DNA from: Nemertoderma westbladi
Taxonomy: Eukaryota; Animalia; Xenacoelomorpha
Assembly (NCBI GenBank): GCA_032718475.1
Contig: JAUCBJ010009163.1
Location: 62,001 to 126,000 of the forward strand
DNA length: 64,000 bases
Reading direction: 5' to 3'
The first letter of the stretch is position 1, and each line of letters starts with the position of its first letter. This document shows positions 1 to 64,000 of this stretch, in pieces. The notes beneath the pieces were generated by a model. That model made no database searches. It was not told where the DNA came from and worked only from the letters and a program-made list of their open reading frames with translations. Position numbers and translations under genes: made by a program.

Positions 1-415
1 GTTTTCATTTATTTGTATTTGTAATTGTTTGAATTTATGCAATATTGAGATGCAATAGATTTATATTGGTGAATTTAATTTAGATTTATATTGTACTTAC
101 TTAGTAAAGCCTTAAATACGTAAAGTTTGAATTTGTAATTATTTGTATCGAATCATTACGTAGAAAGGAAGTATTGTTTGAAATTTAATTGTAAATATGT
201 AAGTACGCCCTAAGTATTCTATAGTTCGATTGATTATTGGTGAAAACCGTATATTTTATGCACGATAATATCCTGTTTTCATGGAGCGGTATAGAATTAT
301 ATTCCCTAAATGCCGTGGATTTCCAAAATTTTATTTTATTCGAATTAACTTTGTAAAGATTGCTTTGAGTTCTCATTAGTATTGGTTCTATCTATTGTAC
401 ATCTATCGGTCAAGT

Positions 416-492
416 GGTTCAGTAGCTCAGTTGGTAGAGCGTTGGAAATTATAAGTGTAGTAGGTATCGAGTTCGAATCCTAGTAAGTGCGA
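416..492 (+). ncRNA. tRNA-derived Pol III promoter module (A box + B box) inside the LTR; not a canonical tRNA
   Basis: A box TAGCTCAGTTGG (423-434) with intact D-arm GCTC/GAGC; B box GAGTTCGAATCC (469-480); T6 run at 497-502. Acceptor and anticodon stems do not pair. Confidence 0.75.
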
Positions 493-559
493 ATTATTTT
501 TTGTGCAGAATTTCAACTCATTTAAATTAACCGCTACAAATTAATTGCATTTATCTGTA

Positions 560-706
560 CCAATGAGGCTGTAGTTATTTGATTGTAACCAATGTCGTGC
601 AAGTTATATATTAGCTGGACCAATAGCTATCTTTAAAACCTTGTTAGAACCCATAGAACAATCGAGAATTTTCTCGATTGATTGCGGCACAAATTTAGTA
701 TATAAA
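560..706 (+). promoter_or_regulatory. Pol II promoter of LTR 1: three CCAAT boxes, palindrome and TATA box
   Basis: CCAAT at 560, 589 and 620 (~30-bp spacing); inverted repeat CAATCGAGAA-TT-TTCTCGATTG (~659-680); TAGTATATAAAGG at ~696-708. Confidence 0.6.
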
Positions 707-881
707 GGTGCGATTTCGTTCATTAGTACTACTATTCAATCAATCTCAATCTCACTTGCTGATCTACCTTAACTTTCTGTCTTATTTCAGATTACATTGT
801 TTATTGTATAATAGTTATTATATCTTTGTAATAAAAGTCAGAAATACTAGTCACATCTCAGCTTTTCTATCTGTTTCACTA

Positions 882-899
882 TGGTTTCGCTACGGTGAA
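882..899 (+). other. Putative primer binding site of element 1
   Basis: TGGTTTCGCTACGGTGAA directly after the LTR-terminal CA, at a position homologous to the TGGTCC of element 2. The priming tRNA was not identified. Confidence 0.45.
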
Positions 900-2399
900 C
901 AAACTCAGGGACAAGATGGCCAGCTAGAGATCGGGCCGCAGCAATGAACGGGAACATCACGGGAATGTAGACGAGAGACAACCCGCAATACCATTTAAAG
1001 TTATTCGCCCATCGCCTGAAAGGTTAGACAGCGTTCGATCCTTGCTACCTAAGTATAAGACCAAAAGATCAAAGGTAGACGTAGTGACACGCTGCAAGCC
1101 TAAAATTACATCATAGGGACTGTACTGTCTTGATTCAGGGAAAACCGCAGTAGACCTTCATATTCCTACGGGGGGGAGGGAGAGAGCATAAGCAGATACT
1201 AGTACGCAGATAGGACGTAGGCACACCGGTACAAGGCATACACATTGGTTAGGGTGCAGCAAACTGTACGCTTAACTCTTGCTAAGTACAGGTGTGTGTG
1301 CGACTATTTGCCGTACAACGGTGTCCAGTGCATTAGAACTTGTAGGCTAGGGGGGTTGCTGTGTTTTCACCTGAATTGGGATTGTACCGTTCAGGCGGTA
1401 GGGCAGTTTACGCTAGGCGCAAAATAAATTGAGGCTATCAGGGATATACTAACATCTACCGTGTCCCCGCCAACGCCCTAATAGGAAGTTACCCGGACTA
1501 CCTGGGTGACTAAAATTCTAGATAGGAGCCAGGATAGCTATTAGTACCCGTACGCCTACAGTAGTAAACTAACACATCTCTTCTTAGTATCAGGGACCTG
1601 GTACCTAAAATTGCCGAATTCTGGGCGTAGTATTAACCTTATGCCTGAATTTGAGTCCTGGAAATACGCAAGAGGGGAAGGAACCTTATCATTCGTGAGT
1701 ATTGGACCTACAAGTTATAAAATTAGAATATTCGTAAAATGCACACCGTACCCAGTAATTATATATGTGAAGGAGCAAAACTGCTTTGACCGTTCAGAAT
1801 TAACACACGCGCGTTAGAAATTATTTACACCTCAAAATATATAAAATTAACTTTCGTCCTTACTGCACTTTGCTCGCTAGTTAGACATCTCCAAATATCT
1901 GCCTCTATACCTAGCTAGCGTCCCTTTGCCCAACCATATAAATCACACCGCGGCAAAGTATACGAGCCTCTTAGTCCGTCAGTGAGTCAGCCTGATTTTA
2001 GGATTCGCTGCGCGGGATTTGTTTTATCGAAGTTTGTCTGCTCGTAGACTGTTCTGCCTCACCGGTTAAAAGAGATCGATACTGCAATATATTCGCTTAC
2101 TTAGGGTTTACTGTTTTGGTGAGAAGGTCGGATTTATGATTTGATTTACAAACTTTACAGTAGGATATTGCAGGTATTGTTACCGTTTCTTCCGATAGTA
2201 GGAATAGGCGTATCTCTCCAATTTAAATTCAAATAATTTAAATCTAAGTCCGAATTTACAAAATAATTCAAATAATCTTATTTCGAACGAGCAAAATAAT
2301 TCCGTTTCTAATCTGGGCGCACAAAGCAACTTAATCGAGTTAGAGGATTTAAATTGATCTAACCAATGGCAATATTAGTGGTGCTATTAACGTGAACGT

Positions 2400-2630
2400 A
2401 CAGTTAGTACAGTTAGTTGGCAGGAAGTTGCGGGGTTGAGCCAACCCGAAGAGGGCCTGGTAGGCCACTTAGTTAGTAGGCAGGAAGTTGCGGGGTTGAG
2501 CCAACCCGGAGAGGGCCTAGTAGGCCACGTAGTTAGTAGGCAGGGAGTGGCGGGGTTGGGTCAACCCAGCGAGGGCCTGGTAGGCCAAGTAGTTAGTAGG
2601 CAGGAAGTAGAGGGCCTGGTAGGCCACAAG
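2400..2630 (+). repeat. 60-bp tandem repeat (~3.5 copies) in the gag N-terminal region
   Basis: Unit AGTTAGTAGGCAGGAAGTTGCGGGGTTGAGCCAACCCG.AGAGGGCCTGGTAGGCCAC translates as 20-aa repeats SQPEEGLVGHLVSRQEVAGL. Confidence 0.9.
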
Positions 2631-4979
2631 GTAGCAGAGGGAGAGGCGGGGGTGAATAGACCCAGCCGCAGTAGGGTTGATGTGTCGGCTAGAGAGGGGT
2701 ATAGTAGCGAAGTAAGAGATAGTGAAGTTAGATGTGGTGAGTGGGGGGGGGGGGGCTACAGGAGCCCCACAACAGCGAGTTAGTGGCGAAGGGGGGGGGG
2801 GGGCAGAGAGTGCCCCACAGGCATCAACGGATAATGCGCGGGCCGAGATCGGTAAACCGCAATACCCGGCGACGGAGAGTGATATGGGGATTGCGAGTAT
2901 CCCCAGCGGCGTGCAATCGAGCAGAGAGAGACAGGTTGACGTCGCGAGAGGGCGGACGAAGCGTCGAGCCCGATCAGAAGAGGGAAGAAGAACAGTGGAG
3001 TTTAACTGGGAGGTCGACGAGAGATCTCACGAGCGGGAATACTGCACTACAGAGAGAAGAAAGGAAGAGAGTAGAAGAAGTGTCGCCGCGAACGACAGGA
3101 GAGCGAGGACGGATAGCGAGCCGTCGGTAGTAGAGGTGGAGACGGAGAGTCAGCGGGGTCGAACTTCGGGAGATTGCCGTCGCCCCGGAGGAACGCGACC
3201 TGACGAGGCGTATTGCGCGCAGAGAGAGGGGTACGGGATGTACCGGCACGAGAGACGAGAGCAGTAGAGGGGGTCAAAGAGAAACTTCCCGACGGGATAT
3301 ACCTACCGATCGAGAATGCGGTGGCCGCGGGGAGGATTATTCGAGAAGGATAAACTTCGATCCCGAGCGACACATACAGACTGCAGGACATACTGTAGGC
3401 CTTACTGCACATACCATAGGCTATGCTGAGAGAGATAATATAGGCGATAGGATAGCGCGAACAACGGGATTAAACCCGGAAGTCGCGGAGTATATACCGG
3501 CAAGGAGGCCAGAAGTAGATAGGCCTATACCGGTACCAGCACAGCAGTATGACTACAGCATGCAAGGACATAACATATACCCAGGGGAGGGGGGATTATT
3601 GCGGATAGATGCATGGGCTCCAATATATTAACATCAACCCCAGTACCAAACATACCGGTGGGGGGGGGGGGGGACAGGGTGACATTCCCCCATCACAATA
3701 TCAACAATATACCCCAGTAGGAGTAAGAACATCGAACCCCTTGGACGAGAATAGATCATGCGACACAGAAATATGGAGGGGGCCGCTACCCCCTATGATA
3801 TATCCAAGTCAGAGGAAAGCGGCAAACAGGACGAACGGACCGCACCCAACGGGAGAACCTATGCAGCACCCATCGAACCCATTGGAAGCGCAAGCGGTGG
3901 GGATGGCCACGTTAATCGATGCACTAAAAACAAGGATCGAGTTACCACCCGTGGAACCATTCAAATTCGATGGGAGTAGGCCGGAAGAATACCTACAGTT
4001 TCGGCGCATGTATAGTAACGAAATATTAACAAAAAATTTGACGCAGGCGGAGTGCCTAAAGTATCTGCAAGTATATACAGGGGGCCCAGCATACGACATC
4101 GTGAGGCAATACCAGGGTATCGAGGGTGGCTTCACGACGGCATGGCGGGCGTTAGACAGGGAATACGGGCACCCGGCCAAGATCATCCGGCAGACCCTGA
4201 GAGGTATAACATCGGGTGGCCTACAGGATAACCCCGTTAGCATAAAGACATTCGCTAACAAAGTCGAGAAGGCGCTAATCGTGCTAAAGACATTGGATGC
4301 GCCATACGAACTCAACGCGTCCAACAACATCACTACGATAGCCCAGGCACTTCCGATGTGGCTGCGCAATAAGTGGAGGAAAATCGCTTTCTCCACTCGA
4401 GATAGGAAGGGTGCGGAACCGGGTTTAGAAGAGATGTGAAGCTTCTTAAACTATGAAGCTGAACTTATAACGGACCCAGTCTACAGCGAGGATAGCCTGG
4501 GAAAGGGATCAAAGACTGATTACCACAGGCCGAAACCAGAGCATAACGCGTCGAGCGCATTGCCAAAGCTCAGACAGTCACTGCCGTACGCAGCAACGCA
4601 GGGGACTACCAGTCCACAGGTAGCCGGGGGTAAGACCACATCATGGAGCGGACAGGGGAAAAATAACAACATGGACAAACATAACCCCAGTACACCCAGT
4701 AGGCCGAATCCAAACAATAAGAACAGTAAGGACTTTGGTACAAATGCAACTGCGATACGCAATGCACTGTATAAGGATGGCTACGATCCAAAGAGCAAAT
4801 GCCAGCTACATTCAAATGCGCTTCATCAGACCATGAACTGCAGGTACTGGCAGGCGCTACCCAGGGAAGATCAGGTAGAATACGCGGCGAGAAATGAGAT
4901 CTGCTCGCGATGTGTGATGAGTGGACACAGAGCTAGACAATGCAGAGAAACGCCAATTAAGATGAGGTTCTGGAGATGA
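2436..4979 (+). pseudogene. gag: BEL/Pao gag (disrupted)
   Basis: DUF1759-like core ELPPVEPFKFDG...LKYLQVYTGGPA in 3609-4439. After an in-frame TGA at 4437-4439 the frame continues FLNYEAELITDPVYS. Knuckles CQLHSNALHQTMNC and CSRCVMSGHRARQC. The N-terminal part has stops and frameshifts. Confidence 0.85.
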
Positions 4980-4989
4980 GAACCGGACG

Positions 4990-7900
4990 GTGCGGATAGC
5001 AGCGGTAGCACCGGGATGCGATTATGGGGCGACCATCGACCCCATCCAGGTGATAGAGTCGATAAATATTAACGCCAGGCGGCCAACCAACATCGAGGTC
5101 GAACAATACAGATTCCTGGACAGTATCGACTTCTCAATCCCAGAGGTGGACGTTAGGAAGGTATCCATCATAGTAGGAATGGACTGCCCAACGGCCCACG
5201 AGAGAATGCAAACGGTCTTCGGCGAAGACAGGCAATGTGACCCGGTGGCGATATTGACACCATTCGGGTGGACACTGAGTGGCCCAATCAAGAGTAAGAT
5301 ACCATTTAGGATGTCGGAGACATCAGGATGCATGTTCGCGGGAACTATGCGAGAGATGGAGGATGAGGGAGCAGAGGAGCAGCTCAGGAGACTGCTCAGG
5401 CAGGATTTTGAGGGATTAAAGGAGACCGGGGTCGGAACCTCGGTAGAAGACAAGCAGGCTTTACAAAGTGTAAAGGAATCGATGACATGCGATGAGGGGC
5501 GGTATACCATAGGGATGGTATGGAAGCTACCAAAGCTACCGTTACCCGACAACAAAGGGATGGTACTTACGAGGCTTCGCAAGTTAAAGCAGACGTTAAA
5601 ACGGAGCCCCGAGAAGAATGAGTACATCCACAAGACAATTAGAAAGTATGTCGAGAAAGGATGGGCCGTGGAGTTACCGGTCGACGAGCCAAACACGGAC
5701 AGGACCTATTACCTGCCACTCCACGTGGCTATAGACCCGAAGAAAGGTAAACTGCGGATGGTAGTTGACGCATCAGCCAAGACCAACGGGAAATGCCTAA
5801 ACGATTATCTGCTGGAGGGTCCCAACATCTACAACTCAGGGATCGAGGTCCTACTCAGATTCAGGAATGGCAAACACGCTTTCACCTGCGACATCGAAGG
5901 CATGTTCAACAAAGTCCGTGTAACGGGAGAGGATAGCGACAGCCAACGCTTCCTATGGTACGACGGCGATGAGGAACCGTCGACCATACCAATGTATAAG
6001 ATGATAGTACAGAATATGGGAGCCAAGTCGTCTTCGTTTACAACAACTATGGCAGTAAGAGATACGGTAGCAGGGAAGGAAGATAAGTTCAGCGCCAAAG
6101 CCGTCGATATGATTCGACGCGGCTTCTACGTAGACGACGGGATGGAGTCTGGAAATACGGTTAAGGAGCTACTGGACACAGGGCGCGAGGTTCGCGACAT
6201 CCTTAAAGGATCCGGCTTCAACCTAACCAAATTCCAATCCAGTTCGAAGGAATTTATCGAGGCGATAAAAGACGAGAGACCAGGATCGACCATGGATAAT
6301 CACACAACAGCCAAGGGGCAGGACATGGCGAACAAGAGGATAGAGTCTCAACAGAAGGCACTGGGAATCGTGTGGAACAGAGAGACAGACGAGCTAAAAT
6401 ACCAATTGAGTCAGGAGGGAGCAGGTATTCACACAAAGAGGGGCTATGTGTCATATATAGCGAGGATATACGATCCCCTAGGCCTAGCATCCCCATTACT
6501 AGTCACGGGGAAACAGATACTCAAGAGAGTATACAAATTAAAGGACGAGTGGGACACAGAGGTCCCAGAAGAGATTAGTAAGCAGTGGAACAAGTGGACA
6601 GAGAGTCTAAAGCAGATGGGAACATACAGCATGCGGCGTGTATATTTCCCGGATGGGGACATGACGAATCTGGATCTACATATGTTCTCCGATGGGTCAT
6701 TAGAGGCATATGGAGCGGCACTCTACTTAGTACAACGAGAGGGGGCTCACAAGCCCAGACTCGCATTCAGTAAAGCGAAGTCGACGCCACCAGACTCAGC
6801 ATCAGTTCCGAAACTCGAGTTGACAGCTGCGAGATTAGGAGTTAGGGCCACAGCCTACTTAGTGGACACTATTCCCAACATAGTGGAAGCACACTACTGG
6901 ACGGATTCCATGGTAGTGCTCGGTTGGCTACACAACGAAAGGACGAGATACCCTATATTCGTCGCGAATAGAGTGGACGAAATAAGAGCGACCACAGAAC
7001 TGGAAAGGTGGCACTACTGCCCAACGGATGAGAACCCAGCAGACTTGTTATCGAGGGGCGTGGTACGCCACACTTTCTTGAAGAAGGAAGTATTGTGGCA
7101 ACACGGGCCACAGTTTCTGAGCGATAGGGAGGCCTGGCCGCCGATGAGAAAGGTGGACCCGGGCTCAGGAGAAGTAGTGTCAGAAGGAGAAGAGGGAAAT
7201 TCAGAGGGAGAGGAGATATACTCCCAGATGGTGAGGGAGATTAGGGGCGTGCAACCAAAACCAGGAGAACTGTGCGATAACCCGACGGATAAACTCCTTA
7301 GCTACAGTTCTAGTTGGTACAAGACCAAGAAGTTAGTGGCGTACTGGAGAGCCTTCGGGAATTTCCTCAGGGGAGTTGGCAAAGACGTGAAGATTAGAAT
7401 GACAATAGATCTGGAAGGAGCGGCCAAAGAAGTCATTCGCTACGAGCAGAGGAAGAACTATGGCGACGACGTGGAACGCGTCGGTAAACAACGGCATCTC
7501 CGGCGGGACAGCGATCTGATCACGCTGTCACCACAACTTAATGACAACGGGATCCTAGTAATGAACTCTAGGGTGGGATACAACAACAGTATCGTCGTAC
7601 CACCGAAGCCCATCATCATCCCCACAGGATCGCCGATAGTCCACCAGATTATCTGGGACTCTCACAAATCGTTATTGCACGGGGGCACCAACCGAACCCT
7701 CACGGAGGACCTTTTGGGTCAAACAGTTGAGGAAGAAGGTAAAGGCGGTAGTGGGGCAGTGCCAGACCTGCCGACGAGCGAAGAAGGAATGGGCCATACA
7801 GGAAATGGCGCCACTACTGGCCAGTAGAGTAAGACAGCACGACCCGCCATTTACGCATTGCGGTGTGGATATGTTCGGGCCGATAAAGATTACGAGGCCG

Positions 7901-8648
7901 CAAAGACCGCAAAGTTTGGACGATCGCAGTAATGTATTCTGACAGCGGGACCAACTTTGTGGGGGCGGAGAACGAGATGGCAGAGGCCTTGGATATCCCG
8001 GAAGGGGAGGAAGTCAGGGCGGCCATGAGAAGGCGACAAGTAAAGTGGGAGAGGAGGACGCCGTATGCTCCGCATACCCTAGGATGCGTCGAGAGATTAG
8101 TGGGTAGTTCGAAGCGTCTGATGACGAAGTTGATGAACACCCACATGGTTACAGAGGACGTACTAAGGACAGTACTGGCAAAGTGTGAGGGTATCATTAA
8201 TAGCAGACCGCTATATCCAGAGAATGATGACCCTGAGTCATTAGACGTGCTGACGCCCAGTCACTTTCTAATGGAAAGGCCAGCGACAATCGACATGCGG
8301 GGTGTAGACCCAGATGACATACACTCCCGCCAGAGTTGGAAAGTCGCTAAGGCGATAAGTGCCGAGTACTGGAGGAGGTGGGTCGAGGAATATCTGCCCA
8401 CACTACACAGAAGAAGTAAGTGGAGGAACACGAACAGAGAGCTAAAGGGGGGTGATCTGGTGATTGTCACGGATGATACCATAATCAACAACCAATGGCG
8501 GTTGGCGAGAGTTGTGGGCACTTACTCCGATGAGGACAGAAGAGTCCGATCGGTAGAAGTGCGAATAGGTGGAAAGATAGGTGCGAAAGACAGAAAGACC
8601 TACAGGAGGGCTGTAGGGAAATGCTGTCTACTAGAGGGGGCACCTTGA
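4990..8648 (+). pseudogene. pol: BEL/Pao pol (protease remnant, RT, RNase H, integrase), frameshifted with deletions
   Basis: RT YYLPLH..KLRMVVDASAK, FYVDDG; RNase H MFSDGS, PKLEL, WTDS, NPAD; integrase HKSLLH, CQTC, GVDMFGP, SDSGTNF, CVERLV; C-terminal DUF5641-like region. Frame breaks at ~7707 and ~7915. Confidence 0.95.
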
Positions 8649-8676
8649 ACTAGTGTGGATTTTAGTGGAGTTTAGT

Positions 8677-8738
8677 CGTCCAAGTTTTGGACTGAGGGGG
8701 GTGGGCATGAGGGCGAGACGCCCTTCCCACACAATAAA
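8677..8738 (+). other. Post-pol hairpins, PPT-like G tract and AATAAA
   Basis: GTCCAA-GTT-TTGGAC hairpin, GAGGGGGGTGGGCA-TG, hairpin GTGGG..AGGGCG-AGA-CGCCCT-TCCCAC, then AATAAA and an A-rich run. Confidence 0.55.
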
Positions 8739-8790
8739 GATAAAATAAAAAAAAAATAATAAGAAGAGAAAGTCATAGAATAGTACATAA

Positions 8791-9190
8791 TAGGTACCGT
8801 CAGTAGGCAGAAGTTAGTAAGAGGGTACGTAGTACCATCAGTAGGCAGAAGTTAGTTAGTAAGAGGGTATGTAGTACCGTCAGTAGGCAGAAGTTTGAGT
8901 TTAGTAAGAGGGTACGTAGTACCGTTAGTTAGTTGGAGAGAGTTAGAGGTTAGTAAGAGGGTATGTAGTACCGTTAGTTAGTTAATGGAGTTAGAGGTTA
9001 GTAAGAGGGTACGTAGTACCATTAGTTAGTTAATGGAGTTAGAGGTTAGTAAGAGGGTACGTAGTACCATTAGTTAGTTAGTGGAGTAAGAGTTAGTAAG
9101 AGGGTACGCAGTACCGATTAGTTAGTTAGTTAGAGAGAGTTAGAAGTTAGTAAGAGGGTACGTAGTACCGGCTAGTAAGAGTAAGAGGTA
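8791..9190 (+). repeat. ~45-55-bp tandem repeat, 8 copies, between pol and the extra ORF
   Basis: Constant core AGTAAGAGGGTAYGYAGTACC (mini-palindrome GGTAC-GTA-GTACC) separated by related (AGTT)n-rich linkers. Confidence 0.9.
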
Positions 9191-9670
9191 GAGGGATATA
9201 TATATATAGTATAGACATTAGTTAATAGTTAGTAGCGAGAGGGGGGCATATGAGTACAGCTGGATAAATCGTGTAGGCCACGCGACGCATACTGTTGTAC
9301 TGCACAAGCCCACAGAGTAGGCCAGAATGTGGATTATGAAATAGAATAATCCATAGGCAATAGTAAGTAGCAGCACGATAGTAGGATTGAATTAGATTAA
9401 AATATTAAAATAGGATAGGGCTAAGAAATTGACAAATTATGGTAACAGTAGCAAGAAAATTCTGGAACATAATAAAAGTAACTGACAAATTTACGATTTA
9501 GGTACAATTTGGTAGCTACAGAAATCAAGCAGTATAAATAGGCTAATTAACTTAGTAATTCAGAGGGAGATAGGCCATCGAACTGAAATAAACCACCTTA
9601 ACCTATCACTCACCCTATTGCGCCTTGGTAAGGCACCACCCAACGGGTGAGCGATCGGGCAAAGTTCGAG

Positions 9671-11804
9671 ATGGCAAGCAAACTTGTGCGAAAGAGAAAG
9701 GCGGAGCTAGGAGGAAAGGAGATACTGGTGGATTTCACCAAGAGGCATCCGGAAGAGAGAACGAGGGGATACTACAAACGGTTAGATAGGGGTCACGCAG
9801 CGCGAGCGCTACAGGACCATTTCAGGGAGGTGCACGAACAGCGGCTGGTTCGGGACCTAGGGGACGCCGTCGCTGGACAACGCGATCTTCGAGCATTTCC
9901 ACTACGTGATAAAAGGAGACGAAGCGAAGTTCGGGATTCCGAAGTACGCAAGGGATCCACCGAGGAAGGATTGGAAGAGGTTCGTAGAGTCCGTCAGCAG
10001 AGAAGGGTATATGGTCCTGGACGATGAGGGGACCGTGGAAACCGAGGAGGGTTCGAGGAGAGGATCGGCGGCGTCAGCCAGAACCATACTCCTACATTTG
10101 GCCGCGCCAAATGGGGATATATTCCTATTCGATCTAGGAACGTATGGAAAGAAGGATGGGCCGAAGTTAAACCGGTTGCCGAAGGCGGTGCAAGCACTAG
10201 TGAGAAAGAAGTCGACGACAAAAGTGGGATCGGCGATTCGCGATGACGCGGAGAGAATCATCGGTCCGGACACCCCCAACCTTCTGGATATGCAGACGGT
10301 CTACATGGCTATGACAGCGCCGGACGGATTGGGACTAGTAGAGAACACAGGACATTGCGGGGCAGTGGCGATGGGCCAGTTAATGGGGCTCGTGTGTCAC
10401 AAACCGATGGACTGGGGCAAGTTCAGAGAGGAGTACAGAGCAGACTTGGCGAACTCGCCGAAGTGGGGAGCGAGGCCAGGGAGACAAGAGGTGTATCAAT
10501 TCCGGAGAGGAGCTATAAAGGTATATCAGAAGCGATATATCCTACAGGAGGACTGGATAATGATAGGTTTGCTTAACCTATTCATGACCGTGGTTATCGA
10601 GAGGGAACCAACGGCATTCCTATTATCGGGATCACCCCTAAGCTACAGAAGAGCCTTTAAAGGAAGGGACATAGTGGGTCCACCGGGATACCGGGACTGG
10701 AGCCACTCCCAGAGGAGGACGAGGACGACGACGAGTTCGGAGAGATGCCGCCCATCGAGAGGATCGGCCACTCGGACACAGACTGGGTTGGCGGGGGGGG
10801 TGGTGACAGCCAGTGGGGCGAGGGCTTTCTGGGATAGACCCAGCAAGCGGGCCTGGGTGCACGAGGACCCGGTAATGGATTTCGCGGGGAGCACCATCAG
10901 GTTGGGCGAGCAACCGGGGTTGGCACCACGGGTAGTATTCGGGGAGACGATGCCCGAGAGGGGCGAGGAGATCAACGTAGATAGGGACGCTAACGTCCGG
11001 AAGTTCGCTTACCAGCGACTCCACAGACCGCGGAGATCGCTTGGGACGAAAGACGACGTGGGGCGGGATCCATTGGTGGTCGGCTGTGACTACTGTGGGA
11101 GACAGACCCATCAGGAAAGGAGCTGTTTGTACCGGTTCCAGAAAGGGACTAGTTGTCTCTATTGCCGCGAGTCGAGCCACAGGATGGGGGCGTGTCCACG
11201 GTTGCATAACCGATGTTCGAAGTGTAACTTTCGGGGACATTACGGATGCCAGTGCGACTGGATGGACGACAAAGAGAAGTTTAGGATCTTCGAGGAATGG
11301 GCCGACGTCGGGGCGATGACTCGGCAACGTATGAAGGCCCAGGAGTTCCGGTGGGGCTTCTTTAACATCAATCAGGAGGCTCACATGGAGATTATCAAAC
11401 GGAGGCTTCCGTTTACCTACCAGGAAGTGGCGACGGTGGCATCATATGCCGGAGTGATAAATACGCAGAGGTATTTGGATAGGTGGACGCCACAGAGTAG
11501 AGGAGAGTTTAGGGATTTCTTAGCGGAGCATGTGCCGCGGGCAATGAAGATGATCCTATGGGACGCCAACAGGGGGAGACAACAGGGCCACTCGGAGGGG
11601 CCACCCGCGAAGCGATACCGGGAGCTAATAACACCGGCACCCAAGGAGTCGACGACCGGGATCAGTAAGGAGGTGGCGGCGAGAGTCAGAAGCCAGAAAG
11701 CAGACAAGACCATAGGAGCGGCAGTGACCACAAAACGACCCAGGGAGGGGGACAACAAAGGGAAAGATTTGAGGTGGTTCCCAAGGGCTGGTGGAACGAA
11801 CTAG
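9671..11804 (+). CDS. DEDDy-type (WRN/EXD/RNase D-like) 3'-5' exonuclease with three CCHC zinc knuckles; retroelement accessory ORF with one apparent frameshift at ~9860
   Basis: ExoI MVLDDEG (D-x-E at 10020-10028), LLHLAAPNGDIFLFDL, LPKAVQALV..KVGSAIRDD (ExoII), NLLDMQ, QKRYILQED (ExoIII-like). Knuckles CDYCGRQTHQERSC, CLYCRESSHRMGAC and CSKCNFRGHYGCQC at 11085-11255. Removing one G from the run at 9860-9863 joins ATG 9671 to the 632-aa ORF. Confidence 0.8.
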
Positions 11805-11988
11805 GACTTCGGAGTAACATGCCTGGAAGGCACCACGCGAGACGTGCGAACTCCTAAGCATAAATTTAAGTAATTTAAATAATTGAAAAGTGCAATTAGT
11901 AGGTACGTACGTAGTAATCATTATTAGTTTAGCAAAATATAATCGAAGTAAGTACTATAGTCACTCAACCTTTTTCCAATTAGCTACT

Positions 11989-11999
11989 GGACCGGGGGA
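11989..11999 (+). other. Polypurine-tract-like site
   Basis: GGACCGGGGGA immediately before TGAC, the usual arrangement at the start of a BEL/Pao 3' LTR. Confidence 0.55.
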
Positions 12000-13087
12000 T
12001 GACTGACTATGACGAATGAGACATTAGACGACTTCACACTTCCTGAGTGCGACGGCACAGGAGAGGGGGGTGAGACTCGTCAGAGATGAGTAAGTTAGCC
12101 AAAGAGGGGTCGAGCAATGGAGCGATATAGCGGAGTGCGGAGAGAGTGCGAGTGCAATTCAAGTGTGGGGGGGGGGGGGGGAGGAACAAGAGGCTGAGTG
12201 AGGGACAGGGAAGTCCGAAAGTTAGAGCGGAAGTGAGGAGAGGTAGCGAGAGTCAGAATGAGAATAGAGTGGAGTTAGAGTGGCGAAAGTGTTGGGGAAA
12301 CAAAAGTCATGTGAGAGGAGCGCATGATCAGCCCAACACGGGACGCCAGGTAAACAGGGTAGCGATATCATACCCATAGGGGGCGGTCTGGAAAACCGGC
12401 TCCGAAAAAATAGTTCCACCCCACACTCGATACTAGGTCGAGATCCAGCAGAATTGTAGCGCACTAAAGGGGGATGCTATCTTCTTACCGGGAAGATAGC
12501 ATGGGGGGGAGTGTTAGCGTATTCAATTCCGCTAGCCAGCCCCATAAAGTGAGCTTTAAGCAATATTGGGAACACGAGGTTGATATCCAATATCAACCTC
12601 GTATCACCCCAATAAAGTGGGGACAAGAAAACCCCAGAGGACATACGCACAACAGGGGTCAGGGGTTACACCCCTGAGAGAGAGAGGGAATAACAGGAGC
12701 AACGGGAAACACTCCAGGGAAGGTAAAGGGGCGACAATTAGGATATTAGCCAATAGGGGGGAAGCATCGACTGGGTAGAGCAATATGGCCAACTGTGCAA
12801 TATATTACAGGTCCATGCATTATTTCATTCACTTGTAGTAAGTCAGCTAGTTAGGACAGTAGCGGAACTCTAGTTACCGTCTCTGTCTCCATCTACTGCC
12901 ATACAATATATCATTTACCGGTACATTATACACCATTCACTTCAACCGTGCTGTAACCTATCATTGATTATACTATATGCATCGATCAACCAACAATCGA
13001 ACTCTCTTTATATCTTTCACACACAGCGGGGACGCGTAAGCTAGAAACCAAAACCGGATAAACCGGGATCCTCCGTAGATCCCGTCA
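12000..13087 (+). repeat. Putative 3' LTR (TGAC...GTCA), not matching the 5' LTR
   Basis: 4-bp terminal inverted repeat TGAC/GTCA after a PPT-like tract. G-rich first part, CCAAT at ~12750, TATA-like at ~12801, Inr-like TCATTC at ~12825, then a pyrimidine-rich end. Single copy only. Confidence 0.5.
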
Positions 13088-14036
13088 CACCTTAAGCCTG
13101 GTTTATACACTCAAAAAATTTATTGTTTGCCAAACTGCTAAAAACATTATCAGTACGAAAAAATAATCTTGTCAAAAAAAGAGAAGAATATATGTTAAAG
13201 AAATCTCAAAGGGGATTCTTCCTTTTGATATGTTCGCATTTTCGAATGAAACAATGAGGTTAATCAAACTATAACATACCAAGCTAATTGCCCTAAACAC
13301 AAGCCGAAACAGAAACAACCAAAACAATAAATCTGATTTGGCTTCCCAAGCTACAGTTTGAGTTTGTCGGCAGACAGAGACAGCAGACAGAGTTTGTCGG
13401 CTTTGGCTCAACTCTGCTCTAAACCCCAACCCATTTTGCCTAATGATTTCGGGTTCGTGTGATTTAGCACTGGCTCCTAATCCAAAAAATGTGCCGATAA
13501 AAAACGAATTCCGGGTAAACTAGCCGCGAGTCTAAAATACTCACCTTTTAATTTCCCAAACTACGTTTCCCAAGAAAATAATGCAGTCGAGAATTAATTG
13601 GTCAAAATAATAGTAGACACGACTACGTAGAACAAGACCGATTTTCTTTTTCCAAAAAATTTATCGGTAGGCTCGCAAGCCTTCCATCCGCTCTTGTCCT
13701 CCCCAATTTTAATTTTATCTAGCTGTATTCTAGAATTTGCTTTCACTGGAGAATCGTTTTTCTTAAATTTAAATCCAACTAAATGGATTTGTCTAATAAT
13801 TTTTGAAAATTGTCTCACTTGTGGGTTCCAAGTGGAATTCCATTCCTACTGTACACACAATCCCGCTCCTATGTGATACATAAGGGTACTACCCTCCATG
13901 TTCACGTATAAAGACAATGGAATTCCACCGCTGTCTCTATCTACAGTGAAGAGGATTACAAATGCACGTACAGTAATACAAATACAAATAACTAAAATAC
14001 AGTAGGTCTATGTGGCGGCCAACAAAGGTCCCACAT

Positions 14037-16004
14037 CTATTTACTAATATTGGGTGGAGATTTGTAGTCTCCCGTCTCGTTTCTAGTCTCCTCAAGGAGC
14101 ACGAGACGTTGTACAGGCCTATCTACGGTACGTCCGTCGATAGTCCGTACAGTAACTGTCCTCACTACACCAGATGTAGGGTGCGTGGTCAAAATGACTC
14201 CAGTCAGCCAAAACCGTCTTCTCAGATTAGCTTCAGCCAATAAGACATGGTCACCACGCCTTAAACACCGGGTATTTAGATACCAGGAAGTTCTGGTCGA
14301 AATAGAGGGCAAATAATATTTCTGCCATATTTCCCAGAATTTATTTGCAAGCAATTGAGTAATTTTCCAAGCCTTGTTGCCGTATCCGTCACTATCAACG
14401 GGTACCGAAATGGGCAACAATGTCGTCGGCGCCTGCATAAGCAGGTGCGCTGGTGTCAAGGCAAACCGTACGTCGTTATTGTCTGGGATCAAAGCGATCG
14501 GTCTGGTATTTAAGATTGCTTCGATTTCTATTAGTAACGTCGTCAGTTGGTCGTCTGTCAAGATGTGTTGCGTCGGTACGACTTTAGCCATAGCTGTCTT
14601 TATTGAGCCAATCAGCCTTTCCCAAACGCCGCCTCTCCACGGACTGTCTGGAGTATTGAAAAACCAAACAATACGGTGAGGACGTAGTTCCTCGGAAATC
14701 TGGTTTTGGTCCAATTTTCTCAAAGCTCTGGTTATCTCGTTCCGTGCACCCACAAAGTTTGTCCCTTGGTCGCAGTATATGGATTTGACCAATCCACGTC
14801 TAGCGATAAATCGCCGTAAGGCTAGGATAAAGGCATTGGTGGACAAGTCTGTCACTCGCTCTATATGGACAGCTCTGCTGGCCATGCAAGTGAAGATCAA
14901 TCCCCAACGTTTTACCTGTACCCTTCGGCGTTTCGCGATTATGGGTCCAAAACAGTCTATCCCTGTTTCAGTGAAAGGGGGTCTAAATGCCTGTAATCTT
15001 GCTAGTGGTAGTTCACTCATTTCTTGGTGTCCTATCCTCGCGTGCACCTTCTTACAAATAATACAGTTCTGTGTTACCGAACTCAGTGCTTTACTAGGTC
15101 TAATCAGTACAAACCTCGAGCGTAAGTGTGATAGACAGTGGTGTCTACCTACGTGTTTGAGTTGTACATGTGCGTCCAGTATCATAGCGCGCTGTAATTC
15201 ATGGTGTTGCGGTATGATGATAGGATACCTAAAGTCAAGTGCAAAGTCGATGTTTTGGAGTCTGGACTTGTGACAAAGTAAGCCCCGGTAAATAATCGGA
15301 CTCCAACTCAAAATCGGTGAAGACTTAATCTGTTTACCTTGTTTGATCGCTGTGAACTCTCGTGCGAAATATCGCAATTGATAATGTCTAATGATATCAA
15401 CTTCACAGTGTTCAATTTCCTTTAAGGTAAGTCTTCTAGGAAAGTCGCGTTTGCCTCTGGCATATTGTCTCAATCGTTTGAGCCATGCTAACTTGCGGCA
15501 CGCGTCAGTCCATGATCTAGTTAGGTTCACTATCCTGTCAACGTAAGTGTTAGTGACGTCATCGGGTAAGGTGTAGTCGTAGTGTGGATACTTGTCTGGA
15601 CTTGGTAGGCCCACGGGCCTTCCGGTAGGTTTGTCTGAGTCCCCAAGTACGTCAATCTCTACGGTCTTACCTTTGCCGTCCGCACCTAATATGTCGACTG
15701 GCAGTAATGGTTTCAACTCTACAGTGTCAGTGTGTTCCTGTGAGCCTGTAAGCTTCCTAACCTTAGTCACTACTTTACCTGTAGGTAAGTCAAGTACCTT
15801 CTTCGAGCGGAGTGTAATCCCTGTGGCCACACCTCTGTCGTCCAAAGAAGTCAAATTCGGTAAGTCTCTAAAAGTCCGCTCCAATGGGTCTTCTAATGGA
15901 GTGTCTAGTAGACAGTCTGGTGAAGCGTCTGGTGAACAGTCTGGTGAGACGTCTGGTGAGACATAGCGCGGAACATCCGGCGAATGTCCTGTCGTCGGTC
16001 CCAA
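14037..16004 (-). pseudogene. pol: pol C-terminal part: linker, integrase and DUF5641-like domain
   Basis: AHVQLKH...CIIC zinc finger; GIDCFGP, KRWGLIFTCMASRAVH, CDQGTNFVGA, GGVWERLI (DDE), IEAILNTRP, FWEIWQKYYL. Confidence 0.95.
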
Positions 16005-16300
16005 AGTCTGTCTAGCGTAACTTCTGTCAGAAAGTCTGGTTCAAAGTCTGGTGGACAGTCGGTCGAGATGTCTGGTGAAAAGTCTGGTGAGACGTCCGGT
16101 AGACATTCTGTCGAGAGTTCCATCAAACAATCTGGCGAACAATCCGGAGAACAATCTGGTGTCTCTTCTGGTGAATAATCTGGCGAGTAATCTGGTGAAC
16201 AATCCGGCGAAACGTCTGGTGAAATCTCCCGCGGAACATCCGGCGAAGGATTCGTACAAGCGTCTGGTCGAGTGTCTGCCGAGACGTCTGGCGTAATGTC
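15900..16300 (-). repeat. 12-bp coding minisatellite (SPD[C/V/Y/A] repeats) between RNase H and integrase
   Basis: Repeated TCTGGTGA/TCTGGCGA units on the + strand; protein SPDVSPDCSPDYSPDY. Confidence 0.85.
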
Positions 16301-18279
16301 AGGTCTGGCGTCCAGGTCATCAGATTTCGTCCGTCCTTTTTTCCTCTTGACCTTGGCATTGGCTTTCGCTTTAGACTTGACAACCTTGTCGAGTTTTATC
16401 TCGGCGCCCTCTGGTATGGTGTTGGTTGTCGCGTCGAATAACGGTGGCCATTCGTCTGATGGTCGCTGTAGGAAATCGGGTCCTCTAAACCAAAAGGATT
16501 TATTGTCCGGTTTACAAAAGTCGAGTGGTTGCATCCCCCGTGATGCGATGTCAGCTGGGTTCAGCTTCCCTGGACAGTGACGCCAATCTTGTTTGAGCGA
16601 CCGGTCTAGTATTTCAGCCCGTCTGTTGGCTACGAAAGTCTTGAACTCAAATGCTTCGTTGTTTATGTACCAAAGTACCAACGTCGCATCCGTCCAATAT
16701 GTGACCTTCAAGTTAGCCTCCAGCTCGCGTTGAACTAGACTGACAATATCGGTGGATATCGTCCCGGCTTGCAGCTCCCCACGAGGTACAGTCATATACT
16801 TCAATGGCATTGTTCTAGCCCTTGAAGTAACGAGAGATACATCGTAGCTGTCCGATGTCACTTGTCGTCTAAGGTATAAGGTAACCCCCAATCCATCCTT
16901 GCTAGCGTCACTAAAGCTGTGAAGCTCTAAATCAGCAGGAAAGGTGGTTTGCAAAGGAAAGTATACCCTTGGTATGGTATAGTCTTGTAGGAACGTCAGT
17001 TGGGCTTCCCAGTCCCTCCATCGCTCAGCTAACTTTTCTGGGATGGGATCGTCCCATTCCAGTCCGGCTTGCCAAATGCTGCGGAGTATGATCCTGGCAT
17101 GTAGGATCACTGGACTAATGAAACACAATGGGTCATACAATCGACTCATGGTCGATAAGCAAGTTCTCTTAGTGAGAGGTCTAGTCCGATCGTTGGACCT
17201 TACACGTACCCTAAAATTGTCGGTGTTAGGGTCCCAACTAAGTCCTAATACTTTGGTCGTCGGCAGAGGTTCTAGGTCTAAGTCCAAGTCACCTCCGCTA
17301 CGATCCGTCGGGTCAAATGAGTTCACCAGTTCGGGTTCGTTGGAAGCGAACTTTGTCAGGTGAAATCCGCCCTCAGCGAGACAATCCTGGAGTTGGTGTG
17401 CTACGGTTGTAGCGCGCTCCAAGGTGTCACAACTCTTGAGGCCGTCATCCACGTAGAAGTCTCGTTCCACGGTCCGAACTACTTCTGGGTCAAATTGGTC
17501 TCGTCTGTCTAATGCTGTCTGCTTCAAGGCGTACATGGTGCAGTTGGGGCTGTCCCTGGCTCCAAATACTCTTACCTGCATTTGGTAAGTTTCTGGCGGA
17601 AGTTCTAAGTTTCCGTCTGGATACCAAAGAAACCTCAAGCTGTCCCTGTCCCGCTCCAAAGCCTTAACCTGGTGAAACATGGCCTCTACGTCACAGGTGA
17701 AAGCCACTTTGCGTTGTCTAAAACGCATTAGGACTCCCATGAGGTAATTGTTCATATTCGGCCCGTCCATCAGTTCGCTGTTCATAGACATCCCTTGGTA
17801 AAGCGCGGCGCAGTCGTTGACTACACGCACCTTGCCAGGTTTGTCCGGGTGTCGAACAAAATGATGTGGCAGGTAATATGTCTGGTCTGTGGTTACCTCG
17901 GGATTTAACATCCTAATGGCGTATTCCTTTTGGAGATACGTCTGAAGTTGTGCATTGTATTGCATATGGGCCGTCTCGTCTCGCAACAAAATTTGAGTCG
18001 CCTCAAAGCAAGCGGGTAATTGTTAACGAGTTTAGGTTGTCCATTGCGCCACAACATACCAACCTCATAGTGGCCATTCGCGGTCTGGCGAATGGTATCT
18101 CTCATAATATTTAATGACCGTTTTTCCTGTTCTGACATAGCGGTCTCGTAACTACCGGGTTCTGCTGAGTCCTGTTCCAACCATTGAATGGTCTGTTCAG
18201 TCAGCAGTCGGTCTGGCGCTGCTTGCACTGCGCCATGGTCATCGTCCACGTCTTCGTCCGCTGCGGTGGCTAGTGTCAA
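15905..18279 (-). pseudogene. pol: pol RT and RNase H (frameshift at ~17990)
   Basis: GHYEVGMLW..NNYPLALRRL; YYLPHH..KVRVVNDCAA; LMRFR..CDVEAMFHQV; FYVDDG; YDPLCF; SFSDAS; PRGEL; WTDA; LNPADIASRG. Confidence 0.95.
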
Positions 18280-18303
18280 TGCGTCTGGTAGGCTCGCAAG
18301 CCT

Positions 18304-19950
18304 TCAGGTATCACTAGTTGGCGTCGAATCGTCGTGCGGCGGTTTGACAACTTCTGGATCTATCGGTAGGCTCGCAAGCCTTCCAAGATCAACGACCGGT
18401 GTCGAAGTCTGGTGGGTGGGGTCAATGACCTTTGGATTTTTCGGTAGGCTCGCAAGCCTTCCAAAATCCTCGTTCATCGAGTCATCCACAGCAACAACCC
18501 TTTGGTCTTCGGTAGTCAATACAACCTGGTTTACTGCAAGTAGTTGTAAGTCAGAGGTCCGTGTGGTCGTGTCCAGATCAGTTACGTCAGTATCGGTGGC
18601 GTCTGCGTTAGCGACGCAAGTCTGTCGTAGTGCTGTCCGTACAATTGGACCACGGGAGTGTGAAGGAGAGTTATCTATCGTAGTAGTCAATAAACTACAT
18701 GTACTCAAAACATCGTCCTCCTGGTCACTTACCTCTAGTGAACGTATTGGTGCTCTAGTATACCAACCTATGGGAGTTCTACATGCGTAGGGGTTGCCCG
18801 CTGTAATAACAGATGGGCGTGTCTCCCATACCTGATGTAAGTTAAACTGGTCTGTCCCAATTAACATCGCAATGGAACGATAATTAACAGGACATTCCGG
18901 TATTCCAAGGTGTCGGAAATACTTACGATCTTCCGGTGATTGCTCTGGCACAGGGCCGACCAAGTTACTAAAGTCCTTCGTAGCTGCAAAGGTTAAATTT
19001 CTTACCGGAAGTAATGAGCGCTCCTCCTTGCTGTGTTCCGCTTTGGAAAGAAGAGTGTCTAAGGTTAGTTTTACTCTTGTCACAGGGATCGCTCTCTTAC
19101 CATGCATGCTGCTTACAGTATACTGAGCAGTCTTACCTTTACTGATTTCCGTAACCACGTCGGCTACTTGTTCGTCGACATAACTGTGTGATGACGCAGA
19201 GTCTAAGATAGCGTATATACGCTTGCTCCCTCGGGTTCCGGTAATCTTTATAGGAATCACGCTAAACCCTTTCAACTGGTTCTGTGTGAAGAGCGTTACT
19301 GATGGTTGTTCCTCACCTGCATGCACATAGAAAGTGTCGTCTTCCTCCTCGTCCTCGTCCGATGATCCTGACTGATCCATACAGTCCGTGTAAAACGTAC
19401 GGATCTCGCGTGGCGCACGCTCCTTATATAGTGCGTCGCATCTAGCCGCTTTATCTGGATGCTCTTGTCGAAAGCGTCTGGTCGGAGTATGACTAGTAGT
19501 GTGAAGTAACGCGTCATGGTTACGTCCACACAGAGGACATGTATCGTCGCTCGGGCAATCCTTCCGGACGTGTCCTGGCTTCGTACATCTCCAGCAGGAA
19601 TCTAACGATCGAATTTGGAGTCTCCTTTCTTCGATCCCTAACTCCTTAAAAGCGCGACATCCACGAAGTTTATGTCCGCTATGGTTTCTGCCGTTCCGCT
19701 CGCAGTATGAGCATCCCACAAAGTCCGCCGGCAACTGTTGTTGTGGCTGCGTGGTGCCGATAGGCGTCAGAACTTTAGAAGTCTCAGTAGGGGTGGCGTA
19801 GGTAACGGCTTTCGCGTTCGTCGGAAGTGGTTTAGTCCGATTCGGCGCAGAAATAGCTATCCCTTCTGCCCCGATATGGTGATCAGTATAGTTCGATCGA
19901 GTCTCGATCACGGCCTCCCGCGAAATAAGTTGATAGACGTCGGTGAGTTT
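18304..19950 (-). pseudogene. Gag C-terminus (three zinc knuckles) and aspartic protease
   Basis: CSYC...H...C, CWRCTKPGHVRKDC and CPLCGRNHDALLH (BEL-type third knuckle); protease IYAILDSASSHSY; MLIGTD; ACRTPIGW. Confidence 0.9.
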
Positions 19951-22905
19951 TTATAACCCTCCGGCCTCTTCACGCTGGTACTCGATGCGTCGCCATTCTC
20001 GTCGGAGTCGATGATGAAGTCGACCGATTATCCTGATGAGAACCGTCGGTGCATTAGCGTACTCGAGTTGTCCAATGGACCGTAAAGTCCCTATAGCATT
20101 CTTGATTTCATCCGCGAGTCGTAGAAGATCGATCGGTTTCGAAATGCTGCCTCCTCTACAGAGGTCTTCGATAATGGATTTAGCCATGGCGACGTTACCT
20201 CCGGAAATCGAATATAAACGGTCGTACGCCAACTCAAAGGCATCGGGAACACCAATGAAGGTTTCCACTAATCGTTTCGGCTCACCAGACAGGACTTGGA
20301 GCAAGTAATTAAACTTCTCCGTCGAGGTGAAAGCACACTTAGCGATCTGGGACTCTACGTAGTCTACCAGTGTGCGCCAGTGTTTCGCGTTGCCAGAGAA
20401 CTTCGGCGGTTGCTGTGCCGGTAATCCGTGTCTAGCCGCGAATTTCGCAATCTTGCTAACCAAATCCAACTGTCCGCATCCCTGTTCGGTGGCGTCGTCC
20501 AGTCGTTCCCTTCCGCGTGTTGTTCGGCGGTAAGAATTATTAATGGGATCTTCTTCTCGATGTGTCGGAGTCTGTCTAGTCTCCTGTTCTCGCCTTGGTA
20601 GTCGATGTTGTCTAGGTTGTTCTAACTCCACGCTGGTTCGTGATCGATCCGACGGTTGCGTTTCGAGTCGTTCTTCGAGTTGAGCTATTCTGTCCGTCAT
20701 CTCGGTGAACTGTTTGGCGCTGATCGTTTCCGCTGGTTTCAACGTGGGTTTCTGTTGGGGTGTTTCTCGTGGAGGATTGTCGATATAGGGGTTCGTCGAT
20801 CGTTCCTCCCGTTTGTAATCTTCCGCCGCTCCAGTACGGAATATTTCCCGTTCCGTCGACTCCGAGTCACTAGATGAGTCGCTGTCGTCCGGGTAAGGTG
20901 GTTGGCGGGTTCGTGTCCGGCGTATTACTCTCGATTTCGTCCGTTGTGGTCCGGAATCTACGGCTCTCCGTTGTTCGGTAGGCTCGCAAGCCTTCCACGA
21001 AGTCGTAGGTCTCGCTATACGTTGTCCGATCCCGTGAGTACTACCCACATCCATCCTCCTCCGTAGTTCGGTAGGCTCGCAAGCCTTCCACGAAGTCGTA
21101 GGTTGCGTCGAACATTGTGTCAACGGTCGAGTGAAATAGTCGGGTTTCGTAGTCGGTCTGTAAATAACTGGATTTGCACAGCACGTCACAGGTTTAACTT
21201 GTAATGGTTTACTCACCTGTTTAATGGTCATAAATGCAGGTTCCTCTCTTCCTACAAGTAGACTACGACTTACTGTAGGTGGACTAGTTATGTTACCTGC
21301 TAAAATTGGCGATGAAGTCGCCCTAGGTTGCGGTATTTCCGTCACAACAAACCTGTTACCTTGCGTCGAACGCACAGGCGTTATTTCCTTAGGTTTCGTA
21401 ACAAAGACCGGTTTTATCGGAGTCGTGGGTTTGAGCATAGGAATAACTTGGGGAAAACGTTTACAGTAATCCTCGACGAACTCCTCTCCTCGATCTATCG
21501 CTCCCACGCTTCCTTCCTCGATCCGCTTCTGTATTCCGCGATATCGAGCTTCCATACGATCCAGGGCAGACAAGTCGTGTCCAGTTCGCGATCTTATAGA
21601 TCTATCTCTCGCATCGAGTTCGAGGTCCGCTTGCGCGTTCGCTGTCTCGCGCGATCTACGATTTAATTCGAACTGTAGTTGCATCTCCCTTTTGCGTCGA
21701 TCTGCGTCCTGTTGTTGTGCCGCTAATTCCGCTTCCTGTATAGCTAATCGAGCATTTATTTGCCGCGCCTTCAACTTGGCACGAGCGTCGGATGCTGCTT
21801 TCTTCCGTGCTAACTCGTCAGCTGCCGCCTGTCGTGCTAACACGTCAGCTGCCGCCTGTCGTGCTAACTCGTCGGCTGCCGCTTCTTGCGCTAAGTCCTC
21901 CTCCAGTCTGCGCATCTCCGAAGCTTCGAATTCGGCTTGCGCCTTGAGTTGTGCAATTCTTGCCTCGTCCTCTCTATGTTGTTTCTCTCCTTCGATGGCG
22001 ATCTGTGCCATCTGGTGTCGCGCTTCTTCCTCGGCGACTTGTTGTCGGCGTGCAACCTCCTGTTGTTGTCGAGTAATTCCAGACGCTGTTCTACTAACGT
22101 CGCCAACGTTGCCAACGTCGCTCCGTACGCTAACGAACGATCTATCCAGTGGTGGATGTTGGTAGGCTCGCGAGCCTTCCGTAGTGAGAACTTCCGTCGT
22201 CCCTCGCGGTTCGACTTCCGGTTCGTCGATCGGTACGCCGCATCTACGAAGAAAATTGGTCAGCGTTTCCAACCTTCCGTCCAGGCAGTAGAGTTCTTCT
22301 TCCTCTTCGTGTTGTAACAACGCGTCCGAAACTGACTCACCTAGCAGTTGGTCGAACTGCTCCTGTTGAGCCAATCTTATCACCGACTTAAACTGGATAA
22401 GGCTTTCTCTCGCACTTACCAATTTATCTACTATCTTTACCTGAGTAAAGTTGTCGCCACGCAACTCTGCAAGTTCGTGCAAACCTTTAAGTTTATCTAC
22501 GGAGGCATGTACCCTACTTTCTATCCTTACCTGTAAGGTGTAGAACTCGTATCTCGACATCGGGGCGGTTAACTCGCGTAAAACGCGAAAACCTTCTCCG
22601 AGGTTCCGAGTAATCTGGGCCATGTGTCCTCCTATACTTCTAATAACGTTCTCCTGGCTTCCAGTCGAACTTACCATGTCCGGTTCCCGCGATCTAGTCT
22701 GCGGGATGGTAAGGAAATCTTCAATTCTGCCGTCGCCACGCGTTGCGGTTTCCGGTATTTCCGTTCAGGGTACCGGCGACGCAAGCGGTGTGACATCGGT
22801 GGAATCTCGGGTTCTCCTTCTCGGTTCGTCTACTGTCGATCTGTCCGGGTCGCACGAGTCATAGTCGGTAGGTGGGTATCTCGTCGAATGGGGTGTGTCA
22901 CTCAT
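19951..22905 (-). pseudogene. gag: BEL/Pao gag with coiled-coil region (nonsense codon at 22765-22767, frameshift at ~19950)
   Basis: ATG at 22905 is in frame with the 908-aa ORF except for one TGA. DUF1759-like LPAQQPPKFSGNAKHW...EKFNYLLQVLSGEP; QAAADELAR coiled-coil repeats. Confidence 0.85.
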
Positions 22906-23784
22906 GTCTTATTATATACGTCAAGTACGGATAATAAAATGTCAAAGTGTCTGAATGTTGAAGTGTCAAACTTACCTAACCGGTACAAATAAATCAACAA
23001 GTCAGAATGTCGAAATGTCAAAATGTCGAAATGTACAAATGTCAAACTTACCTTGATATATATATATATCATATATATACCCTAACCGGTACAAATAAAC
23101 TAACAAGGTATATAATAAAATAAGTAGTAATCTAGCCTACCGGCTAAATTTGTACGAATAAGTGAGATAACGGTATACATTAACAAAATGTAGATCAACA
23201 AGTATAGACAATAGGCCAAACAGCAACGTCTAACGGGAAAATAAGTACCAACAACACTACTAATAGACAGTGAAACCCACAAATTTTGAGTACTACTGTG
23301 CTTTCTAAAGTTTGAACGACGCGAGTCGTAAAACTTACGTTCCTTTGATCTTCCAGTCGTACAAATTCCCAAATACAAACCGGACGTGGGTCTTTCCGTT
23401 TTTCGGCGGCGCGGACGAATTTATTGTCTCCCAAACTTTGCGAAAAGCGGTCTAATCCTCGAAGCGGTCCAGAAATGAGTCCTTGAGTCCTGAAAAGGTC
23501 GAAGGTGAGAGTTTTACTTCTACGCTTACGAAAAATCTTCCTAGGTACCGATACAAATTGGTCTTTAAACCCTATGTACCTTTTCAAGTACCGAAAAGTA
23601 ACACCGCACACACACGGCGTAAAACAAAGTGCTACAAACTAACTGTTAGCTAGTCAAAGATTAAATACGAAAGTACTAGCTACCCTAAAAGCTACTGAAG
23701 CAGGGGACGTTCTAAATTACTAAATTTACTAACCTTAGTTTTAAATATCTCCTACTTTCAATAGCTAACAATTCTAAACTATAC

Positions 23785-23906
23785 TATACGCTAATTTCAG
23801 AATTTGTATAATATACTTCCTACTGTAAGGTAGGAATATTTTACACTACGATAGAAGTACTATACACTAATTTCAGAATTTGTATAATATACTTCCTACT
23901 GTAAGG
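23785..23906. repeat. ~45-bp direct duplication in the element 2 leader
   Basis: CTAATTTCAGAATTTGTATAATATACTTCCTACTGTAAGG occurs twice. Other short duplications lie at ~24218/24307, ~24342/24396 and 24867-24908. Confidence 0.85.
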
Positions 23907-25484
23907 GTCCAGTAGTATACCGCTTACCAGATCCTAGTAACGATGTATCTTACTATGAGACTCTAGTAATGTATACGGGCTTGTACAGTATCTGACAACA
24001 AATCCCAGTCCAGGATATCTAAACAAACAGATACAATACACAAACGACTACTGGCGAGGAACAGAGCCTTGTATCTATTCTATGTACGTGAGCGGGTCTA
24101 ATGCCTACGTACTAGACAGAAGGATACCTGTCCTCTAACCGGTGAGGCAGATGTACAGTTACAGTAACAGACCAAACTCACGGGAAAACAATCCCCGCGC
24201 AGCGAATCCTAACTATCACTGACAGTCCTAAATACAGTAACTTGCCGCGGTGTGATTTATATGGTTTATATACGAGCTGATGGGTTAACAGACCTAGCGT
24301 AACAACACTGACAGTCCTAAATCAGTCGAAAAGGGGTCGTACCTAAATGTAACAATAACTGATCCCCCTGTACGAAATCAGTCTAAAAGGTCAAGCCTAA
24401 ATGTAACAATAACTGCTGGACAACACAACAGATTAATAACGAAAGTGAAATACTCCTTATTGCCGCAACTAAATCAGATCCTAATTTTACAAATACAGAC
24501 AATTTCCACCTAAAGTAATGTATAGTGCGCTATAGCTAGTAGAACTTTAAGGGCAATATGTTTTAGGGCGTGTGTGTGTGGGTGTGTTACAAATAAAACA
24601 ATTTCGTGTAATTCCTTTACTAGGTTTTAGTGATTTTCTGACTAAGTGATACCGTGCGCTAGCTACTAAAATAAACTAGTCGCGTTTTGTAGAACTTTAT
24701 ACTCACGAATGACGTCAAAGCTCTCTCCTTCCTATCCACAACCCAATGGGCAACCACAGTGTTAGTAACTACACCCGTGATCGGCACTAATACCAGATTC
24801 TGGTTGTAAGATAAGAATAGGGGTTAATCGCTACCGTACGTTAGCTGATCTGGTATACTAATTTAATTCTAGACAGATCAGATTCTAGACAGATTCTAGA
24901 CAGATCAGTACGTGGCAAGGCGCGGTAGGATATTAATAAACCTCCCTAGGCCAAGCAGTGTGCCGGTAGCAGAAATACTCCTTGCCTGATCAAATAGCTA
25001 ACTCCAGACGGGGGGGGGGGGGGGGGGTACTAATGTACGTTCTACAAAGCGAACCGGTACCAAACAGTCATTACTACGAATCACTAAATTATGGAACATA
25101 TGCTGTCCGTACCTAATATGTACTCGCGTACTGACGAATGGCAATAGTTCACACCTGTAGGAAGTACAGGTTAACCCAGGGATTCGTAGGACTTGACAAA
25201 GGGGGGGGGGGGGGGGGTTGTCTGGATATAATTATTTGATCCTAAATTTGCGGCGTCCAGTACGGTGTCACGCTTACTCTGATCTATAGGTCTTACGGCG
25301 GGCAAGGGCATCGAACAAAGTCTTACCTTCTCACAAAGCGGGCGCTGCATAGCAAGTGGAGTATTTCGAAGGGGCAAAGGGGGTGCGCGGTCGATCCAAT
25401 GTGGGCGCTAGCGTGTTGTGGACATCCCTTCCCTGCGTTGCTTACGGCCTAACGATCTAGGCTGCCATCTCCCTGATGTTCGGC

Positions 25485-25502
25485 TGTCCCGAAGTTGGAC
25501 CA
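25485..25502 (-). other. Putative primer binding site of element 2
   Basis: TGGTCCAACTTCGGGACA follows the LTR-terminal CA and a T-rich spacer. It resembles but does not equal the tRNA-Tyr PBS TGGTCCTTCGAGCCGGA common in BEL/Pao. Confidence 0.5.
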
Positions 25503-25512
25503 AAAGAAAACA

Positions 25513-26185
25513 TGTCAGGAATTTGCAGTATATTTACAGTTTTACAAAGGATTTATCAAAACGAAGTTTCAACAAGAAACCGAATTAACTAATTTTACAA
25601 AAGTAAGAGTTTTACAAAGTGGTAAGAAGTGACATAATATAAGGGGGTAGTTGTTGTGTTAACCGAAGGCAAACCGGCCCTTTTATACTAGAAATTGCAC
25701 ATGGAAACTAAACAGAATTTTCCACAGCTTCACAATTGAGCAATGAAGTGCTTCGTGCTCTATGATTGGCCCAGCTCATCGTTCAACGCAGTCCGGCCCT
25801 CACACTAATCTGGGACATGGAATCCTAACAGAATTTTCCACTGCCTCACATTTGAGCAATAAGATAAATTATGCCCTATGATTGGCCTGGCTCATCATTC
25901 GCTACGCTGTACGCTTCTCATTGGCCTACCAATTAGCACCAAACGAAAATAAATGGCCCCAAAATACAAATTTCCCGACTGGGATTCGAACTCGTAACCT
26001 ATGTAATGTAACCAACGCCTTAACCATCTGACCACTACGCCACGAGAGTACCTAAGGGTTTTATGTGTACAAATATGAATAGGCATATTACATTACTGTA
26101 ACTCAATCAAAATACGTCGGATTTTCGAAAGTTTTTACGTTAAAGTTAAACTACAAATGCTATCTTATAGTGAAATAATTCATCA
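25513..26185 (-). repeat. Putative 5' LTR of element 2 (TG...CA, 673 bp), abutting the satellite
   Basis: The minus strand begins TGATGAATT exactly at the satellite junction and ends CCTGACA. Contains the tRNA-like module, CCAAT boxes (ATTGG on + at 25765, 25881, 25920), a ~115-bp imperfect direct repeat and TAGTATAAAAGG (~25690-25679). Confidence 0.6.
25972..26041 (-). ncRNA. tRNA-derived Pol III promoter module (A box + B box) inside LTR 2
   Basis: Minus strand GGCGTAG-TGGTCAGATGG-TTAAGGCGTTGG...TAGGTTAC-GAGTTCGAATCCC-AGTCGGG. D-arm and T-loop are recognisable but the cloverleaf is incomplete. Confidence 0.75.
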
Positions 26186-29100
26186 ATTGCGTTGGAACAC
26201 CCCCTATCTGTGGCTGTCTGAGAGGAGAGATAAGTAGCCTATCTCCCTGTTAATATTGTTGTGTTCTAGAATATTTATTATAGTTTCATCGTATTGCCAA
26301 TGTGACTAGAGCTGAAGTTGACTCATAATACCTTAATTCACCTCAAATATCTCAGCTATTTCATGAACATAATGAAGTATTAAATCCATGTCAAATTCCT
26401 TGGTATTTTTCTGCAATAATTTATCAAAATACCCTCTGATTTTTTTCAAAAACCATATCAATTTTCATATTTATAACTTCTATCCCACTCAACGAGATAA
26501 AGTATCTTAAATGAAAGTCAAAAGAACAGGTAACACTTACATTTATAGAAGTAATCAGCTGTTATTTGCTTCGTCTTTCCGCTGGAGATGGATGAATTTT
26601 GATTGTGTCAGAGCACCCCTATCTGTGGCTGTCTGAGAGGAGAGATAAGTAGCCTATCTCCCTGTTAATATTGTTGTGTTCTAGAATATTTATTATAGTT
26701 TCATCGTATTGCCAAAGTGACTAGAGCTGAAGTTGACTCATAATACAATAATTCACCTCAAATATCTCAGCTATTTCATGAACATAATGAAAAGTATTAA
26801 AGCCATGTCAAATTCCTTGGTATTTTTCTGCAATAATTTATCAAAATATCCTCTGATTTTTTTCAAAAACCATATCAATTTTCATATTTATAACTTCTAT
26901 CCCACTCAACGAGATAAAGTATCTTAAATGAAAGTCAAAAGAACAGGTAACACTTACATTTATAGAAGTAATCACTGTTATTTGCTACGTCTTTCCGCTG
27001 GAGATGGATGAATTTTGATTGCGTTGGAACACCCCCTATCTGTGGCTTTCTGAGTGGAGAGATAAGTATCCTATCCCCTATTAATATTGTTGTGTTCTAG
27101 AATATTTTTTATAGTTTCATCGTATTGCCAAAGTGACTAGAGCTGAAGTTAACTCATAATACAATAATTCACCTCCAATATCTCAGCTATTTCATGAACA
27201 TAATGAAGTATTAAAGCCATGTCAAAATAATTGGTGTTTTTCTGCAATAATTTATCAAAATATCCTCTGATTCTTTACTATAACCATATCGATTTTAATA
27301 TTTATAACTTCTAACCCACTCCACGAGATAGATAATCTTAAATGAAAATCAAAAGAACAGGTAACACTTACATTTATAGAAGTAATCAGCTGTTATTTGC
27401 TACGTCTTTCCGCTGAAGATGAATGAATTTTGATTGTGTCAGAAAACCCCCTATCTGTGGTTGTATGAGTTGAGAGATAAGTAGCCTATCTCCCTATTAA
27501 TATTGTTGTGTTCTAGAATATTTATTATAGTTTCATCGCATTGCTAAAGTGGCTGGAGCTAAAGTTATTATGTAATGCAATAATTCACCTCAAATATCTC
27601 AGCTATTTCATGATCATAATGAAGTATTAAATCCTTGTCAAAATCCTTGGTATTTTTCTGCAATAATTTATCAAAATATCCTCTGATTTTTTTCAAAAAC
27701 CATATCAATTTTCATATTTATAACTTCTATCCCACTCCACGAGATAAAGAATCTTAAATGAAAGTTAAAAGAACAGGTAACACTTACATTTATAGATGTA
27801 ATCAGCTGTTATTTGCTACGTCTTTCCGCTGGAGATGGATGAATTTTGATTGTGTCAGAACACCCCCTATCTGTGGCTGTCTGAGTTGAGAAATAAGTAG
27901 CCTATCTCCCTATTAATATTGTTGTGTTCTAGAATATTTATTATAGTTTCATCGTATTGCTAAAGTGGCTGGAGCTAAAGTTATTATGTAATGCAATAAT
28001 TCACCTCAAATATCTCAGCTATTTCATGAACATAATGAAGTATTAAAGCCATGTCAAATTCCTTGGTATTTTTCTGCAATAATTTATCAAAATATCCTCT
28101 GATTTTTTACAAAAATCATATCGATTTTCATATTTATAACTTCTATCCCACTCCACGAGATAGAGAATCTTAAATGAACGTCAAAAGAACAGGTAACACT
28201 TACATTTATAGAAGTAATCAGCTGTTATTTGCTTCGTCTTTCCGCTGGAGATGGATGAATTTTGATTGCGTTGGAACACCCCCTATCTGTGGCTTTCTGA
28301 GTGGAGAGATAAGTATCCTATCTCCCTATTAATATTGTTGTGTTCTAGAATATTTTTTATAGTTTCATCGTATTGCCAAAGTGACTAGAGCTGAAGTTAA
28401 CTCATAATACAATAATTCACCTCAAATATCTCAGCTATTTCATGAACATAATGAAGTATTAAAGCCATGTCAAAATCCTTGGTATTTTTCTGCAATAATT
28501 TATCAAAATATCCTCTGATTTTTTTCAAAAACCACATCGATTTTCTTATTTATAACTTCTATCCCACTCCACGAGATAGAGAATCTTAAATGAACGTCAA
28601 AAGAACAGGTAACACTTACATTTATAGAAGTAATCAGCTGTTATTTGCTACGTCTTTCCGCTGGAGATGGATGAATTTTGATTGCGTTGGAACACCCCCT
28701 ATCTGTGGCTTTCTGAGTGGAGAGATAAGTATCCTATCTCCCTATTAATATTGTTGTGTTCTAGAATATTTTTTATAGTTTCATCGTATTGCCAAAGTGA
28801 CTAGAGCTGAAGTTGTCTCATAATACAATAATTCACCTCAAATATCTCAGCTATTTCATGAACATAATGAAGTATTAAATCCATGTCAAAATCCTTGGTA
28901 TTTTTCTGCAATAATTTATCAAAATATCCTCTGATTTTTTTCAAAAACCATATCAATTTTCATATTTATAACTTCTATCCCACTCCACGAGATAGAGAAT
29001 CTTAAATGAACGTCAAAAGAACAGGTAACACTTACATTTATAGAAGTAATCAGCTGTTATTTGCTACGTCTTTCCGCTGGAGATGGATGAATTTTGATTG

Positions 29101-32100
29101 CGTTGGAACACCCCCTATCTGTGGCTTGTCTGAGTGGAGAGATAAGTAGCCTATCTCCCTATTAATATTGTTGTGTTCTAGAATATTTATTATAGTTTCA
29201 TCGTATTGCCAAAGTGACTAGAGCTGAAGTTAACTCATAATACAATAATTCACCTCAAATATCTCAGCTATTTCATGAACATAATGAAGTATTAAAGCCA
29301 TGTCAAAATCCTTGGTATTTTTCTGCAATAATTTATCAAAATATCCTCTGATTTTTTTCAAAAACCATATCGATTTTCATATTTATAACTTCTAACCCAC
29401 TCCACGAGATAGATAATCTTAAATGAAAGTCAAAAGAACAGGTAACACTTACATTTATAGAAGTAATCAGCTGTTATTTGCTACGTCTTTCCGCTGGAGA
29501 TGAATGAATTTTGATTGTGTCAGAACACCCCCTATCTGTGGTTGTCTGAGTTGAGAGATAAGTAGCCTATCTCCCTATTAATATTGTTGTGTTCTAGAAT
29601 ATTTATTATAGTTTCATCGCATTGCTAAAGTGGCTGGAGCTAAAGTTATTATGTAATGCAATAATTCACCTCAAATATCTCAGCTATTTCATGAACATAA
29701 TGAAGTATTAAATCCATGTCAAAATCCTTGGTATTTTTCTGCAATAATTTATCAAAATATCCTCTGATTTTTTTCAAAAACCATATCAATTTTCATATTT
29801 ATAACTTCTATCCCACTCCACGAGATAGAGAATCTTAAATGAACGTCAAAAGAACAGGTAACACTTACATTTATAGCAGTAATCAGCTGTTATTTGCTAC
29901 GTCTTTCCGCTGGAGATGGATGAATTTTGATTGCGTTGGAACACCCCCTATCTGTGGCTTTCTGAGTGGAGAGATAAGTATCCTATCTCCCTATTAATAT
30001 TGTTGTGTTCTAGAATATTTTTTATAGTTTCATCGTATTGCCAAAGTGACTAGAGCTGAAGTTAACTCATAATACAATAATTCACCTCAAATATCTCAGC
30101 TATTTCATGAACATAATGAAGTATTAAAGCCATGTCAAAATCCTTGGTGTTTTTCTGCAATAATTTATCAAAATATCCTCTGATTTTTTTCAAAAACCAC
30201 ATCGATTTTCTTATTTATAACTTCTATCCCACTCCACGAGATAGAGAATCTTAAATGAACGTCAAAAGAACAGGTAACACTTACATTTATAGAAGTAATC
30301 AGCTGTTATTTGCTACGTCTTTCCGCTGGAGATGGATGAATTTTGATTGCGTTGGAACACCCCCTATCTGTGGCTTTCTGAGTGGAGAGATAAGTATCCT
30401 ATCTCCCTATTAATATTGTTGTGTTCTAGAATATTTATTATAGTTTCATCGTATTGCCAAAGTGACTAGAGCTGAAGTTGACTCATAATACAATAATTCA
30501 CCTCAAATATCTCAGCTATTTCATGAACATATTGAAGTATTAAATCCATGTCAAAATCCTTGGTATTTTTCTGCAATAATTTATCAAAATATCCTCTGAT
30601 TTTTTTCAAAAACCATATCAATTTTCATATTTATAACTTCTATCCCACTCCACGAGATAGAGAATCTTAAATGAACGTCAAAAGAACAGGTAACACTTAC
30701 ATTTATAGAAGTAATCAGCTGTTATTTGCTATGTCTTTCCGCTGGAGATGGATGAATTTTGATTGCGTTGGAACACCCCCTATCTGTGGCTTTCTGAGTG
30801 GAGAGATAAGTATCCTATCTCCCTATTAATATTGTTGTGTTCTAGAATATTTTTTATAGTTTCATCGTATTGCCAAAGTGACTAGAGCTGAAGTTAACTC
30901 ATAATACAATAATTCACCTCAAATATCTCAGCTATTTCATGAACATAATGAAGTATTAAATCCATGTCAAAATCCTTGGTATTTTTCTGCAATAATTTAT
31001 CAAAATATCCTCTGATGTTTTTCAAAAACCATATCAATTTTCATATTTATAACTTCTATCCCACTCCACGAGATAGAGAATCTTAAATGAACGTCAAAAG
31101 AACAGGTAACACTTACATTTATAGAAGTAATCAGCTGTTATTTGCTACGTCTTTCCGCTGGAGATAGATGAATTTTGATTGCGTTGGAACACCCCCTATC
31201 TGTGGCTTTCTGAGTGGAGAGATAAGTATCCTATCTCCCTATTAATATTGTTGTGTTCTAGAATATTTATTATAGTTTTATCGTATTGCCAAAGTGACTA
31301 GAGCTGAAGTTGACTCATAATACAATAATTCACCTCAAATATCTCAGCTATTTCATGAACATAATGAAGTATTAAAGCCATGTCAAAATCATTGGTGTTT
31401 TTCTGCAATAATTTATCAAAATATCCTCTGATTTTTTTCAAAAACCATATCAATTTTCATATTTATAACTTCTATCCCACTCCACGAGATAGAGAATCTT
31501 AAATGAACGTCAAAAGAACAGGTAACACTTACATTTATAGCAGTAATCAGATGTTATTTGCTACGTCTTTCCGCTGGAGATGGATGAATTTTGATTGCGT
31601 TGGAACACCCCCTATCTGTAGCTGTCTGAGTGGAGAGATAAGTAGCCTATCTCCCTGTTAATATTGTTATGTTCTAGAATATTTATTATAGTTTCATCGT
31701 ATTGCCAAAGTGACTAGAGCTGAAGTTGACTCATAATACAATAATTCACCTCAAATATCTCAGCTATTTCATGAACATAATGAAGTATTAAAGCCATGTC
31801 AAAATCATTGGTGTTTTTCTGCAATAATTTATCAAAATATCCCCGATTTTTTTCAAAAACCACATCGATTTTCTTATTTATAACTTCTATCCCACTCCAC
31901 GAGATAGAGAATCTTAAATGAACGTCAAAAGAACAGGTAACACTTACATTTATAGCAGTAATCAGCTGTTATTTGCTACGTCTTTCCGCTGGAGATGGAT
32001 GAATTTTGATTGCGTTGGAACACCCCCTATCTGTGGCTGTCTGAGAGGAGAGATAAGTAGCCTATCTCCCTGTTAATATTGTTGTGTTCTAGAATATTTA

Positions 32101-35100
32101 TTATAGTTTCATCGTATTGCCAAAGTGACTAGAGCTGAAGTTGACTCATAATACAATAATTCACCTCAAATATCTCAGCTATTTCATGAACATATTGAAG
32201 TATTAAATCCATGTCAAAATCATTGGTATTTTTCTGCAATAATTTATCAAAATATCCTCTGATTTTTTTCAAAAACCATATCAATTTTCATATTTATAAC
32301 TTCTATCCCACTCCACGAGATAGAGAATCTTAAATGAACGTCAAAAGAACAGGTAACACTTACATTTATAGAAGTAATCAGCTGTTATTTGCTACGTCTT
32401 TCCGCTGGAGATGGATGAATTTTGATTGCGTTGGAACACCCCCTATCTGTGGCTTTCTGAGTGGAGAGATAAGTATCCTATCTCCCTATTAATATTGTTG
32501 TGTTCTAGAATATTTTTTATAGTTTCATCGTATTGCCAAAGTGACTAGAGCTGAAGTTAACCCATAATACAATAATTCACCTCAAATATCTCAGCTATTT
32601 CATGAACATAATGAAGTATTAAAGCCATGTCAAAATCATTGGTGTTTTTCTGCAATAATTTATCAAAATATCCCCGATTTTTTTCAAAAACCACATCGAT
32701 TTTCTTATTTATAACTTCTATCCCACTCCACGAGATAGAGAATCTTAAATGAACGTCAAAAGAACAGGTAACACTTACATTTATAGCAGTAATCAGCTGT
32801 TATTTGCTACGTCTTTCCGCTGGAGATGGATGAATTTTGATTGCGTTGGAACACCCCCTATCTGTGGCTGTCTGAGAGGAGAGATAAGTAGCCTATCTCC
32901 CTGTTAAAATTGTTGTGTTCTAGAATATTTATTATAGTTTCATCGTATTGCCAAAGTGACTAGAGCTGAAGTTGACTCATAATACAATAATTCACCTCAA
33001 ATATCTCAGCTATTTCATGAACATAATGAAGTATTAAATCCATGTCAAATTCCTTGGTATTTTTCTGCAATAATTTATCAAAATATCCTCTGATTTTTTT
33101 CAAAAACCATATCAATTTTCATATTTATAACTTCTATCCCACTAAACGAGATAAAGTATCTTAAATGAAAGTCAAAAGAACAGGTTACACTTACATTTAT
33201 AGAAGTAATCAGCTGTTATTTGCTTTGTCTTTCCGCTGGAGATGGATGAATTTTGATTGTGTCAGAACACCCCTATCTGTGGCTGTTTGAGTTGAGAGAT
33301 AAGTAGCCTATCTCCCTATTAATATTGTTGTGTTCTAGAATATTTTTTATAGTTTCATCGTATTGCCAAAGTGACTAGAGCTGAAGTTAACTCATAATAC
33401 AATAATTCACCTCAAATATCGCAGCTATTTCATGAACATAATGAAGTATTAAAGCCATGTCAAAATCATTGGTATTTTTCTGCAATAATTTATCAAAATA
33501 TCCTCTGATTTTTTTCAAAAACCACATCGATTTTCTTATTTATAACTTCTATCCCACTCCACGAGATAGAGAATCTTAAATGAACGTCAAAAGAACAGGT
33601 AACACTTACATTTATAGCAGTAATCAGCTGTTATTTGCTACGTCTTTCCGCTGGAGATGGATGGATTTTGATTGCGTTGGAACACCCCCTATCTGTGGCT
33701 GTCTGAGTGGAGAGGTAAGTAGCCTATCTCCCTAGTTAATATTGTTGTGTTCTAGAATATTTATTATAGTTTCATCGTATTGCCAAAGTGACTAGAGCTG
33801 AAGTTGACTCATAATACAATAATTCACCTCAAATATCTCAGCTATTTCATGAACATAATGAAGTATTAAATCCATGTCAAATTCCTTGGTATTTTTCTGC
33901 AATAATTTATCAAAATATCCTCTGATTTTTTTCAAAAACCATATCAATTTTCATATTTATAACTTCTATCCCACTCCACGAGATAGAGAATCTTAAATGA
34001 ACGTCAAAAGAACAGGTAACACTTACATTTATAGCAGTAATCAGCTGTTATTTGCTACGTCTTTCCGCTGGAGATGGATGAATTTTGATTGCGTTGGAAC
34101 ACCCCCTATCTGTAGCTGTCTGAGTGGAGAGATAAGTAGCCTATCTCCCTGTTAATATTGTTATGTTCTAGAATATTTATTATAGTTTCATCGTATTGCC
34201 AAAGTGACTAGAGCTGAAGTTGACTCATAATACAATAATTCACCTCAAATATCTCAGCTATTTCATGAACATAATGAAGTATTAAATCCATGTCAAAATC
34301 CTTGGTATTTTTCTGCAATAATTTATCAAAATATCCTCTGATTTTTTTCAAAAACCATATCAATTTTCATATTTATAACTTCTATCCCACTCCACGAGAT
34401 AGAGAATCTTAAATGAACGTCAAAAGAACAGGTAACACTTACATTTATAGAAGTAATCAGCTGTTATTTGCTACGTCTTTCCGCTGGAGATGGATGAATT
34501 TTGATTGCGTTGGAACACCCCCTATCTGTGGCTTTCTGAGTGGAGAGATAAGTATCCTATCTCCCTATTAATATTGTTGTGTTCTAGAATATTTTTTATA
34601 GTTTCATCGTATTGCCAAAGTGACTAGAGCTGAAGTTAACTCATAATACAATAATTCACCTCAAATATCTGAGCTATTTCATGAACATAATGAAGTATTA
34701 AAGCCATGTCAAAATCATTGGTGTTTTTCTGCAATAATTTATCAAAATATCCCCGATTTTTTTCAAAAACCACATCGATTTTCTTATTTATAACTTCTAT
34801 CCCACTCCACGAGATAGAGAATCTTAAATGAACGTCAAAAGAACAGGTAACACTTACATTTATAGCAGTAATCAGCTGTTATTTGCTACGTCTTTCCGCT
34901 GGAGATGGATGAATTTTGATTGCGTTGGAACACCCCCTATCTGTAGCTGTCTGAGTGGAGAGATAAGTAGCCTATCTCCCTGTTAATATTGTTATGTTCT
35001 AGAATATTTATTATAGTTTCATCGTATTGCCAAAGTGACTAGAGCTGAAGTTGACTCATAATACAATAATTCACCTCAAATATCTCAGCTATTTCATGAA

Positions 35101-38100
35101 CATAATGAAGTATTAAATCCATGTCAAAATCCTTGGTATTTTTCTGCAATAATTTATCAAAATATCCTCTGATTTTTTTCAAAAACCATATCAATTTTCA
35201 TATTTATAACTTCTATCCCACTCCACGAGATAGAGAATCTTAAATGAACGTCAAAAGAACAGGTAACACTTACATTTATAGAAGTAATCAGCTGTTATTT
35301 GCTACGTCTTTCCGCTGGAGATGGATGAATTTTGATTGCGTTGGAACACCCCCTATCTGTGGCTTTCTGAGTGGAGAGATAAGTATCCTATCTCCCTATT
35401 AATATTGTTGTGTTCTAGAATATTTTTTATAGTTTCATCGTATTGCCAAAGTGACTAGAGCTGAAGTTAACTCATAATACAATAATTCACCTCAAATATC
35501 TGAGCTATTTAATGAACATAATGAAGTATTAAAGCCATGTCAAAATCATTGGTGTTTTTCTGCAATAATTTATCAAAATATCCCCGATTTTTTTCAAAAA
35601 CCACATCGATTTTCTTATTTATAACTTCTATCCCACTCCACGAGATAGAGAATCTTAAATGAACGTCAAAAGAACAGGTAACACTTACATTTATAGCAGT
35701 AATCAGCTGTTATTTGCTACGTCTTTCCGCTGGAGATGGATGAATTTTGATTGCGTTGGAACACCCCCTATCTGTGGCTGTCTGAGAGGAGAGATAAGTA
35801 GCCTATCTCCCTGTTAAAATTGTTGTGTTCTAGAATATTTATTATAGTTTCATCGTATTGCCAAAGTGACTAGAGCTGAAGTTGACTCATAATACAATAA
35901 TTCACCTCAAATATCTCAGCTATTTCATGAACATAATGAAGTATTAAATCCATGTCAAATTCCTTGGTATTTTTCTGCAATAATTTATCAAAATATCCTC
36001 TGATTTTTTTCAAAAACCATATCAATTTTCATATTTATAACTTCTATCCCACTAAACGAGATAAAGTATCTTAAATGAAAGTCAAAAGAACAGGTTACAC
36101 TTACATTTATAGAAGTAATCAGCTGTTATTTGCTTTGTCTTTCCGCTGGAGATGGATGAATTTTGATTGTGTCAGAACACCCCTATCTGTGGCTGTTTGA
36201 GTTGAGAGATAAGTAGCCTATCTCCCTATTAATATTGTTGTGTTCTAGAATATTTTTTATAGTTTCATCGTATTGCCAAAGTGACTAGAGCTGAAGTTAA
36301 CTCATAATACAATAATTCACCTCAAATATCGCAGCTATTTCATGAACATAATGAAGTATTAAAGCCATGTCAAAATCATTGGTATTTTTCTGCAATAATT
36401 TATCAAAATATCCTCTGATTTTTTTCAAAAACCACATCGATTTTCTTATTTATAACTTCTATCCCACTCCACGAGATAGAGAATCTTAAATGAACGTCAA
36501 AAGAACAGGTAACACTTACATTTATAGCAGTAATCAGCTGTTATTTGCTACGTCTTTCCGCTGGAGATGGATGGATTTTGATTGCGTTGGAACACCCCCT
36601 ATCTGTGGCTGTCTGAGTGGAGAGGTAAGTAGCCTATCTCCCAGTTAATATTGTTGTGTTCTAGAATATTTATTATAGTTTCATCGTATTGCCAAAGTGA
36701 CTAGAGCTGAAGTTGACTCATAATACAATAATTCACCTCAAATATCTCAGCTATTTCATGAACATAATGAAGTATTAAATCCATGTCAAATTCCTTGGTA
36801 TTTTTCTGCAATAATTTATCAAAATATCCTCTGATTTTTTTCAAAAACCATATCAATTTTCATATTTATAACTTTTATCCCACTCCACGAGATAGAGAAT
36901 CTTAAATGAACGTCAAAAGAACAGGTAACACTTACATTTATAGCAGTAATCAGCTGTTATTTGCTACGTCTTTCCGCTGGAGATGGATGAATTTTGATTG
37001 CGTTGGAACACCCCCTATCTGTAGCTGTCTGAGTGGAGAGATAAGTAGCCTATCTCCCTGTTAATATTGTTATGTTCTAGAATATTTATTATAGTTTCAT
37101 CGTATTGCCAAAGTGACTAGAGCTGAAGTTGACTCATAATACAATAATTCACCTCAAATATCTCAGCTATTTCATGAACATAATGAAGTATTAAATCCAT
37201 GTCAAAATCCTTGGTATTTTTCTGCAATAATTTATCAAAATATCCTCTGATTTTTTTCAAAAACCATATCAATTTTCATATTTATAACTTCTATCCCACT
37301 CCACGAGATAGAGAATCTTAAATGAACGTCAAAAGAACAGGTAACACTTACATTTATAGAAGTAATCAGCTGTTATTTGCTACGTCTTTCCGCTGGAGAT
37401 AGATGAATTTTGATTGCGTTGGAACACCCCCTATCTGTGGCTTTCTGAGTGGAGAGATAAGTATCCTATCTCCCTATTAATATTGTTGTGTTCTAGAATA
37501 TTTATTATAGTTTCATCGTATTGCCAAAGTGACTAGAGCTGAAGTTGACTCATAATACAATAATTCACCTCAAATATCTCAGCTATTTCATGAACATAAT
37601 GAAGTATTAAAGCCATGTCAAAATCATTGGTGTTTTTCTGCAATAATTTATCAAAATATCCTCTGATTTTTTTCAAAAACCACATCGATTTTTTTATTTA
37701 TAACTTCTATCCCACTCCACGAGATAGAGAATCTTAAATGAACGTCAAAAGAACAGGTAACACTTACATTTATAGCAGTAATCAGCTGTTATTTGCTACG
37801 TCTTTCCGCTGGAGATGGATGAATTTTGATTGCGTTGGAACACCCCCTAACTGTGGCTGTCTGAGTGGAGAGATAAGTAGCCTATCTCCCTGTTAATATT
37901 GTTGTGTTCTAGAATATTTATAATAGTTTCATCGTATTGCCAAAGTGACTAGAGCTGAAGTTGACTCATAATACAATAATTCACCTCAAATATCTCAGCT
38001 ATTTCATGAACATAATGAAGTATTAAATCCATGTCAAATTCCTTGGTATTTTTCTGCAATAATTTATCAAAATATCCTCTGATTTTTTTCAAAAACCATA

Positions 38101-41100
38101 TCAATTTTCATATTTATAACTTCTATCCCACTCCACGAGATAGATAATCTTAAATGAACGTCAAAAGAACAGGTAACACTTACATTTATAGCAGTAATCA
38201 GCTGTTATTTGCTACGTCTTTCCGCTGGAGATGGATGAATTTTGATTGCGTTGGAACACCCCCTATATGTAGCTGTCTGAGTGGAGAGATAAGTAGCCTA
38301 TCTCCCTGTTAATATTGTTGTGTTCTAGAATATTTATTATAGTTTCATCGTATTGCCAAAGTGACTAGAGCTGAAGTTGACTCATAATACAATAATTCAC
38401 CTCAAATATCTCAGCTATTTCATGAACATAATGAAGTATTAAATCCATGTCAAAATCCTTGGTATTTTTCTGCAATAATTTATCAAAATATCCTCTGATT
38501 TTTTTCAAAAACCATATCAATTTTCATATTTATAACTTCTATCCCACTCCACGAGATAGAGAATCTTAAATGAAGGTCAAAAGAACAGGTAACACTTACA
38601 TTTATAGCAGTAATCAGCTGTTATTTGCTACGTCTTTCCGCTGGAGATGGATGAATTTTGATTGCGTTGGAACACCCCCTATCTGTAGCTGTCTGAGTGG
38701 AGAGATAAGTAGCCTATCTCCCTGTTAATATTGTTATGTTCTAGAATATTTATTATAGTTTCATCGTATTGCCAAAGTGACTAGAGCTGAAGTTGACTCA
38801 TAATACAATAATTCACCTCAAATATCTCAGCTATTTCATGAACATAATGAAGTATTAAATCCATGTCAAAATCCTTGGTATTTTTCTGCAATAATTTATC
38901 AAAATATCCTCTGATTTTTTTCAAAAACCATATCAATTTTCATATTTATAACTTCTATCCCACTCCACGAGATAGAGAAACTTAAATGAACGTCAAAAGA
39001 ACAGGTAACACTTACATTTATAGAAGTAATCAGCTGTTATTTGCTACGTCTTTCCGCTGGAGATAGATGAATTTTGATTGCGTTGGAACACCCCCTATCT
39101 GTGGCTTTCTGAGTGGAGAGATAAGTATCCTATCTCCCTATTAATATTGTTGTGTTCTAGAATATTTATTATAGTTTTACCGTATTGCCAAAGTGACTAG
39201 AGCTGAAGTTGACTCATAATACAATAATTCACCTCAAATATCTCAGCTATTTCATGAACATAATGAAGTATTAAATCCATGTCAAATTCCTTGGTATTTT
39301 TCTGCAATAATTTATCAAAATATCCTCTGATTTTTTTCAAAAACCATATCAATTTTCATATTTATAACTTCTATCCCACTCAACGAGATAAAGTATCTTA
39401 AATGAAAGTCAAAAGAACAGGTAACACTTACATTTATAGAAGTAATCAGCTGTTATTTGCTACGTCTTTCCGCTGGAGATGGATGAATTTTGATTGCGTT
39501 GGAACACCCCCTATCTGTGGCTTTCTTAGTGGAGAGATAAGTATCCTATCTCCCTATTAATATTGTTGTGTTCTAGAATATTTTTTATAGTTTCATCGTA
39601 TTGCCAAAGTGACTAGAGCTGAAGTTGTCTCATAATACAATAATTCACCTCAAATATCTCAGCTATTTCATGAACATATTGAAGTATTAAATCCATGTCA
39701 AAATCCTTGGTATTTTTCTGCAATAATTTATCAAAATATCCTCTGATTTTTTTCAAAAACCATATCAATTTTCATATTTATAACTTCTATCCCACTCCAC
39801 GAGATAGAGAATCTTAAATGAACGTCAAAAGAACAGGTAACACTTACATTTATAGAAGTAATCAGCTGTTATTTGCTACGTCTTTCCGCTGGAGATGGAT
39901 GAATTTTGATTGCGTTGGAACACCCCCTATCTGTGGCTTTCTGAGTGGAGAGATAAGTATCCTATCTCCCTATTAATATTGTTGTGTTCTAGAATATTTT
40001 TTATAGTTTCATCGTATTGCCAAAGTGACTAGAGCTGAAGTTAGCCCATAATACAATAATTCACCTCAAATATCTCAGCTATTTCATGAACATAATGAAG
40101 TATTAAAGCCATGTCAAAATCATTGGTGTTTTTCTGCAATAATTTATCAAAATATCCTCTGATTTTTTTCAAAAACCACATCGATTTTTTTATTTATAAC
40201 TTCTATCCCACTCCACGAGATAGAGAATCTTAAATGAACGTCAAAAGAACAGGTAACACTTACATTTATAGCAGTAATCAGCTGTTATTTGCTACGTCTT
40301 TCCGCTGGAGATGGATGAATTTTGATTGCGTTGGAACACCCCCTAACTGTGGCTGTCTGAGTGGAGAGATAAGTAGCCTATCTCCCTGTTAATATTGTTG
40401 TGTTCTAGAATATTTATAATAGTTTCATCGTATTGCCAAAGTGACTAGAGCTGAAGTTGACTCATAATACAATAATTCACCTCAAATATCTCAGCTATTT
40501 CATGAACATAATGAAGTATTAAATCCATGTCAAATTCCTTGGTATTTTTCTGCAATAATTTATCAAAATATCCTCTGATTTTTTTCAAAAACCATATCAA
40601 TTTTCATATTTATAACTTCTATCCCACTCCACGAGATAGATAATCTTAAATGAACGTCAAAAGAACAGGTAACACTTACATTTATAGCAGTAATCAGCTG
40701 TTATTTGCTACATTTTTCCGCTGGAGATGGATGAATTTTGATTGCGTTGGAACACCCCCTATATGTAGCTGTCTGAGTGGAGAGATAAGTAGCCTATCTC
40801 CCTGTTAATATTGTTGTGTTCTAGAATATTTATTATAGTTTCATCGTATTGCCAAAGTGACTAGAGCTGAAGTTGACTCATAATACAATAATTCACCTCA
40901 AATATCTCAGCTATTTCATGAACATAATGAAGTATTAAATCCATGTCAAATTCCTTGGTATTTTTCTGCAATAATTTATCAAAATATCCTCTGATTTTTT
41001 TCAAAAACCATATCAATTTTCATATTTATAACTTCTATCCCACTCAACGAGATAAAGTATCTTAAATGAAAGTCAAAAGAACAGGTAACACTTACATTTA

Positions 41101-44100
41101 TAGAAGTAATCAGCTGTTATTTGCTACGTCTTTCCGCTGGAGATGGATGAATTTTGATTGCGTTGGAACACCCCCTATCTGTGGCTTTCTTAGTGGAGAG
41201 ATAAGTATCCTATCTCCCTATTAATATTGTTGTGTTCTAGAATATTTTTTATAGTTTCATCGTATTGCCAAAGTGACTAGAGCTGAAGTTGTCTCATAAT
41301 ACAATAATTCACCTCAAATATCTCAGCTATTTCATGAACATATTGAAGTATTAAATCCATGTCAAAATCCTTGGTATTTTTCTGCAATAATTTATCAAAA
41401 TATCCTCTGATTTTTTTCAAAAACCACATCGATTTTTTTATTTATAACTTCTATCCCACTCCACGAGATAGAGAATCTTAAATGAACGTCAAAAGAACAG
41501 GTAACACTTACATTTATAGCAGTAATCAGCTGTTATTTGCTACGTCTTTCCGCTGGAGATGGATGAATTTTGATTGCGTTGGAACACCCCCTAACTGTGG
41601 CTGTCTGAGTGGAGAGATAAGGAGCCTATCTCCCTGTTAATATTGTTGTGTTCTAGAATATTTATAATAGTTTCATCGTATTGCCAAAGTGACTAGAGCT
41701 GAAGTTGACTCATAATACAATAATTCACCTCAAATATCTCAGCTATTTCATGAACATAATGAAGTATTAAATCCATGTCAAATTCCTTGGTATTTTTCTG
41801 CAATAATTTATCAAAATATCCTCTGATTTTTTTCAAAAACCATATCAATTTTCATATTTATAACTTCTATCCCACTCCACGAGATAGATAATCTTAAATG
41901 AACGTCAAAAGAACAGGTAACACTTACATTTATAGCAGTAATCAGCTGTTATTTGCTACGTCTTTCCGCTGGAGATGGATGAATTTTGATTGCGTTGGAA
42001 CACCCCCTATATGTAGCTGTCTGAGTGGAGAGATAAGTAGCCTATCTCCCTGTTAATATTGTTGTGTTCTAGAATATTTATTATAGTTTCATCGTATTGC
42101 CAAAGTGACTAGAGCTGAAGTTGACTCATAATACAATAATTCACCTCAAATATCTCAGCTATTTCATGAACATAATGAAGTATTAAATCCATGTCAAATT
42201 CCTTGGTATTTTTCTGCAATAATTTATCAAAATATCCTCTGATTTTTTTCAAAAACCATATCAATTTTCATATTTATAACTTCTATCCCACTCAACGAGA
42301 TAAAGTATCTTAAATGAAAGTCAAAAGAACAGGTAACACTTACATTTATAGAAGTAATCAGCTGTTATTTGCTACGTCTTTCCGCTGGAGATGGATGAAT
42401 TTTGATTGCGTTGGAACACCCCCTATCTGTGGCTTTCTTAGTGGAGAGATAAGTATCCTATCTCCCTATTAATATTGTTGTGTTCTAGAATATTTTTTAT
42501 AGTTTCATCGTATTGCCAAAGTGACTAGAGCTGAAGTTGTCTCATAATACAATAATTCACCTCAAATATCTCAGCTATTTCATGAACATATTGAAGTATT
42601 AAATCCATGTCAAAATCCTTGGTATTTTTCTGCAATAATTTATCAAAATATCCTCTGATTTTTTTCAAAAACCATATCAATTTTCATATTTATAACTTCT
42701 ATCCCACTCCACGAGATAGAGAATCTTAAATGAACGTCAAAAGAACAGGTAACACTTACATTTATAGAAGTAATCAGCTGTTATTTGCTACGTCTTTCCG
42801 ACGGAGATGGATGAATTTTGATTGCGTTGGAACACCCCCTATCTGTGGCTTTCTGAGTGGAGAGATAAGTATCCTATCTCCCTATTAATATTGTTGTGTT
42901 CTAGAATATTTTTTATAGTTTCATCGTATTGCCAAAGTGACTAGAGCTGAAGTTAGCCCATAATACAATAATTCAACTCAAATATCTCAGCTATTTCATG
43001 AACATAATGAAGTATTAAAGCCATGTCAAAATCATTGGTGTTTTTCTGCAATAATTTATCAAAATATCCTCTGATTTTTTTCAAAAACCACATCGATTTT
43101 TTTATTTATAACTTCTATCCCACTCCACGAGATAGAGAATCTTAAATGAACGTCAAAAGAACAGGTAACACTTACATTTATAGCAGTAATCAGCTGTTAT
43201 TTGCTACGTCTTTCCGCTGGAGATGGATGAATTTTGATTGCGTTGGAACACCCCCTAACTGTGGCTGTCTGAGTGGAGAGATAAGTAGCCTATCTCCCTG
43301 TTAATATTGTTGTGTTCTAGAATATTTATAATAGTTTCATCGTATTGCCAAAGTGACTAGAGCTGAAGTTGACTCATAATACAATAATTCACCTCAAATA
43401 TCTCAGCTATTTCATGAACATAATGAAGTATTAAATCCATGTCAAATTCCTTGGTATTTTTCTGCAATAATTTATCAAAATATCCTCTGATTTTTTTCAA
43501 AAACCATATCAATTTTCATATTTATAACTTCTATCCCACTCCACGAGATAGATAATCTTAAATGAACGTCAAAAGAACAGGTAACACTTACATTTATAGC
43601 AGTAATCAGCTGTTATTTGCTACGTCTTTCCGCTGGAGATGGATGAATTTTGATTGCGTTGGAACACCCCCTATATGTAGCTGTCTGAGTGGAGAGATAA
43701 GTAGCCTATCTCCCTGTTAATATTGTTGTGTTCTAGAATATTTATTATAGTTTCATCGTATTGCCAAAGTGACTAGAGCTGAAGTTGACTCATAATACAA
43801 TAATTCACCTCAAATATCTCAGCTATTTCATGAACATAATGAAGTATTAAATCCATGTCAAAATCCTTGGTATTTTTCTGCAATAATTTATCAAAATATC
43901 CTCTGATTTTTTTCAAAAACCATATCAATTTTCATATTTATAACTTCTATCCCACTCCACGAGATAGAGAATCTTAAATGAAGGTCAAAAGAACAGGTAA
44001 CACTTACATTTATAGCAGTAATCAGCTGTTATTTGCTACGTCTTTCCGCTGGAGATGGATGAATTTTGATTGCGTTGGAACACCCCCTATCTGTAGCTGT

Positions 44101-47100
44101 CTGAGTGGAGAGATAAGTAGCCTATCTCCCTGTTAATATTGTTATGTTCTAGAATATTTATTATAGTTTCATCGTATTGCCAAAGTGACTAGAGCTGAAG
44201 TTGACTCATAATACAATAATTCACCTCAAATATCTCAGCTATTTCATGAACATAATGAAGTATTAAATCCATGTCAAAATCCTTGGTATTTTTCTGCAAT
44301 AATTTATCAAAATATCCTCTGATTTTTTTCAAAAACCATATCAATTTTCATATTTATAACTTCTATCCCACTCCACGAGATAGAGAAACTTAAATGAACG
44401 TCAAAAGAACAGGTAACACTTACATTTATAGAAGTAATCAGCTGTTATTTGCTACGTCTTTCCGCTGGAGATAGATGAATTTTGATTGCGTTGGAACACC
44501 CCCTATCTGTGGCTTTCTGAGTGGAGAGATAAGTATCCTATCTCCCTATTAATATTGTTGTGTTCTAGAATATTTATTATAGTTTTACCGTATTGCCAAA
44601 GTGACTAGAGCTGAAGTTGACTCATAATACAATAATTCACCTCAAATATCTCAGCTATTTCATGAACATAATGAAGTATTAAATCCATGTCAAATTCCTT
44701 GGTATTTTTCTGCAATAATTTATCAAAATATCCTCTGATTTTTTTCAAAAACCACATCGATTTTCTTATTTATAACTTCTATCCCACTCCACGAGATAGA
44801 GAATCTTAAATGAACGTCAAAAGAACAGGTAACACTTACATTTATAGCAGTAATAAGCTGTTATTTGCTACGTCTTTCCGCTGGAGATGGATGAATTTTG
44901 ATTGCGTTGGAACACCCCCTATCTGTGGCTGTCTGAGTGGAGAGATAAGTAGCCTATCTCCCTGTTAATATTGTTGTGTTCTAGAATATTTATTATAGTT
45001 TCATCGTATTGCCAAAGTGACTAGAGCTGAAGTTGACTCATAATACAATAATTCATCTCAAATATCTCAGCTATTTCATGAACATAATGAAGTATTAAAT
45101 CCATGTCAAATTCCTTGGTATTTTTCTGCAATAATTTATCAAAATATCCTCTGATTTTTTTCAAAAACCATATCAATTTTCATATTTATAACTTCTATCC
45201 CACTCAACGAGATAAAGTATCTTAAATGAAAGTCAAAAGAACAGGTAACACTTACATTTATAGAAGTAATCAGCTGTTATTTGCTACGTCTTTCCGCTGG
45301 AGATGGATGAATTTTGATTGCGTTGGAACACCCCCTATCTGTGGCTTTCTTAGTGGAGAGATAAGTATCCTATCTCCCTATTAATATTGTTGTGTTCTAG
45401 AATATTTTTTATAGTTTCATCGTATTGCCAAAGTGACTAGAGCTGAAGTTGTCTCATAATACAATAATTCACCTCAAATATCTCAGCTATTTCATGAACA
45501 TATTGAAGTATTAAATCCATGTCAAAATCCTTGGTATTTTTCTGCAATAATTTATCAAAATATCCTCTGATTTTTTTCAAAAACCATATCAATTTTCATA
45601 TTTATAACTTCTATCCCACTCCACGAGATAGAGAATCTTAAATGAACGTCAAAAGAACAGGTAACACTTACATTTATAGAAGTAATCAGCTGTTATTTGC
45701 TACGTCTTTCCGCTGGAGATGGATGAATTTTGATTGCGTTGGAACACCCCCTATCTGTGGCTTTCTGAGTGGAGAGATAAGTATCCTATCTCCCTATTAA
45801 TATTGTTGTGTTCTAGAATATTTTTTATAGTTTCATCGTATTGCCAAAGTGACTAGAGCTGAAGTTAGCCCATAATACAATAATTCACCTCAAATATCTC
45901 AGCTATTTCATGAACATAATGAAGTATTAAAGCCATGTCAAAATCATTGGTGTTTTTCTGCAATAATTTATCAAAATATCCTCTGATTTTTTTCAAAAAC
46001 CACATCGATTTTTTTATTTATAACTTCTATCCCACTCCACGAGATAGAGAATCTTAAATGAACGTCAAAAGAACAGGTAACACTTACATTTATAGCAGTA
46101 ATCAGCTGTTATTTGCTACGTCTTTCCGCTGGAGATGGATGAATTTTGATTGCGTTGGAACACCCCCTAACTGTGGCTGTCTGAGTGGAGAGATAAGTAG
46201 CCTATCTCCCTGTTAATATTGTTGTGTTCTAGAATATTTATAATAGTTTCATCGTATTGCCAAAGTGACTAGAGCTGAAGTTGACTCATAATACAATAAT
46301 TCACCTCAAATATCTCAGCTATTTCATGAACATAATGAAGTATTAAATCCATGTCAAATTCCTTGGTATTTTTCTGCAATAATTTATCAAAATATCCTCT
46401 GATTTTTTTCAAAAACCATATCAATTTTCATATTTATAACTTCTATCCCACTCCACGAGATAGATAATCTTAAATGAACGTCAAAAGAACAGGTAACACT
46501 TACATTTATAGCAGTAATCAGCTGTTATTTGCTACGTCTTTCCGCTGGAGATGGATGAATTTTGATTGCGTTGGAACACCCCCTATATGTAGCTGTCTGA
46601 GTGGAGAGATAAGTAGCCTATCTCCCTGTTAATATTGTTGTGTTCTAGAATATTTATTATAGTTTCATCGTATTGCCAAAGTGACTAGAGCTGAAGTTGA
46701 CTCATAATACAATAATTCACCTCAAATATCTCAGCTATTTCATGAACATAATGAAGTATTAAATCCATGTCAAAATCCTTGGTATTTTTCTGCAATAATT
46801 TATCAAAATATCCTCTGATTTTTTTCAAAAACCATATCAATTTTCATATTTATAACTTCTATCCCACTCCACGAGATAGAGAATCTTAAATGAACGTCAA
46901 AAGAACAGGTAACACTTACATTTATAGAAGTAATCAGCTGTTATTTGCTACGTCTTTCTGCTGGAGATAGATGAATTTTGATTGCGTTGGAACACCCCCT
47001 ATCTGTGGCTTTCTGAGTGGAGAGATAAGTATCCTATCTCCCTATTAATATTGTTGTGTTCTAGAATATTTTTTATAGTTTCATCGTATTGCCAAAGTGA

Positions 47101-50100
47101 CTAGAGCTGAAGTTAACTCATAATACAATAATTCACCTCAAATATCTCAGCTATTTCATGAACATAATGAAGTATTAAATCCATGTCAAAATCCTTGGTA
47201 TTTTTCTGCAATAATTTATCAAAATATCCTCTGATTTTTTTCAAAAACCATATCAATTTTCATATTTATAACTTCTATCCCACTCCACGAGATAGAGAAT
47301 CTTAAATGAACGTCAAAAGAACAGGTAACACTTACATTTATAGAAGTAATCAGCTGTTATTTGCTACGTCTTTCTGCTGGAGATAGATGAATTTTGATTG
47401 CGTTGGAACACCCCCTATCTGTGGCTTTCTGAGTGGAGAGATAAGTATCCTATCTCCCTATTAATATTGTTGTGTTCTAGAATATTTTTTATAGTTTCAT
47501 CGTATTGCCAAAGTGACTAGAGCTGAAGTTAACTCATAATACAATAATTCACCTCAAATATCTCAGCTATTTCATGAACATAATGAAGTATTAAAGCCAT
47601 GTCAAAATCATTGGTGTTTTTCTGCAATAATTTATCAAAATATCCTCTGATTTTTTTCAAAAACCACATCGATTTTCTTATTTATAACTTCTATCCCACT
47701 CCACGAGATAGAGAATCTTAAATGAACGTCAAAAGAACAGGTAACACTTACATTTATAGCAGTAATCAGCTGTTATTTGCTACGTCTTTCCGCTGGAGAT
47801 GGATGAATTTTGATTGCGTTGGAACACCCCCTATCTGTGGCTGTCTGAGTGGAGAGATAAGTAGCCTATCTCCCTATTAATATTGTTGTGTTCTAGAATA
47901 TTTATTATAGTTTCATCGTATTGCTAAAGTGGCTGGAGCTAAAGTTATTATGTAATGCAATAATTCACCTCAAATATCACAGCTATTTCATGAACATAAT
48001 GAAGTATTAAATCCATGTCAAAATCCTTGGTATTTTTCTGCAATAATTTATCAAAATATCCTCTGATTTTTTTCAAAAACCATATCAATTTTCATATTTA
48101 TAACTTCTATCCCACTCCACGAGATAGAGAATCTTAAATGAACGTCAAAAGAACAGGCAACACTTACATTTATAGCAGTAATCAGCTGTTATTTGCTACG
48201 TCTTTCCGCTGGAGATGGATGAATTTTGATTGCGTTGGAACACCCCCTATCTGTAGCTGTCTGAGTGGAGAGATAAGTAGCCTATCTCCCTGTTAATATT
48301 GTTGTGTTCTAGAATATTTATTATAGTTTTATCGTATTGCCAAAGTGACTAGAGCTGAAGTTGACTCATAATACAATAATTCACCTCAAATATCTCAGCT
48401 ATTTCATGAACATAATGAAGTATTAAATCCATGTCAAATTCCTTGGTATTTTTCTGCAATAATTTATCAAAATATCCTCTGATTTTTTTCAAAAACCATA
48501 TCAATTTTCATATTTATAACTTCTATCCCACTCCACGAGATAGATAATCTTAAATGAACGTCAAAAGAACAGGTAACACTTACATTTATAGCAGTAATCA
48601 GCTGTTATTTGCTACGTCTTTCCGCTGGAGATGGATGAATTTTGATTGCGTTGGAACACCCCCTATATGTAGCTGTCTGAGTGGAGAGATAAGTAGCCTA
48701 TCTCCCTGTTAATATTGTTGTGTTCTAGAATATTTATTATAGTTTCATCGTATTGCCAAAGTGACTAGAGCTGAAGTTGACTCATAATACAATAATTCAC
48801 CTCAAATATCTCAGCTATTTCATGAACATAATGAAGTATTAAATCCATGTCAAAATCCTTGGTATTTTTCTGCAATAATTTATCAAAATATCCTCTGATT
48901 TTTTTCAAAAACCATATCAATTTTCATATTTATAACTTCTATCCCACTCCACGAGATAGAGAATCTTAAATGAACGTCAAAAGAACAGGTAACACTTACA
49001 TTTATAGCAGTAATCAGCTGTTATTTGCTACGTCTTTCCGCTGGAGATGGATGAATTTTGATTGCGTTGGAACACCCCCTAACTGTGGCTGTCTGAGTGG
49101 AGAGATAAGTAGCCTATCTCCCTGTTAATATTGTTGTGTTCTAGAATATTTATAATAGTTTCATCGTATTGCCAAAGTGACTAGAGCTGAAGTTGACTCA
49201 TAATACAATAATTCACCTCAAATATCTCAGCTATTTCATGAACATAATGAAGTATTAAATCCATGTCAAATTCCTTGGTATTTTTCTGCAATAATTTATC
49301 AAAATATCCTCTGATTTTTTTCAAAAACCATATCAATTTTCATATTTATAACTTCTATCCCACTCCACGAGATAGATAATCTTAAATGAACGTCAAAAGA
49401 ACAAGTAACACTTACATTTATAGCAGTAATCAGCTGTTATTTGCTACGTCTTTCCGCTGGAGATGGATGAATTTTGATTGCGTTGGAACACCCCCTATAT
49501 GTAGCTGTCTGAGTGGANNNNNNNNNNNNNNNNNNNNNNNNNNNNNNNNNNNNNNNNNNNNNNNNNNNNNNNNNNNNNNNNNNNNNNNNNNNNNNNNNNN
49601 NNNNNNNNNNNNNNNNNATATCAATTTTCATATTTATAACTTCTATCCCACTCCACGAGATAGATAATCTTAAATGAACGTCAAAAGAACAAGTAACACT
49701 TACATTTATAGCAGTAATCAGCTGTTATTTGCTACGTCTTTCCGCTGGAGATGGATGAATTTTGATTGCGTTGGAACACCCCCTATATGTAGCTGTCTGA
49801 GTGGAGAGATAAGTAGCCTATCTCCCTGTTAATATTGTTGTGTTCTAGAATATTTATTATAGTTTCATCGTATTGCCAAAGTGACTAGAGCTGAAGTTGA
49901 CTCATAATACAATAATTCACCTCAAATATCTCAGCTATTTCATGAACATAATGAAGTATTAAATCCATGTCAAAATCCTTGGTATTTTTCTGCAATAATT
50001 TATCAAAATATCCTCTGATTTTTTTCAAAAACCATATCAATTTTCATATTTATAACTTCTATCCCACTCCACGAGATAGAGAATCTTAAATGAACGTCAA

Positions 50101-53100
50101 AAGAACAGGTAACACTTACATTTATAGAAGTAATCAGCTGTTATTTGCTACGTCTTTCTGCTGGAGATAGATGAATTTTGATTGCGTTGGAACACCCCCT
50201 ATCTGTGGCTTTCTGAGTGGAGAGATAAGTATCCTATCTCCCTATTAATATTGTTGTGTTCTAGAATATTTTTTATAGTTTCATCGTATTGCCAAAGTGA
50301 CTAGAGCTGAAGTTAACTCATAATACAATAATTCACCTCAAATATCTCAGCTATTTCATGAACATAATGAAGTATTAAATCCATGTCAAAATCCTTGGTA
50401 TTTTTCTGCAATAATTTATCAAAATATCCTCTGATTTTTTTCAAAAACCATATCAATTTTCATATTTATAACTTCTATCCCACTCCACGAGATAGAGAAT
50501 CTTAAATGAACGTCAAAAGAACAGGTAACACTTACATTTATAGAAGTAATCAGCTGTTATTTGCTACGTCTTTCTGCTGGAGATAGATGAATTTTGATTG
50601 CGTTGGAACACCCCCTATCTGTGGCTTTCTGAGTGGACAGATAAGTATCCTATCTCCCTATTAATATTGTTGTGTTCTAGAATATTTTTTATAGTTTCAT
50701 CGTATTGCCAAAGTGACTAGAGCTGAAGTTAACTCATAATACAATAATTCACCTCAAATATCTCAGCTATTTCATGAACATAATGAAGTATTAAAGCCAT
50801 GTCAAAATCATTGGTGTTTTTCTGCAATAATTTATCAAAATATCCTCTGATTTTTTTCAAAAACCACATCGATTTTCTTATTTATAACTTCTATCCCACT
50901 CCACGAGATAGAGAATCTTAAATGAACGTCAAAAGAACAGGTAACACTTACATTTATAGCAGTAATCAGCTGTTATTTGCTACGTCTTTCCGCTGGAGAT
51001 GGATGAATTTTGATTGCGTTGGAACACCCCCTATCTGTAGCTGTCTGAGTGGAGAGATAAGTAGCCTATCTCCCTGTTAATATTGTTGTGTTCTAGAATA
51101 TTTATTATAGTTTTATCGTATTGCCAAAGTGACTAGAGCTGAAGTTGACTCATAATACAATAATTCACCTCAAATATCTCAGCTATTTCATGAACATAAT
51201 GAAGTATTAAATCCATGTCAAATTCCTTGTTATTTTTCTGCAATAATTTATCAAAATATCCTCTGATTTTTTTCAAAAACCATATCAATTTTCATATTTA
51301 TAACTTCTATCCCACTCCACGAGATAGAGAATCTTAAATGAACGTCAAAAGAACAGGTAACACTTACATTTATAGCAGTAATCAGCTGTTATTTGCTACG
51401 TCTTTCCGCTGGAGATGGATGAATTTTGATTGCGTTGGAACACCCCCTATCTGTAGCTGTCTGAGTGGAGAGATAAGTAGCCTATCTCCCTGTTAATATT
51501 GTTGTGTTCTAGAATATTTATTATAGTTTTATCGTATTGCCAAAGTGACTAGAGCTGAAGTTGACTCATAATACAATAATTCACCTCAAATATCTCAGCT
51601 ATTTCATGAACATAATGAAGTATTAAATCCATGTCAAATTCCTTGTTATTTTTCTGCAATAATTTATCAAAATATCCTCTGATTTTTTTCAAAAACCACA
51701 TCGATTTTCTTATTTATAACTTCTATCCCACTCCACGAGATAGAGAATCTTAAATGAACGTCAAAAGAACAGGTAACACTTACATTTATAGCAGTAATCA
51801 GCTGTTATTTGCTACGTCTTTCCGCTGGAGATGGATGAATTTTGATTGCGTTGGAACACCCCCTATCTGTGGCTGTCTGAGTGGAGAGATAAGTAGCCTA
51901 TCTCCCTATTAATATTGTTGTGTTCTAGAATATTTATTATAGTTTCATCGTATTGCTAAAGTGGCTGGAGCTAAAGTTATTATGTAATGCAATAATTCAC
52001 CTCAAATATCACAGCTATTTCATGAACATAATGAAGTATTAAATCCATGTCAAAATCCTTGGTATTTTTCTGCAATAATTTATCAAAATATCCTCTGATT
52101 TTTTTCAAAAACCATATCAATTTTCATATTTATAACTTCTATCCCACTCCACGAGATAGAGAATCTTAAATGAACGTCAAAATAACAGGTAACACTTACA
52201 TTTATAGCAGTAATCAGCTGTTATTTGCTACGTCTTTCCGCTGGAGATGGATGAATTTTGATTGCGTTGGAACACCCCCTATCTGTAGCTGTCTGAGTGG
52301 AGAGATAAGTAGCCTATCTCCCTGTTAATATTGTTGTGTTCTAGAATATTTATTATAGTTTCATCATATTGCCAAAGTGACTAGAGCTGAAGTTGACTCA
52401 TAATACAATAATTCACCTCAAATATCTCAGCTATTTCATGAACATATTGAAGTATTAAATCCATGTCAAAATCCTTGGTATTTTTCGGCAATAATTTATC
52501 AAAATATCCTCTGATTTTTTTCAAAAACCATATCAATTTTCATATTTATAACTTCTATCCCACTCCACGAGATAGAGAATCTTAAATGAACGTCAAAAGA
52601 ACAGGTAACACTTACATTTATAGAAGTAATCAGCTGTTATTTGCTACGTCTTTCCGCTGGAGATGGATGAATTTTGATTGCGTTGGAACACCCCCTATCT
52701 GTGGCTTTCTGAGTGGAGAGGTAAGTATCCTATTTCCCTATTAATATTGTTGTGTTCTAGAATATTTTTTATAGTTTCATCGTATTGCCAAAGTGACTAG
52801 AGCTGAAGTTAGCCCATAATACAATAATTCACCTCAAATATCTCAGCTATTTCATGAACATAATGAAGTATTAAAGCCATGTCAAAATCATTGGTGTTTT
52901 TCTGCAATAATTTATCAAAATATCCTCTGATTTTTTTCAAAAACCACATAGATTTTATTATTTATAACTTCTATCCCACTCCACGAGATAGAGAATCTTA
53001 AATGAACGTCAAAAGAACAGGTAACACTTACATTTATAGCAGTAATCAGCTGTTATTTGCTACGTCTTTCCGCTGGAGATGGATGAATTTTGATTGCGTT

Positions 53101-56100
53101 GGAACACCCCCTAACTGTGGCTGTCTGAGTGGAGAGATAAGTAGCCTATCTCCCTGTTAATATTGTTGTGTTCTAGAATATTTATAATAGTTTCATCGTA
53201 TTGCCAAAGTGACTAGAGCTGAAGTTGACTCATAATACAATAATTCACCTCAAATATCTCAGCTATTTCATGAACATAATGAAGTATTAAATCCATGTCA
53301 AATTCCTTGGTATTTTTCTGCAATAATTTATCAAAATATCCTCTGATTTTTTTCAAAAACCATATCAATTTTCATATTTATAACTTCTATCCCACTCCAC
53401 GAGATAGAGAATCTTAAATGAACGTCAAAAGAACAGGTAACACTTACATTTATAGCAGTAATCAGCTGTTATTTGCTACGTCTTTCCGCTGGAGATGGAT
53501 GAATTTTGATTGCGTTGGAACACCCCCTATATGTAGCTGTCTGAGTGGAGAGATAAGTAGCCTATCTCCCTGTTAATATTGTTGTGTTCTAGAATATTTA
53601 TTATAGTTTCATCGTATTGCCAAAGTGACTAGAGCTGAAGTTGACTCATAATACAATAATTCACCTCAAATATCTCAGCTATTTCATGAACATAATGAAG
53701 TATTAAATCCATGTCAAAATCCTTGGTATTTTTCTGCAATAATTTATCAAAATATCCTCTGATTTTTTTCAAAAACCATATCAATTTTCATATTTATAAC
53801 TTCTATCCCACTCCACGAGATAGAGAATCTTAAATGAACGTCAAAAGAACAGGTAACACTTACATTTATAGAAGTAATCAGCTGTTATTTGCTACGTCTT
53901 TCCGCTGGAGATGGATGAATTTTGATTGCGTTGGAACACCCCCTATCTGTGGCTTTCTGAGTGGAGAGATAAGTATCCTATCTCCCTATTAATATTGTTG
54001 TGTTCTAGAATATTTTTTATAGTTTCATCGTATTGCCAAAGTGACTAGAGCTGAAGTTAGCCCATAATACAATAATTCACCTCAAATATCTCAGCTATTT
54101 CATGAACATAATGAAGTATTAAAGCCATGTCAAAATCATTGGTGTTTTTCTGCAATAATTTATCAAAATATCCTCTGATTTTTTTCAAAAACCACATCGA
54201 TTTTTTTATTTATAACTTCTATCCCACTCCACGAGATAGAGAATCTTAAATGAACGTCAAAAGAACAGGTAACACTTACATTTATAGCAGTAATCAGCTG
54301 TTATTTGCTACGTCTTTCCGCTGGAGATGGATGAATTTTGATTGCGTTGGAACACCCCCTAACTGTGGCTGTCTGAGTGGAGAGATAAGTAGCCTATCTC
54401 CCTGTTAATATTGTTGTGTTCTAGAATATTTATAATAGTTTCATCGTATTGCCAAAGTGACTAGAGCTGAAGTTGACTCATAATACAATAATTCACCTCA
54501 AATATCTCAGCTATTTCATGAACATAATGAAGTATTAAATCCATGTCAAATTCCTTGGTATTTTTCTGCAATAATTTATCAAAATATCCTCTGATTTTTT
54601 TCAAAAACCATATCAATTTTCATATTTATAACTTCTATCCCACTCCACGAGATAGATAATCTTAAATGAACGTCAAAAGAACAGGTAACACTTACATTTA
54701 TAGCAGTAATCAGCTGTTATTTGCTACGTCTTTCCGCTGGAGATGGATGAATTTTGATTGCGTTGGAACACCCCCTATATGTAGCTGTCTGAGTGGAGAG
54801 ATAAGTAGCCTATCTCCCTGTTAATATTGTTGTGTTCTAGAATATTTATTATAGTTTCATCGTATTGCCAAAGTGACTAGAGCTGAAGTTGACTCATAAT
54901 ACAATAATTCACCTCAAATATCTCAGCTATTTCATGAACATAATGAAGTATTAAATCCATGTCAAAATCCTTGGTATTTTTCTGCAATAATTTATCAAAA
55001 TATCCTCTGATTTTTTTCAAAAACCACATCGATTTTCTTATTTATAACTTCTATCCCACTCCACGAGATAGAGAATCTTAAATGAACGTCAAAAGAACAG
55101 GTAACACTTACATTTATAGAAGTAATCAGCTGTTATTTGCTACGTCTTTCTGCTGGAGATAGATGAATTTTGATTGCGTTGGAACACCCCCTATCTGTGG
55201 CTTTCTGAGTGGAGAGATAAGTATCCTATCTCCCTATTAATATTGTTGTGTTCTAGAATATTTTTTATAGTTTCATCGTATTGCCAAAGTGACTAGAGCT
55301 GAAGTTAACTCATAATACAATAATTCACCTCAAATATCTCAGCTATTTCATGAACATAATGAAGTATTAAAGCCATGTCAAAATCCTTGGTGTTTTTCTG
55401 CAATAATTTATCAAAATATCCTCTGATTTTTTTCAAAAACCACATCGATTTTCTTATTTATAACTTCTATCCCACTCCACGAGATAGAGAATCTTAAATG
55501 AACGTCAAAAGAACAGGTAACACTTACATTTATAGAAGTAATCAGCTGTTATTTGCTACGTCTTTCCGCTGGAGATGGATGAATTTTGATTGCGTTGGAA
55601 CACCCCCTATCTGTGGCTTTCTGAGTGGAGAGATAAGTATCCTATCTCCCTGTTAATATTGTTGTGTTCTAGAATATTTATTATAGTTTTATCGTATTGC
55701 CAAAGTGACTAGAGCTGAAGTTGACTCATAATACAATAATTCACCTCAAATATCTCAGCTATTTCATGAACATAATGAAGTATTAAATCCATGTCAAATT
55801 CCTTGGTATTTTTCTGCAATAATTTATCAAAATATCCTCTGATTTTTTTCAAAAACCATATCAATTTTCATATTTATAACTTCTATCCCACTCCACGAGA
55901 TAGAGAATCTTAAATGAACGTCAAAAGAACAGGTAACACTTACATTTATAGCAGTAATCAGCTGTTATTTGCTACGTCTTTCCGCTGGAGATGGATGAAT
56001 TTTGATTGCGTTGGAACACCCCCTATATGTAGCTGTCTGAGTGGAGAGATAAGTAGCCTATCTCCCTGTTAATATTGTTGTGTTCTAGAATATTTATTAT

Positions 56101-59100
56101 AGTTTCATCGTATTGCCAAAGTGACTAGAGCTGAAGTTGACTCATAATACAATAATTCACCTCAAATATCTCAGCTATTTCATGAACATAATGAAGTATT
56201 AAATCCATGTCAAAATCCTTGGTATTTTTCTGCAATAATTTATCAAAATATCCTCTGATTTTTTTCAAAAACCATATCAATTTTCATATTTATAACTTCT
56301 ATCCCACTCAACGAGATAAAGTATCTTAAATGAAAGTCAAAAGAACAGGTAACACTTACATTTATAGAAGTAATCAGCTGTTATTTGCTACGTCTTTCCG
56401 CTGGAGATGGATGAATTTTGATTGCGTTGGAACACCCCCTATCTGTGGCTTTCTTAGTGGAGAGATAAGTATCCTATCTCCCTATTAATATTGTTGTGTT
56501 CTAGAATATTTTTTATAGTTTCATCGTATTGCCAAAGTGACTAGAGCTGAAGTTGTCTCATAATACAATAATTCACCTCAAATATCTCAGCTATTTCATG
56601 AACATATTGAAGTATTAAATCCATGTCAAAATCCTTGGTATTTTTCTGCAATAATTTATCAAAATATCCTCTGATTTTTTTCAAAAACCATATCAATTTT
56701 CATATTTATAACTTCTATCCCACTCCACGAGATAGAGAATCTTAAATGAACGTCAAAAGAACAGGTAACACTTACATTTATAGAAGTAATCAGCTGTTAT
56801 TTGCTACGTCTTTCCGCTGGAGATGGATGAATTTTGATTGCGTTGGAACACCCCCTATCTGTGGCTTTCTGAGTGGAGAGATAAGTATCCTATCTCCCTA
56901 TTAATATTGTTGTGTTCTAGAATATTTTTTATAGTTTCATCGTATTGCCAAAGTGACTAGAGCTGAAGTTAGCCCATAATACAATAATTCACCTCAAATA
57001 TCTCAGCTATTTCATGAACATAATGAAGTATTAAAGCCATGTCAAAATCATTGGTGTTTTTCTGCAATAATTTATCAAAATATCCTCTGATTTTTTTCAA
57101 AAACCACATCGATTTTTTTATTTATAACTTCTATCCCACTCCACGAGATAGAGAATCTTAAATGAACGTCAAAAGAACAGGTAACACTTACATTTATAGC
57201 AGTAATCAGCTGTTATTTGCTACGTCTTTCCGCTGGAGATGGATGAATTTTGATTGCGTTGGAACACCCCCTATATGTAGCTGTCTGAGTGGAGAGATAA
57301 GTAGCCTATCTCCCTGTTAATATTGTTGTGTTCTAGAATATTTATTATAGTTTCATCGTATTGCCAAAGTGACTAGAGCTGAAGTTGACTCATAATACAA
57401 TAATTCACCTCAAATATCTCAGCTATTTCATGAACATAATGAAGTATTAAATCCATGTCAAAATCCTTGGTATTTTTCTGCAATAATTTATCAAAATATC
57501 CTCTGATTTTTTTCAAAAACCATATCAATTTTCATATTTATAACTTCTATCCCACTCCACGAGATAGAGAATCTTAAATGAACGTCAAAAGAACAGGTAA
57601 CACTTACATTTATAGAAGTAATCAGCTGTTATTTGCTACGTCTTTCTGCTGGAGATGGATGAATTTTGATTGCGTTGGAACACCCCCTATCTGTGGCTTT
57701 CTGAGTGGAGAGATAAGTATCCTATCTCCCTATTAATATTGTTGTGTTCTAGAATATTTTTTATAGTTTCATCGTATTGCCAAAGTGACTAGAGCTGAAG
57801 TTAACTCATAATACAATAATTCACCTCAAATATCTCAGCTATTTCATGAACATAATGAAGTATTAAAGCCATGTCAAAATCATTGGTGTTTTTCTGCAAT
57901 AATTTATCAAAATATCCTCTGATTTTTTTCAAAAACCACATCGATTTTCTTATTTATAACTTCTATCCCACTCCACGAGATAGAGAATCTTAAATGAACG
58001 TCAAAAGAACAGGTAACACTTACATTTATAGCAGTAATCAGCTGTTATTTGCTACGTCTTTCCGCTGGAGATGGATGAATTTTGATTGCGTTGGAACACC
58101 CCCTATCTGTAGCTGTCTGAGTGGAGAGATAAGTAGCCTATCTCCCTGTTAATATTGTTGTGTTCTAGAATATTTATTATAGTTTTATCGTATTGCCAAA
58201 GTGACTAGAGCTGAAGTTGACTCATAATACAATAATTCACCTCAAATATCTCAGCTATTTCATGAACATAATGAAGTATTAAATCCATGTCAAATTCCTT
58301 GTTATTTTTCTGCAATAATTTATCAAAATATCCTTTGATTTTTTCAAAAACCACATCGATTTTCTTATTTATAACTTCTATCCCACTCCACGTGATAGAG
58401 AATCTTAAATGAACGTCAAAAGAACAGGTAACACTTACATTTATAGAAGTAATCAGCTGTTATTTGCTACGTCTTTCCGCTGGAGATGGATGAATTTTGA
58501 TTGCGTTGGAACACCCCCTATCTGTGGCTTTCTGAGTGGAGAGATAAGTATCCTATCTCCCTATTAATATTGTTGTGTTCTAGAATATTTTTTATAGTTT
58601 CATCGTATTGCCAAAGTGACTAGAGCTGAAGTTAGCCCATAATACAATAATTCACCTCAAATATCTCAGCTATTTCATGAACATAATGAAGTATTAAAGC
58701 CATGTCAAAATCATTGGTGTTTTTCTGCAATAATTTATCAAAATATCCTCTGATTTTTTTCAAAAACCATATCGATTTTCATATTTATATCTTCTATCCC
58801 ACTCCACGAGATAGAGAATCTTAAATGAACGTCAAAAGAACAGGTAACACTTACATTTATAGAAGTAATCAGCTGTTATTTGCTACGTCTTTCCGCTGGA
58901 GATGGATGAATTTTGATTGTGTCAGAACACCCCCTATCTGTGGTTGTATGAGTGGAAAGATAAGTAGCCTATCTCCCTATTAATATTGTTGTGTTCTAGA
59001 ATATTTATAATAGTTTCATCGTATTGCCAAAGTGACTAGAGCTGAAGTTGACTCATAATACAATAATTCACCTCAAATATCTCAGCTATTTCATGAACAT

Positions 59101-62100
59101 ATTGAAGTATTAAATCCATGTCAAATTCCTTGGTATTTTTCTGCAATAATTTATCAAAATATCCTCTGATTTTTTTCAAAAACCATATCAATTTTCATAT
59201 TTATAACTTCTATCCCACTCCACGAGATAGAGAATCTTAAATGAACGTCAAAAGAACAGGTAACACTTACATTTATAGCAGTAATCAGCTGTTATTTGCT
59301 ACGTCTTTCCGCTGGAGATGGATGAATTTTGATTGCGTTGGAACACCCCCTATATGTAGCTGTCTGAGTGGAGAGATAAGTAGCCTATCTCCCTGTTAAT
59401 ATTGTTGTGTTCTAGAATATTTATTATAGTTTCATCGTATTGCCAAAGTGACTAGAGCTGAAGTTGACTCATAATACAATAATTCACCTCAAATATCTCA
59501 GCTATTTCATGAACATAATGAAGTATTAAATCCATGTCAAAATCCTTGGTATTTTTCTGCAATAATTTATCAAAATATCCTCTGATTTTTTTCAAAAACC
59601 ATATCAATTTTCATATTTATAACTTCTATCCCACTCCACGAGATAGAGAATCTTAAATGAACGTCAAAAGAACAGGTAACACTTACATTTATAGAAGTAA
59701 TCAGCTGTTATTTGCTACGTCTTTCTGCTGGAGATAGATGAATTTTGATTGCGTTGGAACACCCCCTATCTGTGGCTTTCTGAGTGGAGAGATAAGTATC
59801 CTATCTCCCTATTAATATTGTTGTGTTCTAGAATATTTTTTATAGTTTCATCGTATTGCCAAAGTGACTAGAGCTGAAGTTAACTCATAATACAATAATT
59901 CACCTCAAATATCTCAGCTATTTCATGAACATAATGAAGTATTAAAGCCATGTCAAAATCATTGGTGTTTTTCTGCAATAATTTATCAAAATATCCTCTG
60001 ATTTTTTTCAAAAACCACATCGATTTTCTTATTTATAACTTCTATCCCACTCCACGAGATAGAGAATCTTAAATGAACCTCAAAAGAACAGGTAACACTT
60101 ACATTTATAGCAGTAATCAGCTGTTATTTGCTACGTCTTTCCGCTGGAGATGGATGAATTTTGATTGCGTTGGAACACCCCCTATCTGTAGCTGTCTGAG
60201 TGGAGAGATAAGTAGCCTATCTCCCTGTTAATATTGTTGTGTTCTAGAATATTTATTATAGTTTTATCGTATTGCCAAAGTGACTAGAGCTGAAGTTGAC
60301 TCATAATACAATAATTCACCTCAAATATCTCAGCTATTTCATGAACATAATGAAGTATTAAATCCATGTCAAATTCCTTGTTATTTTTCTGCAATAATTT
60401 ATCAAAATATCCTCTGATTTTTTCAAAAACCATATCAATTTTCATATTTATAACTTCTATCCCACTCCACGAGATAGAGAATCTTAAATGAACGTCAAAA
60501 GAACAGGTAACACTTACATTTATAGCAGTAATCAGCTGTTATTTGCTACGTCTTTCCGCTGGAGATGGATGAATTTTGATTGCGTTGGAACACCCCCTAT
60601 ATGTAGCTGTCTGAGTGGAGAGATAAGTAGCCTATCTCCCTGTTAATATTGTTGTGTTCTAGAATATTTATTATAGTTTCATCGTATTGCCAAAGTGACT
60701 AGAGCTGAAGTTGACTCATAATACAATAATTCACCTCAAATATCTCAGCTATTTCATGAACATAATGAAGTATTAAATCCATGTCAAAATCCTTGGTATT
60801 TTTCTGCAATAATTTATCAAAATATCCTCTGATTTTTTTCAAAAACCATATCAATTTTCATATTTATAACTTCTATCCCACTCCACGAGATAGAGAATCT
60901 TAAATGAACGTCAAAAGAACAGGTAACACTTACATTTATAGAAGTAATCAGCTGTTATTTGCTACGTCTTTCTGCTGGAGATAGATGAATTTTGATTGCG
61001 TTGGAACACCCCCTATCTGTGGCTTTCTGAGTGGAGAGATAAGTATCCTATCTCCCTATTAATATTGTTGTGTTCTAGAATATTTTTTATAGTTTCATCG
61101 TATTGCCAAAGTGACTAGAGCTGAAGTTAACTCATAATACAATAATTCACCTCAAATATCTCAGCTATTTCATGAACATAATGAAGTATTAAAGCCATGT
61201 CAAAATCATTGGTGTTTTTCTGCAATAATTTATCAAAATATCCTCTAATTTTTTTCAAAAACCACATCGATTTTCTTATTTATAACTTCTATCCCACTCC
61301 ACGAGATAGAGAATCTTAAATGAACGTCAAAAGAACAGGTAACACTTACATTTATAGCAGTAATCAGCTGTTATTTGCTACGTCTTTCCGCTGAAGATGG
61401 ATGAATTTTGATTGCGTTGGAACACCCCCTATCTGTAGCTGTCTGAGTGGAGAGATAAGTAGCCTATCTCCCTGTTAATATTGTTGTCTTCTAGAATATT
61501 TATTATAGTTTTATCGTATTGCCAAAGTGACTAGAGCTGAAGTTGACTCATAATACAATAATTCACCTCAAATATCTCAGCTATTTCATGAACATAATGA
61601 AGTATTAAATCCATGTCAAATTCCTTGTTATTTTTCTGCAATAATTTATCAAAATATCCTCTGATTTTTTTCAAAAACCATATCAATTTTCATATTTATA
61701 ACTTCTATCCCACTCCACGAGATAGAGAATCTTAAATGAACGTCAAAAGAACAGGTAACACTTACATTTATAGCAGTAATCAGCTGTTATTTGCTACGTC
61801 TTTCCGCTGGAGATGGATGAATTTTGATTGCGTTGGAACACCCCCTATCTGTAGCTGTCTGAGTGGAGAGATAAGTAGCCTATCTCCCTGTTAATATTGT
61901 TGTGTTCTAGAATATTTATTATAGTTTCATCGTATTGCCAAAGTGACTAGAGCTGAAGTTGACTCATAATACAATAATTCACCTCAAATATCTCAGCTAT
62001 TTCATGAACATAATGAAGTATTAAATCCATGTCAAAATCCTTGGTATTTTTCTGCAATAATTTATCAAAATATCCTCTGATTTTTTTCAAAAACCATATC

Positions 62101-64000
62101 AATTTTCATATTTATAACTTCTATCCCACTCCACGAGATAGAGAATCTTAAATGAACGTCAAAAGAACAGGTAACACTTACATTTATAGAAGTAATCAGC
62201 TGTTATTTGCTACGTCTTTCCGCTGGAGATAGATGAATTTTGATTGCGTTGGAACACCCCCTATCTGTGGCTTTCTGAGTGGAGAGATAAGTATCATATC
62301 TCCCTATTAATATTGTTGTGTTCTAGAATATTTATTATAGTTTTATCGTATTGCCAAAGTGACTAGAGCTGAAGTTGACTCATAATACAATAATTCACCT
62401 CAAATATCTCAGCTATTTCATGAACATAATGAAGTATTAAATCAATGTCAAATTCCTTGGTATTTTTCTGCAATAATTTATCAAAATATCCTCTGATTTT
62501 TTTCAAAAACCATATCAATTTTCATATTTATAACTTCTATCCCACTCCACGAGATAGAGAATCTTAAATGAACGTCAAAAGAACAGGTAACACTTACATT
62601 TATAGCAGTAATCAGCTGTTATTTGCTGCGTCTTTCCGCTGGAGATGGATGAATTTTGATTGCGTTGGAACACCCCCTATATGTAGCTGTCTGAGTGGAG
62701 AGATAAGTAGCCTATCTCCCTGTTAATATTGTTGTGTTCTAGAATATTTATTATAGTTTCATCGTATTGCCAAAGTGACTAGAGCTGAAGTTGACTCATA
62801 ATACAATAATTCACCTCAAATATCTCATCTATTTCATGAACATAATGAAGTATTAAATCCATGTCAAAATCCTTGGTATTTTTCTGCAATAATTTATCAA
62901 AATATCCTCTGATTTTTTTCAAAAACCATATCAATTTTCATATTTATAACTTCTATCCCACTCCACGAGATAGAGAATCTTAAATGAACGTCAAAAGAAC
63001 AGGTAACACTTACATTTATAGAAGTAATCAGCTGTTATTTGCTACGTCTTTCTGCTGGAGATAGATGAATTTTGATTGCGTTGGAACACCCCCTATCTGT
63101 GGCTTTCTGAGTGGAGAGATAAGTATCCTATCTCCCTATTAATATTGTTGTGTTCTAGAATATTTTTTATAGTTTCATCGTATTGCCAAAGTGACTAGAG
63201 CTGAAGTTAACTCATAATACAATAATTCACCTCAAATATCTCAGCTATTTCATGAACATAATGAAGTATTAAAGCCATGTCAAAATCATTGGTGTTTTTC
63301 TGCAATAATTTATCAAAATATCCTCTGATTTTTTTCAAAAACCACATCGATTTTCTTATTTATAACTTCTATCCCACTCCACGAGATAGAGAATCTTAAA
63401 TGAACGTCAAAAGAACAGGTAACACTTACATTTATAGCAGTAATCAGCTGTTATTTGCTACGTCTTTCCGCTGGAGATGGATGAATTTTGATTGCGTTGG
63501 AACACCCCCTATCTGTGGCTGTCTGAGTGGAGAGATAAGTAGCCTATCTCCCTATTAATATTGTTGTGTTCTAGAATATTTATTATAGTTTCATCGTATT
63601 GCTAAAGTGGCTGGAGCTAAAGTTATTATGTAATGCAATAATTCACCTCAAATATCACAGCTATTTCATGAACATAATGAAGTATTAAAGCCATATCAAA
63701 ATACTTGGTGTTTTTCTGCAATAATTTATCAAAATATCCTCTGTTTTTTTACAAAAAGCATATCGATTTTCATATTTATAACTTCTAACCCACTCCAAGA
63801 GATGGAGAATCTTAAATGAAAGTCACAAGAACAGGTAACACTTAGATTTATAGCAGTAATAAGCTGTTATATGCTACGTCTTTCCGCTGGAGATGGATGA
63901 ATTTTGATTGTGTCAGAACACCGCCTATCTGTGGCTGTCTAAGTGGAGAGATAAGTATCCTATTTCCGTGTTAATATTGTTGTGTTCTAGAATATTTATT
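26186..64000. repeat. Satellite DNA array, 416-bp AT-rich monomer, ~91 head-to-tail copies
   Basis: TTGGAACACC recurs at 416-bp spacing (e.g. 28271/28687, 42411/42827). Monomers are nearly identical and the array runs off the window end. Confidence 0.99.
49518..49617. other. Assembly gap (100 N)
   Basis: Run of n inside the satellite; a round number typical of a scaffolding placeholder. Confidence 0.99.

Follow-up and report, generated by a model that had tools for sequence, protein, structure and literature searches.

The third open reading frame (ORF3) described here is a real and integral third gene of a BEL/Pao retrotransposon lineage and is under selection; it stands in the env position and encodes a predicted DEDDy-like 3′-5′ exonuclease domain followed by three CCHC zinc knuckles. 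The copy analysed lies in a 64,000-nucleotide stretch of the Nemertoderma westbladi assembly (the window, along which all coordinates count), for which a preliminary description had been made from the sequence alone. The conclusion draws on the linkage of ORF3 to BEL/Pao pol genes in relatives, on family profiles together with a predicted structure, and on signs of purifying selection.

The window element and its third gene

The element is laid out as follows, and residue numbers of the window ORF3 count along the frame starting at 9861.

3609..4979, + strand: gag, broken (DUF1759, E 1.5e-11; in-frame stop at 4437-4439; one CCHC knuckle at 4902)
4966..8648, + strand: BEL/Pao pol, reverse transcriptase (RT)-RNase H-integrase (Peptidase_A17, RVT_1 (weak), Integrase_H2C2, DUF5641; tblastn with intact relatives)
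8649..9670, + strand: spacer of ~1 kb, with a tandem array of ~48-bp units at 8794-9194
9671..9860, + strand: candidate ORF3 start, in a frame other than the main ORF (ATG at 9671)
9861..11804, + strand: ORF3 main frame, 647 codons stop-to-stop
9882..10622, + strand: predicted DEDDy-like 3′-5′ exonuclease domain (profile, AlphaFold2 model, VIA)
10629..11060, + strand: linker of low confidence, probably disordered (pLDDT < 50 for most of residues 257-400)
11085..11255, + strand: three CX2CX4HX4C zinc knuckles, starting at 11085, 11154 and 11214
11256..11585, + strand: conserved helical domain after the knuckles (FE-x-AD-x-G...WGFF), without a family name (alignment, AlphaFold2 model)
11992..12001, + strand: polypurine tract (PPT)-like run CCGGGGGA, then TG; candidate, unconfirmed 3′ LTR start (read from the sequence)

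Gag and Pol carry the Pao-specific domains DUF1759, Peptidase_A17 (E 6.8e-41) and DUF5641 (E 1e-23), which place the element in BEL/Pao. A protease domain, present in the intact relatives L013 and L046, was not detected by Pfam in the window copy. This copy is dead: gag holds a stop, the pol frame is broken near 4970, 7710 and 7900, and pol ends at 8648 in TGA-ACT, after which only 8 codons are open. ORF3 is broken as well, between the 9671 and 9861 frames, because the candidate ATG (9671) is out of frame with the main ORF; a profile of the N-terminal region of 31 relatives gave the 9671-9860 frame 0.8 bits only, and homology does not link it to ORF3. ORF3 has a single break over 2.1 kb and gag-pol about four over 5 kb, which amounts to no real difference in preservation, and the earlier impression that ORF3 is the better preserved was not supported.

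ORF3 had also been placed between pol and a PPT/LTR-like end. The shared strand and the PPT-like run are there, and the PPT-TG junction resembles those of four relatives (L074, L076, L033, L023), but no LTR pair of the ORF3-bearing element was found within the window. A weak 5′-3′ alignment (score 56 against a shuffled maximum of 38) was rejected as an LTR pair, as it sits over G-runs. Thousands of variant contig pieces from organism A (three studies, one organism) cover both pol and ORF3, so both are multicopy there; among the longest pieces listed, none bridges the two.

Elsewhere in the window, a second BEL/Pao element (14037-22764, - strand) lies tail to tail with the first; it carries 12-bp tandem repeats inside pol, and neither an exonuclease ORF3 nor an LTR pair was detected in it. 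Inverted segments at 1932-2068 and 24136-24266, 75% similar, lie upstream of both BEL elements. The stretch 935-2335 is very deeply covered in three sequencing runs and may be the LTR of another family, and about 410-500 there is a stretch that looks tRNA-like by eye, possibly SINE-derived, at which ARAGORN made no call. From 26201 to 64000 the window is a satellite array, in which a 416-bp unit is present about 90 times.

A predicted exonuclease followed by zinc knuckles

The same-strand ORF with the exonuclease motif series read earlier from the letters is present, and its catalytic positions could be located: ExoI D54/E56 at 10020-10028, ExoII D129 at 10245-10247 and ExoIII Y226/E230 at 10536-10550. 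The DEDDy label applies in part, in that the D-x-E of ExoI, the D of ExoII and the Y of ExoIII fit while the acidic residue of ExoIII is E rather than D; since ExoIII thus reads Y-x3-E in place of the strict Y-x3-D, we class the window protein as DEDDy-like only. All three perfect CX2CX4HX4C knuckles of the preliminary description are found, and the six frames of 1-26300 hold only two others, both in gag genes.

Searched singly, the window ORF3 gave no Pfam match, nothing significant among PDB sequences and a fold of pLDDT 33.6; two word-index protein searches were without a match and one returned three unnamed proteins. The exonuclease assignment therefore rests on family profiles and predicted structure. 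With the window ORF3 as query, phmmer matched 85 proteins at E up to 0.001, every one via the knuckle region, of which 44 have at least 470 residues. An N-terminal domain profile built from 16 of these 44, with the window query left out, scored window residues 39-253 at 86.7 bits (the reversed query gave no match) and matched 19 of the 28 other long relatives at E < 1e-5, so that the combination of exonuclease and knuckles is a family trait. Against the PDB, the full family profile matched EXD2 (5.7e-15), the Trypanosoma brucei RNase D, TbRND (3.2e-10, largely through the knuckles), WRN (1.9e-6) and Egalitarian (2.4e-5), with Lin28, nucleocapsid and TbRND as its knuckle matches. The exonuclease-only profile put EXD2 (E 5.4e-14) far ahead of WRN (0.06-0.28), with one spurious DARPin in between.

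In an AlphaFold2 model built from 39 sequences, confidence is high in two domains but not in the linker and tail. The model predicts a WRN/EXD2/Nibbler-type exonuclease fold for the N-terminal domain, and the DnaQ/RNase H-like fold asked for by the preliminary description is the one obtained. VIA aligned the model to mouse WRN exonuclease over 174 residues (Z 14.5, rmsd 2.9 Å), tied with an apicoplast polymerase (Z 14.5), followed by Nibbler (14.1), RNase D (13.2) and EXD1 (12.5), with EXD1, Egalitarian and TbRND all within Z 12-12.5. DnaQ-type exonucleases, or polymerases that contain such a domain, make up all of the first 28 VIA rows (Z of at least 10.3), and RICE1 is among the structural neighbours. 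Foldseek placed Egalitarian, whose exonuclease-like domain is catalytically inactive, at the top of its list; these entries include complexes with RNA localisation signals. Giant-virus exonucleases lead in a viral library (Pandoravirus, E 6.5e-8). In the Atlas, a cluster named 3′-5′ exonuclease (PF01612 on 34% of members) was reached at 0.94, below three unnamed clusters, and the knuckle part gave leads under 0.9 only. The proposed WRN-exo/EXD/Mut-7/RNase D membership thus stands for the fold, while the closest solved sequence is EXD2 and not Mut-7 or EXD1.

Association with BEL/Pao pol genes

The family knuckle motif H-x4-C-x2-LH-x2-C-x2-C-x2-RGH occurs in 70 of 89 sequences. As a DNA pattern in metagenome contigs it marked at least 120 loci (about 300 estimated), with flanks for 80; because many share few assembly prefixes, these represent many elements from few samples. 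Of the 33 listed loci with at least 5 kb of upstream DNA, 31 have a BEL integrase there in the same orientation and none has one in the opposite orientation; all 28 of these loci with an exonuclease match have it. When 2.5 kb of upstream DNA was asked for, 40 of 48 listed loci had an integrase. One locus without integrase within 10 kb is a decayed orphan ORF3 (L012), and in the sequence of L008/L032/L072 no integrase was found within 1.9 kb upstream. L071, which with L012 makes up the two misses among the 33, appears to be a chance motif match in a gene-dense contig.

Many contigs hold one intact gag-pol frame of 2,000-2,400 codons and then ORF3, and the five checked by Pfam are BEL/Pao. In L023, a 95% identical LTR pair with primer-binding-site (PBS)- and PPT-like sites encloses gag-pol and ORF3, and PPT- and PBS-like sites lie 3′ of ORF3 in several other relatives. 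The env position of ORF3 and its constant linkage to BEL pol are thereby borne out, and the outcome that would have spoken against the preliminary description, a separate non-BEL element or a single-copy host gene, did not occur, the linkage recurring in dozens of elements.

Among these relatives, five (L005, L015, L037, L043, L051) have ORF3 frames of 1,280-1,590 codons with long N-terminal extensions that gave no Pfam match. Seven contigs of ~9-11 kb (L013, L033, L060, L062, L065, L068, L069) have exact end repeats, as would be expected of collapsed LTRs or circular forms. The knuckle motif matched 12 times in GTDB genomes: six lack the exonuclease and were taken as chance, and six are family members (L123, L124, L127, L128, L130, L132) on short contigs of two bacterial MAGs, two of them with BEL integrase, and are likely eukaryotic contamination. 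IMG/VR held no relative of ORF3 and no match to the knuckle motif.

Divergence, selection and origin

For 23 elements, RT and exonuclease trees agree with a Spearman coefficient of 0.83 and 12 of 20 splits in common (quick trees). The window sits on a long branch in both, of 2.95 in the exonuclease and 1.35 in the RT tree; divergence is faster in the exonuclease domain than in RT, a pattern that host conflict could also explain. The proposed check for dN/dS below 1 came out positive: exonuclease dN/dS ranged from 0.035 to 0.59, with a median of about 0.17, in the 16 computable of 18 close pairs, which were chosen by hand, overlap and have dS near saturation. Among organism A copies, 37 differences are listed at 10230-10600; 26 of them are synonymous, where 29% would be expected, and none is a stop or an indel.

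RT of the neighbouring BEL element without ORF3 is 37% identical to that of the window element, against 29-35% for ORF3-bearing relatives, this neighbour being the only ORF3-less outgroup in the comparison. As this neighbour is as close in RT as the ORF3-bearing relatives, ORF3 is dispensable for BEL elements generally, and either loss or transfer between lineages has taken place. The same values count against a single origin of ORF3.

Catalytic residues across the family

Residues were counted in 80 complete exonuclease domains, drawn from 94 aligned domains (87 at 90% identity). Four carboxylates (D-E-D-[D/E]) are kept in 43, the strict DEDDy set in 33, and D-E-D with E at ExoIII in 6, the window included; the Y-x3-E form of ExoIII is shared by the window with P0004, P0006, P0010 and P0061. 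Because E at ExoIII is common to six domains, we regard it as a lineage variant and not simply decay; judged by this residue, the window ORF3 may be slow or dead as a nuclease. A subgroup without integrase in its short upstream DNA (L008, L032, L072, L016) has N-x-E at ExoI and H-x3-N at ExoIII, and one relative (P0001) combines a duplicated knuckle triad and post-knuckle domain with a degenerate exonuclease. Eleven elements lack the ExoI carboxylates (the sequence of one is incomplete at that place) and group as a single clade, the dead clade, in the RT tree as in the exonuclease tree (SH-aLRT 99 and 100); exonuclease dN/dS within it is 0.04-0.32.

Candidate stop-codon readthrough in relatives

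At 46 pol ends, set by hand and from lineages that are not independent, 200 or more open codons follow in frame after 11 of 15 TGA-C stops against 2 of 31 others, the groups having been defined after the data were seen; the two long open frames outside TGA-C both follow TGA-GGG. The TGA-C contexts include CGG and CAA-TTA, which are named as readthrough motifs in PMC3542737 (in part). In 13 elements an invariant TCGG stands ~20 nt past the pol stop. Six of these give a gap-free alignment, from which a stem-bulge-stem can be drawn that starts 9 nt past the stop; 97% of its cells are paired and 9 of its 13 pairs show changes on both sides, a level that none of 500 shuffles reached. These figures are favoured by the structure's having been drawn from the same 6 sequences on which it was scored. 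Bulged stem-loops with TCGG past the pol TGA are seen in L007 (1234-1293), L034, L037, L065, L066, L068 and others. CCTCGG may have a second role, since it is also found close to the pol stop of some elements in which no open frame follows (L038, L042, L051, L053, L063). Most of the dead clade runs on in frame from a TGA-C pol stop with the covarying stem-loop behind it. L029 and L076, whose catalytic residues are intact, have TGA-C and an open frame with other hairpins, and three catalytically dead elements (L038, L060, L063) end pol in TAA.

Relatives thus show the features of type II readthrough, namely UGA with a CGG/CUA-like context, an in-frame extension and a 3′ stem-loop about 8 nt downstream, and judged by these sequence features the ORF3 of the dead clade is likely made as a Gag-Pol extension through programmed stop-codon readthrough. 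SIRE1 uses such readthrough between pol and env. Splicing could instead join pol and ORF3: TGAC resembles a branch site, and ORF3 lies in another frame in 3 of 16 candidates (L002, L037, L062). The window copy has none of the readthrough features, and because of its TGA-ACT stop and 8 open codons its ORF3 would need its own (spliced or subgenomic) message.

Discussion

Our leading reading, held tentatively and a little short of an even call, is that the ORF3 product binds RNA and acts in cis as a nuclease whose substrates are RNA of the element itself or its RNA-DNA intermediates. The knuckles would grip single-stranded RNA and pass its 3′ end to a two-metal site, as TbRND does; the target would lie in or close to the particle and would be the ends of genomic RNA, or primer or hybrid RNA. 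In the dead clade, the fold would be retained after the loss of catalysis as an RNA-binding adaptor like Egalitarian or EXD1, delivered on Gag-Pol by stop-codon readthrough. We favour a role in cis because the closest enzyme, EXD2, digests RNA-DNA hybrids (PMC13425236, in part), because a non-catalytic role persists under selection in the dead clade, and because readthrough would tie the ORF3 protein to Gag-Pol. Against it, readthrough may be only an expression route, with the protein then released, and only 43 of 80 domains keep the four carboxylates.

We consider it rather unlikely that ORF3 works in trans against silencing, degrading, over-trimming or sequestering piRNA/siRNA precursors and so weakening host small-RNA defence, with dead versions as decoys for EXD1, Nibbler or Mut-7 pathways. 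The structural neighbours Nibbler, EXD1 and RICE1 argue for it, as do fast divergence with loss of catalysis and high apparent multiplicity in organism A; dN/dS, however, is low, and the tested pairs give no sign of positive selection. Mature piRNAs, moreover, are 2′-O-methylated and PIWI-bound, which blocks such exonucleases. Overexpression of TbRND, which has the same architecture, depleted guide RNAs (PMC7797062, in part), yet by sequence ORF3 is closest to EXD2, which is no small-RNA nuclease, and an in-frame Gag-Pol fusion suggests a particle-linked role; together with the dead clade, the likely fusion suggests at least as much a role on the element's own RNA. A DNA role as integrase partner, in RT proofreading or in trimming cDNA ends before integration, seems improbable: WRN exonuclease and the apicoplast polymerase tie at the top of the fold search, and readthrough would append ORF3 to integrase, but knuckle arrays of the CCHC type usually bind single-stranded RNA (Lin28, nucleocapsid and TbRND were matched) and a selected dead clade cannot proofread. 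That ORF3 is passive cargo, a separate element or a host gene adjoining pol, we regard as very improbable. No LTR pair was found in the window, no listed organism A contig bridges pol and ORF3, and L012 and the L008 group are without integrase nearby; order and strand, however, are fixed in 31 of the 33 listed loci, LTRs enclose ORF3 in L023, the trees agree and selection is purifying, and this reading is largely refuted for the family.

The nearest mobile parallel, named in the preliminary description and confirmed in PMC5408684, is the DEDDy ORF3 of the bdelloid rotifer LTR retrotransposons Juno and Vesta and of Athena/Terminon elements, the activity of which was not measured. As in BEL ORF3, an exonuclease ORF occupies the env position and the carboxylate set is altered (DEED in rotifers, DED-E in the window). 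Juno and Vesta, however, are gypsy-like, no CCHC knuckle array is described in their ORF3, and intragenomic ORF3 variation in rotifers is mostly neutral (env and GDSL ORFs; PMC5408684), whereas BEL ORF3 is clearly selected. The cellular TbRND (PDB 7c42/7c45), matched by profile and fold searches, likewise has a DEDD exonuclease followed by C-terminal CCHC fingers, which raise RNA binding and cleavage; it trims guide RNAs and has four fingers close behind the exonuclease (PMC7797062, in part), in contrast to the three knuckles past a long linker, the extra helical domain and the mobile setting of BEL ORF3. Its exonuclease matches the full profile weakly (15.8 bits), and no match to the exonuclease-only profile was listed, so convergence is likely. 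EXD2, WRN exonuclease and Nibbler/Mut-7 share the fold and ExoI-III layout but are single-copy host genes without knuckles. Egalitarian and EXD1, the latter catalytically inactive (PMC5408684), model the dead clade in keeping the fold as an RNA-binding module, although they are host proteins without the knuckle triad. Env-bearing BEL/Pao elements (roo; mosquito BEL with a chuviral glycoprotein) also have a third ORF between pol and the 3′ LTR (PMC8742986; PMC13524379, in part), whereas BEL ORF3 matches no env family or fold. The context of the relatives' pol stops matches type II readthrough (UGA-CGG with a stem-loop; PMC3542737, in part).

The ICTV Belpaoviridae profile gives third genes as env-like only (PMC8742986), and the word exonuclease is absent from the main text of a BEL/Pao survey (PMC3118150) and of PMC13524379. 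As far as its accessible text goes, PMC6338049 cites only the rotifer case of an exonuclease ORF, and the accessible parts of PMC7998251 and PMC4029161 hold nothing further on one in BEL/Pao. In the open-licence literature we found no report of an exonuclease ORF3 in BEL/Pao, nor of readthrough into a nuclease-fold protein; Repbase and supplements, outside this scope, may hold an annotation. Outside BEL/Pao, exonuclease and knuckles are already combined in the cellular TbRND. Enzymatic ORF3s of LTR retrotransposons are known; this architecture and expression route were not found in print for BEL/Pao.

A bolder account, which we put forward as doubtful, is that an old and widespread BEL/Pao lineage swapped env for a small-RNA-destroying nuclease, an encoded counter-silencing enzyme of animal LTR retrotransposons, and that in one branch this enzyme became a pseudo-nuclease that clamps RNA and is carried on Gag-Pol via readthrough, possibly binding the bulged stem-loop that would control its own synthesis.

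Extra ORFs of BEL/Pao elements have been described as env-like, and ORF3 here is a predicted enzymatic accessory gene, conserved, selected and co-diverging with RT in a large number of divergent elements. Further additions from the family are a post-knuckle domain that has no name and a candidate signal for readthrough in which base changes compensate each other. The role of a DEDDy ORF3, left open by the work on rotifers, becomes testable by comparison in this family, because it has dozens of intact members, with active as well as dead variants occurring naturally and with two routes of expression.
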